Virus record (IMG/VR): IMGVR_UViG_3300045970_000794
Location: 186,001 to 250,000 of that record
Length of the DNA stretch: 64,000 nucleotides
Reading direction: 5' to 3' (one strand)
Shown here piece after piece: positions 1-64,000 of the stretch (positions are counted from its first letter, which is position 1; every line of letters starts with the position of its first letter). A model generated the notes under the pieces. It was given only the letters and a program-made list of their open reading frames with translations, did no database searches and was not told the origin of the DNA. A program made the translations under genes and the position numbers.

Positions 1-482
1 CTAATTGTTTTTTCACCATTAGATTCAGAACACATTGGGCATCCACGACCTTTTTTATGGTGATGTGGTATCTGTGTAAAATCACCATGTATTGGACATG
101 TGATGATTATTTTAGTCGTAGAATTAACATATATAACTTTTGAATAGTTATAAAAACCATTATGTATTTTTGATAATTCATTAATATATGATTCGGTCGT
201 TATTCTTGGTATTTTTAATTTGTATGCCTTTTCTTTAATGTCTTTAGCATCTCTTCTTAATTTTTCCCCACAATATTTACTACCAAAATTACTATAGTTT
301 TCTTTTAAAAATAAAATTTCATCAGTACCCCAAACATTTAAAATATTTAATCCTAATTTATTTGCTTTAACACGTATTGCATTTTTATTTCTATCTAAAA
401 ACGATGTACATCCAGCTACACCGTTAATCGGGTAGTTTTTGATTAATATATCAATTTCTTCATTAGTCCAATATGTGTTCAT
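1..482 (-). CDS. Putative mobile endonuclease with Zn-finger-like CPIHG..CPxC repeat and N-terminal helical repeats; 3' end beyond window
   Basis: Manual translation from ATG 482: MNTYWTNEEIDILIKNY...NYSKVIYVNSTTKIIITCPIHGDFTQIPHHHKKGRGCPMCSESNGEKT. Same repeat and SxGEK linker as 1874..2791; open to the window edge. Confidence 0.8.
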   Translation of the reverse strand, partial: MNTYWTNEEIDILIKNYPINGVAGCTSFLDRNKNAIRVKANKLGLNILNVWGTDEILFLKENYSNFGSKYCGEKLRRDAKDIKEKAYKLKIPRITTESYINELSKIHNGFYNYSKVIYVNSTTKIIITCPIHGDFTQIPHHHKKGRGCPMCSESNGEKTI

Positions 483-642
483 GTTTTATACCTATATTAA
501 TTTTTTCCCTTATTATTTCAGATAATTTAACTATTCTATTTTCTTCATTACTACGCTTAATCGTTAAATTAACCAATTGATTATAGATATTTTCATCTAT
601 TTTAATTGATATGTGTTTCAAATTCATTTTATTTCGTCCCAT
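463..642 (-). CDS. Small ribbon-helix-helix-like protein (59 aa), overlapping the nuclease start
   Basis: Manual translation MGRNKMNLKHISIKIDENIYNQLVNLTIKRSNEENRIVKLSEIIREKINIGIKHEHILD: alternating beta strand HISIKID, then two helices. ATATTTAT motif upstream at 664-671 (minus). Confidence 0.6.
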   Translation of the reverse strand: MGRNKMNLKHISIKIDENIYNQLVNLTIKRSNEENRIVKLSEIIREKINIGIKHEHILD

Positions 643-724
643 AATATATTGTATTACTTTATAATAAATATACGAATATTTAAAAAATTAGTTGCATTCA
701 GATATTTATTTAAAAAATAAAATT

Positions 725-1894
725 ATGGCTGCAAGTGAAATTGAGAAAACACGCTTATTTAGACAAGTTAGACATCAACTAGGTGCTCCAATGCGTAAAA
801 TTGAGTTACCAGACGAAAATTTAGTAACTTTATTGGAATTATCTATTGAAGATTACGCTGAATATGTACATAATTGGCTAATAGATAGTCAATGGTCATC
901 ATTTATAGGTCAACCTATTGATACTTTAGATATGGCATTCGCATTAACAACTAGAACATTAGATTTTGAGACACAATTTACTTATGCTTACTCAAAACAA
1001 GTTGGTTTACAAGCTAGAGGTCCATGGGAACTCAAAAAAGATTATGTTGAGATAGAAGCTGGTAGACAAGTTTATGAAATTCCAGCTGGTCGTGAGGTAA
1101 ATCAAGTATTATGGTTAACCCCATCGGTAACTAATCGTGCATTATTTGCTAATTTTGGTGGTTTTGATAACGGTATTGGTGGTGGTTACGCTCAAACTGG
1201 TTTTGGAGTCGGTGGTGGTGGTACTGGTGCTGGTTCTGGTGGTATGGGTGGAAGAGGTGGATATTATATCGCACCAGCATTTGATGTTTTATTGACTGCG
1301 GCCGATATGAATCTTAAACATAGATTATTAAGAAGTGATTTAGTATATAAAATAACCGCTGGGCCTAATGGTACTAAGTTATTACATTTAATTAGCACAC
1401 CAGGTTCTAAAATGACATTCGGTATGGGTGGTCAAGGTGGAAGTATGGCTGGTTCTAGTTCTTTAGGTATTGCTGGATGTCACGTATGGTATCATTATTA
1501 CGATACTAATGGTGATGTTGATGCATGTAGAGCGGCTAATTTAGATATTATTACGATGCCGAATGAAGTACCATTAACTAGATTAGATTTTGATGTGTTA
1601 AATGAACCTACAAAAATATTAATTCGTCAAATATTAACAGCTAGAGCTAAAATAACCTTAGGAAGAACTAGGGGTAAGTTTGGTGGTGTTGTTGGTCCAC
1701 CAGAAGCTGAAAGAACTATGGATTGGGAAAGTTTATTAACTGAAGGTAATGAAGAATATGGTAAAATATTTGAAAGATTAGCTGCTAGGTTAGAGCAAAT
1801 GACTAATACTAAAATGTTAGAGCGAAAAGCTAATGAAGCTGAAAACTTAAATAAAACATTAGCTTATAGACCCTTAGGATTTTACGTTATTTAG
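725..1894 (+). CDS. Neck/head-completion protein (T4 gp13-like)
   Basis: RHQLGAPMRKIELPDE N-terminus and GRTRGKFGGV C-terminal motif typical of gp13-like neck proteins. ATG 725 preferred to TTG 692 because it follows the ATATTTAT motif at 702. Confidence 0.7.
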   Translation: MAASEIEKTRLFRQVRHQLGAPMRKIELPDENLVTLLELSIEDYAEYVHNWLIDSQWSSFIGQPIDTLDMAFALTTRTLDFETQFTYAYSKQVGLQARGPWELKKDYVEIEAGRQVYEIPAGREVNQVLWLTPSVTNRALFANFGGFDNGIGGGYAQTGFGVGGGGTGAGSGGMGGRGGYYIAPAFDVLLTAADMNLKHRLLRSDLVYKITAGPNGTKLLHLISTPGSKMTFGMGGQGGSMAGSSSLGIAGCHVWYHYYDTNGDVDACRAANLDIITMPNEVPLTRLDFDVLNEPTKILIRQILTARAKITLGRTRGKFGGVVGPPEAERTMDWESLLTEGNEEYGKIFERLAARLEQMTNTKMLERKANEAENLNKTLAYRPLGFYVI

Positions 1895-2791
1895 TAATTT
1901 TTTTTCTAATTTTTTAATTATATCTTCATTATACCTAATAATAATTAAAGGGATGCTATTAATATAACAGTATCTCTTTTTTATTTTATCTCTTTTTCTA
2001 ATTGATTTTAGATTATCTAATCCACCCCAATATTTAATTGACCTATAATGTTGTTCACCATTATATTCGATACAAACATTATAATCTGGTAAATAAAAAT
2101 CAAATGGTAACATTATTTTATCTTTACAACCATTAAATCTATGCTGTGGTAAATATTTAATATTATTTATTAATAAAAATTCTCTAATAATTTTTTCACC
2201 CTTTGATGATTTACACTTAGAACACCCTTGACCTTTTAAATGATTACTAGGGGTTTGCTCAAATTCACCATGAATTGAACATATAATTTTAACTTTATTA
2301 TGTGCATTAATATAAATTACATTAGAATAATCATATTTATTTGTGTGAATTTCTAAAGATTTAGTTATGAATTTATCATTTTTAAACCTTTTACTATCAC
2401 CAACTGCTTTCCAACCACATTTTTGACAACCATAACTCTCCAAATGCCATTTAGCTTTTTGTTTAAATTCACCATGTATTGGGCATATTATATCTAAAAC
2501 ACTATGTTTATTTATATAATTAATGTTAGTATAATCGTATTTATTACCATGTTTTTGTTTTGCTTTAATTATAAATTCTTCATTAGTTAATTTTGAGTTT
2601 ATTTTACATTTTGGACATCCACTATTACTTCTTAGATGATTTCTTGGTTCCATTAAAAACTCACCATGTATTGGACATATTATGATTATGTTTTCGTATT
2701 GTGTTATATAATTAGCTTTTGAATAATCATATTTATCACCATGTTTTTGTACTGCTCGTTTAATAAAAATTTCTGTAGTTATCATATTCAT
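1874..2791 (-). CDS. Free-standing endonuclease: three Zn-finger-like repeats (YDYS..IICPIHGEF..GCxKC) plus C-terminal PD-(D/E)xK-like (Vsr/DUF559-type) domain
   Basis: Repeats visible in translation; C-terminal LPFDFYLPDYNVCIEYNGEQHY...RDKIKKRYC...IPLIIIRY. Confidence 0.8.
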   Translation of the reverse strand: MNMITTEIFIKRAVQKHGDKYDYSKANYITQYENIIIICPIHGEFLMEPRNHLRSNSGCPKCKINSKLTNEEFIIKAKQKHGNKYDYTNINYINKHSVLDIICPIHGEFKQKAKWHLESYGCQKCGWKAVGDSKRFKNDKFITKSLEIHTNKYDYSNVIYINAHNKVKIICSIHGEFEQTPSNHLKGQGCSKCKSSKGEKIIREFLLINNIKYLPQHRFNGCKDKIMLPFDFYLPDYNVCIEYNGEQHYRSIKYWGGLDNLKSIRKRDKIKKRYCYINSIPLIIIRYNEDIIKKLEKKLLNNVKS

Positions 2792-2831
2792 TTTATTATA
2801 AATATATTGAAATTAATAAAAGAAATTTTAA

Positions 2832-2870
2832 ACTATGAAATATCGTCCTATGGGATTCTATGTAATATAA
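2832..2870 (+). repeat. Orphan second copy of the neck gene 3' end
   Basis: Reads TMKYRPMGFYVI* versus TLAYRPLGFYVI* at 1856..1894; followed directly by a terminator. Confidence 0.85.
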
Positions 2871-2871
2871 A

Positions 2872-2901
2872 AAAAGCGGGCTAATACCCGCTTTATTTTT
2901 T
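2872..2901. terminator. Intrinsic terminator, probably bidirectional
   Basis: aaaaGCGGG-ctaata-CCCGCtttattttt between convergent genes. Confidence 0.75.
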
Positions 2902-2902
2902 A

Positions 2903-5900
2903 CTAGAAATTCCATTCATCATCGTCTTCGTTAAGAGTTATCTCAGCAACTTCTTGTATTGCTTCGACAATGACCTTTTCCTCTTCGTTAATGGACTGAT
3001 TTGGTTCTACTGATAGTACTGATTCATTTAATACTTTTTGTTGTTCTAAATGTTTTAACCAAAAGTCATAAGGTTTTTTAAGTTCATCATCATTAAGAGT
3101 CTCGTAAAATTCAGCTCTAGTTATGGCTTCATCCTCGTATTTAAATATATCATCTAGCTTACCGATTTCCTCATCGTATTTTTTAGATAGGAATATTAAT
3201 TCACCTTCTTCGTTAACACTTAAATACGCTATATTTACGTAGTTATTAATAACATCTATCGCAACATCATAATCAGAAGCTAATAATTCATTAATATTTT
3301 CTAATTGGTTAGCTTCAAGTCGTTTAATTAAATCATCAATTTTTTTACGTTCGAAAATAAGGTCACCTTCTTTCATTTTAGCTACTCTATCTAAATAGTC
3401 AGCTTTAATTCCTTCCCAATCTTCTAGCGAAACACCAATATCTTCTAGGTTATTTGGTGTTTTATTTACTTTAAGCCAAAATTTAATTTCTTTATCTTCG
3501 AAATTCATTAAATCTTTTTCGTAGTCATCTTGGTCGATTGGTTCATCTGGAATACCAGATACAAGTATACATTCTTCTTCGGTGAATATTTGAGGCTCCG
3601 CTAATGTCATTTTTTTAGTCTTCCTATCGGTTTTAGTTTCAACAAAAATCTTATCACGAATTTCTTTTTTGAATACAACCAATAATGGGGTTATTCGATT
3701 ATTAAATGCTGTTAAATACTTAGCCACATTATATTCTTCTGTGGTTAAATTGGAATCACTTTCAATATCCTCAGTTGGAATCAATTTACAATTTAATTTA
3801 ACGACACCTTTTTCAGTTTTAATATCACCATGTGATTTTTTTTCACCAGTATTAACATAGTAGATTACATCACCTAATTCAACTTTTAAATTATGTAAAA
3901 TTGCTAATTCCATATGTGCTTGCTTAGGCATTGGTTTACCAGCTTTATTAGTTTTTTTACATTTTTTCTTGTATTCATCAATACTAATCTTAACTTTAGA
4001 TTTTGATGCAATTTTAATTAAAGGAATTGAATAACTATAAATCATATCGACATATTTTTGATATAACTCAATAAATTCACTACCTTTATTATCCAATAAT
4101 AATACAATTGCTTCATCTAAAAATTCTTCAATGTATGTTGGCATTTTCTTAGATTTGATAGTATTACCAACCAATTTAATCTTAGTTTTACCTTTTTTGA
4201 TGATTTTATTAGCGTAATTCTTTCTAGCGAAATTAATAGTTGATTCACCGATTTCATCAATATCCAATCCCATTCTACCAATCATGTAAGTATCATTGAA
4301 TTCAGCAACTACAGCTTTTACACCGATATATTCTTTATCTTTTTCATTGAATGAATGTTTTCCATTTGAAATATACGTTATATTATCAATATCCAGTGGT
4401 ATTTCAAAGTTAAAACCATCGGTATTTTTAAGATTAATTAATCCAATTCCACCAATAAAAGTCCCATCATCAGTTGATATGTCATAAACAAAATTATTAA
4501 TATCTTTATTAGAAATTATTTCATTTTTCCAAACTTCATCAGACTTTTTTAATGTTTTTTTAGTAAAACTAGATAAATTACGATTATTATTTTTTAATGA
4601 AAATGAAATAAAATTTTGTTTATCTTTTCTGGTTTTAATTTTATACTCAATATTTAAATTTTTCATTAATAAACCAATACCAGCCATAGCAACTTGAGAC
4701 TTCATACCAATATCTGAACAAGTATCTATAGTATTTCCATAACCATCAGATGCACACACACCTTCTAAAAAATATTTTTTAATATCATTATTAGAATTTA
4801 AAATAATATTAGGTATTTTTTTCTCCCTGTAAGAAGTGTAAAAGTTTTCACAGAAAAATGTTGCGAATGTTGCATTGTGAACAACTAAATTATAGACACT
4901 ACTAGATTTTAAGTGGTTTTTTATTTCAGATTTAATTTTAAATTTAGTTTCTAAAATTAATTTTAATTTCTCCAAAAATTCTAAATTTGAATTGGATATC
5001 TTCCAGTCACTTCGTTTACCTTTATTAATATGTATTTCACCAGTTTTTTTGGACCTATATTTTTGCGTTCTTTTTGAACAATTAGCTGAACCATCACCCA
5101 AGAAAAAACCATATAACCAAGCCTCATCACTTGATATGCTATTTATTGAGTTAAAATCATTTAAATCATTACAAACATCAATCTTATCACCTCTTTTTAA
5201 TTTTGATGGTTTTATTTGAATATTATTCTGAAACAATGAATGGTCTTCAGTTACATTAACTAACCTATCTTTAGTGGTTATTCGGTGAATTGTTTTTTCA
5301 GTTTCATGTCTAAAAACATATTTAATATTTTTCCAACCATTTACAGTTAAAACTTCATATGGTTTAGCTTCAAAATCACGTAATTTATGAGAATCAATAT
5401 AGTTTGAATTTTCATTAAATAAATCACAAATTGGTAATATATCTAACATTCCATTTTTATATCTAATATAAACTGGTGTATCATATGTAACTGAATCACC
5501 CACAAGTGGTATAAAACCATATTTTTCAACAAAGAACTTAACCATAAGTCTTAAATACATTCTACCTCTACATGTTGTTTCTTCAGCCAAATCCATTTGT
5601 GACCATGGGAATACATCTGGCGCACCATAAGAACCGAAGAATGAGTTAGCAAGTATTTTAAGTGGTAATTGTTTTCTATCATAGAAACTACCAGTCTTCG
5701 TATCACCAAGACCATAAGCTTCATTCATCAAAGCTTTGTATTTATCACGATAATCAACAATATAGGTTAATAAACCTTTCATAACACCACTGATATCAAT
5801 ATCAGAGAATATATTCCAAGTTAATTGAGTTTTTGGGTAAAGAGCTGCATAATCGAGTTTTGAATATTTACCAGCTTTACCAACTCTAAGTAATCTTGAT

Positions 5901-7267
5901 AAACCACCAGTAAAATCACGTTTCTTATCAAATTCTGGAATAGCCAAATCATTTTCATATGACCAAGCTAACATTATCAACTTCCAAATGGTTGCAGTAC
6001 CCATGGTAAGGGTACGCATAAATGATGTTGGTAAAATTTTAGATAATAAGAATGATGCTTGATTAAAAATGAAACCTACTTGTTCGGTTTCCCATAAATC
6101 ATCTAAAAGATATCGTTCAGCAATATATTGCCCTGTAACAATTTCATATTCATCTTTAAGTGGTTTATTTTCAGTTATTTTATACCAATCACCATTGACA
6201 TCATTAAATGCATACTCATTTACTTTATCGGACCAAATAGTACCAATCATTCTACCATCATTAATATAAACACGATTTGGTTTATTAATTTCGGAAAATT
6301 TAGTAATATATTTTAATCCAGCTTTTTTAATATCAGAATTAATCGCTTGAGCTCTACGAACTGAATGATAAATGTCGGCAATGTTATATCCCCACATGTA
6401 TGTTTGTTCATAATATTCAGTATCACTACCTAATTTTAATGTTGATTGTTTACGTTTAATTTTAACATTAGGGTTTAATGTTTTTACCATTTTAGTAATA
6501 TCAACATTTAATAATCTACATCTTTCAAAGATATAGTACCAGTCAAATGTTTCTGAATTATAACCTTCAATAATATCTGGCTTTAATGCATCAATAATAC
6601 CAAAAAATGTTTCTAATGCTTGAACTTCTCTACTTAATCTATTTGGACCATCTTCAATTGTTAATATTGTCTCCCACCCACGATTATTTTTAATACCTAT
6701 TTGATTAATATGTGTATTATGTGGGTCTAAACCAGTTGTTTCTAAGTCGAACTGAAGTCTATGCAAATCATTATAATCATCAAATCCCTTGAATAATCGT
6801 TTACCAGATTGAATCATATATTGCTCAATTGGTGGTAATGTCATGAAATTCTTATTACCATTTATCTCACAACCAGCATCTTTAAAGAAATTTAATAATT
6901 GAAGGTAATTTTTGCTTCCAGTGATAAGGTATTTATATCCAGCGGCTAATCGTTGTGGTTCAGTACCTTCATCATTTTTAGTTTTAAGTAATTTAACTTT
7001 AATTTCAGCTTTACGCATTTCATTCTTCAACTTACCTCTATTTCCACCGTATAAATCATCCAATGCGGCTTCTTTCATCCAAAGGAATGGCTTATACTTT
7101 TCTTTTTTGACTATTTTAGTTGAAGTACCATAACCATTTGGTTGGTTAATTATTACTGAAACAGTTTCATCGTAATAATTAGCTTCAATTGCTGTAATGT
7201 ATTTTTGTGGGTCGTGACCATCGAAAAATTGTTCAATAGCCTCAGGTGTAACTTGTTTTTGCTCCAT
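2903..7267 (-). CDS. polB: Family B DNA polymerase containing an intein
   Basis: ExoI FDLETTG, ExoII GYNSETFDW, motif A DYAALYP, motif B KILANSFFG, motif C VGD|TDG split by intein, RKNYA. Likely start MEQKQ at 7267 (ORF track starts 7306). Confidence 0.95.
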   Translation of the reverse strand: MEQKQVTPEAIEQFFDGHDPQKYITAIEANYYDETVSVIINQPNGYGTSTKIVKKEKYKPFLWMKEAALDDLYGGNRGKLKNEMRKAEIKVKLLKTKNDEGTEPQRLAAGYKYLITGSKNYLQLLNFFKDAGCEINGNKNFMTLPPIEQYMIQSGKRLFKGFDDYNDLHRLQFDLETTGLDPHNTHINQIGIKNNRGWETILTIEDGPNRLSREVQALETFFGIIDALKPDIIEGYNSETFDWYYIFERCRLLNVDITKMVKTLNPNVKIKRKQSTLKLGSDTEYYEQTYMWGYNIADIYHSVRRAQAINSDIKKAGLKYITKFSEINKPNRVYINDGRMIGTIWSDKVNEYAFNDVNGDWYKITENKPLKDEYEIVTGQYIAERYLLDDLWETEQVGFIFNQASFLLSKILPTSFMRTLTMGTATIWKLIMLAWSYENDLAIPEFDKKRDFTGGLSRLLRVGKAGKYSKLDYAALYPKTQLTWNIFSDIDISGVMKGLLTYIVDYRDKYKALMNEAYGLGDTKTGSFYDRKQLPLKILANSFFGSYGAPDVFPWSQMDLAEETTCRGRMYLRLMVKFFVEKYGFIPLVGDSVTYDTPVYIRYKNGMLDILPICDLFNENSNYIDSHKLRDFEAKPYEVLTVNGWKNIKYVFRHETEKTIHRITTKDRLVNVTEDHSLFQNNIQIKPSKLKRGDKIDVCNDLNDFNSINSISSDEAWLYGFFLGDGSANCSKRTQKYRSKKTGEIHINKGKRSDWKISNSNLEFLEKLKLILETKFKIKSEIKNHLKSSSVYNLVVHNATFATFFCENFYTSYREKKIPNIILNSNNDIKKYFLEGVCASDGYGNTIDTCSDIGMKSQVAMAGIGLLMKNLNIEYKIKTRKDKQNFISFSLKNNNRNLSSFTKKTLKKSDEVWKNEIISNKDINNFVYDISTDDGTFIGGIGLINLKNTDGFNFEIPLDIDNITYISNGKHSFNEKDKEYIGVKAVVAEFNDTYMIGRMGLDIDEIGESTINFARKNYANKIIKKGKTKIKLVGNTIKSKKMPTYIEEFLDEAIVLLLDNKGSEFIELYQKYVDMIYSYSIPLIKIASKSKVKISIDEYKKKCKKTNKAGKPMPKQAHMELAILHNLKVELGDVIYYVNTGEKKSHGDIKTEKGVVKLNCKLIPTEDIESDSNLTTEEYNVAKYLTAFNNRITPLLVVFKKEIRDKIFVETKTDRKTKKMTLAEPQIFTEEECILVSGIPDEPIDQDDYEKDLMNFEDKEIKFWLKVNKTPNNLEDIGVSLEDWEGIKADYLDRVAKMKEGDLIFERKKIDDLIKRLEANQLENINELLASDYDVAIDVINNYVNIAYLSVNEEGELIFLSKKYDEEIGKLDDIFKYEDEAITRAEFYETLNDDELKKPYDFWLKHLEQQKVLNESVLSVEPNQSINEEEKVIVEAIQEVAEITLNEDDDEWNF
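4424..5494 (-). mobile_element. Intein (357 aa) with LAGLIDADG homing endonuclease in polymerase motif C
   Basis: Starts SVTYDTPVY after VGD; block B VTEDHSL; WLYGFFLGDGS and FLEGVCASDGY; ends VYDIST...INLKN before T(+1)DG. Confidence 0.92.
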
Positions 7268-7346
7268 ATGTATATAAAAAAATTCAGAAATAATGTAGAA
7301 ATACAAAATAACTTAATTTTTTCGTAAAAAGCAATAAAAAACGTAA

Positions 7347-7385
7347 TTATTTTATACTACCATCTAAAACATGTAATTTTAATGT
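7347..7385 (-). repeat. Orphan second copy of the 3' end of the BppU-like gene (8757..9152)
   Basis: Reads TLKLHVLDGSIK* versus TLTIHVLDADIKNR* at 8757..8801; 8 of 12 residues identical. Confidence 0.7.
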
Positions 7386-7422
7386 TAAAAACTTTATCTT
7401 TTTTATAAATTAGTTATATTTA

Positions 7423-7451
7423 TATTTGTGGGAACATTGTTCCCACAAATA
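7423..7451. promoter_or_regulatory. Perfect 14-bp inverted repeat, candidate operator
   Basis: TATTTGTGGGAACA-T-TGTTCCCACAAATA; overlaps ATATTTAT (7416) and TATATTTG (7421); ends 21 nt before ATG 7473. Confidence 0.65.
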
Positions 7452-7472
7452 ACATTAATTAACTTATATGCC

Positions 7473-8045
7473 ATGAGAGAAGAAGAAATTAAAATTAGAA
7501 TATCATCGGACATTAAAACGGATTTTCAAAATATATGTGAAATTGAAAATACAACGATGTCTAATAAATTAACTGGATTTATTATTGATGAAATACATCG
7601 CAAAATAATTAAAACATTGGATAATAATACAATAACTAAACGTTTAATTAAATTTGGGATTAATAAAGGGGGTAGGTTCTATCAAAAGAATGAATTACTT
7701 AAAATTATATTGGATGAAGATGGTTTTGAAATATCTCATCTAGATTTTTTAAATAAAAAGACGTTATATGGTCAATTTGGTTTCCATTCTGAGGGTGATG
7801 TAATACATAAATATAATGCAACTCACTCTATCAAAAATCTTAGAATTGATGGTGATTGGTTAATTGGTGATATTACCATTTTGAATCCATCTATACTACC
7901 AGTATTGGATAATTTAGTTTTTAGACCTCGTTCATTTGGTATTATTAGTGAAAACGGTATTGTTAAAGATTTGGAGATAATCGGTTTTGATGCTATACTT
8001 AAAACAGATGATAAATTTATTGATTATGGTGATGAAGATATGTAG
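7473..8045 (+). CDS. RHH-like N-terminus fused to a degenerate prohead-protease (gp21-like) domain
   Basis: N-terminal EIKIRISSDIKTDFQNICE..TMSNKL; INKGGRFY, LYGQFGFH, ATHSIKNLRIDGDWLIGDITI, FRPRSFG and LEIIGFDAI align by eye with the protease at 59567..60268. Confidence 0.65.
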   Translation: MREEEIKIRISSDIKTDFQNICEIENTTMSNKLTGFIIDEIHRKIIKTLDNNTITKRLIKFGINKGGRFYQKNELLKIILDEDGFEISHLDFLNKKTLYGQFGFHSEGDVIHKYNATHSIKNLRIDGDWLIGDITILNPSILPVLDNLVFRPRSFGIISENGIVKDLEIIGFDAILKTDDKFIDYGDEDM

Positions 8046-8760
8046 TAAATGTCAATTACCTAAAGAATTGACTGAATTTAATAAACGAAGTAATTCTAAG
8101 GATGGTTTACGTTATGAATGTAAGTCATGTCAAAAATTAATTTATGAACAAAAAAGAGAATATTACATTATTAAAATGAAAAATAATCGTATTAAACACA
8201 TTGATGAATATGCTAAACGAGATAGAGAATATTATGAAACTAATCGAAATGGTATATTATATCAGAAAAAAGAATATTATAAAGAAAATAGAAATGAAAT
8301 ATTAATAAAGAAAAAAGAATATGATAAAGAAAATAGTGAACATAAAAAAGAATATAATAAAAATTATCGTAAAAATAATAAACCTAAACTAATGAAGTAT
8401 GCTAGGGATTACTCAAAAGAATGGCGTAAAACACATTCACATATTGTAGCTTGGAGGCGTGTACTATCATGCTCATTAAAAAGATTAAATAAATCAAAAG
8501 AAGGTCATACCATTGATTTACTAGGATATTCACCACACCAATTAAAAGAGCATTTAGAATCACTATTTACTGATGGTATGTCATGGGATAATTATGGTGA
8601 ATGGCATATTGACCATAAAATACCAGTTTGTAGCTTTTCAGCTGATACACCACCTAGTGTTGTAAATGCATTAAGTAATTTACAACCATTATGGGCTACC
8701 ACAAGGGAAATAAATGGGATTATTTACGAAGGTAATTTAAATAAATGGAAATATGATTAA
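7987..8760 (+). CDS. HNH homing endonuclease with N-terminal CxxC..CxxC finger; true start probably near 8026-8032
   Basis: KICSKC..ECKSC; GMSWDNYGEWHIDHKIP...NLQPLW..NLNK; paralog of 55292..55975. Confidence 0.85.
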   Translation: MMLYLKQMINLLIMVMKICSKCQLPKELTEFNKRSNSKDGLRYECKSCQKLIYEQKREYYIIKMKNNRIKHIDEYAKRDREYYETNRNGILYQKKEYYKENRNEILIKKKEYDKENSEHKKEYNKNYRKNNKPKLMKYARDYSKEWRKTHSHIVAWRRVLSCSLKRLNKSKEGHTIDLLGYSPHQLKEHLESLFTDGMSWDNYGEWHIDHKIPVCSFSADTPPSVVNALSNLQPLWATTREINGIIYEGNLNKWKYD

Positions 8761-9152
8761 CGATTTTTAATATCCGCATCCAAGACATGGATTGTTAAAG
8801 TATCTCTAATTGGTACTATCAGTGTTCCGATTACTTCCATATCATTTAATCCACCTAAAAATTCAATAGTGAATTGTCCACGATATGTTCCAGCTCTATT
8901 AGTATCTTTAGTTCTAAATGTATAGGTTACATAATATTCTTCAGTCATATCCAATGGAGTATCTAGTTTTAACTCACACCCAGCTGGTCGTTTTGCAACC
9001 TTAATTAAACCAGTATCAACATCAACCATACTGAAGTAAACGTTGGAGTTTTGTATTTGCTCGTGAAATGCTTTATAGTCATTTCTACCATCTTGAATTA
9101 ATTCCATCTTCAAAATATTTAATGTAGCACCTTTATTTATGAAAAAATCCAT
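8757..9152 (-). CDS. BppU-like baseplate/Ig-like virion protein
   Basis: MDFFINKGATLNILKMEL...YTFRTKDTNRAGTYRGQFTIEF..TLIVP pattern; end of the tail-fibre operon. Confidence 0.5.
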   Translation of the reverse strand: MDFFINKGATLNILKMELIQDGRNDYKAFHEQIQNSNVYFSMVDVDTGLIKVAKRPAGCELKLDTPLDMTEEYYVTYTFRTKDTNRAGTYRGQFTIEFLGGLNDMEVIGTLIVPIRDTLTIHVLDADIKNR

Positions 9153-9861
9153 ATAATTCACTGATTTTAATTTTATTATTTATTCTTTCAGTTACATTAA
9201 TTAATAACATTTGTGGTGAAAATAATGAGCTAGAACCTTTAGAAAGATTTTCAAAACTCGGAATCGCCCTTAAATTAATAATATCAGCAACTATTTTAAC
9301 ATCTAAATTAACCATAAAACAATCTTTTATTGATACTATATGGTCTATATGGTAATCATTCAGACCTTTACCTACTTTATCTAAATTTTCAATTTGTGTA
9401 GAGCATTGTTTTATAGTTTTTTTAGTATAATATTTAACCCTACTCTTATATTTATAAAATTCTGATTTAGTTTTTAAATATTCATCATATTCAATACCAT
9501 ATTTAGTTTTAAACATTTTAACCATTGATTTATTTCTATCAATATATTTATGGTCTCGTTTAATTATTGGTAAATTTTTTAATTTTATTATTTTATTTAA
9601 AGTATCATATTTAATACCACACTCAATTGCAATTGTTTTTAATGTTTTAGTTTTATCATAATAAATAGATAATACTTTTGAAATAATTCCTTCATTTAAA
9701 TATTTTATATTAACCCCACCACGTTTTTTTCTATTACATTTCATACATAATGTATTTTTATTCGTGGTAGATTTATAACTATCTTTTCGTGTGTAAGTTA
9801 TATTTTCACCACACCCGTCAGTTGGGCATTTACGTTCGAATATTTTATTATCAGTTGTCAT
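9133..9861 (-). CDS. HNH homing endonuclease
   Basis: N-terminal CPTDGC..CMKC; C-terminal YHIDHIVS...NLRAIPSFENLSKG. Confidence 0.8.
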   Translation of the reverse strand: MTTDNKIFERKCPTDGCGENITYTRKDSYKSTTNKNTLCMKCNRKKRGGVNIKYLNEGIISKVLSIYYDKTKTLKTIAIECGIKYDTLNKIIKLKNLPIIKRDHKYIDRNKSMVKMFKTKYGIEYDEYLKTKSEFYKYKSRVKYYTKKTIKQCSTQIENLDKVGKGLNDYHIDHIVSIKDCFMVNLDVKIVADIINLRAIPSFENLSKGSSSLFSPQMLLINVTERINNKIKISELYGFFHK

Positions 9862-9881
9862 ATGATTATAAATATAACACT

Positions 9882-11768
9882 TTAAACCAATAATATGTTT
9901 AAAGTTCCACCTGTAATAAATAATTTATATCTTAGACCAGTATCAGCGGCTGCAAGTATTATTGATGTATCAGCATTTGATACTACTTCTAATGCATTAA
10001 CATAAGTTGTATTGTTAGTATTACCCGTTACTCCAATACCCAATACTACAGTTCCAATACCATTTGCTGTTGATGCTGAACCATGGACAAATGATAATAC
10101 TCCAATCGCCTCTGTTAAATAACCACCAGCATGACTTGATATACCACTTGCGGTAGTTGACCAACCTTCGCTATGACTTGTATAACCAATCGCAGTTGTA
10201 CTAATACCTTCAGAGTGACTACCACTACCACTAGCAGTAGTTCGATATCCTTCAGCATGTGAACCAAATAAACCAATTGCTGTGGTTTCTTTACCTTCAG
10301 CATGACTATTATTACCAACCGCAGTAGTTCGATATCCTTCACTATGACTGTAATCACCGATTGCAGTTGTATCATAACCTTCACCATGACTAGCAGAGCC
10401 ACTTGTTACAGTATTAACACCTTCAGCATGACTATAATCACCAAATGTTTTTGAACCTATACCTTCAGCATGACTGTATAATCCAGTTGTTATTGTATTA
10501 ACACCTTCAACGTGACTATAATCACCCAAAGCAATTGTTTGACTACCTTCTGCATGTGTATATTGACCTAATGCTTTAGAAAAGCGTCCTTCAGCATGAC
10601 TAATTTGACCATTTGCTATAGTACTATTACCTTCAGCATGACTATAATCACCCAAAGCAATTGTTTGACTACCTTCTGCATGTGAATTGATTCCAATTGC
10701 TGTCGTATTGGTACCTTCAGCATGACTAACCCATCCATTTGCTGTGGTTGAAAGACCTTCAGTATGACTAATTTGACCATTTGCTATAGTACTATTACCT
10801 TCTGCATGACTACCACCACCAATTGCCGTTGTCATTTGCCCTTCGGCATGACTATAAGTTCCGCTAGCTATTGTACTACCACCTTCAGCATGACTATTAT
10901 CACCAACCGCAGTAGTTGAACCACCTTCACTATGACTATAAACACCCCCAGCTATCGTAGCATTACCTTCAGCATGACTACTTTGACCAGTTGCTATTGT
11001 ACTATCACCTTCAGCATGACTATTTACACCTAACGCATGTACATTAGTTCCAATAGCAAATGCTGGGCGACCTAATAAAGTAATTAAATTATAAAAACTA
11101 TCACCACTTATAATATTATAAGTTAAAGCTGATATTGAAGAATCAACAATATAAGTTGAATTACTAACAGCATCATAATAATAATCAGTATAACTACAAC
11201 CAACATTAATTAATTGTGTTACTCCAACACCATCATCTAATAAAAATTCAGAGCAAAATTCACCAATATAAACACTCCATTCATTTACAACATCACCAGT
11301 CAAAACTATAGCTGGACCAGAGTATGTTGGGTCACTTGCTGTTATTGTTATAGCTGATACTATTGTTATTGGTGTTTGAATGTAAAGTATTTCACTAGCA
11401 TTTGCTATCGAACCTACACCAATTGCAAAACTAGCTGTAGTCATAGCAGTTGTACCAGACCCAGCAGCTAAAGCATAATCACCAGTAGAATAAATACCAC
11501 TATTATTAATCGCTTTAATTGAATAATTACCAGTAGAACCAGATGTCCAATAGCCCGCATCAATTAAGCCACTAAGATTGGTTGATATTATTTCACCATT
11601 TAATTTAGTATAAACCAAATTACCGCCACTATAAGTTAATCCAGATAATGACATACCTTTTAGATTAACAAAATTATAATCAACATCAGAATGTGATAAT
11701 ACTGAACCAACGGTAATATCATTATATGGACTCGTAATTGTCCTAAGTTTTAATTGTTCATTTGCCAT
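9882..11768 (-). CDS. Tail fibre/spike-like protein with about 20 14-aa SHAEG repeats (YadA-head-like beta-roll)
   Basis: Tandem SHAEGxxTxAxGxx repeats; N-terminal domain shared with 13075..15951. Confidence 0.75.
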   Translation of the reverse strand: MANEQLKLRTITSPYNDITVGSVLSHSDVDYNFVNLKGMSLSGLTYSGGNLVYTKLNGEIISTNLSGLIDAGYWTSGSTGNYSIKAINNSGIYSTGDYALAAGSGTTAMTTASFAIGVGSIANASEILYIQTPITIVSAITITASDPTYSGPAIVLTGDVVNEWSVYIGEFCSEFLLDDGVGVTQLINVGCSYTDYYYDAVSNSTYIVDSSISALTYNIISGDSFYNLITLLGRPAFAIGTNVHALGVNSHAEGDSTIATGQSSHAEGNATIAGGVYSHSEGGSTTAVGDNSHAEGGSTIASGTYSHAEGQMTTAIGGGSHAEGNSTIANGQISHTEGLSTTANGWVSHAEGTNTTAIGINSHAEGSQTIALGDYSHAEGNSTIANGQISHAEGRFSKALGQYTHAEGSQTIALGDYSHVEGVNTITTGLYSHAEGIGSKTFGDYSHAEGVNTVTSGSASHGEGYDTTAIGDYSHSEGYRTTAVGNNSHAEGKETTAIGLFGSHAEGYRTTASGSGSHSEGISTTAIGYTSHSEGWSTTASGISSHAGGYLTEAIGVLSFVHGSASTANGIGTVVLGIGVTGNTNNTTYVNALEVVSNADTSIILAAADTGLRYKLFITGGTLNILLV

Positions 11769-11840
11769 TTTTTTTGTTTTTATATAAATATTAATAAAAT
11801 TAGATTACCACTAAATAATGTTGTGATATATTAATTAATA

Positions 11841-13052
11841 TTAATATTCCTTAACATTTATAACACCATTTACAGTTACATTAGTAGTTATTGGTCTAAT
11901 ACAAAGAACTATTTGGTCCATCGTATTATTCAAACTACAACCAAGAAATGCTAAGAAATCTTTTTCAAATAAATTGGTTGGTATTTGTTGACCTGTACCA
12001 ATAATTCCACTACATAATTCCCTTCCACTTGCAGTTACTGTGGTTGATATAGCTGCGACTGCTGAACCATTTGCTTCCTCAATACATGAGCCAGAAAGTG
12101 ATGTATATGTTAGTGGTGCAGATAATGTAGGATTTAATTGTAATGTCCAGTAAACAATATCATTTGTACTAGAACAATATACACCAACACCAGTTACTTT
12201 TACAGCGCAATCCCTATGTGTTGCTAGTTTTCTTATTGCTTTAAGTGGGTATATTGTACCAATAACTGCGATAGTATTTGATGCTACGGCCGCTGTAGAT
12301 AATGACTGTACTGAATTGTTGTAACCATGTTCTTCAGTACTTCCTTCAGTAGCTACTTGAGAACAAATATATCTGAGAGAACCAGTTCCAGTTGTACTTT
12401 TTATTTCATATCGTATTGGTTGATTTGGTGATAGAATGAATACATCAGTTGCACTTCCCGCATAATTTACTGTATGACATAAAACAAATCCTTGGTCTGT
12501 TTTTAAAAACAATCTTAAAACTGCACCCCCAAGCCATAAAAAGTCAAATAATATAACTGTAAAATGACTCCAATCATATGTTGATACTGAATTATAATTC
12601 GTCCAAGCACTCATAGGTACATCAACTGTTGTTGTTCCAGACCTTGATGCTTTTATCGAAATTGTTGTTCCGTTATTTTCTAACCAAAACCCATCAGTTG
12701 TCGCTGAATATGGTACTGTTGCTGATGTACTAAAGTACCCAACCCTCTTTGTTGTACCAGTTTCCGATTGAAAATTATCAAATGTACATTCACACATTTG
12801 CGATTTACCAGCAAAATACGGTGCAAATCTTCTCGTTTGTCTTACGAGATATTGGCCAGCAGTGACACTCATATTATATTTATTTTGACCATATAACCCA
12901 GTTCCAGTACCTTGTGTGTCAAAAACATTTGTATTGTCAGTATTAAGGATTTTACCATCAACCAAAGTCGTTATTTGTGAAATTCTCACACGTGTTCCAG
13001 CATCAAGAGTTGATGTTGCTGGGTTTAAACTTGTTGTTCCAAAGTAACTCAT
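11841..13052 (-). CDS. Putative virion structural protein
   Basis: Thr/Ser/Gly-rich beta-type composition within the tail-fibre operon. Confidence 0.5.
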   Translation of the reverse strand: MSYFGTTSLNPATSTLDAGTRVRISQITTLVDGKILNTDNTNVFDTQGTGTGLYGQNKYNMSVTAGQYLVRQTRRFAPYFAGKSQMCECTFDNFQSETGTTKRVGYFSTSATVPYSATTDGFWLENNGTTISIKASRSGTTTVDVPMSAWTNYNSVSTYDWSHFTVILFDFLWLGGAVLRLFLKTDQGFVLCHTVNYAGSATDVFILSPNQPIRYEIKSTTGTGSLRYICSQVATEGSTEEHGYNNSVQSLSTAAVASNTIAVIGTIYPLKAIRKLATHRDCAVKVTGVGVYCSSTNDIVYWTLQLNPTLSAPLTYTSLSGSCIEEANGSAVAAISTTVTASGRELCSGIIGTGQQIPTNLFEKDFLAFLGCSLNNTMDQIVLCIRPITTNVTVNGVINVKEY

Positions 13053-13074
13053 ATTATTTATTTTTATATTGTTA

Positions 13075-15951
13075 TTAAATTATCCACCATGCTATTCCAT
13101 CTGTTACAATTTTCATTGCATTTGGTTTTATTATTGTTTGTGTTAGTTCTTCTTCAATTTTTTCACTTGCATTACCGTCCATAGTGCAAACTCCTGTATT
13201 TATATTTTTAATTGTATAAACCCTATTGGTACATCCAGAAGCTGGGGGTAATGTCACTGTTGTTGCTCCTGTTGAATTAACAAGAACAATATTATGTGCT
13301 GATGATAATGTTGTATTTCCAGTTATTGTTGTAACTTTCTTACCTTCTGAACCAGCATTATCTAGAGTTGAAACTGGTGCTGTTGTTCCAATACCAACAT
13401 TACCATTTCCTTTTACACTAAACCTTATTCCACTTGTTAAAGTATATGCAACTGCGGAACGAGGAGTTGTTGAAAAAGCTACAGTTGTATCTAACACTGT
13501 ATCAGAAGTAATTGTAGAAATTGTTCTAACTGTTTCACCTGCTACTGTAAGTGTGTCACCTACTTTAAATGTATTTGTAAATTGAGTTTTTACACCTATT
13601 AATGTTGTAGAGCTTCCAGTAGTAGACACTGTTCCAGGACCTGTTGTTGCTTGTGCAACGTCCAAATTTGATGTAGGTGTAGCAGTTCCAAATCCATTAT
13701 TTTGATTTAATTTAACAATAAATTTTGAATAAACAGCTGGGTTAAAAGCATCTAATAATCCACCATTATAACCATCTCTCAATGCAACATTAAAATCTCC
13801 AGTTGCATTTGATACTTGGAATAATGCCATATTTGTAACATCACTTGTAGATTTAACGAATGAATTATTTATCAACGGGTCTGATTTTACTGAAAATCCA
13901 AAGTAAGGTTGATAACCACTTCTTGTTACTCCTATATTATAATAACTAAGATTTACTGCTGTTCCCCAACTTATATTATCTCTACCTGCTCCTTGTATTC
14001 CAATAGATAATCTGTCGGTTGGAGCTGTTAAACCAATTCCAACGCTACCATTACCTAATACAGTCATTCTATTTCCACCAACTAATGTATATGCTTTAGC
14101 TGATATTGCAGCACCTACAGCATTTGTGGTTAAAGATGTATTACTAGCAATAGTAGCAATAGTTAAAGTTTGTCCTTCACTTGTAATAGTATCACCAACT
14201 TTAAATGTATTTAAAAACCAAGTGTCAACTCCTGTCCAAGTAGTTCCACTTGCTGCTACTGAAACAGTTCCAATACCTGTAGTTGGTTGCCATACATCAA
14301 GATTACCATAAGCAGTAGTTCCACCAATTGTTACTCTTGTAGCATTTGCACCTGTTCCACCAAGAACCATTAAATTAGATTCATCACCCACAGCATTAAA
14401 ACCAATACAAGTTAAATAATTTCTTTGTGTTGCTGATGCTTGACCAGTATTTACTCCAAGTAATGTTTGATATTGTCCCGATGTTGTTGCATTAGCTGTA
14501 ACATTATTAGCATTATATCCAGCTCCTGAACCTACTGCTGTATTATAACTACCAGTGGTAGTTAATAAAGTATAATAACCTACTGCTGTATTGTAAGTTG
14601 TATATATTCCATCCCTTAAAGTCCAAGCTCCTAATGCTGTGTTACCAGCACCTGTATTTGAATAACCAGCTCTATTACCAACAAGAGTATTATAACTACC
14701 AGTTATATTATTATAACCAGCATAATAACCTGAAAAATAATTATATACTCCTGTTGTGTTTTTATTACCAGCATAAGCTCCAAAAAAATCTCCTGAACCA
14801 AAAGTTAAAGCTAGCCCAGCACCTTTTCCTAATTTAGTAGTCTGCGCATCAATCATCATTGATTTTACATTATCTACTTTAATAAAATCGTTTGTTGTAT
14901 TTGGTCTTGAATAATAACCTGCTGTACTACCTAGTGAAGCATCAGTAGCAGTATCAACATAAGTAGTATCTATATTATTATTTATTGTTGCAACTAAAAA
15001 ATCATTATACCAATAAGGACTAGCTGCCTTACTTCTATAAATTCTTCTTCCTGTAACTCTAGGGTCTGATGATACTGGTAAATTAACTGTTACTGTATTA
15101 TTTCCAGCTGTTGTTGTTATTGTCGCACCTTGTCCTGATGATTCTGTTTCACCTAGTGCAGTAATATACATAACTTGATACCAATGCTGTCCAGTATCTA
15201 CTGAACCTCCTGCACTAACTGTTCCTGTTGTTTGTGGTGCTTTTATAACAAAATTAAAATTCATTCCTGTATCAGTTGTTATATTGTCTGATGAAGTTGT
15301 ACCACCAACATATAATGCGGTTGTTCCTGTTGCAGCCGCATTTCCTATTATAACTCTTTTATTTGTTGAATTAATAGTTAAAATTGGTGTTGTTCCATCT
15401 GACTTTGTAATTGTAACCGCACTAATAGAATCAATTGATGGTGATATATTTGGTGTAATTATTTTGGTTGATGCTGATAATGTTGGCACAGTAAGGTTAC
15501 CCGTCATTGTATCACCAGTAATATGAACAAATATATCAGTTAAACTTGAACCATTTATAGTTATTGTATTAGCAGAAATTGTTGTAGCACTAATGGTTGG
15601 TACATTTAATTGACCAGTCATTGTATCACCAGTGATATTTACATATAATCCATCTAATTCAGTAATTGTATGATGAATTGATGTATCACCAGTATGATTA
15701 CTAAATTGAATCAACGTGGTATAACCAGATGTTATACCAGAAGCTGACGATATGTTAGTATATAATACATCACCATTTAATTTTGTGTAAATTAATGTAT
15801 CACCACTCATTACAATCCCAGATACTGATAATCCTTTTAGATTAATGAGATTATTATCAACCTCAATTGCTGATATAGCCCCATTAACCGTTATATCATC
15901 ATACGGACTAGTTGTAAACCTTAGTTTTATTTTATCACTTGTAATACTCAT
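13075..15951 (-). CDS. Tail fibre-like protein
   Basis: N-terminal anchor domain, NTAVG repeats, GNVGIGT motifs, duplicated GTVS..FxNTFKVGDT module, C-terminal TVTLP..YTIKN domain. Confidence 0.75.
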   Translation of the reverse strand: MSITSDKIKLRFTTSPYDDITVNGAISAIEVDNNLINLKGLSVSGIVMSGDTLIYTKLNGDVLYTNISSASGITSGYTTLIQFSNHTGDTSIHHTITELDGLYVNITGDTMTGQLNVPTISATTISANTITINGSSLTDIFVHITGDTMTGNLTVPTLSASTKIITPNISPSIDSISAVTITKSDGTTPILTINSTNKRVIIGNAAATGTTALYVGGTTSSDNITTDTGMNFNFVIKAPQTTGTVSAGGSVDTGQHWYQVMYITALGETESSGQGATITTTAGNNTVTVNLPVSSDPRVTGRRIYRSKAASPYWYNDFLVATINNNIDTTYVDTATDASLGSTAGYYSRPNTTNDFIKVDNVKSMMIDAQTTKLGKGAGLALTFGSGDFFGAYAGNKNTTGVYNYFSGYYAGYNNITGSYNTLVGNRAGYSNTGAGNTALGAWTLRDGIYTTYNTAVGYYTLLTTTGSYNTAVGSGAGYNANNVTANATTSGQYQTLLGVNTGQASATQRNYLTCIGFNAVGDESNLMVLGGTGANATRVTIGGTTAYGNLDVWQPTTGIGTVSVAASGTTWTGVDTWFLNTFKVGDTITSEGQTLTIATIASNTSLTTNAVGAAISAKAYTLVGGNRMTVLGNGSVGIGLTAPTDRLSIGIQGAGRDNISWGTAVNLSYYNIGVTRSGYQPYFGFSVKSDPLINNSFVKSTSDVTNMALFQVSNATGDFNVALRDGYNGGLLDAFNPAVYSKFIVKLNQNNGFGTATPTSNLDVAQATTGPGTVSTTGSSTTLIGVKTQFTNTFKVGDTLTVAGETVRTISTITSDTVLDTTVAFSTTPRSAVAYTLTSGIRFSVKGNGNVGIGTTAPVSTLDNAGSEGKKVTTITGNTTLSSAHNIVLVNSTGATTVTLPPASGCTNRVYTIKNINTGVCTMDGNASEKIEEELTQTIIKPNAMKIVTDGIAWWII

Positions 15952-15967
15952 TTTATAATTGTTTTAA

Positions 15968-18115
15968 TTAAACTGGAATTGTTGATAAATTTCCACTATC
16001 ATCAACAACCAATCTAAATTCTGTTCCACCAGATGATTTAATTATTATACCATTCACAGTATTAACATATAATTGTGTAACATATGTAGTATAAGCACTA
16101 GTAGCAGTAATCCCACTACCAGCGATAATTGCGCTACTTTCGGCTGATACATTTGTTGTATTACCACTACCACCTAATATTTGAGAATAAGGTGCATTGG
16201 TAATATTATATTGACCACTTACATGTGAACAAATAGCTATTGCTGTTGTATATCTACCTTCACTATGTGACGCATCACCACTTGCTATAGTGCTTAAACC
16301 TTCAGCGTGACTACCATAATTACCACCAGCTATCGTAATATGACCTTCAGCATGACTACTTTCGCCAGATGCTATCGTACCAATACCTTCAGAGTGACTA
16401 CCATTATTACCACTGGCTTTAGTTCCATACCCTTCAGCATGACTACCACGTAGACCAATGCTAGTGGTTAATTCACCTTCTGCATGACTTGATGAACCAC
16501 TTGCTACTGTAGCATTACCTTCAGCATGACTATAATCACCAAATGCTTTTGTATTATTACCTTCAGTATGTGAATTGATTCCAATTGCTGATGTATATTC
16601 ACCTTCAGCATGACTAACCCACCCATTTGCTATCGTATTCATACCTTCAGCATGACTAACCTGACCAAAAGCAGTAGTATTGGTACCTTCAGCATGACTA
16701 GCACCACCATTTGCCGTTGTCATTTGCCCTTCGGCATGACTACCAAAAATACCGATAGCAATTGTTCGGTCACCTTCAGCATGACTTCGAATTCCACTTG
16801 CTATAGTAGTGTATCCTTCAGCGTGACTATTATCACCACCAGCAGTAGTACCAGCACCTTCAGCATGACTACTACTACCAGTTGCTTTAGTATTATTACC
16901 TTCAGCATGGCTTGAACTACCTAAAGCAATTGTAAAATTACCTTCAGCTACTGAATAATCACCAATTGCATCTAAATCTGTACTATTATTTGCCTTAATT
17001 GATGATATACCAGCAGAGCCACCTAACCATAATGAACTACCAGCACCACCATTAACGACATTGCCACTTACATCAATACCTAAATTATTTATTGAAGTTC
17101 CAGTATTTAAATTTAAAATATTAAGGTAAGGTACATATACTGTATCATCGGATGGTCCAGTCATTCCACTTCCACCAATAACAACACTTCTAGCACCATC
17201 AACGGTTGAATTGTATGAATGTATAAATGAAGCTAAACCATTTGCCGTTGTAGTAAAACCACCAGCATGACTATAATTACCAATAGCTTTAGCCATATAT
17301 CCTTGAGCATGTGACGTTGAACCACTAGCAGTTGAGTTATTACCCTCAGCATGTGACCTAACACCAATCGTAGTGGTTAAATAACCTTCTGCGTGACTAT
17401 TATCGCCATAAGCTTTAGTTAAATTACCTTCTGCATGTGTTGTTGAACCAGTAGCAGTTGTTGACCAACCTTCAGTGTGACTATAATTACCTAAAGCTTT
17501 AGTTAATCGACCTTCAGCATGAACAGCATCACCACTTGCAGTAGTTCCACTACCTTCAGCATGACTTGAATTACCAAATGCTTTAGTACTTTCACCTTCA
17601 GTGTGAGTATAAAATCCAGTTGCTGTGGTTAGATGTCCTTCAGTATGTGTACCAGTACCACTAGATACAGTTCTCCAACCTTCACTATGTGAATAATCAC
17701 CATATGCGACTGTTGAATTATTTTGTGAATGTGAATTAGGTCCTAATGCTGTTGTATTTTGACCTTCAGCGTGACTATTAGCACCGCTAGCAATCGTACT
17801 TATACCTTCGGAATGACTATTATTTCCACTTGCAGTAGTTGAACCACCTTCAGCGTGCGCCCCAAAACTACCAGTTGCTTTAGTTCTATAACCCTCAGCA
17901 ATAGCGTAATTACCAGTAGCATCAATAGTAGTATTACCAGTACTAGTAGCCATTCTAACTGATGTAATACCAGTAGAACCAGGTTGCCAAGGTAATGTTG
18001 TAGTAATACCACTTAATGTAATTTTTTTAGTTACACCACCAGCTACTGTTACGAATAAATCGGAACCGCTTGGTGTTAAATTCTCTGTATATTGAGATAT
18101 TTTTTTATTTGACAT
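15968..18115 (-). CDS. Tail fibre/spike-like protein with two arrays of SHAEG repeats
   Basis: N-terminal KKISQY motif; two blocks of 14-aa repeats. Confidence 0.75.
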   Translation of the reverse strand: MSNKKISQYTENLTPSGSDLFVTVAGGVTKKITLSGITTTLPWQPGSTGITSVRMATSTGNTTIDATGNYAIAEGYRTKATGSFGAHAEGGSTTASGNNSHSEGISTIASGANSHAEGQNTTALGPNSHSQNNSTVAYGDYSHSEGWRTVSSGTGTHTEGHLTTATGFYTHTEGESTKAFGNSSHAEGSGTTASGDAVHAEGRLTKALGNYSHTEGWSTTATGSTTHAEGNLTKAYGDNSHAEGYLTTTIGVRSHAEGNNSTASGSTSHAQGYMAKAIGNYSHAGGFTTTANGLASFIHSYNSTVDGARSVVIGGSGMTGPSDDTVYVPYLNILNLNTGTSINNLGIDVSGNVVNGGAGSSLWLGGSAGISSIKANNSTDLDAIGDYSVAEGNFTIALGSSSHAEGNNTKATGSSSHAEGAGTTAGGDNSHAEGYTTIASGIRSHAEGDRTIAIGIFGSHAEGQMTTANGGASHAEGTNTTAFGQVSHAEGMNTIANGWVSHAEGEYTSAIGINSHTEGNNTKAFGDYSHAEGNATVASGSSSHAEGELTTSIGLRGSHAEGYGTKASGNNGSHSEGIGTIASGESSHAEGHITIAGGNYGSHAEGLSTIASGDASHSEGRYTTAIAICSHVSGQYNITNAPYSQILGGSGNTTNVSAESSAIIAGSGITATSAYTTYVTQLYVNTVNGIIIKSSGGTEFRLVVDDSGNLSTIPV

Positions 18116-18127
18116 AGTTTATAGTTT

Positions 18128-19909
18128 TTATTCTTCAATTATATGATTTCCATTTTCATCTAAGATGATACTTCCATTTTCAGCTAATATTCCATCACCG
18201 CTTATTATTACGCTTGGACCACAAGGGCATGCACATGAATGGCCATATTGATTCATTTCACTTTCATAATTATTTTTAATTGCACACCATGATAATTCCT
18301 CATCATAGTATCTGAATTGTGAAATACCACCAATGAATGTTCCAGCAAAGTTTTCCTCAATTAATAAATTAAAATCTGATGGGTCTGGACCATCAAATGT
18401 TTGTGATTCCAATAATCCTTGTGAACCACCACCAATACTTATATTGAAAGGAACACCCTGTTGTTTTTCTTTGAATTCATCCAATTCTCTAGGTACAATC
18501 TCAATAAAATCTCGTACAATATATTTAAGATGACCATTAATGTAAAACATTAACTTTCCAACTCTTGGTGGACCGTATAATAATTGACACTCATCATAAG
18601 TTGTATCGGCAACCCATCTAACAACAACATGGGTCCATTCATCATTACTAACTAACCCACTCATTGAGTAAGATTCTTCAATAGTAGCCGCAGTTGTACC
18701 ACCACTAGTACAAGTATATATTATTCTTCGATAGCCAACACTACCATCTTCTCTAATCCTAAAGCCAGCCGCATTGTAAACAACATCACCAGACCAATTA
18801 AGTGGATTAATTTCAGTTGTTCTACCAGTATAATCACACGCAGTAAATCCAGTACCATCACCACCACAGCCACAACCTGTTGAACCACTATGTACACGAT
18901 TATAAATTAAAAATTGATTTTCGTAATCAGTATAAACTGTTGTTGATGTTACACTTATTGAACCACCAGTAAAATTACATGCAGTTACATTATGTGGTAA
19001 ACCATTATCATCACCATTGCAACTATTACAACTACCGCTAAAAGAACGATTATAAATTAAAAATTGATTATCGATATCTCTAATAAATAATTTTGGTGGG
19101 TCCAATGGATATCCACTACTACTTGTCATTTCATATTCTTTTGGAATTGTGCACCATTCTGTACATCCAGAAGTACATCCAGAAGCAATCTCATTTTGAC
19201 CACTCCAAACATTCCAAAATTTATTTTCAGCTCTAGCACCAATGTATAAAAAGAATCCCACATTATTTGGATAATCATCATTCAATGTCGTACCAGTGTA
19301 ACCACTACACATATCTTGTTTATTCAACCAAAACTCAGTAACCCAGCCTTTATGCATTCTATTAGGTAATGTTTGATAATCATAATCATGTAGTTTGTAG
19401 AATCCTTGATAGAATCCACCACAAAGTTGAACATATTGACCAACAGTATTTGCAGTGCTAGCACCAACAATATCAATCGGGTAAATATAATTATTAGTCA
19501 TACCAGTTACTTGATGCATCCAAAACATTGTATCACTTGATAATATTGTCAATGATGACATAGTAAGAGCACTCAATAAGGCATTATTTTCAGTATCGCC
19601 ACTAGCTTTAATATATGTAATTAAACCATTATCAATACCAACTAACCCGATATCAATTAATGTTAAACCAGTAGTACCAATAGCACTGGCAGTAGCACCA
19701 GTCCATGTAGATAAACTGTATATGTTTGTATTTCCAGTATTAAAAATATCTAAATTATTGAAATCGAAATATCCAACTAATGAATCACCAGTTAGAACCC
19801 CAATATAAGGTTCATAGTAGGTTTCATCAGAACTGATATACATATCCCAATAATCGCTATCACTTAAACGTAAATCGATATTTCTAAAATAATAATTTCT
19901 TAAACCCAT
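18128..19909 (-). CDS. Cys-rich virion protein with LamG/concanavalin-like domain
   Basis: WTHVVVRW..LMFYING..ISIGGG..FIGGISQFRYYDEEL; duplicated NQFLIYNR..C module. Confidence 0.6.
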   Translation of the reverse strand: MGLRNYYFRNIDLRLSDSDYWDMYISSDETYYEPYIGVLTGDSLVGYFDFNNLDIFNTGNTNIYSLSTWTGATASAIGTTGLTLIDIGLVGIDNGLITYIKASGDTENNALLSALTMSSLTILSSDTMFWMHQVTGMTNNYIYPIDIVGASTANTVGQYVQLCGGFYQGFYKLHDYDYQTLPNRMHKGWVTEFWLNKQDMCSGYTGTTLNDDYPNNVGFFLYIGARAENKFWNVWSGQNEIASGCTSGCTEWCTIPKEYEMTSSSGYPLDPPKLFIRDIDNQFLIYNRSFSGSCNSCNGDDNGLPHNVTACNFTGGSISVTSTTVYTDYENQFLIYNRVHSGSTGCGCGGDGTGFTACDYTGRTTEINPLNWSGDVVYNAAGFRIREDGSVGYRRIIYTCTSGGTTAATIEESYSMSGLVSNDEWTHVVVRWVADTTYDECQLLYGPPRVGKLMFYINGHLKYIVRDFIEIVPRELDEFKEKQQGVPFNISIGGGSQGLLESQTFDGPDPSDFNLLIEENFAGTFIGGISQFRYYDEELSWCAIKNNYESEMNQYGHSCACPCGPSVIISGDGILAENGSIILDENGNHIIEE

Positions 19910-19911
19910 GA

Positions 19912-21843
19912 TTAAAATGTTTCTAAATTAGTTCTTCTCCACCCATTATTTGTTTTGATATACATATAATTATCATCCCAACGGATTTCACCAACTTCAC
20001 CACTAGAATCATTTGAAGATTGTGGTGTATATTTTGGTAATATTAATTTTTCTGGGATAATGCTAGGTGATACAATGAAATTACCATTATTATCAATTAA
20101 TAATAATGAATTAGTATTTTCGTCAACACCTTTAAGTATTACAATACCACCGTTAATTGCTGTATTATGTGTTCCATTGTAATTTAATTCGATATTATTA
20201 TCTTCAGCAACAATTCTTTCAGTATTGAAGATTTGTGTATCACCAGATACTAATTCTTTAACTGCCTCCACTAATAATGGTACAATTTCATTATAATTAA
20301 GTGATAACATATCATCACTTTTAGCTCTATTTCTAACAATATCTGGTATAATACTTTGTACTTCTTGTGCTATGAAACCATATCGAATACCGCCACCCAT
20401 ATTAGATTCTGTTGTATATTCAAATGACACACCTCTAAGATTTTTTATTTTATCTAAAGAATTTTCTAGTTTAACAATATTTTGTTTAAGTCTAGCATCT
20501 GAAACACCAGCAACAATTTTTCCACTAGCATCAGTAGCAATTGGGTCTGTAGTTGTTAAACCATCGATGACTAAATCTGGTACATAAACCATATTACTTG
20601 TAATTGCGGTAATATTAGTACCACCAATTATTACTGAATTAGTACAACCAGTACCAATTCGATTACTATCACCACCTAATATTGATGATGAAGAAGAACC
20701 AGTATTAATATTATGATTAGTACCACCTAAAATTGTTGAATAATCAGAATATACTCCGATATTAGGTGTAGTTACATATGAATGATTAAATGATGTTTTA
20801 TTATTTGCAATTACATATGACCCAACACTAGCTAATCCCCCAACATGTGCACACCAACCACCAGCCAATGTATATTCACCTTGTGAGTGACTTGATGCGC
20901 CACTTGCTATTGTATTATTACCTTCAGCATGACTATATTGACCTATCGCAAGTGTACTTGAACCTTGAGCATGACTTAATAGTCCACTGGCTATTGTATT
21001 ATCACCTTCAGCATGTGCCCCAATACCACTGGCTGTTGTATACCTACCTTCAGCATGACTATATCTACCAATAGAAGTTGTACCACTACCTTCAGCATGA
21101 CTAAAATTTCCTTTTGCTTCAGTTAATCGACCTTCAACTAATGAATAATTACCACTAGCATTACCATCACTATAATTCATAACAACAGCATTTGTACCAC
21201 TACCCGCCGACCAAAATGATGAACCAGATGATGAACCAGATGCTGGTTGAAATTCAACCATACCTTCACTGTTTGTACAAGTTAAAACATACCCAACTAC
21301 TGGGTTATTTGATATGATAAATTTTTCAGTTCTTAAAATACCTTTAACATCAGCCCATAGTGTTCTACCTGTAAAATCTAACGTTCCAGCTGATAAGGTT
21401 TGTGTATTATTAGTATAACCAGTTCCACTAAATATTGGTCCCGCACCAGAGAATACATCAGTAATAGTTAATCCATAACTAACACCTGTATATGATAATG
21501 CAACTAAATTTCCATCAATTGTTGTTGTTGAATCAGCTGTAAATGCACTAACACTTTGCACTTCACCACTAGTAATATCGGTAATAGCACTAAAACTAGA
21601 GCTACCTAAATTCAATATTGGGTTGGTAAATGTAAATACGGTTGCACTAGGGTTACCAGAAAATGAAAAATATACGTCAGCTAATGTTAAAGTCACACCA
21701 GAAGTTGATGGGTCTGGACCAGAAGTTATTGCACTAAACGTAACTCCATGCACTGTAGTACCTGATAAATCAGTACTTGTGTTAATATATTGACGTATCT
21801 GTCTATTATCTGAATAATCAATTTTTGTTATAAATCCACTCAT
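19912..21843 (-). CDS. Tail fibre/spike with SHAEG repeats and intramolecular chaperone (peptidase S74) domain
   Basis: SDARLKQNI..LDKIKNLRGVSF..GFIAQEV..LNYNEIVPLLVEAVKEL; ATG 21843 follows the ATATTTAT motif. Confidence 0.8.
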   Translation of the reverse strand: MSGFITKIDYSDNRQIRQYINTSTDLSGTTVHGVTFSAITSGPDPSTSGVTLTLADVYFSFSGNPSATVFTFTNPILNLGSSSFSAITDITSGEVQSVSAFTADSTTTIDGNLVALSYTGVSYGLTITDVFSGAGPIFSGTGYTNNTQTLSAGTLDFTGRTLWADVKGILRTEKFIISNNPVVGYVLTCTNSEGMVEFQPASGSSSGSSFWSAGSGTNAVVMNYSDGNASGNYSLVEGRLTEAKGNFSHAEGSGTTSIGRYSHAEGRYTTASGIGAHAEGDNTIASGLLSHAQGSSTLAIGQYSHAEGNNTIASGASSHSQGEYTLAGGWCAHVGGLASVGSYVIANNKTSFNHSYVTTPNIGVYSDYSTILGGTNHNINTGSSSSSILGGDSNRIGTGCTNSVIIGGTNITAITSNMVYVPDLVIDGLTTTDPIATDASGKIVAGVSDARLKQNIVKLENSLDKIKNLRGVSFEYTTESNMGGGIRYGFIAQEVQSIIPDIVRNRAKSDDMLSLNYNEIVPLLVEAVKELVSGDTQIFNTERIVAEDNNIELNYNGTHNTAINGGIVILKGVDENTNSLLLIDNNGNFIVSPSIIPEKLILPKYTPQSSNDSSGEVGEIRWDDNYMYIKTNNGWRRTNLETF

Positions 21844-21902
21844 AATATATTTATTAATAAATATTCTCAATTCAAGGTATATTTATAGAGAAATGAATTA
21901 TT

Positions 21903-22532
21903 ATGGCAATAATTAAGAAAAAAGACTTATATGACGTTAAACTGGATGAACTAATTGATTTGGATGGTTCACCAATTGAAGGTGATGAAAGATATGATAC
22001 TACTAGTCAAATAAATGTTGGTGTTGATAAAGCTGGTTCTGGAGTACCAGAACTTACTACCGATAAATTTGCTAAATCATCAAGGCAAGGTAATAGATAT
22101 TATTATGGTCCACAAGGTATTAGTGGTTCAGCTGGTGCTGTACATAAAACCGTTGGCGATTTACCAGACCCACGTGGTATAGGTTTAGATTTTGAGGGTA
22201 GTGAAAAAGAATTAGATGAATCTATTAATAAATTAGCCGAGGAAAAGATGATAAAAATGGTTGAAGATATAATCTCAACTAGGTCAGTTGGTAATGATAT
22301 GGTTAAAAAAACTAATAGACCAGATGTTGATAGAAATAATATTCCAGATATTGACGAATTGAGAAAATCAAAACCTGTTACAACTAATTCAACTATTGAA
22401 TTTGTTAATGAGTTTAAAAATGAGCCATTACAAGGTGATGAAGCTGCTATTATATTAAATTATATTATGAGTAATTTAGATTTATCAACAGTTTCACCAG
22501 ATTATAAAAGAATTTTAAGAAGTAAATTATAA
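21903..22532 (+). CDS. Hypothetical protein, possibly head-associated
   Basis: 209-aa ORF after ATATTTAT at 21879. Confidence 0.6.
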   Translation: MAIIKKKDLYDVKLDELIDLDGSPIEGDERYDTTSQINVGVDKAGSGVPELTTDKFAKSSRQGNRYYYGPQGISGSAGAVHKTVGDLPDPRGIGLDFEGSEKELDESINKLAEEKMIKMVEDIISTRSVGNDMVKKTNRPDVDRNNIPDIDELRKSKPVTTNSTIEFVNEFKNEPLQGDEAAIILNYIMSNLDLSTVSPDYKRILRSKL

Positions 22533-22538
22533 AATCAT

Positions 22539-23027
22539 ATGAATAGTGATTTAAAAGATAAAGTTTGGCAATGTCCCGATGAATTACTAGGTAAATTAAA
22601 ATCTAATTTAGCTAATTTTGGTGGGAAAGAAGGTAGTCGTGGTGTTCAAAGGATTAAAGATATTATTGATTATCCAAAAGTATCTTATTCTCAAATGAAA
22701 CGATTGAAAAATTACTTTGATACATATGAAGGTGATGGTTCAGATAATGAATATAAGATGATTGGTGGTGATGAAATGAAAAATTGGGTTAATAATTCAT
22801 TAAAAACTTCACGTGATGCTATTTATAATGTAAAGAATACTAGAATGATGGCTGGTGAAGAAAATCAATTCATTGATACCCATGAAAAAGATAATAATTC
22901 AAACCCAACCGATGTTAGTATTCCTAAATTACATAAAATGAGTAAATCTAAATATATTATGCTCGATAGAGGATTTACTGAGCAAATAAGTCGAATCAAG
23001 CAATTGATTGAGCATATGAATAAATAA
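22539..23027 (+). CDS. Hypothetical phage protein
   Basis: 162-aa ORF in operon. Confidence 0.6.
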   Translation: MNSDLKDKVWQCPDELLGKLKSNLANFGGKEGSRGVQRIKDIIDYPKVSYSQMKRLKNYFDTYEGDGSDNEYKMIGGDEMKNWVNNSLKTSRDAIYNVKNTRMMAGEENQFIDTHEKDNNSNPTDVSIPKLHKMSKSKYIMLDRGFTEQISRIKQLIEHMNK

Positions 23028-23051
23028 CGAGTAAATTAAATACATTGTATT

Positions 23052-23390
23052 ATGTCAAATAAATTAGAACAAGCAGCAATTCAACAAAGAGCAATCTTAA
23101 TACCACAAAATGCGTATAATGATGCTGCACCAGCTAATGAGTATACTGCAACTCATACTAAAGCACTTGCTGATGCTACAACACCAGAAAAAGGTAGAGG
23201 TACAGGGTCTGTTGACCCTCAAACAGCTGCTGTTGATTATAATGGTGGTACTAATACTGATAAATTTGGTAATCCTAGTATCCCAGGTTCTGGTCGTGAA
23301 CCAGCATTTAGTATGAATCAATATAATCTAAATAATGGTTATAGTGCACCAGACACATCAGCTAACGTAGGTCAAGTAGTAATTGATTAA
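23052..23390 (+). CDS. Hypothetical protein, possibly structural
   Basis: 112-aa Ala/Gly/Asn-rich ORF in operon. Confidence 0.6.
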   Translation: MSNKLEQAAIQQRAILIPQNAYNDAAPANEYTATHTKALADATTPEKGRGTGSVDPQTAAVDYNGGTNTDKFGNPSIPGSGREPAFSMNQYNLNNGYSAPDTSANVGQVVID

Positions 23391-23398
23391 TTAGAAAA

Positions 23399-24067
23399 GT
23401 GGAACTGAAACTTTACAATATTTACGAAAGTCTTATATTAGAATCGGTAGGTAGAAATCAAATCATGGATTCAATACATCTTCCTTATAGGGTTAAGATT
23501 TATTATCAAGGTGAAGATGAAAACCATCCGAGCTGGCGTTCTATTGACCCATATGTTTTAGGTATGTCAACAGCTGGTAATGAAATATTAAGAGCATATC
23601 AAGCTTTTGGTTTCACAACTAGTAATGGTGCATCTTGGAAAACATTTAGAGTTGATAGAATATTAAGATGGGAGCCAACTAATTTTAAAATTGGTAATAA
23701 ACCAATAAATGAATATGACCCTACTATTCCAGCGTATAAAAATGATGGTAGTGACCAAAAAATGGTTAATATTAGTGCATGGAGAAAATTTGGTGACCAA
23801 GTAAAAGATATTGAAACACAAAAACAAGTTAATGCATTCAATGATACTAAAGGTAATGTCACACCAACTAAAGAACCTATAACTCCAGCTAAACCAATAG
23901 CTCAACCAACAACTGAACCTAAAATTCAGCCAAAAGTTGAACCAAAAGCTCAAATTAATAAAAAAATTGAGCCAGAAATAAATAAAGAACCGTTGCCAAT
24001 TAAAAAGCAACCAAATATAACAGCTGAACCAGATGAAGAAGCTGACATTGATAAAAAAATTGAATAA
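23399..24067 (+). CDS. WYL-domain protein with Pro/Glu/Lys-rich tail
   Basis: IYY..RSIDPYVLG..ILRAYQ..WKTFRVDRI matches the WYL pattern; no HTH domain. Confidence 0.7.
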   Translation: MELKLYNIYESLILESVGRNQIMDSIHLPYRVKIYYQGEDENHPSWRSIDPYVLGMSTAGNEILRAYQAFGFTTSNGASWKTFRVDRILRWEPTNFKIGNKPINEYDPTIPAYKNDGSDQKMVNISAWRKFGDQVKDIETQKQVNAFNDTKGNVTPTKEPITPAKPIAQPTTEPKIQPKVEPKAQINKKIEPEINKEPLPIKKQPNITAEPDEEADIDKKIE

Positions 24068-24636
24068 TGGATATGCCTCCACAAGTACCAATGGATTTCC
24101 TTAGGAAATTATCAGGTGCTAAAAAATTAATGGATAAAGTAGAATCGGGTGATTATGAAACTGGTCACGTTGACGCTAGAGCATTAACTGAAGATGGTGT
24201 TCAAGGTATGATGGCCGAAGGCGTTGCACCAAGAAGAATGCAACAAACACAAACGCCTACTGTTAATGAAATTACACCAGAAAGAATTGCGGCATCTAAA
24301 ATGCCAGACGCAATTAAAAAAGCTATGCTTGAAAACCCAATCCCACAAGTTACAATGGGACATACATTCACATTAGAAGATGTGGCTCAATTCGCTAAAG
24401 ATGAGAAACCATTACCACTTCCAAAAGCAAATGCATTTAAAAAACCTAATCAGATGGTTAGTGAACAATCAATACATAATATGGTTGGATTGACTGAAGC
24501 TGAAGTTAGAGTAATTGTTAAAGATGAAATGATTGAGTTTTTAACTAAATACTTTACAAAATCGCTTACTGAAGATGTACAAAATAAGGTAATTAAACAA
24601 TTACTAGAAGCTGGGAAAATTAGAGTTAAGAAATAG
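24067..24636 (+). CDS. Hypothetical protein
   Basis: 189-aa ORF coupled to the previous gene. Confidence 0.6.
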   Translation: MDMPPQVPMDFLRKLSGAKKLMDKVESGDYETGHVDARALTEDGVQGMMAEGVAPRRMQQTQTPTVNEITPERIAASKMPDAIKKAMLENPIPQVTMGHTFTLEDVAQFAKDEKPLPLPKANAFKKPNQMVSEQSIHNMVGLTEAEVRVIVKDEMIEFLTKYFTKSLTEDVQNKVIKQLLEAGKIRVKK

Positions 24637-24642
24637 TAAGGT

Positions 24643-24670
24643 AAGCCCACAAAAAAGTGGGTTTATTTAT
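24643..24670 (+). terminator. Intrinsic terminator
   Basis: AGCCCAC-aaaaaa-GTGGGTT followed by T-rich tract. Confidence 0.65.
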
Positions 24671-24716
24671 TTACTAAATTAATTCAATCGTTATATTTTT
24701 AAAAAATAGTTTACAT

Positions 24717-25946
24717 ATGAAAGAAAAAATTAAAGTTTTAGTACATCCTAGCGATAGGACAGGAGTTGGTTATTTCCGTTCAACAAGACCACATATTGCA
24801 TTAGAAGACATGTATCCAGATGATTTTCATGTTGATATTGATTATGACCCTAGATATGATGACGAAGAATTCTTAAAACAATATGATATAATTCATTATC
24901 ATAGAACATTTGGTCCATATGAACAAATGAGTGCTACAACCGAAACACTTAAAAGATTGGGAATTAAAGGTATTATGGATTTGGATGATTATTGGTCACC
25001 AGGTACTCACCACCCAGCTTATTTAATTATTAAACAAAATGGCTTAGATAAGAAATTAGTTGAAAATATTAAAGTAGCTGAATATGTGATGACAACAACC
25101 CCAATTTTTGCTAAAGAAATGAATAAATTTAATAAAAACACTTTAGTTATTCCTAATGCAATTGACCCATCCGAAAAACAATTTATTCATAACCCAGAAC
25201 CAAGTGAAAGAATTCGAATTGGTTGGTTAGGTGGTAGTAGTCACCTTAAAGATTTAGAAATACTTAAAGGTGTTGTTAGTCGATTGAAAAGTGAAGGTTT
25301 AATCGATAAGGTTCAATTTGTTTTATGTGGATTCGACACTAGAGGTACTATTACTTCAATTAATGAAGAAACAAAAGAACAATCAACTAGAAAAATTCTT
25401 CCTCATGAAAGTGTTTGGACTAAATATGAAGAAATATTCACAGATAACTATAGCACAATCAGCCCAGAATATAAAGCATTTTTATTGAAGTTTAGTAAAG
25501 ATGAATGGCCAGATGTTGCTAATGAAGCGTATAGACGTGTTTGGACGAAACCAATTAATACATATGCAAGTAATTACAATTTATTTGATATTAGTTTAGC
25601 TCCATTGGAAGAAAACATTTTCAATAAAGTTAAGAGTCAACTTAAAGTAATTGAAGCTGGTTTCCATAAAAAAGCTTTAATCGCTCAAAATTATGGACCA
25701 TATCAAGTTGATTGTATCGAAGCTTACGAACGTGGTGGTACTATTAACCCAAAAGGTAATGCATTTTTAATTGATTCAGTAAAAAACCATAAAGATTGGT
25801 TTGAACAATTAAAACGATTAATAAAAAACCCACAGCTAATTAATCAATTAGCAAATAATTTATATGATACAGTTAAAGATACATACTCATTAGAGTCTGT
25901 TACAAAACTAAGAGCTGAAACGTATAAAAAATTATTAGATAGATAA
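24717..25946 (+). CDS. GT-B glycosyltransferase
   Basis: GVGYFRS..P, MDLDD, RIGWLGGSSH..DL, DISLAPLEEN.FNKVKSQLKVIEAG. Confidence 0.8.
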   Translation: MKEKIKVLVHPSDRTGVGYFRSTRPHIALEDMYPDDFHVDIDYDPRYDDEEFLKQYDIIHYHRTFGPYEQMSATTETLKRLGIKGIMDLDDYWSPGTHHPAYLIIKQNGLDKKLVENIKVAEYVMTTTPIFAKEMNKFNKNTLVIPNAIDPSEKQFIHNPEPSERIRIGWLGGSSHLKDLEILKGVVSRLKSEGLIDKVQFVLCGFDTRGTITSINEETKEQSTRKILPHESVWTKYEEIFTDNYSTISPEYKAFLLKFSKDEWPDVANEAYRRVWTKPINTYASNYNLFDISLAPLEENIFNKVKSQLKVIEAGFHKKALIAQNYGPYQVDCIEAYERGGTINPKGNAFLIDSVKNHKDWFEQLKRLIKNPQLINQLANNLYDTVKDTYSLESVTKLRAETYKKLLDR

Positions 25947-25947
25947 T

Positions 25948-26519
25948 ATGAAATTATTTAAAAAAAGTAAAAAAGAAACAATTAAAATTAATGTTAATAA
26001 AATTAAGTTAATTAATAAAAAAATTGAGCAAATGGGAAAACCAAAGTAGTCGCTCAAGTTAAGCCAAATATTTTTAAAAGAATTTATGGTGAAATTAAAA
26101 ACATTTTTAAACGTAAATTTGTAAAAGTTCCAGTAACTAAATTTAAAATTGATACTAAGTTAGTTAAACCTTTTGGACATGAAGCACTAGCTAGTGAAAG
26201 GATTAATGAATTAATCCAATGGGCACCACCACAAACAATGACTTATGATGAGGATTTGTATAATGAAGAATTGATGAAATCAGCTTATGAGAATTCTTGT
26301 GGTAAAGGGTCACCAAGATTTGTTGATTTTGTTGATATTGATGAACATAATTGGTTGAATAAGAATAATACTGATGAAAGTAAATCAATACAAAATTTAA
26401 TTAGTCAAGATATTAAAGAAACTAATATGGAACTCGCTTTACAAAATAAAAAATTGAATCGTAAACCACCATTATTAATTCATAAAAAAACACAGGTTAA
26501 AAATCAAATATTTGAATAA
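25948..26519 (+). other. Two-frame ORF joined by a -1 shift at G GGA AAA (programmed frameshift, pseudogene or indel error)
   Basis: Frame 0 runs ATG 25948 to TAG 26049; the -1 frame is open from 26040 into ORF 26238..26519. Confidence 0.45.
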
Positions 26520-26533
26520 AAGATTAAAATATC

Positions 26534-26564
26534 TTGACACTTGGTAATTTTTTGAGTATCTTTG
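26534..26564 (+). promoter_or_regulatory. Bacteroidota-type promoter
   Basis: TTG at 26534 and TATCTTTG at 26557-26564, upstream of 26593. Confidence 0.65.
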
Positions 26565-26592
26565 GTTAAAATATTAATTAACTCAAAAAAAT

Positions 26593-27159
26593 ATGAATCT
26601 ATCACAAGAAAAAATAACCAAAAACGCCAAAAAGTTCTTCCAAACTGGTCAAGAATATGGCTTTATGCCTGAAAGTCTAGTGACTTTCTTAGGTACTGAA
26701 ATAATAGCAGCACCAGCTTCTACTAGAAAAGATATGCATAATGCATTCGAAGGTGGTTTAATTGACCACACTCTTAAAGTTACTAGTTATGCTGTTAAAT
26801 TAAATGATATTTTACCAGAAGCTAAAAAAATTGATAAAGCATCATTAGTTAAAGTTTGTTGCCTTCACCAAATAGGTAAAGCTAAATTATACAAAATATG
26901 CGAGTCTCAATGGCATAGAGATAACCAAGGTAAAATGTATGATTTTAATGATGACATGATATCAATGAAAGTTGGTGAAAGGTCTGCATTATATGCATTA
27001 CAACATGGTGTTGAATTAACCGAGGAAGAATTTTCCGCTATTGTGTTTCATGATAGAGATGAAAGTGACGCTCAAGTTAAATGGCATAATTCAATGTTAG
27101 GTGAAATATTGAAAATGGCTAATATATTGGCAATTAGAGAAGAAAAAATAATGCAGTAG
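26593..27159 (+). CDS. HD-superfamily protein (YhaM-like) with HQ in place of HD
   Basis: APAS..HNAFEGGLIDHTL..LHQIGK..AIVFHD. Confidence 0.7.
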   Translation: MNLSQEKITKNAKKFFQTGQEYGFMPESLVTFLGTEIIAAPASTRKDMHNAFEGGLIDHTLKVTSYAVKLNDILPEAKKIDKASLVKVCCLHQIGKAKLYKICESQWHRDNQGKMYDFNDDMISMKVGERSALYALQHGVELTEEEFSAIVFHDRDESDAQVKWHNSMLGEILKMANILAIREEKIMQ

Positions 27160-27197
27160 ACTTTAGTTTTTTCCAAAAAATCATATATTTATAATAT

Positions 27198-28130
27198 ATG
27201 GGTCGAAAGAAAAAATACGATGAAATTGAAAAAATAGACCAACAACGAAAATGGTCTAATAAATATTATAATAAAAAAAATAAATTTTATGTATATGTTT
27301 ATTTAGACCCACGAAAAGTTGGTCCATTTTATTATGGTGAATATATGTTTAATTATGAACCAATATATATTGGTAAAGGTAAGGGATATAGATATAAGAT
27401 TCACTTAAAAATGGCTGAAAATAATATAGATGATAAAACTTTTAAATTTTATAAAATTAAATCAATATTAAATGATGGGCTCACCCCTATTGTTTTTAAA
27501 TTAATTGAAAATATTACTGAAAATAGAGCTCTAGAATATGAGAAACAACTAATTAAACTTATAGGTCGTTATGATAATAATAGTGGACCATTGACAAACT
27601 TAACTGATGGTGGTGACGGTATTTCTGGTTATAAACAAAAAGAAAATTATTTAATAACTAGACGTAGAAAAATTAATCAATTTGATTTAGATGGTAAATT
27701 AGTGAAAACTTGGAATTCAATAATAGATGCTAAAACTAGTTTAAATATTAAGGCACCAATATCAGATTCATGTAAAGGTAAACGATTAATTATTGGTGGT
27801 TATATTTGGAAATATTTTGATGAAAATTATAATTCTCAAGATATTTTAAACTTAATTCAAAATCAAATTGAAAAAGAATTCACCATTAGGCAAATTAATG
27901 GTAAAAAAAATAGTCAGTTAATATTTGAAATTAATTTAAATGGTGAAATTATTAAAGAATGGGATTCAGCTAGTAGTGCTGCTAGATTTTATGGGGTTAA
28001 TAAAACTGCAATATGTAATGCTATAACAAAAAAAAGGTTATGTAATAATAAAATTTGGTGTAAAAAAGAAAAATATAGTATAAGTGAAATTTCAACAATT
28101 GTTGAAAAATATAAATTAAAAAAAAAATAA
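27198..28130 (+). CDS. GIY-YIG homing endonuclease with NUMOD1-like repeats
   Basis: YVYVYLDPR..PIYIGKG..RY..H..E..LTNLTDGGDG; INQFDLDGKLVKTWNS and FEINLNGEIIKEWDS. Confidence 0.8.
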   Translation: MGRKKKYDEIEKIDQQRKWSNKYYNKKNKFYVYVYLDPRKVGPFYYGEYMFNYEPIYIGKGKGYRYKIHLKMAENNIDDKTFKFYKIKSILNDGLTPIVFKLIENITENRALEYEKQLIKLIGRYDNNSGPLTNLTDGGDGISGYKQKENYLITRRRKINQFDLDGKLVKTWNSIIDAKTSLNIKAPISDSCKGKRLIIGGYIWKYFDENYNSQDILNLIQNQIEKEFTIRQINGKKNSQLIFEINLNGEIIKEWDSASSAARFYGVNKTAICNAITKKRLCNNKIWCKKEKYSISEISTIVEKYKLKKK

Positions 28131-28133
28131 AAA

Positions 28134-28736
28134 ATGAGTAATGAAGCTGATGAATTAAGAAAGTTATTTCTTTCTAAAGTAATTGAAGACCCATCTATTT
28201 TGACTGATGATGAAAAATTTAATGAAGTCTTAAATACATTAGATTCTGAAAGTGAACCTTCGATTAAATTTAATAACAATTTTTGTAAACTAGTTCTCAA
28301 ATGTGAGAATAAATCTACTAATGATAATCCAGAGTACCAAAAAGAAGGTGATTCTGGATTTGATTTGCGAGCTAATTTAACTGAACCCGTATGGATAAAC
28401 CCATTAGAACGTAAGCTAATACCAACTGGTTTATTTTTCGAAATACCATTAGGTTTCGAAATCCAAGTTAGACCTCGTTCTGGTTTAGCACTTAAAAATG
28501 GTATCACAGTATTAAACACACCTGGTACCATAGATTCTGGATATCGTGGTGAAGTCTGCATTATTCTTGTTAATTTAAGCGATACACCATTCTGCGTTAA
28601 TCATGGTGAAAGAATTGCTCAAGGAGTATTTGCCGCTGTAATTGGTAAACAATTGGTTAACATCGAAATGATTGATAAAGTTTCACCAGATACTGACAGA
28701 GGTGCTGGTGGATTCGGACATACTGGTTTGAGTTAA
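28134..28736 (+). CDS. dut: Trimeric dUTPase
   Basis: SGFDL, RPRSGLA, GTIDSGYRGE, RIAQ, RGAGGFGHTG. Confidence 0.95.
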   Translation: MSNEADELRKLFLSKVIEDPSILTDDEKFNEVLNTLDSESEPSIKFNNNFCKLVLKCENKSTNDNPEYQKEGDSGFDLRANLTEPVWINPLERKLIPTGLFFEIPLGFEIQVRPRSGLALKNGITVLNTPGTIDSGYRGEVCIILVNLSDTPFCVNHGERIAQGVFAAVIGKQLVNIEMIDKVSPDTDRGAGGFGHTGLS

Positions 28737-28737
28737 T

Positions 28738-28971
28738 ATGAGTAAAGAATCAATAGAGTCAACCAAGATTGAAATATCGAATATAGAGGCTGAAATAGAG
28801 CGTCTGGCGAACTTAAATGAGAAAGTGGATGCTATGCTTGTTTTGAAGTTAAATCATCTTAAAACGAAGCTAAAATGGGATGAGAGTGGTTTGCTTGAAG
28901 GACTTAAAGGTAAACCTAATAAAAATTTAGCATCACTATTAGAATGCTTTAAATCATCAAAAATTAAATAA
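28738..28971 (+). CDS. Hypothetical protein
   Basis: 77-aa ORF followed by terminator. Confidence 0.5.
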   Translation: MSKESIESTKIEISNIEAEIERLANLNEKVDAMLVLKLNHLKTKLKWDESGLLEGLKGKPNKNLASLLECFKSSKIK

Positions 28972-28996
28972 AAGCGGTTAAATTCCGCTTTTTTTG
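28971..28996 (+). terminator. Intrinsic terminator
   Basis: aaaGCGG-ttaaatt-CCGCtttttttg. Confidence 0.7.
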
Positions 28997-29043
28997 TTTA
29001 CTTTGAAAAATATTTTTAATATATTTAACTAAAAATTAAATAT

Positions 29044-30690
29044 ATGATAAGTGTTTTTTACTGTACCCGAGCTTCAAATCCGAAGCATCTAGAACATCTA
29101 AAGAAAACCTGTGGGTTAAAAGATGTTGAAATAATTGAATACATTAACAATGGTGAAGGTTTGACCAAACCATATAATGACGCATTGAAATCTGCAAAAT
29201 ATGATATTGTAGTATTTCTGCATGACGATATTGAAATTCGTACCGATAATTGGGGGAATAAAATATTAAAACATTATAAACGTAATCCAGAGTACGGCAT
29301 ATTAGGTGTTGCTGGTACTAAATACCTTTCTACTACTGGTAAATGGTGGGATGATAAAAAGAAAATGTATGGTCAAGTTTTCCATACACATGAAGGTAAA
29401 ACTTGGTTATCAGCTTATAGTAAAGACCAAGGTAATCAACTAGAAGAAGTATGTTTAGTTGATGGACTATTTTTCTCTGTTTGTAAATCTAGACTTAAAC
29501 ATAATTTTGATGAATCCGTTACTGGTTTCCACTTTTATGATGTAACCTTCTGCGTTCCAAATTACTTATCTGGCGTTAAAATTGGTGTTCATACCGATAT
29601 TAAAGTTAATCACATGTCAATTGGTGTGACCAATGATGAATGGGAGCAAAATAGGGTTTTATTTGCCGCTGAAAATAAAGAGCATTTACCAATCAATATT
29701 AAAAAAATATATGGTAAGAATGATAAGATTAAAGTACTTATCGGGTGCCTTAATTTTAATAGTTATACTGGCTCTGAACTACATTTCTATGAATTAGCCA
29801 AAGAATTAATTAAACAAGGTTGTGAAGTTAGTATTTGTTCTAATTTAGCTGGTGGTGATTTGGCTAATAGAGCTAAAACATTGGGGATTAAATTATACAA
29901 TCTTAATGAGCCACCAGGATATAAACTTGGTGATGGTAAATGGATGCTTAAAACAGCACAAGGTGATGTAGCATCTAAAGAAAATACGTTATATTCTGTA
30001 ACACCAACCGATTTCGATATTCTTCATTTGAGCCATAAACCAATTGTTGAACATTTAATGAAGTTATACCCAGATGTTCCAGTAATATCAACAATTCATT
30101 CTGAGGTTATTGAATTGGAATATCCAGTAATTAATGATAGAATTAAAAAATACATTGCAATTCGCCCAGAAATTAAACAATTTTTGATTGACCGTTTTAA
30201 TATTGATGAATCCAAAATTGGTGTGATTTATAATCCAATTAATAATACTCGATTTAAACCAATTGTAACAAAGAAAAGAGATAAAAAACGTATTTTATTT
30301 GTTGGTACGATGGACTATTTAAGAGAAAACACCATTAATGACTTAATTAATGAAACAAGAATAAATGGCTCTGAATTATATTTGGTTGGTAAAAAGAATG
30401 GTTTAAATGTTGATTCATTGTTAATAGGTAATGACCATGTTAAATATTTCCCACCAGTATGGAATATTGAAAAATATATTCAAGATTGTGATGAAACTGC
30501 TGGTATATTGCTTGGTAGAACTACAATTGAATCATGGATGTGTGAAAAGCCAGCGTGGATATACGAAATTGACGAACAAGGGAATATTAAATCAAAAAGA
30601 TTAAACGAAGTACCAAGTGATATTGATAAATTCATTAGTAGAAATGTAGTTAATCAAACTATTGAAGAATATAAAAATATTATCTCTTAA
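29044..30690 (+). CDS. Two-domain glycosyltransferase (GT-A plus GT-B)
   Basis: VFLHDD..GVAG..VDGLF..FHFYD in first domain; YTGSELHFYELAKEL..GRTTIE in second. Confidence 0.8.
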   Translation: MISVFYCTRASNPKHLEHLKKTCGLKDVEIIEYINNGEGLTKPYNDALKSAKYDIVVFLHDDIEIRTDNWGNKILKHYKRNPEYGILGVAGTKYLSTTGKWWDDKKKMYGQVFHTHEGKTWLSAYSKDQGNQLEEVCLVDGLFFSVCKSRLKHNFDESVTGFHFYDVTFCVPNYLSGVKIGVHTDIKVNHMSIGVTNDEWEQNRVLFAAENKEHLPINIKKIYGKNDKIKVLIGCLNFNSYTGSELHFYELAKELIKQGCEVSICSNLAGGDLANRAKTLGIKLYNLNEPPGYKLGDGKWMLKTAQGDVASKENTLYSVTPTDFDILHLSHKPIVEHLMKLYPDVPVISTIHSEVIELEYPVINDRIKKYIAIRPEIKQFLIDRFNIDESKIGVIYNPINNTRFKPIVTKKRDKKRILFVGTMDYLRENTINDLINETRINGSELYLVGKKNGLNVDSLLIGNDHVKYFPPVWNIEKYIQDCDETAGILLGRTTIESWMCEKPAWIYEIDEQGNIKSKRLNEVPSDIDKFISRNVVNQTIEEYKNIIS

Positions 30691-30691
30691 T

Positions 30692-31573
30692 ATGGACTGG
30701 AAATATCCCGAAATACCTAAAACTATGCATTTTTACTGGGGATTAAATACCCCAGTATCATATTTACAAATGCTTACAATTAAAAGTTTTAGATTACTAA
30801 ACCCAGATTGGGTAATAAACCTATGGGTACCAATATCTCCATTTAAAGAAACTCATTCGTGGTCCACTAATGAACAGAAAGTAGAATATACTGGTCTTGA
30901 TTATTATGATGAAATGATTAAGTATGTTAACCATGTTTTTGTAACTGATTTTGAAAAAATTGGCTTTAGAAATGATGTGTCGGAAGTATATAAATCTGAT
31001 TTTATTAGATTATATATACTATACCATGAAGGTGGCTTTTGGAGTGATATTGATATTTTATACATCAAACCAATGTCTGAATTAAATTTAGACTCTGGTA
31101 TTATACAAGGGGGTTCTTATAGTTTGAATATGGGTGTTGTTTATAATGACCCAGTTGGATATATTGGTATTGGTTTTATGTTCTCAAAAGCTAAGAATAA
31201 ATATTTTGAAGCTTTATTAAATTCAGCACTAGAGAATCTAAATACGGCCCAATATGAATCTATTGGCGTTGGGTTATACCGTAAATTATTCCATTCAATA
31301 TATGCTATTCAACATAAATTTAAAGGAATTACTTTTGCAAACATACCAATGGATGTAGTATATCCATTCGAATGGCACCAAGTTGATAAAATTTTCAATA
31401 GTACTGAAGATTTAACAACCAACCGAACTATTGGTATTCACTGGTTTAATGGTGCTACTGATGCAAAGAATTTCCAAAATTTATTAACACCAAATAATTT
31501 AGATGAAATAATTCAATCAACCATTGTTAGATATGTTAAACAAATCAATAAAGAATGGAGTGAAATTAATTAA
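30692..31573 (+). CDS. DXD glycosyltransferase (GT32-like)
   Basis: IPKTMHFYW; SDFIRLYILYHEGGFWSDID. Confidence 0.85.
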   Translation: MDWKYPEIPKTMHFYWGLNTPVSYLQMLTIKSFRLLNPDWVINLWVPISPFKETHSWSTNEQKVEYTGLDYYDEMIKYVNHVFVTDFEKIGFRNDVSEVYKSDFIRLYILYHEGGFWSDIDILYIKPMSELNLDSGIIQGGSYSLNMGVVYNDPVGYIGIGFMFSKAKNKYFEALLNSALENLNTAQYESIGVGLYRKLFHSIYAIQHKFKGITFANIPMDVVYPFEWHQVDKIFNSTEDLTTNRTIGIHWFNGATDAKNFQNLLTPNNLDEIIQSTIVRYVKQINKEWSEIN

Positions 31574-31576
31574 AAT

Positions 31577-32659
31577 ATGAAAACAGTAGTAACTATAACT
31601 GGTATTAGACCAGATTTTATTAGAATGTCAGAGATATTCAAAAAATTAGACGATAATTTTAATCATATTTTAATACATACTGGTCAGCATTATGATGCGC
31701 TATTGTCTGATGTATTTTTTAATGAATTAGAAATTAGGAAACCAGATTATAACTTAGAAATCGGTGGCCGTGGTAAAGAACATTTCCACCAATCAGCTGA
31801 TTTGTCGGTTAAAATTATTGAATTATTACGTAAAGAGGATATCAAACCAGATATTATTTTATTTCTTGGTGATTCTAATTCAGCAATGGCTGCTACCCCA
31901 TTAAAAAAAGAAGGTTATAAAATAGGTCATATTGAAGCTGGTATGCGGTCATATGATAAACGAATGTTAGAAGAAATAAATAGAGTGTGTTGTGACCATT
32001 GTAGTGATTTATTATTTGTTTATCATGATGACTATAAAAATAATTTATTAAAAGAAAATTTTGATTCAAAATCAATACATGTTGTTGGTAATACAATAGT
32101 CGAGGTTGCTATGAAATTCAATGATTTACTTAATACTAAATCAAAGACTAAAGATTTTATATTATTAGATATTCATCGGCCAGAAAACTTTAAACATCGT
32201 AGTAGGTTAGAAAATATTATAAAATATGCACAATATTTTTCAAATTTAACTGGATTACCAATTAAGTTATTAGGTTTTAAGCGTACTATGGATTATATTA
32301 CTGAGTTTAAAATTGATTTAACATCAATAGATTGTATTGAACTTATGTCATACAAAGATTTTATGCTAACGCAATATAATGCGGCATTTATGATTAGTGA
32401 TAGTGGAACTGCACAAGAAGAACCAGCATTGTTGAGGACTCCAGTATTAGTTCCTAGAGATTATACTGAAAGACCACAATCATATGCTAATAATTGTTCA
32501 CATTATTTAGATGTAAATGAATTCAAAATTGAAACATTAAAATTAGCTAATGATTGGCTAAAATCAATTTCAGATGGAAACTTAATTATGAAATCAGATT
32601 GGCTCGGTGATGGTAAAACATCGACCGACATAATTACAATTTTAAAACATTCAATATGA
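31577..32659 (+). CDS. wecB: UDP-N-acetylglucosamine 2-epimerase family
   Basis: GIRPDFIRM, HTGQHYD, GD, HIEAGMRS, EEINR, HRPEN, SDSGTAQEE, TERP. Confidence 0.9.
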   Translation: MKTVVTITGIRPDFIRMSEIFKKLDDNFNHILIHTGQHYDALLSDVFFNELEIRKPDYNLEIGGRGKEHFHQSADLSVKIIELLRKEDIKPDIILFLGDSNSAMAATPLKKEGYKIGHIEAGMRSYDKRMLEEINRVCCDHCSDLLFVYHDDYKNNLLKENFDSKSIHVVGNTIVEVAMKFNDLLNTKSKTKDFILLDIHRPENFKHRSRLENIIKYAQYFSNLTGLPIKLLGFKRTMDYITEFKIDLTSIDCIELMSYKDFMLTQYNAAFMISDSGTAQEEPALLRTPVLVPRDYTERPQSYANNCSHYLDVNEFKIETLKLANDWLKSISDGNLIMKSDWLGDGKTSTDIITILKHSI

Positions 32660-33468
32660 TTAGATTTTCAGTCGTAATGGCATATTATAATAGAAAGCCA
32701 CAATTGATTAGAACATTAAAATCAATCGAAAAATCCATTAAAGTGGATGAAGTTGAAGTGATTATAACTAACGATTGTAGCGCACCAGAACATTCAATTG
32801 ATGATTTAAATGGTCAGTTTAAGTTTCCAATTAACGTGATTAATGTGGACCCAAAAGACCGTTGGTATATTAACCCATGTGTACCATTTAATATGGCAAT
32901 CAAAGAAGCTAAAGGTGAATTCATAATACTTCAAAATCCAGAATGTATGCACGTTGGTGATATATTATTAGATGTAAGTTATTGTTTAAATCCAAAATTA
33001 TATATAACATATGGTTGTTATTCGATTAATCAAGATACTACAAATAGTTTAGGTACATTAAACCTAGAATCTGAAACATTATATGATGATACAATGAAAT
33101 TAATAAGTCCACTTACAACCGCTAGTGTTATTGTTGGTGAAAATTCTTGGTATAATCATTCACTTTATAGACCAAATGCATATCATTTTATATCAGCAAT
33201 TAATAAAGTTAATATTACTGATTTAGGTGGGTTTGATGAGCGATACGCAATGGGTATTGGCTTTGATGATGATGAATTATTATGGCGAATAAAACTAAAA
33301 GGATTATCGGTTTTAATACAAGATTCACCAATGGGTATACATCAATGGCACTATAGTGAGAATAATTTTTTCGCAAAAGCGGTTAACCCATCAGATGCAT
33401 TATATAAAAATCAGGTATTATTCAATAATATAACAAAAAAAGAAACAACATGGATAGTAAACAAATAA
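32656..33468 (+). CDS. GT2-family glycosyltransferase
   Basis: SVVMAYYNR; GGFDERY..GFDDDE. Confidence 0.85.
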   Translation: MIRFSVVMAYYNRKPQLIRTLKSIEKSIKVDEVEVIITNDCSAPEHSIDDLNGQFKFPINVINVDPKDRWYINPCVPFNMAIKEAKGEFIILQNPECMHVGDILLDVSYCLNPKLYITYGCYSINQDTTNSLGTLNLESETLYDDTMKLISPLTTASVIVGENSWYNHSLYRPNAYHFISAINKVNITDLGGFDERYAMGIGFDDDELLWRIKLKGLSVLIQDSPMGIHQWHYSENNFFAKAVNPSDALYKNQVLFNNITKKETTWIVNK

Positions 33469-34262
33469 AAATAATTGCATTCTGTCAATTAAGAAACGAA
33501 TTACAAAAAGGTAACCTAGAAAATTGGTTCAAACAATTAGAGTTTTGCGATTATATTTACGTATACGACCAGAATTCAATAGATGGTAGTTTAGAATATT
33601 ACAAAACAATCCCTAATGCGGTCGTTATTGAATCAAGTGTTAATCGATTCAGTGAAGAATTAATTTGCAAGGGTGAATTATTAAATAAATTATTAACAGA
33701 ACACCCAGATGTTGATTGGATATTATGGGTTGATGGTGATACATTACTAGATGGTAGATTATTAAGAGATAATGCTAAACAGTTCAAAGAATTATGCCAA
33801 TATGGAAATGATAATTCAATTGATTGCTTTATGTTCGAACATTATAATTTATGGCGTAGTGACATTTATTATAGAGTTGATAGTCAATATCATGATTTAT
33901 CTGGTAATGTTAGAGCATTATGGAGGAATACTGGTAATTTAAGTTTCAATGCTAGTGCTGGTCTACATGGCCAACAATACCCTAATGGTTTAAAAAAATT
34001 CAGTAAAATTGAATATGGTTTAATACACCGTGGATTTGCAACCGATTATCAAATTATCACAAAATATGATGTTTACAATGACAGAGGGCAACTAGGATTA
34101 GAGCGATTATTAAGTGAAACAAATCTAAATGTAGTTCAATTACCCGATGGTTTATTACCAGACTGGTTCGTTCTTACTGATATTGAACATCCAGCTAATA
34201 AAAGGAAAATTAAAGAGATTTACGATGAACAAAAACTTAGAGATAATAGCACTAATATTTAA
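33450..34262 (+). CDS. GT2-like glycosyltransferase
   Basis: RNE..YDQNSIDGS..WILWVDGD. Confidence 0.75.
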   Translation: MDSKQIKIIAFCQLRNELQKGNLENWFKQLEFCDYIYVYDQNSIDGSLEYYKTIPNAVVIESSVNRFSEELICKGELLNKLLTEHPDVDWILWVDGDTLLDGRLLRDNAKQFKELCQYGNDNSIDCFMFEHYNLWRSDIYYRVDSQYHDLSGNVRALWRNTGNLSFNASAGLHGQQYPNGLKKFSKIEYGLIHRGFATDYQIITKYDVYNDRGQLGLERLLSETNLNVVQLPDGLLPDWFVLTDIEHPANKRKIKEIYDEQKLRDNSTNI

Positions 34263-34956
34263 ATCGGTTGATTATTTAGAATTAATCTATAAGGAATTAA
34301 TTTCAGATAAATGTAAAGTTGATGGTTGGGATATTGGTGTTAGAATAGTTGCAAATGATGCGACACCAGAAGTTCTAGAACGATTAAAAGAGTTAAATAT
34401 TAAATGTTCAATTTATAATGACCCAAAGCCAAATGACTATTATTTGAATAGAGTTTATAGGTGTTGGAATTATGGTGGAAAAACCAGTGAATATGATAAT
34501 ATTTGTTTCGTTAATTCAGATATGGTATTTACTGAAAATTGGTTACCAAATTTATTAAAACACCATGATGGTATTAATATTCCATGCTCTAGGTTAGTGG
34601 AGAGTGGTAAAATGCTAAGCGGTTTGCATGCAGTATCAAAAAACTTCGGGAAAACAGCTAAAGATATTAATTTTGTTGATTGGGAAGCATTTGCGAAAAA
34701 CATAGCAATACCAACCACAATGCCGAATGGTTTATATATGCCATGCATTTTCACTAAAGAACGATTTGTTGAAAGCGGTATGTATCCAGAAGGTAATATC
34801 TATCATGATGGTGTTGGAACATTAGGTGCTTTTGTTAAAAGCGGTGATGTGTATTTTTTTAATGATGTTTTAAAACAAAAATATAATATGAATCATATAA
34901 CAGTGTTTGATTCATTAGTTTATCATATACAAGAAGGGGAAAAAGATGAATCATAG
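34225..34956 (+). CDS. GT2-like glycosyltransferase
   Basis: WNYG..ICFVNSDM..WL..VYH. Confidence 0.7.
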   Translation: MNKNLEIIALIFKSVDYLELIYKELISDKCKVDGWDIGVRIVANDATPEVLERLKELNIKCSIYNDPKPNDYYLNRVYRCWNYGGKTSEYDNICFVNSDMVFTENWLPNLLKHHDGINIPCSRLVESGKMLSGLHAVSKNFGKTAKDINFVDWEAFAKNIAIPTTMPNGLYMPCIFTKERFVESGMYPEGNIYHDGVGTLGAFVKSGDVYFFNDVLKQKYNMNHITVFDSLVYHIQEGEKDES

Positions 34957-35455
34957 TGAAGTAATATATCAAATTTGCGCTGGGCTAGCTATTAAACCAA
35001 ACAGCTATTTAGAACTCGGGCTTTATGAAGGTGAAACCTTTAAAATGTTAAGTAAATTAATTCCAAATTGTATTGGGGTTGATTTTTCACCAAAAAATTT
35101 AGATGGTTACGGTGGAATATTAGTAATGTCAACCGATGAATTCTTTAATCAAAATAAAGAAACTTTTGATATTATTTTTATTGATGCTGACCATAAATTT
35201 GAATCAGTTAAAACCGATTTATTGAATGCTATCAAAATATTAAATTATAATGGGATGATATTTTTACATGATACTGACCCAGAATCCGAATATCTATTAC
35301 AAGATGGGTATTGTAGTAATTCATATAAAATATTAGAATATATTAATAATGAATTACCAGAATTAACTCAAATTACTTTACCTGTAACACAGGCTGGGTT
35401 AACGATTGTAAAGAGAAAACATGATTCGAGAGTTAAAACTTATTTAAATGTCTAA
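34946..35455 (+). CDS. Class I SAM methyltransferase (Methyltransf_24-like)
   Basis: YLELG..G; FDIIFIDADH; GMIFLHD. Confidence 0.85.
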   Translation: MNHSEVIYQICAGLAIKPNSYLELGLYEGETFKMLSKLIPNCIGVDFSPKNLDGYGGILVMSTDEFFNQNKETFDIIFIDADHKFESVKTDLLNAIKILNYNGMIFLHDTDPESEYLLQDGYCSNSYKILEYINNELPELTQITLPVTQAGLTIVKRKHDSRVKTYLNV

Positions 35456-36080
35456 ATTATCAATAACAACATCTGATTTTATCAGTCATATTAAAAATAA
35501 TCTACCAATCGATAAAATTAAAACTATTATTGAAATTGGGAGTCTAGATGGTGCTGATTCATTAGCATTAAAAAAAGCTTTTCCAGCTGCAACCGTATAT
35601 ACAATTGAAGGATTGCCAGATAATTTTGAGCAATATTTAAAAAATCAAACTGAAATCAGAGCATTTAATATTGTAATTTGTAATTATATTGGTATGGTTG
35701 ATTATCATGTTAAAGATATTAATGGTTTACATGGTATTTTTAACCGTGGGAATGAATATGGGAATAAAATAATTAAGCTACCTTGCACCACTGCTGAGAA
35801 ATTTTGCGAGGTGAATGATATAACCTCAATTGATGTTTTGAAGATTGATGTTGAAGGTGCAACTTATGAAGTATTAGAGAGTTTAGGTAACATGCTTACT
35901 AAAACTAAATTAATTCATTTAGAAACTGAAACATTTCCATTTTTTGATGGTCAGAAATTACATAATGAAGTTTGTAATTTTTTATTAAATAATAATTTTG
36001 AATTACTTGAAATGACATTTGCAAATATTACTTCAGATGGTAAACAAAGTGATTCAGTTTGGATAAATAAGAATATATGA
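35448..36080 (+). CDS. FkbM-family methyltransferase
   Basis: IEIGSLDG; IDVLKIDVEGA. Confidence 0.85.
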   Translation: MSKLSITTSDFISHIKNNLPIDKIKTIIEIGSLDGADSLALKKAFPAATVYTIEGLPDNFEQYLKNQTEIRAFNIVICNYIGMVDYHVKDINGLHGIFNRGNEYGNKIIKLPCTTAEKFCEVNDITSIDVLKIDVEGATYEVLESLGNMLTKTKLIHLETETFPFFDGQKLHNEVCNFLLNNNFELLEMTFANITSDGKQSDSVWINKNI

Positions 36081-36994
36081 AAACGGGTTGGTTAATTAAT
36101 GATACTCTAACATGTATACCAAATACTAAAACATTCTGGCATGATTTATTAGATTGGTTACCAAATTTAATTGATAAAACCAATGGTTATACCGCTTATT
36201 CATCATTACCAAATAAAATCGAGTTAGATTATTCAACAATAAATAATAAGCCAGAGTATCTAATACGAAATGCATCGTTTTTTAGACGAATGAATATCCC
36301 AATAAAAACAATTTCATTATTACAAGACGTTTGGGATGAACCTACCCAGCTAGATGTGTGTAATAATTCTAGTTATACTGTGTTTAATTCACCGTTTACA
36401 TATGAATTATATAAAGATAAAATAACATCTAGATTTGAGGTAATACCATTAGGTACTGATTTTAATCTGTTTCAACCATTAAATAACAATTTTTCAGATG
36501 AATTCGGGATTCTACCTAATTCAATATGCTTTATTGGTGCTAATAATGACTACCCAAAAGGGTTCAATACAATATTAGATTTAATTAATTCAACTAATTA
36601 TAATTTTTGTTTAATCATGAAAGATAGTTTCGAGATGAATCACCCTAGAGTTAAAGTTTTTAATCGAATGTCACAGGAAAATGTTGTAAAAATATTAAAT
36701 TCTTGTGAGATGCTATGTACTTCTAGAATTGAAACATTACATTTATCTGGTGTTGAAGCTGCTGCTTGTAATTTACCACTAATAACAACCAATGTTGGTG
36801 TTTATTATAATAAAGAAAATGGTGATTGGGGTAGAAAAGCATCAACAGTCAATGAATTTAAAGAAAATATTGAATTCGTATTTAATAATTATAATAGTTT
36901 TAACCCTAGAGAACATTTTTTAAAACTAGGATATGATAAATCAACTTGTAAGAATAAGTGGGTTGAATTAGTTAATAAAATTGAAAATGAGTAA
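36077..36994 (+). CDS. GT4-like glycosyltransferase
   Basis: IPLGTD..F; KG; ETLHLSGVEAAACNLPLITTNVG. Confidence 0.8.
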   Translation: MKTGWLINDTLTCIPNTKTFWHDLLDWLPNLIDKTNGYTAYSSLPNKIELDYSTINNKPEYLIRNASFFRRMNIPIKTISLLQDVWDEPTQLDVCNNSSYTVFNSPFTYELYKDKITSRFEVIPLGTDFNLFQPLNNNFSDEFGILPNSICFIGANNDYPKGFNTILDLINSTNYNFCLIMKDSFEMNHPRVKVFNRMSQENVVKILNSCEMLCTSRIETLHLSGVEAAACNLPLITTNVGVYYNKENGDWGRKASTVNEFKENIEFVFNNYNSFNPREHFLKLGYDKSTCKNKWVELVNKIENE

Positions 36995-37940
36995 AGTTTT
37001 AGTTGTTGGTGGTGCTGGTTATATAGGCGGTTTAACTTCCGACTTATTATCATCTAAAGGTCACGATGTTACAGTATATGATAATTTATTGTATGAATCT
37101 AGATACCTTAAAAATGTTAAATTTGTTTATGGCGATATTCGTGAAACTGATAGAATAATTGAATTATCAAAATCTTTTGATGTAATTGTTTTAATGGCGG
37201 CATTAGTTGGTGACCCAGCGTGTAGTGTTGACCCACAACTTACTGAGGATATTAATTTTAAACCAATAAAAAAATTAGCTAATGGTATTCCATTGGGTAA
37301 ACATATAATATTCATGTCTACTTGCTCAGTGTATGGTGCCCAAGATACCCTATTAGATGAGTCTAGTTCAACGAACCCATTATCATCATATGCAAGTACC
37401 AAATTAAAGGCTGAAGAGTTTATAACGAAGCGTAATGGTACGATTTTTAGATTAGGTACTGTATTTGGTTTAGGTGATACATATAGTCGCATTAGAATGG
37501 ATTTAGTGGTTAATGTATTAGTAATGAAAGCACTAAAATATGGTGAGATAACAATTAATGGTGGTGAACAATGGAGACCAATTATTGCGGTGAAAGATAT
37601 TGCAAATTATATTTGTGAAGCTGTTGATTATCAATATAATGGTACATATATTTTAGCGTATGAAAACGTTATAATCAAAGAATTGGGTGTGAAAGTTGCA
37701 AGTTTAATTCCAAACACAAAAATTAATTACACTGATATTTCTTTCCAAGATGCTAGAAATTATCGAGTTAATAATAGTAAATCATTGGCAACGTTCAAAT
37801 ATAAACCTATTGTATCAGTTGAAGAAGAAGTTGGTAGGATGGTAAAAATGTTCAACGAACAACGAATTAAAAACCCAGAAGACATGATTTATAATAATGG
37901 TTCTTATTTAAGAGAATTAAAAAAAACAAACGAATTATAA
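36987..37940 (+). CDS. NAD-dependent nucleotide-sugar epimerase/dehydratase
   Basis: GGAGYIG, STCSVYG, YASTK. Confidence 0.9.
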   Translation: MSKVLVVGGAGYIGGLTSDLLSSKGHDVTVYDNLLYESRYLKNVKFVYGDIRETDRIIELSKSFDVIVLMAALVGDPACSVDPQLTEDINFKPIKKLANGIPLGKHIIFMSTCSVYGAQDTLLDESSSTNPLSSYASTKLKAEEFITKRNGTIFRLGTVFGLGDTYSRIRMDLVVNVLVMKALKYGEITINGGEQWRPIIAVKDIANYICEAVDYQYNGTYILAYENVIIKELGVKVASLIPNTKINYTDISFQDARNYRVNNSKSLATFKYKPIVSVEEEVGRMVKMFNEQRIKNPEDMIYNNGSYLRELKKTNEL

Positions 37941-37941
37941 T

Positions 37942-38544
37942 ATGAATATTGATAAAAGTTTCTGGGAGAGTAAACACTCTGATAGTGATAGATATTGGTT
38001 AACTGGTTCAAGTTTAAGAGATATTATGCATTTACATAATCTAACTATTGATGATATTAAAAATAAAAAAATGTTAGAAATTGGGGTTGGATTTGGTAAC
38101 CTATCGATAGATGCTGTGAATCACGTAAAAGAATTAATTTGTTGTGATATATCTGAAGTAGCATTAACGAAAGTTCATCCTTTAGTAACTAAAAAATATT
38201 TAACAACTGAACTTTCAAAAATTGAACCAGTTGATTTAGCTGTTTGTCATTTAGTGTTTCAACATTGTATTGATTCTGAGATTGAGAGGATAATCAATGA
38301 TGTTGTATTGAGTGATGATGGAATATTTTCATTTCAATTCGCATTTTTACGTGAAAATGAAGAACCAAATGAAAATGTTAAAAATTTAATTAATGGTGGT
38401 TCACATCATTTCAGAAGTATTGAAACTATTACTGATATGGTTAATAAAGCAAATAAAGAGATTATATCAATTTCGGAACCAATGAATTATTATAATCCAG
38501 AAAATTTTAGCTGGTTAATGATTAAAATTAAAAACAAAAAATAA
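37942..38544 (+). CDS. Class I SAM methyltransferase
   Basis: MLEIGVGFG; CDIS; VFQH. Confidence 0.8.
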   Translation: MNIDKSFWESKHSDSDRYWLTGSSLRDIMHLHNLTIDDIKNKKMLEIGVGFGNLSIDAVNHVKELICCDISEVALTKVHPLVTKKYLTTELSKIEPVDLAVCHLVFQHCIDSEIERIINDVVLSDDGIFSFQFAFLRENEEPNENVKNLINGGSHHFRSIETITDMVNKANKEIISISEPMNYYNPENFSWLMIKIKNKK

Positions 38545-38999
38545 TGGAAAAAGATATTAAATTATACAAAGGTGACATTGCGGTTGATGACCGAGGTTCA
38601 CTATCATTCGTAAATGACTTCAATTTTGAAGGTGTTAAACGATTCTATCAAGTAGAAAATCATAGAGCTGGTTTCATTCGTGCATGGCATGGTCATATAA
38701 AAGAGGGTAAATACGTATATGTTACTGAAGGTAGTATATTAATTGCGGTATTACCAATTACAATTGAGGGTGATAAAGCAGTTTGTGATGAAACAAAGAT
38801 TAAATCTTTCACATTATCAGCTAAGAAACCAAGTATTTTATGGATTCCAGCTGGTTATGCAAATGGATTTAAAACATTAACACCTAACACTAAAGTTATA
38901 TTCTTCTCAACATCAACACTAGAAGAAAGTAATGGTGATGATTATAGATTTGAAAGTAATAAATTTGGTAATAACATTTGGGAAGAAAATTTTAGATAA
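38544..38999 (+). CDS. rmlC: dTDP-4-dehydrorhamnose 3,5-epimerase-like cupin
   Basis: DDRG, IRAWHGH, WIPAGYANGF. Confidence 0.75.
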   Translation: MEKDIKLYKGDIAVDDRGSLSFVNDFNFEGVKRFYQVENHRAGFIRAWHGHIKEGKYVYVTEGSILIAVLPITIEGDKAVCDETKIKSFTLSAKKPSILWIPAGYANGFKTLTPNTKVIFFSTSTLEESNGDDYRFESNKFGNNIWEENFR

Positions 39000-39000
39000 T

Positions 39001-39837
39001 ATGAAAATATATGTTTTTGGTGCAACAGGTATGCTAGGTGAATATGTAACAACATATTTATCTGAATTTTATGATGTAATTATTATTAATAGGGATATGA
39101 TTGATGCTAGCTCAATAACTGAACGTCAATTGAGTGCTAAATTATTTCATTTAGGTGTTAAAAAAAATGATGTAATAATTAATTGTATGGGAACGATTAA
39201 ACCTAGAGTTGATGAGCTTGGCCCATTAAATGCTATTCTGGTTAACTCAGTATTCCCAAGAATTTTGGCGAATGCTTGCCAATCATTAGAAGCTAAAATG
39301 ATTCACCCAACTACTGATTGTGTTTTCACTGGTAATGATGGTGATTATACTGAAGATTCAATTCATGATGTAACAGATACTTATGGACGTACTAAATCAT
39401 TAGGTGAACCAGAAAATTGCACAGTTATTCGAACATCTATAATTGGTGAGGAAGTCAGTCAAGGTCGTTCATTAGTTGAATGGATTAAATCTTGTAAAGA
39501 TAAGGAAGCTAATGGTTATAATAATCATTATTGGAATGGAATGACATGTTTGCAATTTGCAAAAGTATGTCACATAATAATAGACGAGAATTTATTTTGG
39601 AATGGTGTTAAACATATTCATTCTAATTATGTTGATAAATGTAATTTATTAAAAATGGTTAGTGATGTGTATAAATTAAATATTAAAGTTAATGAAATAT
39701 CAGGTCCTACTAGTTGTGACCGAACATTGAAAAGTATTAGTATTGAACCTCAATTTAATATTCCAGAGTTGTACACACAAATTGTTGATATGAAAAATTT
39801 CTCAAAAAAACTATATGAAAATTATGAGTTGGATTAA
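39001..39837 (+). CDS. rmlD: dTDP-4-dehydrorhamnose reductase-like SDR
   Basis: GATGMLG, TTDCVF, YGRTK..GE, RTS. Confidence 0.8.
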   Translation: MKIYVFGATGMLGEYVTTYLSEFYDVIIINRDMIDASSITERQLSAKLFHLGVKKNDVIINCMGTIKPRVDELGPLNAILVNSVFPRILANACQSLEAKMIHPTTDCVFTGNDGDYTEDSIHDVTDTYGRTKSLGEPENCTVIRTSIIGEEVSQGRSLVEWIKSCKDKEANGYNNHYWNGMTCLQFAKVCHIIIDENLFWNGVKHIHSNYVDKCNLLKMVSDVYKLNIKVNEISGPTSCDRTLKSISIEPQFNIPELYTQIVDMKNFSKKLYENYELD

Positions 39838-40669
39838 AAATAAAATAGCAATACTATCATTAGCAATGTCTAATGTTGAAAAAAACGCATTAACGCAAGA
39901 AGGTACTACACTTTCTGATGATACACAACACATACAACGCCATAGGCAAGGTATGTTATCAGATGACCTTATGCAAGGTAGAGTTACTGAAGAAGTTAAA
40001 CTACTTAGGCACCGTATGTATAAAATATTGGATGAATCATCAAAATTAAAAGTTCATTTTAAAAAAGATTCTAATGGTAATTTAACATACGATTTGGTTG
40101 ATAAAACAATCATCCCATCGAAATTAGTAATTGACCCTTTTGATGATTATAAAGTTGAATTAGTTATTGATAATTCACCAATAACTGGTGGTATGGACTT
40201 AACATCGGAACATCCAGATGAAACTATTGTTGAAAGACAAGTGTATTGCAGTCGTGGTATCACACCTAAATTTGAGATTGAGAAATATTGTACTAAATTA
40301 TTTGTTAGGTACATTAAAAATGATGAGCGATTGTTAGAATTCCACATACCAAAATATGTTGATAATTACGACCGAAAAACAGTTTTCTTAATTAGTGAAA
40401 TTAAAAAATTAATTGAAAAAACTAGATATTCAGATATATTAGATATAAAAACTGTTGGCTTCGTAACATTCAACGCTATCGGGGCTCAAGATTTCCGTGA
40501 ATTTACGTATGATGTTGATAAATTTGATAAAATAGTTGAATTTGATGGTGTTTATATTATTAAATTCAAAGCCACAGTAATCGCCAATGGTGATAATATC
40601 ATCGACAAATACAAACATGAATTGCAAGATGAGCGATATGCAAATAAAGAAGCTAGAATAGTTAAATAA
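39815..40669 (+). CDS. Hypothetical protein
   Basis: 284-aa ORF. Confidence 0.6.
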   Translation: MKIMSWIKNKIAILSLAMSNVEKNALTQEGTTLSDDTQHIQRHRQGMLSDDLMQGRVTEEVKLLRHRMYKILDESSKLKVHFKKDSNGNLTYDLVDKTIIPSKLVIDPFDDYKVELVIDNSPITGGMDLTSEHPDETIVERQVYCSRGITPKFEIEKYCTKLFVRYIKNDERLLEFHIPKYVDNYDRKTVFLISEIKKLIEKTRYSDILDIKTVGFVTFNAIGAQDFREFTYDVDKFDKIVEFDGVYIIKFKATVIANGDNIIDKYKHELQDERYANKEARIVK

Positions 40670-40671
40670 TA

Positions 40672-40896
40672 TTATCGTTTCTTACGCACACTACCCGATT
40701 TTTTACTTTTTTTAATATTAACCTCTTTATTAGCTACTTTAACGATAACTTTTGGTTTATCATCAACTTCTATTGGTGCTAATCCATTTAATTTACGATA
40801 AGTTATAATTAGTGATTTAATTTCAGATTCAGTCAAACCAGTAATCTCAACTGGATATATATCGTGAAAAACTTTACTCCCAAGACCATTACTCAT
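40672..40896 (-). CDS. Small protein with basic C-terminus
   Basis: MSNGLG...KKSKKSGSVRKKR; ATATTTAT upstream at 40916-40923. Confidence 0.5.
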   Translation of the reverse strand: MSNGLGSKVFHDIYPVEITGLTESEIKSLIITYRKLNGLAPIEVDDKPKVIVKVANKEVNIKKSKKSGSVRKKR

Positions 40897-40982
40897 ATGT
40901 TTAAGTTTATTTATTATAAATATCTTCAAATTTATCAATAATTAATATTTACTTTAACTATAATTATGATTATTTTAATATT

Positions 40983-41582
40983 ATGAAAATAGGTATTGAA
41001 TTAAATGAAGTGTTACGTGATTTCATCGGCCAATTCGAATATGTGTATAATAAGTATTTAAACGCAGAGTTAGATACTCAACAAAATCCAGTCAAATCAT
41101 TTGACTTAGTGGATTATTTTACATTTTCTGGTGGTACTGATGAAATGAATATGTTTCTTTATGAAGAAGCGGCACTCGAGGTTTTTGGTCATGCAGATGA
41201 ACTGTATACTAATTTAATTAATCGTTTAAATATTTTTTTAATGGATATTAAAGACGATGAAGAACATGAAATTTGGTTAGTTAGTAGAGAGGCTGTGAAT
41301 AGTATTCCAGCAACTTTCTTTTTCTTATCCAAAACAGGTGCCAGATTTGATAGAATCAAATTTGTGCAAAAATACTCTGACGAGTGGGATGATATTGATG
41401 TATTAGTAACCGCAAACCCTAGAGTATTAGATTGTAAACCAGATGGTAAAATTGCTGTTAAAGTGAAAGCTAGTTACAACGATGATTCAATCTCCGATTA
41501 CCAAATAAAATCCTTATTTGAATTCATTGATAATGATGAATTAAGGGATAAAATTTTTAAAAAACTAAAAGAAAATGAATAG
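40983..41582 (+). CDS. HAD/5'(3')-deoxyribonucleotidase-like protein with non-canonical motif I
   Basis: KIGIELNEVLRD (canonical IxIDxDGVL); C-terminal YN..I. Confidence 0.6.
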   Translation: MKIGIELNEVLRDFIGQFEYVYNKYLNAELDTQQNPVKSFDLVDYFTFSGGTDEMNMFLYEEAALEVFGHADELYTNLINRLNIFLMDIKDDEEHEIWLVSREAVNSIPATFFFLSKTGARFDRIKFVQKYSDEWDDIDVLVTANPRVLDCKPDGKIAVKVKASYNDDSISDYQIKSLFEFIDNDELRDKIFKKLKENE

Positions 41583-41946
41583 TGTTGATTATTTGGAAAT
41601 TGGTGGAGTAGCGTATTCACTAGATTTCGATTCATTCGAATCATTGTTAAGCCTTGATATAACAAAAGAAAATGAAGAACCAGTTGAAATTGAAACAACA
41701 ACTGAGTTCGATGGTACTGGAAACCCAGTCGGGTCATCAATTATGACAAGGCAAATTAGACGTGGTAAAGAAATTGATATGTCTAAATATGAAGTCATCA
41801 AACATATGTTAGAAATTGTATTAGGTTACAATGAAGAACTTGATGATAGTTTAGGAATACAACGAGCATTTGATAAGCTCCCAATAAGTTTTAAAATTGC
41901 CTTCAATACTTTAGTAAAGTATGGTGTTTTAAATGAAATAAAATAA
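41575..41946 (+). CDS. Hypothetical protein
   Basis: 123-aa ORF in operon. Confidence 0.6.
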   Translation: MNSVDYLEIGGVAYSLDFDSFESLLSLDITKENEEPVEIETTTEFDGTGNPVGSSIMTRQIRRGKEIDMSKYEVIKHMLEIVLGYNEELDDSLGIQRAFDKLPISFKIAFNTLVKYGVLNEIK

Positions 41947-41968
41947 AAATGTTTTAATAAAAATTAGA

Positions 41969-43045
41969 ATGGAAAACAATGAATTAAGTAGCCACATAAA
42001 AGCGGTAATTGAAAAACTAGATGCAAAAGATTTTGGGTTTTATTTTTTCACATTAGATACTAAAGGTAACCCAACGGCTGGTGTTGCTAATATCTACGAA
42101 CATGTGAAAATTCTCACAGAATTAGGGTATAAAGCATACATTATGCATGAAAAAAATGAATACATCGGTGTTGGTGGTTGGTTAGGTGAAGAGTATATGA
42201 AATTACCACACGTATCAATTGAAAATCAAACATTGAATGTTGGTCCACAAGACTTCATCATAATACCAGAAGTATTTGCAAATGTTATGGACCAAACTAA
42301 AAACTTTCCTTCAAAAAGAATCGTTTTATGTCAATCATATGACTATATTTTTGAATTAATGAATTTTGGTTTAACATGGGGTGTATTCGGAATTAATGAT
42401 GTTATTACTACTAGTCAAAAACAGGCTAGCTACATCAAAACATTATTCCCAAATATTAACACACATATTATTCCAGTATCAATACCAGAATATTTTAAAC
42501 CACAAGAAAAGCCAGTGAAACCAGTGATTTCAATCATGGCCAGAGACCAAAAAGATGCGTTGAAAATTATCAAATCATTCTATATTCAATATCCAACATA
42601 TAAGTGGATTACATTTAAAGAATTAAGAGGTGTACCAAAAGAAGAGTTCGCTAGTTCTTTAGCTGATTCATGTTTAGCTGTTTGGGTTGATGGTATTTCT
42701 GGTTTCGGAACATTCCCATTGGAAGCAATTGAATGTAATGTACCTGTGATTGGTAAAATCCCAGAATTGGTTCCAGAGTGGATGGAAGATAATGTAACAC
42801 CAGAAGGTATTACTAATCTAAAAGCTAATGGTGTTTGGAGTACTAGTATATTAGAAATACCACATTTGATTGCACAATACCTTAAAGTTTGGTTAGAAGA
42901 TTCAGTACCTGAGAATATTTTAGATGCAATGAAAGAAAGCAAAGGTCAATACACGTATGAAAAACAAAAATTAGCTGTTGAACAAATTTACACTGATTTT
43001 GTTAATAAACGTAAAGAAGAGATAATGTTATTACAAAATAAATAA
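41969..43045 (+). CDS. GT-B glycosyltransferase-like protein
   Basis: AGVANIYEH..L; IIIPE; GFGTFPLEAIECNVPVIG. Confidence 0.7.
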   Translation: MENNELSSHIKAVIEKLDAKDFGFYFFTLDTKGNPTAGVANIYEHVKILTELGYKAYIMHEKNEYIGVGGWLGEEYMKLPHVSIENQTLNVGPQDFIIIPEVFANVMDQTKNFPSKRIVLCQSYDYIFELMNFGLTWGVFGINDVITTSQKQASYIKTLFPNINTHIIPVSIPEYFKPQEKPVKPVISIMARDQKDALKIIKSFYIQYPTYKWITFKELRGVPKEEFASSLADSCLAVWVDGISGFGTFPLEAIECNVPVIGKIPELVPEWMEDNVTPEGITNLKANGVWSTSILEIPHLIAQYLKVWLEDSVPENILDAMKESKGQYTYEKQKLAVEQIYTDFVNKRKEEIMLLQNK

Positions 43046-43049
43046 AAAT

Positions 43050-43862
43050 ATGAAAGAAATGAATGGAATTACGGTTATTCTTCCAGTATACGAAGTTAAC
43101 CAAGAAATTGAACAATATTTTGCTTTGGCGATTGCTAGTATTAATAATCAAGCAATATTACCAGATGAATTATTAATTGTTACTTCTTCAAATGAAGAAC
43201 TTAAAACATTTGTTAATGGTTTTGATTATGGTACAATTAAAGAAAATGTTAGAATTATCGAAAATACTGGTAATACTGACTTCCCTAGTCAATTCAATTT
43301 TGGTGTTGAAAATGCTAAAACTGAATGGGTATCATTCCTTGAGGTAGATGATGAATTCTCTAGAATTTGGATTAAAAATGTTATCACCTATCGTGAAGCT
43401 TATCCAGAAATCAACACATTCTTACCTATAATCGTAGATGTTGATGCTGAAGGTCAATTCATCGGTTTAACTAACGAACCTGTATGGGCTGCTGAGTTTT
43501 GTGATGAATTAGGTATATTAGACCATCAAGCATTGATTGGTTACCAAAACTTCAATTTTGCTGGTATGGTTATTCGCAAAAGTGTTATTGAGGAATTTTA
43601 CGGTATGAAATCAAACTTGAAATTAACGTTTATGTACGAATTTTTATTAAGGTTGACACATTTTGATACAAAAATCATGGTAATACCTAAAATCGGATAT
43701 AAACACACAAATCAAAGAGTTAATAGTTTGTTTTATAACTATAAACAAGAAATGAAACCTAATGAAGGAAAATGGTGGTTAGCTCAAGCTAAAAAAGAGT
43801 TCTATTTCACACACGATAACAGAGGCTTAACCTATACTGAGCCAGCTGAAAAAGAAGTATAA
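43050..43862 (+). CDS. GT2-like glycosyltransferase
   Basis: ITVILPVY; NFGV..EWVSFLEVDD. Confidence 0.7.
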   Translation: MKEMNGITVILPVYEVNQEIEQYFALAIASINNQAILPDELLIVTSSNEELKTFVNGFDYGTIKENVRIIENTGNTDFPSQFNFGVENAKTEWVSFLEVDDEFSRIWIKNVITYREAYPEINTFLPIIVDVDAEGQFIGLTNEPVWAAEFCDELGILDHQALIGYQNFNFAGMVIRKSVIEEFYGMKSNLKLTFMYEFLLRLTHFDTKIMVIPKIGYKHTNQRVNSLFYNYKQEMKPNEGKWWLAQAKKEFYFTHDNRGLTYTEPAEKEV

Positions 43863-43872
43863 ATCAACAATA

Positions 43873-44667
43873 ATGGCAAAAAGAGGACGAAAAACTCAAG
43901 TAGGTATTTATTTTGGTCCTATAGAAGAAGAAGCTGTTAGTAGATATATGTCACTTGGTACTATGATTTATCATCCAGATTTTCCAGAGGATGAGAATAA
44001 AAAGATTTGGATTGGTACTGATGAAGAAGAAAAAGAACGGAATTCAATTTATAGTGAATTTTTAAAAAACCCACTAGATAAAATGATTGAATCAATCATT
44101 AGGCGATACAAATTATATCGAAAATCGATATCATTTGAAGAACTTCATTCCGATACTTTATCATTTTTAATGACAAAAGCTCACAAATTCGAAGATGCAC
44201 GAGGTAAAAAAGCATATTCTTACTATGGAACTATTTGTAAAAACTACATACTTGGATTATTAATTAAAGATGAAAAAACTATCAAACAAGTTACTTCGTA
44301 TGACGATATCTATGAAACTATCGAAGAACGAGAAGATTTATCATATGAAATTGACACACATGTAATAGATGCTAATTCTTTGATTAATGATATAACAACT
44401 GAAATTCGAAACGAACTTAGAGTTAATGAAACCAGTGAAAAGGTATATCTTAATGAAAACGAACGAAAAGTTGGTGAAGAATTAATTAATATTTTAGAGA
44501 ATTGGCAAACTGTTATTAATATTAGTGGTGGGAATAAATATAATAAAAATTCCATATTATCCTGTTTACGTGAGGGTACTCATTTAAATACTAAAGATAT
44601 TAGAAATGCAATGCGTAAGTATAAAAAAATGTATAGCCTAATTCTAGAGGAAAAATTAAACAATTGA
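43873..44667 (+). CDS. Phage sigma factor, gp55-like (region 2 recognisable)
   Basis: KMIESIIRRY..FEEL..KFEDARGKKAYSYYGTICKNYIL resembles sigma region 2 of T4 late-sigma homologues. Confidence 0.6.
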   Translation: MAKRGRKTQVGIYFGPIEEEAVSRYMSLGTMIYHPDFPEDENKKIWIGTDEEEKERNSIYSEFLKNPLDKMIESIIRRYKLYRKSISFEELHSDTLSFLMTKAHKFEDARGKKAYSYYGTICKNYILGLLIKDEKTIKQVTSYDDIYETIEEREDLSYEIDTHVIDANSLINDITTEIRNELRVNETSEKVYLNENERKVGEELINILENWQTVINISGGNKYNKNSILSCLREGTHLNTKDIRNAMRKYKKMYSLILEEKLNN

Positions 44668-44715
44668 TAGCTACTAGTTTTTTTTTCTGAGATATTTATA
44701 ATAAAAGAAAATACT

Positions 44716-45108
44716 ATGTCTAAAAGAAAAAGAAATAAAATACAACTGAATAGCGTTGAGAATTTGGAAAACATTATGCAAGAAGTGTATAACGATGCTA
44801 ATGTCCAAATTAATGACGCTAATCGTGCTATTAACGAGCTTGTTAATAGTACTGCACCCGAAGATGTTAGTGATTATGCAATGATAGCTAAAGAAAAGGG
44901 TAATCTTATTAAACTTAAAGATTCTGCAACTAAAATTAAATTAGAATTAGCTAAGTTAGAAGCCGATATTATGAAAAGCAAAGGTAATACTGAAGAAGCC
45001 GTTCAAGCATTTGCTGGTCCAACCAAAGCCGATTTTAAATCAGTTAGAGAATTAATAACTAGAAATAAGGAAAATAACGATACCGAATCATACGAAATAC
45101 CAGAATAA
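44716..45108 (+). CDS. Hypothetical helical protein
   Basis: 130-aa ORF after ATATTTAT at 44692. Confidence 0.6.
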   Translation: MSKRKRNKIQLNSVENLENIMQEVYNDANVQINDANRAINELVNSTAPEDVSDYAMIAKEKGNLIKLKDSATKIKLELAKLEADIMKSKGNTEEAVQAFAGPTKADFKSVRELITRNKENNDTESYEIPE

Positions 45109-46658
45109 TGCCTGTTTTTGATACAAAGAGTGGTTTATATAGAGAAATTTCAGCGATGAAAACTCTTTCTGATGGATATCCAAGTCTAATCAAAAATAAA
45201 GCATTCGATGAAGTTACCGATAAAAAATCTAGTTTACTATCTAAAGCTGGTGAAAAGAAAGCTGGTGTTATTGCTAAATCTAAAGATAAAACAACTGGTG
45301 CAATGAGTTTCGTTAAAAATGTTTTATTGATAATTTCTGGTCTTAATGCAATACAATCATTAGTGGTTGCAACACTTTCTCGTGAATTACCTAAGATTGA
45401 AGATTTCATAAAGAAAGCTTTGAAGGACCAATTAAAAGAAATGGTTAATTGCGGGTCTGACCCACAGTTGCCAGATTATTTAAAACAAGGTGGTGCTGGA
45501 ATTAATGTTAATCTTAATAATGTTGATTTCTTTAAATTATTTAATCTTGACCCAACAGCTGATAATGGTAAATTACTATATTCAGATGCGCAAGCTGGTT
45601 TAAGTAGTACTGATATGCATACTTTTCTATATGATGTAATTCAAGATGATGCATTAGTTGGTGGTACTTCACATGACTGGGGTGCTCAAACAATGAGTGA
45701 CCCGATTATGAGTATCACATATAGCTCACAAACACCAACAGCTGCTAGAGTTTTAAACATTAAAGCTAGTCAATACTATAGTGATAATAAGTCATTAACT
45801 GATTTTAATAACGATTATATTGATAGTTTAACGATATTACCAACTGCACAAGTATTCAATCAATTAATTGATGCAATATTTGGCTCTGTGTCGGTTGATT
45901 TAGAAATACCAAAAGATTGGCTCAAAAAGCAAGAAGAAGTTAATAAAATCATTGAAAGAATGATAAGTGCTGAAGAAGAAATTGTGATAGATGATTCATT
46001 TTTCGAATTTACAGGTCAAGATTTATGGGATATTGAAGAAGCTGCAAGGCAAAGAAGTAAAGGAATTAGATATTTTATCACCTGTGATAATGTTGCAACA
46101 TCAGTGAGTATTGATACATTATTAAGTTCAACAACTCAAATGGAAACTGCATCGACTAAACAAGAATTAGAAGATATAGTTAAATTAACGATAAATACTA
46201 TTAGTACTGAAGTATCTAAAGATGTAGCGGAAAAAGATAAACCTAAATTTAGTTTCGAATTTTTTGATTCAATATTCGAATCAATTAGTATGACTGTTTG
46301 TAATTCAATATTAAGCCCTAAATTAGCTACATTACTTCAAGTTAACAATAAAATAGTTTACGGTGACCAAGCTGAAGAATTCAATAATCCAACTGATTAT
46401 ATATTTAAAAATAGAACATTATACGATGCAGTAATAAAAGCAATAAAATCAATGTTATTAGCTATATTAATGGCGTATGCTCTTAAAAAATTAAATGAAT
46501 TAATATCAAACACTAAAGCTAAAAACAATGCCGAACAAACAAAATTAGCTAAAGCTCAAATATTAAGTTTAATTGGTATGCCAGCCGCATTAACTAAATT
46601 AATGAATATGATTTCTAGTTTCTCATCAACTGCTGATGATAAAATAAATAAAATTTAA
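45108..46658 (+). CDS. Hypothetical protein, baseplate/tail region
   Basis: 516-aa ORF. Confidence 0.6.
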   Translation: MPVFDTKSGLYREISAMKTLSDGYPSLIKNKAFDEVTDKKSSLLSKAGEKKAGVIAKSKDKTTGAMSFVKNVLLIISGLNAIQSLVVATLSRELPKIEDFIKKALKDQLKEMVNCGSDPQLPDYLKQGGAGINVNLNNVDFFKLFNLDPTADNGKLLYSDAQAGLSSTDMHTFLYDVIQDDALVGGTSHDWGAQTMSDPIMSITYSSQTPTAARVLNIKASQYYSDNKSLTDFNNDYIDSLTILPTAQVFNQLIDAIFGSVSVDLEIPKDWLKKQEEVNKIIERMISAEEEIVIDDSFFEFTGQDLWDIEEAARQRSKGIRYFITCDNVATSVSIDTLLSSTTQMETASTKQELEDIVKLTINTISTEVSKDVAEKDKPKFSFEFFDSIFESISMTVCNSILSPKLATLLQVNNKIVYGDQAEEFNNPTDYIFKNRTLYDAVIKAIKSMLLAILMAYALKKLNELISNTKAKNNAEQTKLAKAQILSLIGMPAALTKLMNMISSFSSTADDKINKI

Positions 46659-46669
46659 TTTATATAAAC

Positions 46670-47098
46670 ATGGCTAATACTGAATTTAACCCAAATAATA
46701 CTAGTTCAATTAGTTTACCAATTGGTGATATCATTAAAATGTTTTCATCATTACTGGTACCAACTACTAAATTGCCTAGTATACCACCAGCATTAATATT
46801 AAGCGGGGCTCAATTTAGAACTGGATTAAGCCCTAGGAAAATTGCTTCTAGAATTATATCAAGACAACATGAAGCTGGTGCACCACAAGGCCCACTTAAT
46901 GATGGTAGTGATAATATTGAAGAAAAAATGGAAGTAATTCGTGTTGAAGAAATGATATACGCATTACAAAATGAAGCAAAAGTAGAGGTTACAGTTAAAC
47001 CAGGTCAACAAGTCGATGGTACATTTGCTGGAATTGGTTCTGGTTATATAAAAGGTCAAACAATTACCAATGGTAAGGGTCAAGCCGTTATACGTTAA
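46670..47098 (+). CDS. Hypothetical protein, baseplate region
   Basis: 142-aa ORF. Confidence 0.6.
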   Translation: MANTEFNPNNTSSISLPIGDIIKMFSSLLVPTTKLPSIPPALILSGAQFRTGLSPRKIASRIISRQHEAGAPQGPLNDGSDNIEEKMEVIRVEEMIYALQNEAKVEVTVKPGQQVDGTFAGIGSGYIKGQTITNGKGQAVIR

Positions 47099-47109
47099 AA
47101 TTTTTTGAA

Positions 47110-47289
47110 ATGGAAAAATTAAAAGACATGACAAATAATGAAATCTTAATGGAAATTAAGAAAATGCAAGCCGACCATGATGTTATCAAATTAAGGATGC
47201 TTAGGGATAACGATTTGTTGGATGCAATTGAGAAAAGTTTCGCTTTGGCGAATGAAGAACTAATTAAAAGACTTAAAGGGGAAAAATAA
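47110..47289 (+). CDS. Small coiled-coil protein (59 aa), absent from ORF track
   Basis: MEKLKDMTNNEILMEIKKMQADHDVIKLRM...KRLKGEK*; stop overlaps next ATG. Confidence 0.6.
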   Translation: MEKLKDMTNNEILMEIKKMQADHDVIKLRMLRDNDLLDAIEKSFALANEELIKRLKGEK

Positions 47290-48302
47290 TGTACTTTTTT
47301 AATGATTTACCAAGATTTGGTGGTGGCGGTGGTTTACCTAGCATTAATGATATTAAAGCAAGTCAATTTAATGTTCATATTGCAACTGTTATTGATATCG
47401 ATGATACCAATGATAGTGGTAGGATATGTGCAATAATTAAAGGTAAAGATGATAGTGCTAAACATAGACTAGATAATGCTAGAACAAAAGAAGAAATTGC
47501 ATCAATAAAAAATGAAATTTATGCATTACCATTATTACCAAAATATCTTAACGTTTTCCCTAAAAAAAATGAAATAGTTTTTATCTTCATACAGGATGAT
47601 AATAAACCATATGGTGAACGATTCTGGGTTGGACCAATTATATCACAACCACAATATTTAAGAATTGATGATACTGTTAAAAATAAATCAAATTTAAAAT
47701 ATGGTGGCGTGGCCGCACCATCGCCAGCACCTAGTACCATACCAGAAGCTAATGGTGTTTATCCTAGAAAGAATGAAATCGCTTTTCAAGGTAGAGATAA
47801 TGCTGATTTAATATTTAGAAGTGGCGAGGCAATTCTTAGAGCTGGAAAATATAAAAATGAAATCCCTAAAGAAACTAATATCCCTGTTTTTAATCCTAAG
47901 CAAGCATATTTCAAATTAGCTAATAATGTTTCAGTTAAAAAGAATTCGGATAATTCAACTACTAAAGGTAGCGTTGCTACTATGGTTGCTGATAAATTGT
48001 TATTATTAACATATGATGGTAGGCAAAATCATTTTGATGAATACAAATTAACCGATGGTAGTAACAAAGACCCAAATATTGGTTACGAAATTACTGAAAA
48101 AACACTATTAGAAGTGTTGGAAAAGGCTGAACCAGCAGTATATGGTAATGTTCTTGTTAGTTTTATGAAATTAATCAAAGAGTTTGCTAGTAATCATACC
48201 CACCCATATTCTGGTTTACCACCAGTTAGAGATAAATTTGTTTTGAATGTACTGGAATATGATTTAAATAGTTTATTAGCTAAAAATATCCGTCTTGTTT
48301 AA
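47289..48302 (+). CDS. Baseplate hub/spike protein (gp5/GpV-like OB fold)
   Basis: ATVIDIDDTNDSGRI..PKKNEIVFIF..RFWVG; C-terminal HTH(P) metal-binding tip motif. Confidence 0.65.
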   Translation: MYFFNDLPRFGGGGGLPSINDIKASQFNVHIATVIDIDDTNDSGRICAIIKGKDDSAKHRLDNARTKEEIASIKNEIYALPLLPKYLNVFPKKNEIVFIFIQDDNKPYGERFWVGPIISQPQYLRIDDTVKNKSNLKYGGVAAPSPAPSTIPEANGVYPRKNEIAFQGRDNADLIFRSGEAILRAGKYKNEIPKETNIPVFNPKQAYFKLANNVSVKKNSDNSTTKGSVATMVADKLLLLTYDGRQNHFDEYKLTDGSNKDPNIGYEITEKTLLEVLEKAEPAVYGNVLVSFMKLIKEFASNHTHPYSGLPPVRDKFVLNVLEYDLNSLLAKNIRLV

Positions 48303-48336
48303 TATTATTAGGATATTTATTAATAAATGATTTATT

Positions 48337-49737
48337 ATGGTAATTAGGACATATTTTGATAAGAATAATACACTTATTCGCAATACTTTAACCAATACAG
48401 CTAGAAATCCAATAGTTGAATTATACTATGGTGGTGATTCATCTAGTTTAGAATTCAGTAGATATATTTTTCATTTCGATGAAACCACATTAAGAGATTT
48501 ATACTCTGGTGGTACTTTTCCAGATATCACTAAAATGACACATACACTTAAAATGACTAATACTGGGTTATTTGATACTGATTTACTTAATACAACAGCA
48601 TCAAATGGTATGAGTAGAACATGTTCATTTGATTTAATAGCATTTACCATTAATCAAGTATGGGATGAAGGAACTGGTTATGATTATCGACTACCAGTAC
48701 TTATTACGGGTACTACTGATTTCGCTACTGTGCCTTCTAACTGGAGCTATTCACAAACTTTAATTCCTTGGACTAACAGTGGTGTTTATTCTGGGTCTCC
48801 AACTGGTATTACAATAGCAACACAACATTTTGATTTAGGTAATGAAAATTTAGAAATGGATATTACTAATGCGGTTAATGCTATCATTACTGGCGATACT
48901 AATTATGGATTTGGAATAGCATTCCCACATGATTATGAACTCACATCAAGTGATGGGTTAAATTATGTTGGGTTCTTCAGTAAATTCACTCAAACATTTT
49001 ATGAACCATATATTGAAACAACTTACAGTGAAAAAATTAAGGATGACCGAGGAAAATTCTATTTAGATAAACCAAATAAATTATATTTATACGTTAATTT
49101 AGGTAATATGCCGACTAATTTGGATACTATACCAAGTGTTATTGTATATGACCAAAATGGAGTTCAATTTAGTTCATACACAACATCAGACGTAACACAC
49201 GTTACCAAAGGGGTTTATTCAATTGATATTATGGTTCCAACAACAACTGATTATACTGATTGTGTTGGTTTTACTGATTTATGGTGTAATATTATGATTA
49301 ATGGGGTTTCCAGACCAGATGTTGAATTAGATTTCGTATTAGCTGATGCTGGTAGTTATTATAACATTGGAAACAGTGATACGATGCCTCAAGAATATGG
49401 ATTTTCAATACATGGGATTAAAATGGAAGAAAAAATTATTCGTGGTGATATTAGAAAAGTATTAGTGTCGGCCCGCATACCGTATACTGTAAATCAAAAA
49501 TCAATTATTGATAATTTACAATATCGTTTATATGTTAAAGAAGGTAGAAATGAATTAACTGTTATTGATTATGAGGATGTTGAGCGTGCATTTACTAATA
49601 ATTACTTTTTATTGGATACCGCTAGTTTAATTCCGAATACGTATTATTTGGATTTAAAAGTTGAATCAAACTATCAAGTAACAACAATAAAAGATGCGGT
49701 TAATTTCGATATCGTAGGTCAAGTAGAATTAAGATAA
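48337..49737 (+). CDS. Putative virion structural protein
   Basis: 466-aa beta-rich ORF (SRYIFHFD, WDEGTG) after ATATTTAT at 48313. Confidence 0.55.
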   Translation: MVIRTYFDKNNTLIRNTLTNTARNPIVELYYGGDSSSLEFSRYIFHFDETTLRDLYSGGTFPDITKMTHTLKMTNTGLFDTDLLNTTASNGMSRTCSFDLIAFTINQVWDEGTGYDYRLPVLITGTTDFATVPSNWSYSQTLIPWTNSGVYSGSPTGITIATQHFDLGNENLEMDITNAVNAIITGDTNYGFGIAFPHDYELTSSDGLNYVGFFSKFTQTFYEPYIETTYSEKIKDDRGKFYLDKPNKLYLYVNLGNMPTNLDTIPSVIVYDQNGVQFSSYTTSDVTHVTKGVYSIDIMVPTTTDYTDCVGFTDLWCNIMINGVSRPDVELDFVLADAGSYYNIGNSDTMPQEYGFSIHGIKMEEKIIRGDIRKVLVSARIPYTVNQKSIIDNLQYRLYVKEGRNELTVIDYEDVERAFTNNYFLLDTASLIPNTYYLDLKVESNYQVTTIKDAVNFDIVGQVELR

Positions 49738-49738
49738 T

Positions 49739-50119
49739 ATGAGAATATATGAAACATATCGGGATTTATTATCAGAGGTTAAGCCTAGTGATGTAAACAA
49801 TAATTATGATTCAGTTGAAACCATCGTTAATCGTTTAAGAAATATTGGATTCATTGTTGACCCTAATCATTTAGTTAGTGAATTAATAAGTCGAAATGGT
49901 TTAAGATTATTAAGAGTCCCATCAAACCCATATAAAGCATATGTGGTTTATAGGGCTGGTAGTGAAAAACATGCTAATGAATTAGTTGCTATCGCTGAAA
50001 AATATGGTGGATATTTAAGTCCAGACGCATCAGATGAAGATTCAATTAAAATAGGTCAATTATTAAATTACGACCAATCAGAGATTGAAGCATTTATTAA
50101 TAGAAGAAAACAAATTTAA
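49739..50119 (+). CDS. Hypothetical protein, candidate internal head protein
   Basis: N-terminus MRIYETYRDLLSE. Confidence 0.55.
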   Translation: MRIYETYRDLLSEVKPSDVNNNYDSVETIVNRLRNIGFIVDPNHLVSELISRNGLRLLRVPSNPYKAYVVYRAGSEKHANELVAIAEKYGGYLSPDASDEDSIKIGQLLNYDQSEIEAFINRRKQI

Positions 50120-50122
50120 ATT

Positions 50123-50425
50123 ATGGAAATACATCAACGATTAAGAGAGGCAATAAATAGAGCACACTGCTTAGCAGCTGTATGTGATACTATGAGTGTT
50201 GCTACCTATCAAGAAGGTATGAAATTATTGGTAGATGCTTTAGGTACACCAGAAGAAAATCCAAAAGTTTGGCAAAGTATTGCTAAACCAGTTAGTAATT
50301 GGAAAAGTGAAAATAAATTAATTAACGGTGAAGTTAAGCAAAAACAAATGTCTGGCGATTCTATGGTAGATGAATCGAATACATGGTGGGCCGCAATACA
50401 ATCAACAATTTGTAGAAACTCATAA
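50123..50425 (+). CDS. Hypothetical protein
   Basis: 100-aa ORF. Confidence 0.55.
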   Translation: MEIHQRLREAINRAHCLAAVCDTMSVATYQEGMKLLVDALGTPEENPKVWQSIAKPVSNWKSENKLINGEVKQKQMSGDSMVDESNTWWAAIQSTICRNS

Positions 50426-50428
50426 ATT

Positions 50429-50950
50429 ATGGATATTCGAAATAAGTTTATTAAAGTAATCCGAGAATACGAGGATGTTAACCAACAGCAATATTTGGAT
50501 TGGGTTAATAAAGTATCTAGAAAAGTTGATATGGCTGATTTAGATGGTAATCTACGTTCTGATTCAACCGAACCTTACACATTAAAAAAAATGGTTAGGC
50601 AGTTATTAGCCAATTATATTAAACAAAATGAATGCTTCACAAACGCATCATTAGTTTTTAAAGCTATGAGTGGTATTGAAGGTGTTAAAGTCGCATATGT
50701 TTTAGGATTTATGGTTGAAAATGGTAAAAAATTTGGCCATGCATGGAATATTATAAACGGTAAACATTATGATTTTACCGCTAGAATATCAGAAGAAATG
50801 GATAATGAATATTATCAAATTGCAATTATCGATGATTTAAATAAGATTAAAAGCTTACCAGTGTTCAATCCAAGTGGTGAGTGTGAAAATGAAGAATATG
50901 ATGTTGATGGTATGTGTTCTATTTACCCATATTATAAAAATAATCTTTAA
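50429..50950 (+). CDS. Transglutaminase/papain-like fold protein
   Basis: NECFTNA...GHAWN..HYDFT gives a Cys-His-Asp triad. Confidence 0.6.
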   Translation: MDIRNKFIKVIREYEDVNQQQYLDWVNKVSRKVDMADLDGNLRSDSTEPYTLKKMVRQLLANYIKQNECFTNASLVFKAMSGIEGVKVAYVLGFMVENGKKFGHAWNIINGKHYDFTARISEEMDNEYYQIAIIDDLNKIKSLPVFNPSGECENEEYDVDGMCSIYPYYKNNL

Positions 50951-51001
50951 AACATTTACAATTTACAAACTACCCTTATATTTATATTTGATGATTAACC
51001 C

Positions 51002-51065
51002 AATGTGTTGGTCTTGAGTCGAAAGTCGGCTTTAAAGGTATTAATACCGAAAAGATTTGCACGTT
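51002..51065 (+). ncRNA. Candidate structured 5' leader RNA (three-way junction)
   Basis: Stems 51002-15/51052-65, 51016-22/51026-32 and 51037-40/51045-48, downstream of promoter-like motifs at 50978-50990. Confidence 0.4.
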
Positions 51066-51097
51066 AACATTATAACATTGTTAAAAAAGTTAAAATT

Positions 51098-51967
51098 ATG
51101 AAAACAAATTATGCTTCCGTTGCGGAGCCAACTGTTGGTATAGCTATCAACAAAAGTAAATTAAAGCTGTATAATAAGAACAGCAATGTTCCTGTATATT
51201 ATCTACAAAAAGGACAGGAATTTCAGATTGAAATATTCAATCCAACAAGCGACACAATTCTCGCCAAAATCAATTTAAACAGTAAGATGATATCACAAGG
51301 TGGCTTAGTATTAAGACCTAGTGAAAGAGTATTCTTAGACCGTTATTTCGATGTATCTAAAAAATTTAAATTTGATACGTATGAAGTTGGTAATTCTGAA
51401 GCTGTAAAACAAGCCATTCAAGATAATGGTGATGTTAAAGTTGAATTTTATCGTGAACAACAAGTAAATTCATATTATTACAACCCAGTTATTAATTTAT
51501 GTAGTAATAATCATACTGGAACATTTACTCGTACACCATTAATTGGTGGTACATGTAATGCTACTTATAATTCAACATCATTCGGTTATAATAGTAATAA
51601 CACTAGTAGTATTGCTAATACTGTTACCACTACAGTAGCAAGTTTTGGTACTATGGATATGTTATCTGATTGCGCTGGAACTCATGTTGATATTGGTAAA
51701 AAGAAAACATTAAAACGTTCATTAAGTGCATCAAAATCAATTGAAACTGGTAGAGTTGAACAAGGTAGTGAATCAAATCAAAAATTCCAATCGGTAAATA
51801 AAAAATTTGAATACCTTCCATTCCACATAGTAGAATATAAATTACTTCCAATATCTCAGAAAATTAATACTTCTAGTGATATGAAAGTTAAAATATATTG
51901 CGGTAATTGTGGCGCAAAAGCCAATGCTGGCGATAAGTTTTGTCGTGAGTGTGGTAATAAACACTAA
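51098..51967 (+). CDS. Uncharacterised protein with C-terminal zinc ribbon
   Basis: YCGNCG..FCRECG at C-terminus. Confidence 0.65.
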   Translation: MKTNYASVAEPTVGIAINKSKLKLYNKNSNVPVYYLQKGQEFQIEIFNPTSDTILAKINLNSKMISQGGLVLRPSERVFLDRYFDVSKKFKFDTYEVGNSEAVKQAIQDNGDVKVEFYREQQVNSYYYNPVINLCSNNHTGTFTRTPLIGGTCNATYNSTSFGYNSNNTSSIANTVTTTVASFGTMDMLSDCAGTHVDIGKKKTLKRSLSASKSIETGRVEQGSESNQKFQSVNKKFEYLPFHIVEYKLLPISQKINTSSDMKVKIYCGNCGAKANAGDKFCRECGNKH

Positions 51968-51994
51968 ATAAAAATAAGGGTTAATCATAAAAAT

Positions 51995-52027
51995 GTGGGG
52001 AAAATTTTGTTTTCCCCATTTTTTTTT
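51995..52027 (+). terminator. Intrinsic terminator overlapping next promoter
   Basis: TGGGGAAAA-ttttg-TTTTCCCCA plus T tract. Confidence 0.7.
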
Positions 52028-52036
52028 ATATCTTTG
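52006..52036 (+). promoter_or_regulatory. Bacteroidota-type promoter
   Basis: TTTG-N19-TATCTTTG, 4 nt before ATG 52041. Confidence 0.7.
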
Positions 52037-52040
52037 CAAA

Positions 52041-52376
52041 ATGAAAAGAAAAAAATTATATTTAGACGATGATAGAGTGTATAGGATTCCACCAAATGAT
52101 TCTTGGGTACGAATCTATTCATTTGATGAGTTCGTTGCTTATATCGAAGCTAATGGCCTCCCAGATGAAATTTCGTTTGACCATGATTTAGGTGAGTTAA
52201 ATGGAGTGATTCAAAAAGATGGAAAAGACTGTGCTAATTATTTGGTTAATTATTGCATTGACCATAATTTAGATTTACCTAAATATGATTGTCATTCAGC
52301 TAATCCATGTGGTTGGGATAATATAAAAGGATTACTCGATTCTTATAGTAAATTTAGGTTAAAGAATGGCATTTAA
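52041..52376 (+). CDS. Cyclic-phosphate-processing receiver-domain protein
   Basis: LYLDDDR..ISFDHDLG..GKDCANYL..HSANP.G. Confidence 0.75.
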   Translation: MKRKKLYLDDDRVYRIPPNDSWVRIYSFDEFVAYIEANGLPDEISFDHDLGELNGVIQKDGKDCANYLVNYCIDHNLDLPKYDCHSANPCGWDNIKGLLDSYSKFRLKNGI

Positions 52377-52383
52377 CCTTTAA

Positions 52384-52959
52384 TTGGTATATTTATATAG
52401 AAATGTATTAATTGTGAATTTATCAGATAAACTACATAATAAATTGACTCAATATCTATTCGAAAATAGTCAGTTTACCAATTGGGTTATGCCTTCCGAT
52501 GAAGATTTAGCTTTAGAGTATAATCTTGAATATGAAATGAAGCATTTAGGTTCATATATTCAAGATGTTATGGATGAATACGGTTACGATACTGGTGATA
52601 GTATTTTCCCTAATGCAATGTCTTTTGTTAAAGCAGCTAAAGCTGGACGAGTTATAATGGTTGATAAATCGTTAGATAATCTAATTGATTATCGTTCAAA
52701 TTGTAATTCTATTGAATGTTTAATTTCATTGATTAAAGGGTATCGTTCATATCCAAAATATAGGAATGAAGATACTATTAATGCAATGGCCCAAGGATTC
52801 GACCAAAATAAACCAATGAAATTACCAATCGTACTGAAATTTTCAGATGATGAATATAGGGTAATGGGTGGAAATACTAGAATGGACATGGCTTTTATTA
52901 AAGGCATTAACCCAAAAGTATTGGTGGTTGATTTAAGAAGATTTGCTAAGAAATTATAA
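52384..52959 (+). CDS. ParB/sulfiredoxin-like domain protein; start probably near 52414
   Basis: PIVLK..YRVMGGNTRMDMA. Confidence 0.55.
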   Translation: MVYLYRNVLIVNLSDKLHNKLTQYLFENSQFTNWVMPSDEDLALEYNLEYEMKHLGSYIQDVMDEYGYDTGDSIFPNAMSFVKAAKAGRVIMVDKSLDNLIDYRSNCNSIECLISLIKGYRSYPKYRNEDTINAMAQGFDQNKPMKLPIVLKFSDDEYRVMGGNTRMDMAFIKGINPKVLVVDLRRFAKKL

Positions 52960-53280
52960 TTTATTTAATATATCTTTCATAGCCTCATCAATTGTTTTAC
53001 CAATATATTTTTGACTCCTACAGAAATTAACTTGGCATTTACCTAATTCATTACTTTCTTTACCAGTTGGCTTAAATTCAAGACTTCTAGTGTTATTTCC
53101 CCATATTTTATAATCCCGTAACATTTCAGTGCCACAGCATTCTGAGTTACAACCAAGAGACATACAGTGATTATCAGCGACAAAAAATTTAAGATTATAT
53201 TTTTCACATAATTCTTTAGCTAAATTAATGTACTCTTCTTTTTTTACTTTATCCATTTCCCAATCAGAACCAGTTTTCAT
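52954..53280 (-). pseudogene. Cys-rich ORF resembling an isolated C-terminal part of a radical-SAM-like protein
   Basis: AKELCEKYNLKFFVADN..ECCG; no CxxxCxxC motif; in-frame stop about 8 codons upstream of the ATG. Confidence 0.3.
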
Positions 53281-53336
53281 ACCATAATTTCTTTTCCATG
53301 ATTAAAATATAACCAGTGGAAAATATAAGTAAATAA

Positions 53337-53364
53337 AAAAGCCACACGTTAATGTGGCTTTCTT
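53337..53364 (-). terminator. Intrinsic terminator
   Basis: aaaaGCCACAcgttaaTGTGGCttt. Confidence 0.7.
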
Positions 53365-53790
53365 TTATTTATCTCCCCCGACTAAAAGTACGAAGGTATA
53401 CGTACCATTACAATCACCATCGGCAAACCATTCTTTAGTTTTACCAGTTGTTATTGCATAAATAGTTTTATAACCTTTTTTAGCTTTCAACGTGGTATTT
53501 GACCAACCATCTAACACACCTTTAGAAACACCATCAACATAAACTTCAACCATATATCCTGTGTTGTTAGCAATTTCAATTGAGCATTCTTTAGAACCAC
53601 GTGTTCTTTGTTGGTCCAAAGCTGGGTCTTCTAATGGATTGTCATCATTAGTTGTTATCGCTGTTTTAATCATTGGATTATTCCAAGCTTCACGAACAAC
53701 ATTTTTTGATTTAACTTCCACTTTCAATTCTTGTGCGAATGAACTTCCAACGAAGGTCATAATTGCAATTAATAATAATAATTTTTTCAT
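53365..53790 (-). CDS. Secreted protein with Sec signal peptide
   Basis: MKKLLLLIAIMTFVGSSFA|Q; C-terminal beta domain (NNTGYMVEVYVDG). Confidence 0.7.
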   Translation of the reverse strand: MKKLLLLIAIMTFVGSSFAQELKVEVKSKNVVREAWNNPMIKTAITTNDDNPLEDPALDQQRTRGSKECSIEIANNTGYMVEVYVDGVSKGVLDGWSNTTLKAKKGYKTIYAITTGKTKEWFADGDCNGTYTFVLLVGGDK

Positions 53791-53845
53791 TTTTAATTTG
53801 TTTTTATATTAATAAAATAACTAATGAAAAGGTAACCACAAAAAA

Positions 53846-53877
53846 AAAGCCCTACATTACTGTAAGGCTTTTCTTTA
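53846..53877 (-). terminator. Intrinsic terminator after the orphan capsid 3' end
   Basis: aaaGCC(C)TACA-ttac-TGTAAGGCttt flanked by A and T tracts. Confidence 0.65.
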
Positions 53878-53892
53878 TTTATCTAGAAGAGA

Positions 53893-53961
53893 TTATCTCA
53901 ATTCATTGATGTTGAATGTAGGAACACCATCTACTCTTACATGCCCGTAAAACCTGTTGTT
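53893..53961 (-). repeat. Orphan, synonymously recoded copy of the major capsid gene 3' end
   Basis: Encodes NNRFYGHVRVDGVPTFNINELR*, identical to 56072..56140; 11 of 69 nt differ, all silent. Confidence 0.95.
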
Positions 53962-53964
53962 AAA

Positions 53965-53996
53965 TTTGCATTTTTAAAATAATTTTAGTATCTTTG
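53965..53996 (+). promoter_or_regulatory. Bacteroidota-type promoter of the Zn-finger nuclease gene
   Basis: TTTG-N20-TATCTTTG, 5 nt before ATG 54002. Confidence 0.75.
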
Positions 53997-54001
53997 TATT
54001 T

Positions 54002-55318
54002 ATGAAAAAATTAACAAATGAAGCGTTTTTTAAAGGAATAGAAAAAGAACATGGGGATAAATATGATTATTCTAAACTTGAGTATATAAATATGAGTACT
54101 AAAGTAACTATCATATGTCCAATACATGGCGAATTTAAGCAAAGACCACATAATCATGTAGAAGGTAAAGGGTGTCCTAAATGTGGATTTGATAGAACAA
54201 GAAATAGTAAAGTTAAAACAACTAATAAATTTATTGCACAAGCCAATGAAATTCACAATAATAAATATGATTATTCTAAAACCAATTATACAACTGGTAT
54301 TATAAAAGTAATTATTATATGTCCAATACACGGTGAATTTAAACAAGACCCATATAACCACCTACAAGGTAAGGGGTGCCCTAAATGTGGTAAAGTTTAT
54401 AAACCAACAACAGAAGAGTTCATTCAAAAAGTTAGGGGAGTTCATGGAGATAAATATGATTATTCTTTATTTAAATATGTTACCAGTTCAACAGCAAGTG
54501 AAATAATATGTCCAATACATGGAAAATTTAAACAAACACCACAAAACCACCTTAAAGGGAAAGGCTGTTTTAAATGTGGTAAAGCTTATGCTAGTAGGTA
54601 AAGAAGATATAAATTAGATGATGTTATTATTAAATTAAAAAATAAAGGGTTTTATGATGAATCATATAAATATGAAGAAATTTTATTTATAGATGGTGGG
54701 TCGAAAATGTTAATTACTAATAAATATACTAATACAAAACATATTACACCAGTACACAATATATTAAGACGAAAAACTAATTGTTGTTTTGATAATGCTA
54801 TTAATAAACAAGAATACCTTATTAGTATGAGTAATATTGTTCATGATAATAAATATAATTATTCTAAAGTTAATTATAAATCAGCTATATTTAAAATTAT
54901 AATTACATGTCCTACGCATGGTGATTTTAAACAAACTTTTAATTCACATTTAAGAGGTTCTGGGTGTCCTAGATGTTCTGATAGTAAAGGTGAGAAAAAA
55001 ATAAGAAAATTACTAAAGAGTAATGATATTATATTTATCCATCAATATAAATTTAATAATTGTAAGAATGTAAGACCTTTACCTTTTGATTTTTATTTAC
55101 CAGATTATAACGTGTGTATTGAATATAATGGAAAACAACATTATGAACCGATTAAACATTTTGGTGGTAAAAAACAATTAATTTATATACAAAAAAATGA
55201 TAAAATTAAACAAGAATTTTGTGAAAAAGAAGGTATTAAATTAATCACTGTAAAATATAATGAAGATATTGAAGAACGATTAACCGAAGAGTTAAAGAAT
55301 TTGAGTTCCTTTACTTAA
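54002..55318 (+). pseudogene. Zn-finger-repeat PD-(D/E)xK-like endonuclease interrupted by one in-frame TAA
   Basis: ORFs 54002..54601 and 54707..55318 are in one frame; only TAA 54599-54601 interrupts. C-terminus PFDFYLPDYNVCIEYNG matches 1874..2791. Confidence 0.8.
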
Positions 55319-55975
55319 ATTGTCCTCACCCCATAATGGTTGAAGATTATCCAAACGCCAACACTCCTTAAACTCTAGGTCATCAGTACTTTCAAACATA
55401 AAACTATTCATCGGTTTTTTATGGTCTACATGCCACTCACCATAATTATCCCACGTCATTCCATCGGTAAATAAGTTCTCTAAATGAATCATCAATTCTT
55501 CGATACTATAACCTAATAATGCAAATGTTTTATTCGTCTTATTAACATTACGTTCTTTAAGCATTTGCCATACCGCTGTGCGTGTTCTAACACCTAAACG
55601 ATACTTTGGGTCCTCAGCACGTCTTTTACGCTCATAATCACGCTTATATTTGTTTACATGTTCTTTATTTTCATCTCTCCAACTTGAGTGATACTTTCGC
55701 AATTCTTTTCTATTTTCGTTAGACCATTCTTTATGGTATTCGCTAAGGTCTTCTTTATTTTTTTCATAATAACGTTTAGCGGCAGCTGGTTTCCCACCTA
55801 TAAATCGTTTACCAGAAGGTCCAAACACAACACCGTTTTCTTTAAGTGTTCTAATTATTATCGTTTTATGTATACCCATTCGTTCACTAATAGTCGTAGA
55901 CCCAAGTAATTTATCATTATACATTTTCAAACACTCTTGTGTTTGCTCTGGTGTTAATTCTATTTTTTTACTCAT
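55292..55975 (-). CDS. HNH homing endonuclease with N-terminal HTH
   Basis: GMTWDNYGEWHVDHKKP..NLQPLWGEDNLSKG; own TATCTTTG promoter at 55979-55986 (minus). Confidence 0.85.
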   Translation of the reverse strand: MSKKIELTPEQTQECLKMYNDKLLGSTTISERMGIHKTIIIRTLKENGVVFGPSGKRFIGGKPAAAKRYYEKNKEDLSEYHKEWSNENRKELRKYHSSWRDENKEHVNKYKRDYERKRRAEDPKYRLGVRTRTAVWQMLKERNVNKTNKTFALLGYSIEELMIHLENLFTDGMTWDNYGEWHVDHKKPMNSFMFESTDDLEFKECWRLDNLQPLWGEDNLSKGTQIL

Positions 55976-56022
55976 ATACAAAGATACTAATAATAGTTTA
56001 TAAAGTCAAGTAATATTAACAA

Positions 56023-56048
56023 AAAAGGTGGAGATAAATCCACCTTTT
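56023..56048 (-). terminator. Terminator of the major capsid gene
   Basis: aaaaGGTGGA-gataaa-TCCACCtttt. Confidence 0.75.
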
Positions 56049-56071
56049 AAGTTTTATATTATCAAGAGTGA

Positions 56072-57859
56072 TTATCTCAACTCATTAATATTGAATGTAG
56101 GTACACCATCAACTCTTACGTGACCATAGAAACGGTTGTTCACAACTTTCTTAGCGTAACGTGTCATTATACCCTTAACAGGGGCAAAGTTGAATGGGTT
56201 GTACATTGTTGGAGTAAGTTGCAAAGGCACGTATGGTGCGTAGATGTAACCAGTATCCAATAATGATTTACCTTTATGACCGATAATCATTGAGTAGTAA
56301 GGAGCATAAGGGTCACGATACACTTGGTAACGTCCACTTAATGAACCAATTCTTTCAATACCCATGTTGTATTGGTCTTGTTCTGGACTTGCGTCAGAAA
56401 CGTGGAAATATTCTAAATCGTCAAATATAGCACTGATTTCAGAAGATACAACGATGAAGTTAGCACCACCTCTAAGTGTAGATTTATGGATTTGTGCTGA
56501 AATTTGGTTAACTTTAGTTAATAAAGTTTGATTCCAGTCTTTTTGAGTGTAAGGACTTGCAGCTGTAGAAGCTTTTCTCCAACCTTGGTAATCCCATCTC
56601 ATTTGCCATGCAGCAGCTTTACGTAAATCACGAAGGATTTCACGGTCAATTTCAGCAGCTACTTGTTCAGACAACATAGCAGTCAATTCAGCTTCAGCAT
56701 CGATGTTGTGGAATGCACTAACGTCTTGAGCCAATTCTGGTGACCATGTTGCACGTAATTTTCTTTCTTCAACAGATACAACAACTTCGTCAAGTTTGAA
56801 AGAAATTTCAGCAAGTTCAGTTTCTAATTCAAGAGTTGCATAAGTTGCATATGATACTGTAAATGCAGTTGCACCAGTTGCAGCATAAGTACTAGAACTT
56901 ACAGCTCCAACATAACCATCATATGTAGATGTACCGTTAGATGATACTGGGTGACTTAAATCAAGGTCTAAATACATAATACCTTCAGCGTCACAAATAT
57001 CAGTATATTCAACAATACCTTTACCGTATTTTTGAGTTACAATTCTAAATGGAACTTCAGCATTTTGTGCAATGATTACTTTACCATCTGGGTCAGTAAT
57101 TGCAGCGTTTGCACTAACAATTTTAAGACCAGCTAAGAAGCTTTCAGTATCCATTGGATGTCCATCAGGTCCGTTTAATCTACCAGCACCACTACCAGTG
57201 AAACCAGTTACTTTAAGGATTACGTTTCTGATTGAACCATCAACTGCGTAAGTTGGGGTTGTTGCATTAGCCCAAACACCATTAGCATTTAATGTAACAG
57301 GTTGAGTCAATGTCATTGCATTGATAGTTATTGTACCTTTTGAGTTGTCAAATAAACCATCATTGTAATATAAATCGTAAAGTGATTTACTTCTGAAAGT
57401 TGTTTCTAAACAACCATCAATAACACAACTTGGAAGTTGTCCAACAGCCATACCAGTGTGAGCTGAATATGTTGCACCGTCAATCCATGGGTCACCATAA
57501 GTTCCAGTTGAATTATTTGTTCTGTAAGAAGTTTGTGGTACGAAGAAGAACAATTTACCAATTGGCATGTTCAACGCTTGTACAGACACGATATCGTTAG
57601 CTAAAAGCTTAGAGAATACTCTTCTTACGATAGGGAATACTACTGTTTCGAAAGAACCAGAAGAATCCGCTGTAGTGTTTTCGGTTAATAAAGTACTAGC
57701 TTGGTTTTCATAAAGCTGAGCAATATTTTCCTTAACGTGGCCTTTAAGACCTTCTAAGAATCCAAGAGATTCCCATTTTTCTTGAGTCATTTTACGGATA
57801 ACTTTCATGTGGTTTAATCCAATGTTACCTACTTGACCTGATGTTAATAAATGTCCCAT
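56072..57859 (-). CDS. Major capsid protein (T4 gp23-like)
   Basis: PIVRRVF..VSVQ..P.GKLF; RKLRATWSPELAQD..DAEAEL..EIDREI; YAPYVPL..GIMTRY. Confidence 0.97.
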   Translation of the reverse strand: MGHLLTSGQVGNIGLNHMKVIRKMTQEKWESLGFLEGLKGHVKENIAQLYENQASTLLTENTTADSSGSFETVVFPIVRRVFSKLLANDIVSVQALNMPIGKLFFFVPQTSYRTNNSTGTYGDPWIDGATYSAHTGMAVGQLPSCVIDGCLETTFRSKSLYDLYYNDGLFDNSKGTITINAMTLTQPVTLNANGVWANATTPTYAVDGSIRNVILKVTGFTGSGAGRLNGPDGHPMDTESFLAGLKIVSANAAITDPDGKVIIAQNAEVPFRIVTQKYGKGIVEYTDICDAEGIMYLDLDLSHPVSSNGTSTYDGYVGAVSSSTYAATGATAFTVSYATYATLELETELAEISFKLDEVVVSVEERKLRATWSPELAQDVSAFHNIDAEAELTAMLSEQVAAEIDREILRDLRKAAAWQMRWDYQGWRKASTAASPYTQKDWNQTLLTKVNQISAQIHKSTLRGGANFIVVSSEISAIFDDLEYFHVSDASPEQDQYNMGIERIGSLSGRYQVYRDPYAPYYSMIIGHKGKSLLDTGYIYAPYVPLQLTPTMYNPFNFAPVKGIMTRYAKKVVNNRFYGHVRVDGVPTFNINELR

Positions 57860-57894
57860 AATTTAATATGTTTAATTTTTAATTTTTATTATTA

Positions 57895-59409
57895 TTATCT
57901 TGTTTCAACTCTATTGATTAAGTCAATTATTCTTTTTGTTGATTGGTCAACATATGCTGTTGATTCACTCAATTGACTTGCTCCAGAGCCTTGAACCTTA
58001 GTTGTTTTATCAACGATAGATTCGGTTATTGTTTTCTTGCTACCTAATTCGTTAGCAATTGTTTTGTAAAGCCTTTTAGATTCTTTCAATGAAGTTACTT
58101 CGCTATCGAATCTCTTCATGATGTCTTCTTTTTCCACCTTAGTAGTACTGTGTTCAGTAACCAATTTAACTACGTATGTTAAATTAGAGTTGTATACTAC
58201 GGCTTCAGCTAACATATCTCTAAATTTGCCTAAGTTAGCTTTGAATTCTTCTCTCTCTTGGCGAAGTGCTTTAACTTCAGTCAATAGAGCATTATATCTT
58301 TTTGTAACTTCTTCAGTAACTAATTTTTTAGCTGATGCTACTTTGGATTCAGCAGTTGTTCCAGCAGCTTTTCTTGCTGGTTCGTGACGTTGTGGTTGAT
58401 TTTGGCCACCAGCTTTTCTGCCTTGTGCGTATGTCAATCTTTCGCCTTCTTCCATAGTTTCTGGTTCAACTTCTTCAGTTTCCATTACATGTTCTGCGTG
58501 TCCTGTTTTAGAACCGTTAGGGTCTTTTTCAGTAAATCCACCAGTTAAATTGTCGCCTTTAATAGTGTCTGATTTTTCACCTTTTTGACCTTCAATGTTT
58601 CCGCTTGGTAATTTTCCACCACCAACTTCATCACTCTTGTCATGACCATCTTTTCTTGGCTTTCCAGTAGATGCAATATCTCTACCAATGTTTTCCATTT
58701 CATGAAGTTCTATTTCGTAAACTACACTTTCACCTTTTAATTCATCGTCATCGTCACCTTCAGCTTTTTCCTCAGCTTCTTCACCTGGAGTTTCGCCAGC
58801 TTCATGTTCTGGGGTTTCGTCTTTAGCTTCGTCACCTAGGCTAAATTCGTATTCTGGTTCGTTTGACTCTTCATCACCAATGCCTAATTCTGGAGTTTCA
58901 ATTGATTCTTCAGAACCGATACCAGCTTCAGTAGGTTCACCACCGCCAAGTTTAACAACATATTCGTTGCCACTTTGAGGGTCTTTAATTTTAACTTCAT
59001 TGTTTGACACAATTTCGATTTCGTCTTCACCACTAAGTTTTTTGAATACTGAAATAACTTCATCATCAGATGCAGTAGTTAAATCTAATGTATCCATGCC
59101 TCCCATTTCTGGTTCCATTTCTGGTTCCATTTCTGGTTCCATTTCTGGTGTTTCGGCTGACTCTGGATTTTCATCATCCATTGGAAGAGCTGGAAGGTTT
59201 TCGCCGCCCATTTCGTCATCGGTGTCTAATTTTGGAGTGTTGACATCTTCTTCATCATAATCTGCTTCACTAAGCGATTCTTTCACAACAGCATTAATTT
59301 CTTCATGCATAGTAGCACGTAGTATTTCTTTCGTGTTTGCTTTCAAGACAGCTTGAATTGATTCAATATCAATTAATGCTTCGTCTATTAATTTTTTCTT
59401 TTCAGCCAT
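57895..59409 (-). CDS. Prohead scaffolding/core protein
   Basis: Very acidic, coiled-coil C-terminus, located between protease and capsid genes. Confidence 0.75.
   Translation of the reverse strand: MAEKKKLIDEALIDIESIQAVLKANTKEILRATMHEEINAVVKESLSEADYDEEDVNTPKLDTDDEMGGENLPALPMDDENPESAETPEMEPEMEPEMEPEMGGMDTLDLTTASDDEVISVFKKLSGEDEIEIVSNNEVKIKDPQSGNEYVVKLGGGEPTEAGIGSEESIETPELGIGDEESNEPEYEFSLGDEAKDETPEHEAGETPGEEAEEKAEGDDDDELKGESVVYEIELHEMENIGRDIASTGKPRKDGHDKSDEVGGGKLPSGNIEGQKGEKSDTIKGDNLTGGFTEKDPNGSKTGHAEHVMETEEVEPETMEEGERLTYAQGRKAGGQNQPQRHEPARKAAGTTAESKVASAKKLVTEEVTKRYNALLTEVKALRQEREEFKANLGKFRDMLAEAVVYNSNLTYVVKLVTEHSTTKVEKEDIMKRFDSEVTSLKESKRLYKTIANELGSKKTITESIVDKTTKVQGSGASQLSESTAYVDQSTKRIIDLINRVETR
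59104..59149. repeat. 12-bp tandem repeat encoding PEME
   Basis: (catttctggttc)x3 plus partial copy. Confidence 0.8.
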
Positions 59410-59566
59410 TTCAAACTAATTTAATTATAAGTTTATTTCTGTAATTAATAAATATGTGTTATTTTTAGAAAGTATAAATTGATTATCAATAAATGCACAC
59501 ATTTTTTAATCTTATTGTTTGGTTTTATTTAAAAACCTTTTAATTTTAGGTAAAAATCATTGTTTA

Positions 59567-60268
59567 TTACAATAAAAATTTATCTAAAAAATCATTTAAA
59601 TTTTCATTTATTATTTTACTACCATTAATTTTTGATTCCATGAATGGTGATGCTTTTTCTCTATTTCTGAATATCCAAGAACCTGGTGTACTAGGACTAG
59701 TAACAATATCCCAACAAATTATTTCAAAATCATCTTGTACGATAAATCTACCATTAACTTCTTCCAATGAACCAACACCTCTTGATGAAACACCAATCAT
59801 AATACCTTTTCTTAGTAAATTAGCAACCATATCACCTTGACATGAAATAATACCAAAATTGATAAATCCTGGTGACATAATAATTTCCATTTCACCTACC
59901 AAGGTATTACCTTCCCACCACATTTTGGTTATATTGTGTGCGATGCGTTCAACTGAAATAATAGAAGATTCTGGATGGTCTGATTCACCAATAGCTCTAA
60001 CGTCTCTGATTAGCTCTTGATAATTATTTGCTTCACGTTTTAATATTTGTTCGGAATAAATTCGTCCATTACGGTTTTCAATACCATATTTTTGTAATAC
60101 AACGAATACTTTTAATGGTTCTTCAATTACGAATTGTCTGGATTCTAGTTTCTGAATTTCAGTTATGAATTTTTTGTTTCGAGAATCCCTAGGGTCAATA
60201 TACCCATCATTCTCGATTAAATATCCATAACCAGATTCACCAGCTTTTAATATTTTAATATCTGACAT
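59567..60268 (-). CDS. Prohead core protease (T4 gp21-like)
   Basis: NRNGRIY, GESDHP, GVSSRGVGS, DIVTSPS. Confidence 0.93.
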   Translation of the reverse strand: MSDIKILKAGESGYGYLIENDGYIDPRDSRNKKFITEIQKLESRQFVIEEPLKVFVVLQKYGIENRNGRIYSEQILKREANNYQELIRDVRAIGESDHPESSIISVERIAHNITKMWWEGNTLVGEMEIIMSPGFINFGIISCQGDMVANLLRKGIMIGVSSRGVGSLEEVNGRFIVQDDFEIICWDIVTSPSTPGSWIFRNREKASPFMESKINGSKIINENLNDFLDKFLL

Positions 60269-60306
60269 ATTCTAACATTTTATTATAAATATGTCCAATA
60301 AATCAA

Positions 60307-60335
60307 AAAGCCCTAGATGTATATCTAGGGCCTTT
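60307..60335 (-). terminator. Intrinsic terminator
   Basis: GCCCTAGAT-gtat-ATCTAGGGC. Confidence 0.7.
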
Positions 60336-60353
60336 AGTTATAGTTAAGTTTAA

Positions 60354-60788
60354 TTATTTTTTACTTTTATAAAAGCTAAAAAACTCATTAGAATCCAATA
60401 TTTCATCAACAATTAATTTCGTAATATTAGTTAATTCAGTATTCAATTCATCCGAATCAATACTCAATTCATTTTTCTGGTATAATGTTATTTCACAATT
60501 CATAAAACTACGCTTACCGTATTGAATCCCAGATTCTCGCATATCCAAATCAACTAATATTCGGTCATGGATGAATTGCTGTTTATTTATTTTAGAATAT
60601 AATTTTTGCTTTATTTGCTTATTGATTTGACTTATTACCCTATCATATGAAACATCACCTTCAAGCTTTGGTTCACCCCACGCTGACATGTTAATATAGA
60701 TTGATTTTGGGTTTTTAGTATCAACAGTACCAGAAACGATACAGTAATTGTTGGAAACATTAATTTTATTTTCTTTACCTCTTTTCAT
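60354..60788 (-). CDS. Hypothetical protein
   Basis: 144-aa ORF. Confidence 0.6.
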   Translation of the reverse strand: MKRGKENKINVSNNYCIVSGTVDTKNPKSIYINMSAWGEPKLEGDVSYDRVISQINKQIKQKLYSKINKQQFIHDRILVDLDMRESGIQYGKRSFMNCEITLYQKNELSIDSDELNTELTNITKLIVDEILDSNEFFSFYKSKK

Positions 60789-60859
60789 AATAAAAAATCC
60801 TCACTCTTTTCACCAATTATAGTGAAAAAAATGAGGATTGTCAAGTATTATTTAATATA

Positions 60860-61234
60860 TTATTTAAATATGTTCTGTGCGAATATTGCGATTGCCATAA
60901 GTGCTTGGATAACAATCCAAATCATTAGTGCCTGAGTTCTAAAAGTTTTTAATCTATCAATATCACTTATTTTTTCTTTTAATTGTGTAGGGGAAACGAT
61001 TTCTTCCATTCTTCGTTTCCAATTAGTCAATTCTTTGAGTTCACTAGGTGATGTTACTGCATCAAAATTTGATTTCCACTCATTAATAGTTTTAATCTCA
61101 AATTCGTGAGTTCCAATAACATTAAGTCTTTCCTCAATATGCCCTAGTCGCTCACTAAAGCTCACTTGATTTTCAGCGATTGTATTTAATCTATGAAGTA
61201 TTAATTCTAAATTAATTTTTTGTTCATCTGCCAT
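60860..61234 (-). CDS. Coiled-coil protein with C-terminal transmembrane helix
   Basis: Ends ALMIWIVIQALMAIAIFAQNIFK. Confidence 0.55.
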   Translation of the reverse strand: MADEQKINLELILHRLNTIAENQVSFSERLGHIEERLNVIGTHEFEIKTINEWKSNFDAVTSPSELKELTNWKRRMEEIVSPTQLKEKISDIDRLKTFRTQALMIWIVIQALMAIAIFAQNIFK

Positions 61235-61249
61235 AACATACTTTTGTTT

Positions 61250-62032
61250 TTAATTATTCGTTAAATCTGTTTTTAAAACAATAAGTTTATTCATATTTTC
61301 GTTGTAATTCGATGAATTATAAGTCATAGTTAGTAATTTATCTTTAACTTGTGATAATTTTTCTTTTACATTAGAATCATTGTTAATTAATTTTGCGTCA
61401 ATTAAATCAACGCATTCAGTTACAATATCTTTTTGTGATTGTTCTTTAACCACTTCATCAGTTTCAATTAAAGTTTTAAGTAATATTCGTTCATTTTCAT
61501 TTAAATCACTATATTTCTCATTAAATTTCTTAATGGCAATAGTAGCGATAGCGTTCGTTGGGATTAAATTTTCTTTAATCGTTTCTTTTGGTTTATTACT
61601 TTTAATGTAATTAGTTATGTTGTTATAAGACTCTGTAATAGTTTCAACGTATAAAGGATTGTTACTCATGAAAATTATTTTAGTAATATCTTCATGTAAT
61701 TTAGTCATTTTATCGTCATAAGGTTTATCTAACCTTGTTTTATATTTACCTAATTTTTCAGCTAAATTTTCATTAGCTTTTTGAATGTCAGTTTTTTTGA
61801 AATCTCTTAAATATTGAACGTTAAGTTTTGTAAAATTAATAGCATTATTTTCATTGATATCAGATTTATCTTCTAAATTGGTATAAACCAAGAATTCAGT
61901 TCTTAAAATTTTATCTTTTTTAATAGCCTTAACATATTCACTAAATATCGCTTTCTTAGTCTCATCTTTTTTAATGATGGACTCAATTAATAGGTCATAA
62001 AAAGCATTTTTTATTTTACCAAAATTCTGCAT
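61250..62032 (-). CDS. Hypothetical head-module protein
   Basis: 260-aa helical ORF downstream of portal. Confidence 0.6.
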   Translation of the reverse strand: MQNFGKIKNAFYDLLIESIIKKDETKKAIFSEYVKAIKKDKILRTEFLVYTNLEDKSDINENNAINFTKLNVQYLRDFKKTDIQKANENLAEKLGKYKTRLDKPYDDKMTKLHEDITKIIFMSNNPLYVETITESYNNITNYIKSNKPKETIKENLIPTNAIATIAIKKFNEKYSDLNENERILLKTLIETDEVVKEQSQKDIVTECVDLIDAKLINNDSNVKEKLSQVKDKLLTMTYNSSNYNENMNKLIVLKTDLTNN

Positions 62033-62074
62033 AACATTTATTTATTAATAAATATTGTAATTACTCGAAAGAGC

Positions 62075-64000
62075 CTATATTTCTCTTAACTTTTTATTAA
62101 TATCCTCAATCATATTGTTGATATTATCATTAATCTTTAGGTTTTTATCCGAAATCTTAGTAGTATGTTCACGAATTAATTTATCTTCTGGCACTTGTGA
62201 ATTGATTAATCGGTCCATATACATCGATTGATACTTTGATGTTTTAGCATCTAATTTTTCACTAAGCAATTTTTTTTGCTCAGCTAATAATTTTTCAGCA
62301 TTCTTTAATAATATTCTGTTAGATTCACCAAATGCTGGGACTTCAGTATCTTCAGCACCAGCTTCACCGCCAGCTTCTGTATCAGCACCAAATTCAGTTT
62401 CTGCACCAGCTTCACCACCAGTATCTTCACCACCTTCAACAGGGGTTTCATCACCGAATCCACCACCCCCGAAGCCGCCTCCACCGCCGCCTCCACTAGC
62501 ACCAGCATCACCACCAGCTTCTTCACCACCACCAACATCTTCACCAGCAGCAATTTTTTCTAAAGCTTTAGGGTCACCATAAATGTTGTCAACTTTATCA
62601 AAGAAACCAGTTTGTTTAATAATAGAAGCTGTTTTAGCAAGTTCAGCAGCCGCAGCTTTTTCAATCCTTTGCTCAAGTAAATCTTGTTTAATTTCTTCAT
62701 CACTAAATCCTAGGATTTCTTTTTTAGCTTTTGTCATTGACATTGCTTGGAAACCATTACCAGAATCACCAACTGCATCTCTATATAACGTGATTTTTTG
62801 TTGTAAATGTTCAATTTTCAACATCTCAGCTTGAGTTGATGGGTTATTAAGTGTTAGAATGAAATTATCCAATTCATCATCAAAACCTAAAATGTATAAA
62901 TGTATGATGGCAATTTTATTTAATTCCATCAATATAGCTTGTTGTATACGGTTAATTGTTCTAGAGAAACGAATATCCATCAATGCTAAATTTTTACCTT
63001 CACCAATAGCAGCATCAAAACCTAAAAATGGTTTTGGAATACGTAAAGCGGTAAATAATTTATTCTGTAAATATTCAATATCAGCAATTTCAGATAAGTT
63101 TGATGCACCTGGTAACGTATCAATTGGGCTTGGTGCGTTTTCATCACGAACTGGAACGAAAATATCTTGGTCTTGCCCTAGTTGATTATACCTTAAATCG
63201 ATTTGCCCTGTTGCTGAATCAACAACTGGTAAACGTTTGAATCTACTTGCAATCTCATTAACATAAGCTGCAACATCATTATCATCAATGTTACCAACAT
63301 ATATCTTATAAATTCTACGTTCTGGAGCTCTAGTAACACGATAAATTAACATCGCATCTTCCGATAACAATAATTGTTTCCAGATTCTACGAGCTTTTTC
63401 AAGTACTGATGTACCATATGGTAATTTTCTATCATCACCTAATAATCTGAAATGCGCTATTTGCCATGAATTGAATTCAACATCTTTGGTTTTCCAATAA
63501 AACTTAATCTTATTATCATACTCAGTTTTAGTACTATCAGAACCCATTACACGACTTCTAGCCAATAACATGTTATATAAATCACCTTCTCTACGTTCCA
63601 TTTCGAAATTAGGCATTTGTCTAGCACCAATAACGCCACCTTTTTCATCAACATTTAAAAACACAAAGTTATCACCATATTTACAAAGATTTCTAGCCCA
63701 TGCTGGTAAATTAGTATGACAATCTAAACGATTGAAGAATAAATCTTCCAATATTGTTTTAACTCTACTACTTTCAGAATAAATGTTTAGAATTTTACCT
63801 TTATCATTAGGTGTTGTTGATTCTTCCATCATAATATCCAATGCGGCCGCAATTTCTGGAAAAAATTCCATAGATTCAAAGTCACTATAAGAACCAATTC
63901 TAGTTACTTCATAATGAATTGATTGTTGATACATTTCTCCATCAACTTTTTGCCATAATTGGCTAAGATAACGATTTTGTTGTGCTTGTGTCTTAGCTAC
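62075..64000 (-). CDS. Portal protein (T4 gp20-like); 5' end beyond window
   Basis: PEIAAALD, EDAMLIYRVTRAPERRIY, IDTLPGASNL, DIEYL..LF.AL; frame open to 64000. Confidence 0.95.
   Translation of the reverse strand, partial: VAKTQAQQNRYLSQLWQKVDGEMYQQSIHYEVTRIGSYSDFESMEFFPEIAAALDIMMEESTTPNDKGKILNIYSESSRVKTILEDLFFNRLDCHTNLPAWARNLCKYGDNFVFLNVDEKGGVIGARQMPNFEMERREGDLYNMLLARSRVMGSDSTKTEYDNKIKFYWKTKDVEFNSWQIAHFRLLGDDRKLPYGTSVLEKARRIWKQLLLSEDAMLIYRVTRAPERRIYKIYVGNIDDNDVAAYVNEIASRFKRLPVVDSATGQIDLRYNQLGQDQDIFVPVRDENAPSPIDTLPGASNLSEIADIEYLQNKLFTALRIPKPFLGFDAAIGEGKNLALMDIRFSRTINRIQQAILMELNKIAIIHLYILGFDDELDNFILTLNNPSTQAEMLKIEHLQQKITLYRDAVGDSGNGFQAMSMTKAKKEILGFSDEEIKQDLLEQRIEKAAAAELAKTASIIKQTGFFDKVDNIYGDPKALEKIAAGEDVGGGEEAGGDAGASGGGGGGGFGGGGFGDETPVEGGEDTGGEAGAETEFGADTEAGGEAGAEDTEVPAFGESNRILLKNAEKLLAEQKKLLSEKLDAKTSKYQSMYMDRLINSQVPEDKLIREHTTKISDKNLKINDNINNMIEDINKKLREI

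What the first reader, a model, noticed from the sequence alone, without database searches (positions are those of the whole stretch)
53893..56140. Major capsid 3' end present twice with only silent differences, bracketing two nucleases
The 22 codons are identical in protein with 11 silent changes in 69 nt; six of the changes cluster in five codons next to the breakpoint, as expected if the target site was recoded. Each copy has its own terminator, and the nuclease promoter starts 4 nt from the orphan copy. Two convergent nucleases overlapping by 27 nt lie between the copies, suggesting successive invasions of one site.
Basis: partly seen in the sequence, partly recalled or inferred. Interest (0 to 1): 0.8.

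Follow-up and report, generated by a model that had tools for sequence, protein, structure and literature searches.

The report
Spare capsid-gene tail flanking nuclease genes
A giant T4-like phage carries two selfish nuclease genes inside the end of its main capsid gene, with a donor-type copy of the gene's last 22 codons in use and the old tail left unused downstream; four other phages break at the same codon.

Summary
The last 22 codons plus stop of the Gp23-type major capsid gene (56072-56140, minus strand) recur at 53893-53961. There are 11 differences and all are silent. Each copy has its own terminator hairpin. Between them lie an HTH+HNH nuclease gene (55292-55975, minus) and a convergent zinc-ribbon/Vsr-like nuclease gene (54002-55318, plus) split by an in-frame TAA. 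The two genes overlap by 27 nt.

Comparison with about 270 related loci changes the reading. The working tail, terminator T1 and the HNH gene form a unit shared with relatives (90% identity to L164). An HNH gene follows the capsid gene in 34 of 141 relatives, scattered almost at random on the capsid tree. The orphan's terminator T2 has no homolog and looks resident. Four other contigs (L015, L204, L264, L265) have an intact orphan tail starting at the same Asn codon but flanking different cargo. Across four genomes there are 47 silent and 0 replacement differences.

My best reading is a tail-replacement homing cassette, as known next to homing endonuclease genes in fungal mitochondria. Cleavage sites are untested.

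The parts
56072..57859 (-). Major capsid protein gene (595 aa, T4 Gp23 family).
   Evidence: Pfam PF07068 Gp23, E 1.4e-70. It follows portal, prohead protease and scaffold-like genes.
56072..56140 (-). Working tail: the last 22 codons plus stop, probably donor-type and linked to the HNH cassette.
   Evidence: Together with T1 and the HNH promoter it is 90% identical over 156 nt to L164/L165, whose capsid proteins are only 74% identical overall.
56023..56048 (-). Terminator T1 after the working tail.
   Evidence: Terminator scan and fold at -17.9 kcal/mol, z -5.4. It is 89-94% identical to the terminators of HNH-positive relatives L164, L166, L170, L025 and L169.
55976..56009 (-). Promoter-like region of the HNH gene (TTGACT, 17 nt, TATCTT; contains TTAGTATCTTTGTAT).
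   Evidence: The region is conserved upstream of HNH homologs.
55292..55975 (-). Free-standing HTH + HNH-type endonuclease gene (227 aa from the ATG at 55975).
   Evidence: PHROG 1035, E 2.4e-13. H182, D184, H185 and N210 are invariant and N219 nearly so in 24 homologs. AlphaFold2 pLDDT 85.6, with an N-terminal HTH and a C-terminal beta-beta-alpha. More than 3,300 homologs, none named.
54707..55318 (+). C-terminal piece of the second nuclease (203 aa): one zinc-ribbon repeat plus a Vsr-like nuclease domain. Its last 27 nt overlap the HNH gene tail to tail.
   Evidence: PHROG 559, 9084 and 7140. E96, D128 and H145 are invariant and D165 nearly so. Model pLDDT 85.9. Foldseek matches Vsr 1cw0/1vsr with probability 0.98-0.99.
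54599..54601 (+). In-frame TAA that splits the second nuclease gene. Codons 54602-54706 behind it are stop-free and in the same frame.
   Evidence: The same 199+203 aa gene calls appear in the 362-kb contig and a 40.9-kb contig of another run; a third, 1.7-kb contig shows the 203-aa piece and a cut-off upstream piece. The 35-codon linker has no homolog.
54002..54601 (+). N-terminal piece of the second nuclease (199 aa): three DUF723/DUF4379 zinc-ribbon repeats and no nuclease domain.
   Evidence: Pfam PF05265 and PF14311. PHROG 681, E 7e-47.
53962..54001 (+). Promoter-like spacer between the orphan and the second nuclease gene.
   Evidence: Read from the sequence and (shared 15-mer). Not tested experimentally.
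53893..53961 (-). Orphan tail: an untranslatable copy of the last 22 codons plus stop. There is a stop 4 codons upstream and no start codon.
53841..53876 (-). Terminator T2 after the orphan, probably the resident capsid-gene terminator.
   Evidence: Fold at -20 kcal/mol, z -3.6. The 96 nt after the orphan stop have no homolog in about 170 related loci.
2841..2870 (+). Second, shorter orphan in the same window: YRPMGFYVI plus stop. It copies the end of the 400-aa gene at 692-1894 (YRPLGFYVI plus stop) and lies 49 nt from the start of a reverse-oriented paralog of the second nuclease (1874-2791, minus strand).
   Evidence: Almost every codon differs silently. The geometry is the same as at the capsid locus.

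Best explanation
The locus is a homing-endonuclease island that sits inside the 3' end of the capsid gene as a tail-replacement cassette. DNA from a related phage came in. It comprised a capsid-gene tail, terminator T1 and the HNH endonuclease gene, and the reverse-oriented Vsr-like nuclease gene is now at its far edge. On the left it recombined within the conserved capsid gene. On the right it was joined to the resident chromosome exactly at Asn574 (AAC AAC). The resident last 22 codons, stop and terminator T2 were left behind as an untranslated orphan.

Shown:
- the duplication itself and its abrupt edge;
- the nuclease families of the two ORFs;
- the linkage of the working tail, T1 and the HNH gene in relatives;
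- the patchy distribution of the HNH gene;
- the uniqueness of T2;
- the recurrence of the same breakpoint with other cargo in four other phages.

Inferred:
- A nuclease of a co-infecting phage, most likely this HNH family, breaks the capsid gene at or near GTN|AAYAAY.
- Repair is homologous on the capsid side.
- On the other side it is either illegitimate (the one-sided repair described for T4 introns) or uses an orphan already present in the donor as the right-hand homology arm.
- The all-silent differences arise because both copies are, or very recently were, working capsid tails. The orphan is kept peptide-identical in one of two ways: each homing event refreshes it, or selection preserves its match to target genes, which vary only at silent sites.
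For: - The duplication is real and the copies differ only silently.
- Working tail + T1 + HNH promoter are 90% identical to L164, and T1 is 89-94% identical to other HNH-positive loci, while T2 has no homolog.
- An HNH gene lies directly after the capsid gene on the same strand in 34 of 141 relatives. That needs 26 state changes on the capsid tree, against 30.6 for shuffled labels.
- L150 keeps only the last ~25 codons of the HNH gene, a decaying copy.
- Both nucleases have conserved catalytic residues.
- Five independent contigs have orphans starting at the same codon, with unrelated upstream flanks and different cargo.
- Across four genomes the differences are 47 silent and 0 replacement. 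Random pairs of tails at the same distance share the peptide in only ~10% of cases, a joint P of about 2e-4, and L015 shares a variant seen in 1 of 196 alleles.
- A second orphan lies next to a paralog of the Vsr-like nuclease in the same window.
- An 18-27-nt look-alike of the site AAYAAYMGNTTYTAYGG sits upstream of the HNH gene in many relatives: at least 8 bits in 9 of 32 HNH-positive spacers against 2 of 103 HNH-negative ones, Mann-Whitney P 3e-7.
- Precedents: one-sided illegitimate double-strand-break repair, segD lying reversed between T4 genes 23 and 24, and homing-site mimics upstream of I-TevI to III (PMC2988022); C-terminal duplications of cob and atp6 flanked by endonuclease ORFs (PMC6279837; PMC7487136).
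Against: - No cleavage site is known for either nuclease.
- About 30 HNH-positive relatives have no intact orphan downstream, so the orphan is not an obligatory part of the HNH element.
- L015 and L204 have orphans but no nuclease between the copies.
- No gradient of association between HNH presence and capsid-gene nucleotides towards the 3' end was found.
- No near-isogenic relative was found (best capsid identity 79%), so donor, recipient and order of events cannot be read directly.
- In L015 the two copies are identical from codon 19 through the terminator but differ at 12 silent sites before that. Simple two-lineage joining does not explain this without a further exchange.
Confidence: 0.65

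Rival explanations
1. The working copy is a recoded, cleavage-immune version of the target site, and the silent changes next to the breakpoint were selected for immunity. Two nucleases invaded the same site in succession.
For: - The breakpoint recurs in five contigs.
- A look-alike of exactly these codons sits upstream of HNH genes in relatives.
- The silent-only pattern is stronger than random allele pairing predicts.
- The HNH-only state is common and the two nuclease families are unrelated.
Against: - The clustering is not significant (P 0.11-0.17).
- The differences are spread over all 22 codons and are as numerous as between unrelated phages.
- An orphan-like allele (46/48 nt) is the working tail of HNH-positive L012.
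- No codon separates HNH-positive from HNH-negative relatives.
Confidence: 0.2
2. The orphan is an accidental relic with no role. A single illegitimate recombination between two related phages happened to duplicate the tail. The nucleases are bystanders in a hypervariable region.
For: - The region after the capsid gene is hypervariable: orf141, orf108 and orf191 have no homologs in relatives.
- Most HNH-positive loci have no orphan.
- The orphan cannot be translated.
Against: - The same breakpoint occurs in five independent contigs with different cargo.
- There are no replacement changes, frameshifts or stops among 47 differences.
- The same window holds a second orphan next to a paralogous nuclease.
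Confidence: 0.12
3. Assembly artefact: two strain haplotypes were joined by the assembler.
For: The source is a metagenome assembly, and no reads were available to me.
Against: - The copies share no exact stretch longer than 11 nt, and 2.1 kb of unique genes lie between them.
- The same capsid gene, HNH, 203+199 aa pieces and orf141 order, with the same 212-nt spacer, is on a 40.9-kb Logan contig from another run whose downstream genes differ in length. The nuclease pair is also on a 1.7-kb contig of a sister sample.
- Four other assemblies show the same architecture.
Confidence: 0.03
4. The 2.1-kb insert is an intron-like element and the orphan is a real second exon, or an alternative tail.
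For: Joining Val573 to the orphan would give the same protein.
Against: - No group I or II intron or other RNA family was found at E up to 1.
- The working copy is complete and is followed by a strong terminator.
- The insert holds two genes, each preceded by the same promoter-like motif, on opposite strands.
Confidence: 0.02

Closest known systems
Partial C-terminal duplications of host genes next to free-standing homing endonuclease genes in fungal mitochondria (cob and atp6 of Endoconidiophora resinifera, PMC6279837; atp6 and cox1 cases in PMC7487136)
   Same: An intact host gene is followed by endonuclease ORFs and then by a displaced copy of the gene's 3' end.
   Different: This case is in a phage structural gene. 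The nuclease genes are separate ORFs, each with its own promoter-like motif, and each tail copy has its own terminator. The same breakpoint recurs in five phages, and the orphan stays peptide-identical (47 silent, 0 replacement differences). The mitochondrial copies are described as pseudogenes.
Free-standing homing endonucleases of T4-like phages (seg and mob genes), in particular segD between genes 23 and 24 (PMC2988022)
   Same: A free-standing endonuclease gene lies directly after the gene 23 homolog. One of the two is antisense to its neighbours, as segD is. The distribution among relatives is patchy. One-sided illegitimate break repair is documented in T4.
   Different: The nuclease families differ: HTH+HNH without zinc-binding cysteines, and zinc-ribbon+Vsr-like, rather than GIY-YIG. 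No tail duplication of the target gene is mentioned in that T4 review (no occurrence of 'duplicat').
EDxHD / Vsr-like homing endonucleases (I-Bth0305I, phage Hef; PMC3239194)
   Same: The C-terminal piece of the second nuclease has a Vsr-like fold and conserved E, D, H and D residues. The D-to-H spacing is 17 residues, as in I-Bth0305I.
   Different: The DNA-binding part is made of DUF723/DUF4379 zinc-ribbon repeats rather than NUMOD/HTH. The gene is free-standing rather than in an intron, and here it is split by a stop codon.
[quoted passage not shown]
   Same: Relatives carry an 18-27-nt look-alike of the capsid-gene site just upstream of, or overlapping, the HNH promoter.
   Different: The window's own HNH cassette lacks the look-alike. 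In L091/L092 it precedes a non-nuclease gene, so it may instead be a decayed orphan. Binding is untested.

Membership tests
HNH (beta-beta-alpha-Me) nuclease superfamily, for the ORF at 55292-55975 | Conserved His...Asn...Asn/His catalytic motif. | tested here: met
   H182, D184, H185 and N210 are invariant and N219 is at least 90% conserved in 24 homologs of 44-77% identity.
HNH (beta-beta-alpha-Me) nuclease superfamily, for the ORF at 55292-55975 | Match to a curated HNH profile or a solved HNH structure. | tested here: inconclusive
   No Pfam hit and no PDB sequence hit, alone or as a profile. Foldseek found only the N-terminal HTH, at E 0.1-1. PHROG 1035 'endonuclease VII' matches at E 2.4e-13. 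The model has strands 181-185 and 211-215 followed by helix 216-226.
DHHRN / Endo VII-motif homing endonucleases (F-CphI, PMC6083498) | A central DHDH flanked by CX2-4C and CX2C zinc ligands. | tested here: not met
   The motif is WHVDH with a single conserved Cys (C205) and no CxxC pairs (compared).
Free-standing homing endonuclease gene | Sporadic presence among close relatives at one fixed site next to a conserved gene. | tested here: met
   Present in 34 of 141 relatives, always 95-150 nt after the capsid stop on the same strand. This needs 26 changes on the capsid tree, against 30.6 for shuffled labels.
Free-standing homing endonuclease gene | Site-specific cleavage of the allele that lacks the gene. 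| not testable with these tools
   Needs purified protein and DNA substrates.
Free-standing homing endonuclease gene | Co-conversion of flanking target-gene sequence. | tested here: inconclusive
   The tail and T1 are 90% identical to L164. Across 141 loci there is no gradient of association towards the 3' end.
EDxHD / Vsr-like homing endonucleases, for the ORF at 54002-55318 | Vsr-like fold with conserved E, D, H and D residues. | tested here: met
   E96, D128 and H145 are invariant and D165 is at least 90% conserved in 35 sequences. Foldseek matches 1cw0 and 1vsr with probability 0.98-0.99 but weak E values of 0.02. Some homologs are named very-short-patch-repair endonuclease by JGI.
EDxHD / Vsr-like homing endonucleases, for the ORF at 54002-55318 | One intact reading frame joining the DNA-binding and nuclease parts. 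| tested here: not met
   There is an in-frame TAA at 54599-54601; the 199+203 aa gene calls recur in two assemblies and partly in a third. Homologs are single ORFs of 290-356 aa, and a 305-aa paralog at 1874-2791 is intact.
Host-gene C-terminal duplication associated with homing endonuclease genes (fungal mitochondrial type) | Intact host gene, then endonuclease ORF(s), then a displaced copy of the host gene's 3' end. | tested here: met
   for the window. for L264 and L265.
Group I/II intron or intein | A ribozyme core or an in-frame protein-splicing domain. | tested here: not met
   No intron family at E up to 1. The capsid ORF is complete and ends before the insert.

The most novel reading that the evidence does not exclude
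T4-like jumbo phages of this clade harbour a class of mobile cassettes that live inside the essential capsid gene without an intron or intein. Each carries a spare, silently different tail plus a terminator at its front. The displaced tail is kept, beginning exactly at the break site, as the right-hand homing arm. Selection on the element, not on any protein, keeps that untranslated arm peptide-identical to its targets. The same arms let nuclease genes and leader-bearing cargo genes (MKxLIKKLLRE, possibly proteins packaged in the head) be swapped between phages.
Probability: 0.3. Interest if true: 0.8.

Novelty: new variant of a known kind. Interest (0 to 1): 0.62.

Why it matters
Homing endonuclease genes usually avoid harming their host in one of two ways: they sit between genes, or they hide in self-splicing introns and inteins. 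A cassette that brings its own copy of the host gene's tail is a third way. It is documented in fungal mitochondria. My three full-text searches found no phage paper that describes it.

If the fixed breakpoint marks the cleavage site, this family of more than 3,300 unnamed proteins gains a testable target. If the silent-only divergence of an untranslated sequence holds up, it would be an unusual case of selection on DNA homology that looks like selection on a protein. It would also explain how the hypervariable slot after the capsid gene exchanges cargo between phages whose downstream genes share no homology.

Tried and rejected
**Led nowhere**
- A co-conversion gradient, meaning association of HNH presence with capsid-gene nucleotides in 60-nt bins. 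Differences were 0-0.036 with no trend.
- Sliding identity along the capsid gene against HNH-positive relatives. It only reflects the conserved C-terminal half.
- A search for a near-isogenic relative. The best capsid identity was 79% in metagenomes, and the closest HNH homologs (83-84%) sit in phages with 73-75% capsid identity.
- The closest homologs of the Vsr-like nuclease are only about 60% identical, so its origin is unknown.
- The 35-codon linker after the in-frame stop has no homolog. That the two pieces were once one gene rests only on the shared frame and the absence of stops (my rough estimate is 2-5% by chance).

**Rejected**
- L043 as a further orphan: it is the C-terminus of a second, tandem paralogous nuclease gene.
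- L132 site match: it lies inside an unrelated ORF.
- TAnnTTTG as a general promoter of this phage: it precedes 4 of 64 ORFs against 2.6 expected.
- Membership of the HNH protein in the F-CphI/Endo VII family: there are no zinc-binding cysteines.

My sequence reads stayed under 6,000 letters.
- The broken nuclease gene was searched as separate pieces and never read through.


Full report
**What the window is**

The window is AT-rich (30% G+C) and comes from a 362,102-bp metagenomic contig (JGI 3300045970). The minus strand from 63934 to 56072 carries a T4-type head module:
- portal (PF07230);
- prohead protease (PF03420);
- a 504-aa acidic scaffold-like protein;
- a 595-aa major capsid protein of the Gp23 family (PF07068, E 1.4e-70).

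No cultured phage is close. The best capsid matches in GenBank phages are 40-43% identical. The host is unknown.

**Check of the observation**

Read on the minus strand, 56072-56140 and 53893-53961 both encode NNRFYGHVRVDGVPTFNINELR plus a stop. They differ at 11 of 69 nt, all silent. Upstream of AACAAC the two sequences are unrelated (4 of 18 nt). Downstream of the stop they are alignable but diverged (52% over 70 nt).

Only 21% of single substitutions in this stretch would be silent, so eleven silent changes in a row have a probability of about 4e-8. Both copies are followed by a stable hairpin and a U-run.

The clustering of six changes in five codons next to the breakpoint is not significant (P 0.11-0.17).

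**The two genes between the copies**

*The minus-strand ORF.* Its real start is probably the ATG at 55975, giving 227 aa.
- It has an N-terminal helix-turn-helix and a C-terminal WHVDH...N...N motif.
- H182, D184, H185 and N210 are invariant in 24 homologs that are 44-77% identical.
- It matches PHROG 1035 at E 2.4e-13. It matches no Pfam family and no solved structure by sequence.
- The AlphaFold2 model (pLDDT 85.6) shows strand-strand-helix at the motif. Foldseek recognises only the HTH part, weakly.
- It lacks the zinc-binding cysteines of the F-CphI/Endo VII family.
- More than 3,300 homologs exist, all unnamed.

*The plus-strand gene.* It is in two pieces in one frame. Piece 54002-54601 has three DUF723/DUF4379 zinc-ribbon repeats. 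Piece 54707-55318 has one repeat plus a nuclease domain. A single TAA and 35 stop-free codons separate them.
- The nuclease domain has conserved E96, D128, H145 and D165.
- Its model has pLDDT 85.9. Its best named structural matches are the Vsr endonuclease structures 1cw0 and 1vsr (probability 0.98-0.99, E about 0.02).
- This is the pattern of the EDxHD family described for I-Bth0305I.
- The 199+203 aa gene calls recur in the 362-kb contig and a 40.9-kb contig of another run; a third, 1.7-kb contig shows the 203-aa piece and a cut-off upstream piece.

The two genes converge and overlap by 27 nt. An exact 15-mer, TTAGTATCTTTGTAT, lies 3-5 nt before both start codons and nowhere else in the window.

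**Relatives: zero, one or two nucleases**

I fetched 80 loci from IMG/VR and 80 from metagenomes with the capsid protein. I fetched 7 more through the closest HNH homologs and 101 through a DNA pattern.
- Of 141 loci with enough downstream sequence, 34 (including the window) have an HNH homolog directly after the capsid gene on the same strand. The other 107 have none.
- On a capsid protein tree the HNH state needs 26 changes, against 30.6 on average for shuffled labels. The gene is scattered almost at random, as expected for a mobile and frequently lost element.
- L150 keeps only the last ~25 codons of the HNH gene.
- Only the window's phage has both nucleases. Genes of the Vsr-like family follow the capsid gene in a few distant relatives, such as L037 and L039.

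**Which copy belongs to what**

The working tail, T1 and the HNH promoter are 90% identical over 156 nt to L164/L165. The capsid proteins of those loci are only 74% identical to the window's overall. T1 alone is 89-94% identical to the terminators of L164, L166, L170, L025 and L169, all HNH-positive. The 96 nt after the orphan's stop match nothing in about 170 loci. The genes beyond it (orf141, orf108, orf191) have no homologs in relatives either.

So the working tail travels with the HNH cassette, and the orphan with T2 looks like the resident end of the gene.

The idea that the working copy is immune and the orphan sensitive is weakened by two results:
- The orphan's first 48 nt are 96% identical to the working tail of L012, an HNH-positive phage with the same type of cassette.
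- No codon separates HNH-positive from HNH-negative relatives.

**The architecture recurs**

An orphan finder took the last 30 residues of every ORF of at least 100 aa and searched the downstream DNA of 271 loci. It found intact capsid-tail orphans in four further, independent contigs.

| Locus | Order after the capsid gene |
|---|---|
| L015 | terminator, 257-aa gene, orphan, terminator |
| L204 | terminator, 134-aa gene, orphan, terminator |
| L264 | T1-type terminator, HNH, 132-aa gene, orphan, terminator |
| L265 | T1-type terminator, HNH, 183-aa gene, orphan, terminator |

- In all five contigs the orphan begins at the first Asn codon of NNRFYGH, and the sequences upstream of it are unrelated (2-6 of 18 nt).
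- The working copy and the orphan differ at 11 (window), 12 (L015), 13 (L264) and 11 (L265) positions. That makes 47 silent and 0 replacement differences.
- In L204 the orphan differs at three residues but equals the common allele of other phages.
- Among 196 distinct working tails, pairs that differ at 10-14 nt encode the same peptide in only 10% of cases. The joint probability for the four loci is about 2e-4. L015's orphan also shares a Lys variant seen in 1 of 196 alleles.

Something therefore keeps the untranslated copy peptide-identical to the resident tail.

**A second orphan in the window**

The 400-aa gene at 692-1894 ends YRPLGFYVI plus a stop. An intact 305-aa paralog of the Vsr-like nuclease lies reversed at 1874-2791 and overlaps that end by 21 nt. 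Forty-nine nt beyond the paralog's start, 2841-2870 reads YRPMGFYVI plus a stop, followed by a terminator. Nearly every codon differs silently. The geometry is the same as at the capsid locus.

**The look-alike upstream of HNH genes**

Many HNH-positive relatives have an 18-27-nt look-alike of AAYAAYMGNTTYTAYGG between the capsid terminator and the HNH start codon. An example is L001, ATT AAT AAT CGA TTA TAT GGT CAT GTG.
- With a position weight matrix built from 152 capsid sites, matches of at least 12 bits outside the capsid gene number 11 in 3 Mb scanned. Six of them lie in these roughly 100-nt spacers.
- At a threshold of 8 bits the count is 9 of 32 HNH-positive spacers against 2 of 103 HNH-negative ones (P 3e-7).
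- In L001 and L008 the look-alike abuts or overlaps the promoter's upstream element. This recalls the homing-site mimics through which I-TevI represses itself. If so, it would identify these codons as the HNH binding site.
- The window's own cassette type lacks the look-alike, and in L091/L092 it precedes a different gene. It may therefore be a decayed orphan instead. I leave this open.

**Mechanism**

The evidence fits a cassette that replaces the tail of the capsid gene. The left join is by homology within the conserved gene. The right join is exactly at Asn574. It is either illegitimate, as in the one-sided break repair documented for T4 introns, or it uses an orphan already present in the donor as a homology arm.

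A fixed right edge next to five different left-flanking sequences argues for a mechanistic cause, most simply a break at that position. The widespread HNH family is the prime suspect. The silent-only divergence can be explained in three ways that I cannot separate:
- Only donors with the same C-terminal peptide give viable capsids.
- Each homing event replaces the orphan with a tail that was working until then.
- Selection keeps the arm matched to target genes, which vary only at silent sites.

**What is against this reading**
- No cleavage data exist for either nuclease.
- About 30 HNH-positive loci have no orphan.
- Two orphan-bearing loci have no nuclease between the copies.
- No co-conversion gradient was found.
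- L015's copies are identical from codon 19 through the terminator, which needs an extra exchange.

**Artefact and intron readings**

A chimera is unlikely. The copies share no exact stretch longer than 11 nt, and the gene order and spacing recur on a contig from another run. Four other assemblies show the same design. No intron or other RNA family was found.

**Comparison with what is known**

[quoted passage not shown] In T4 itself, segD sits reversed between genes 23 and 24, and endonuclease genes often cluster near capsid genes in other phages. My three full-text searches returned no phage paper describing a duplicated target-gene tail.

I rate this a new variant of a known kind. It is of moderate to high interest because of the fixed breakpoint and the silent-only divergence of an untranslated sequence.

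Noticed in passing
window 692-2900: A second tail duplication. The gene at 692-1894 ends YRPLGFYVI plus stop. A reversed 305-aa paralog of the Vsr-like nuclease lies at 1874-2791. An orphan reading YRPMGFYVI plus stop lies at 2841-2870, followed by a terminator, just before the end of the DNA polymerase gene.
   Followed up: partly
window 2903-7306: A family B DNA polymerase of 1467 aa with a LAGLIDADG_3 domain at residues 729-818. This is probably an intein with a homing endonuclease.
   Followed up: no
window 7987-8760 and 3-215: A paralog of the HNH nuclease (41% identity over 150 aa; PHROG 1035, E 7e-22) and a further fragment of the Vsr-like nuclease family at the window's edge. The 64 kb holds at least five endonuclease genes.
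   Followed up: partly
L001 7869-7895; L008, L009, L017, L032, L087, L094, L098, L099 between the capsid stop and the HNH start: An 18-27-nt look-alike of the capsid-gene site AAYAAYMGNTTYTAYGG upstream of the HNH gene. It is weaker in the distant clade, absent from the window's cassette type, and present before a different gene in L091/L092. It could be an operator or a decayed orphan.
   Followed up: partly
L015 7860, L204 12489, L264 774, L265 3576, L026 5326, L103 6738 and about 25 more: At least 32 otherwise unrelated ORFs, many directly after the capsid gene, begin with the leader MKxLIKKLLRE. From my own knowledge this resembles the T4 capsid targeting sequence, which is cut after L-x-E. 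They may be proteins packaged in the head. The window has none.
   Followed up: partly
L150 4145-4263: Only the last ~25 codons of the HNH gene remain, directly after the look-alike. This is a decaying copy of the nuclease gene.
   Followed up: no
L068 5687-5743; L210 1529-1615 and L260 5676-5762: Further tail duplications of other genes. The end of the HNH gene in L068 recurs about 540 nt downstream. The last 29 residues of a 158-aa ORF recur 370 nt downstream at 83% identity.
   Followed up: no
window 28738-28971: A 77-aa ORF whose C-terminal half resembles residues 13-51 of the capsid protein (KWDESGLLEGLKG against KWESLGFLEGLKG, E 3.5e-4). It may share the capsid protein's N-terminal propeptide signal.
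   Followed up: no
L015 9141-10238: A 365-aa ORF with a GIY-YIG-like N-terminus (IYIYGL...IRYIGKS) about 430 nt beyond the orphan. It had no PHROG hit.
   Followed up: no
L166 8731-8931 (also L167, L168): A fragment matching residues 146-216 of the HNH protein lies about 3 kb beyond the intact HNH gene.
   Followed up: no
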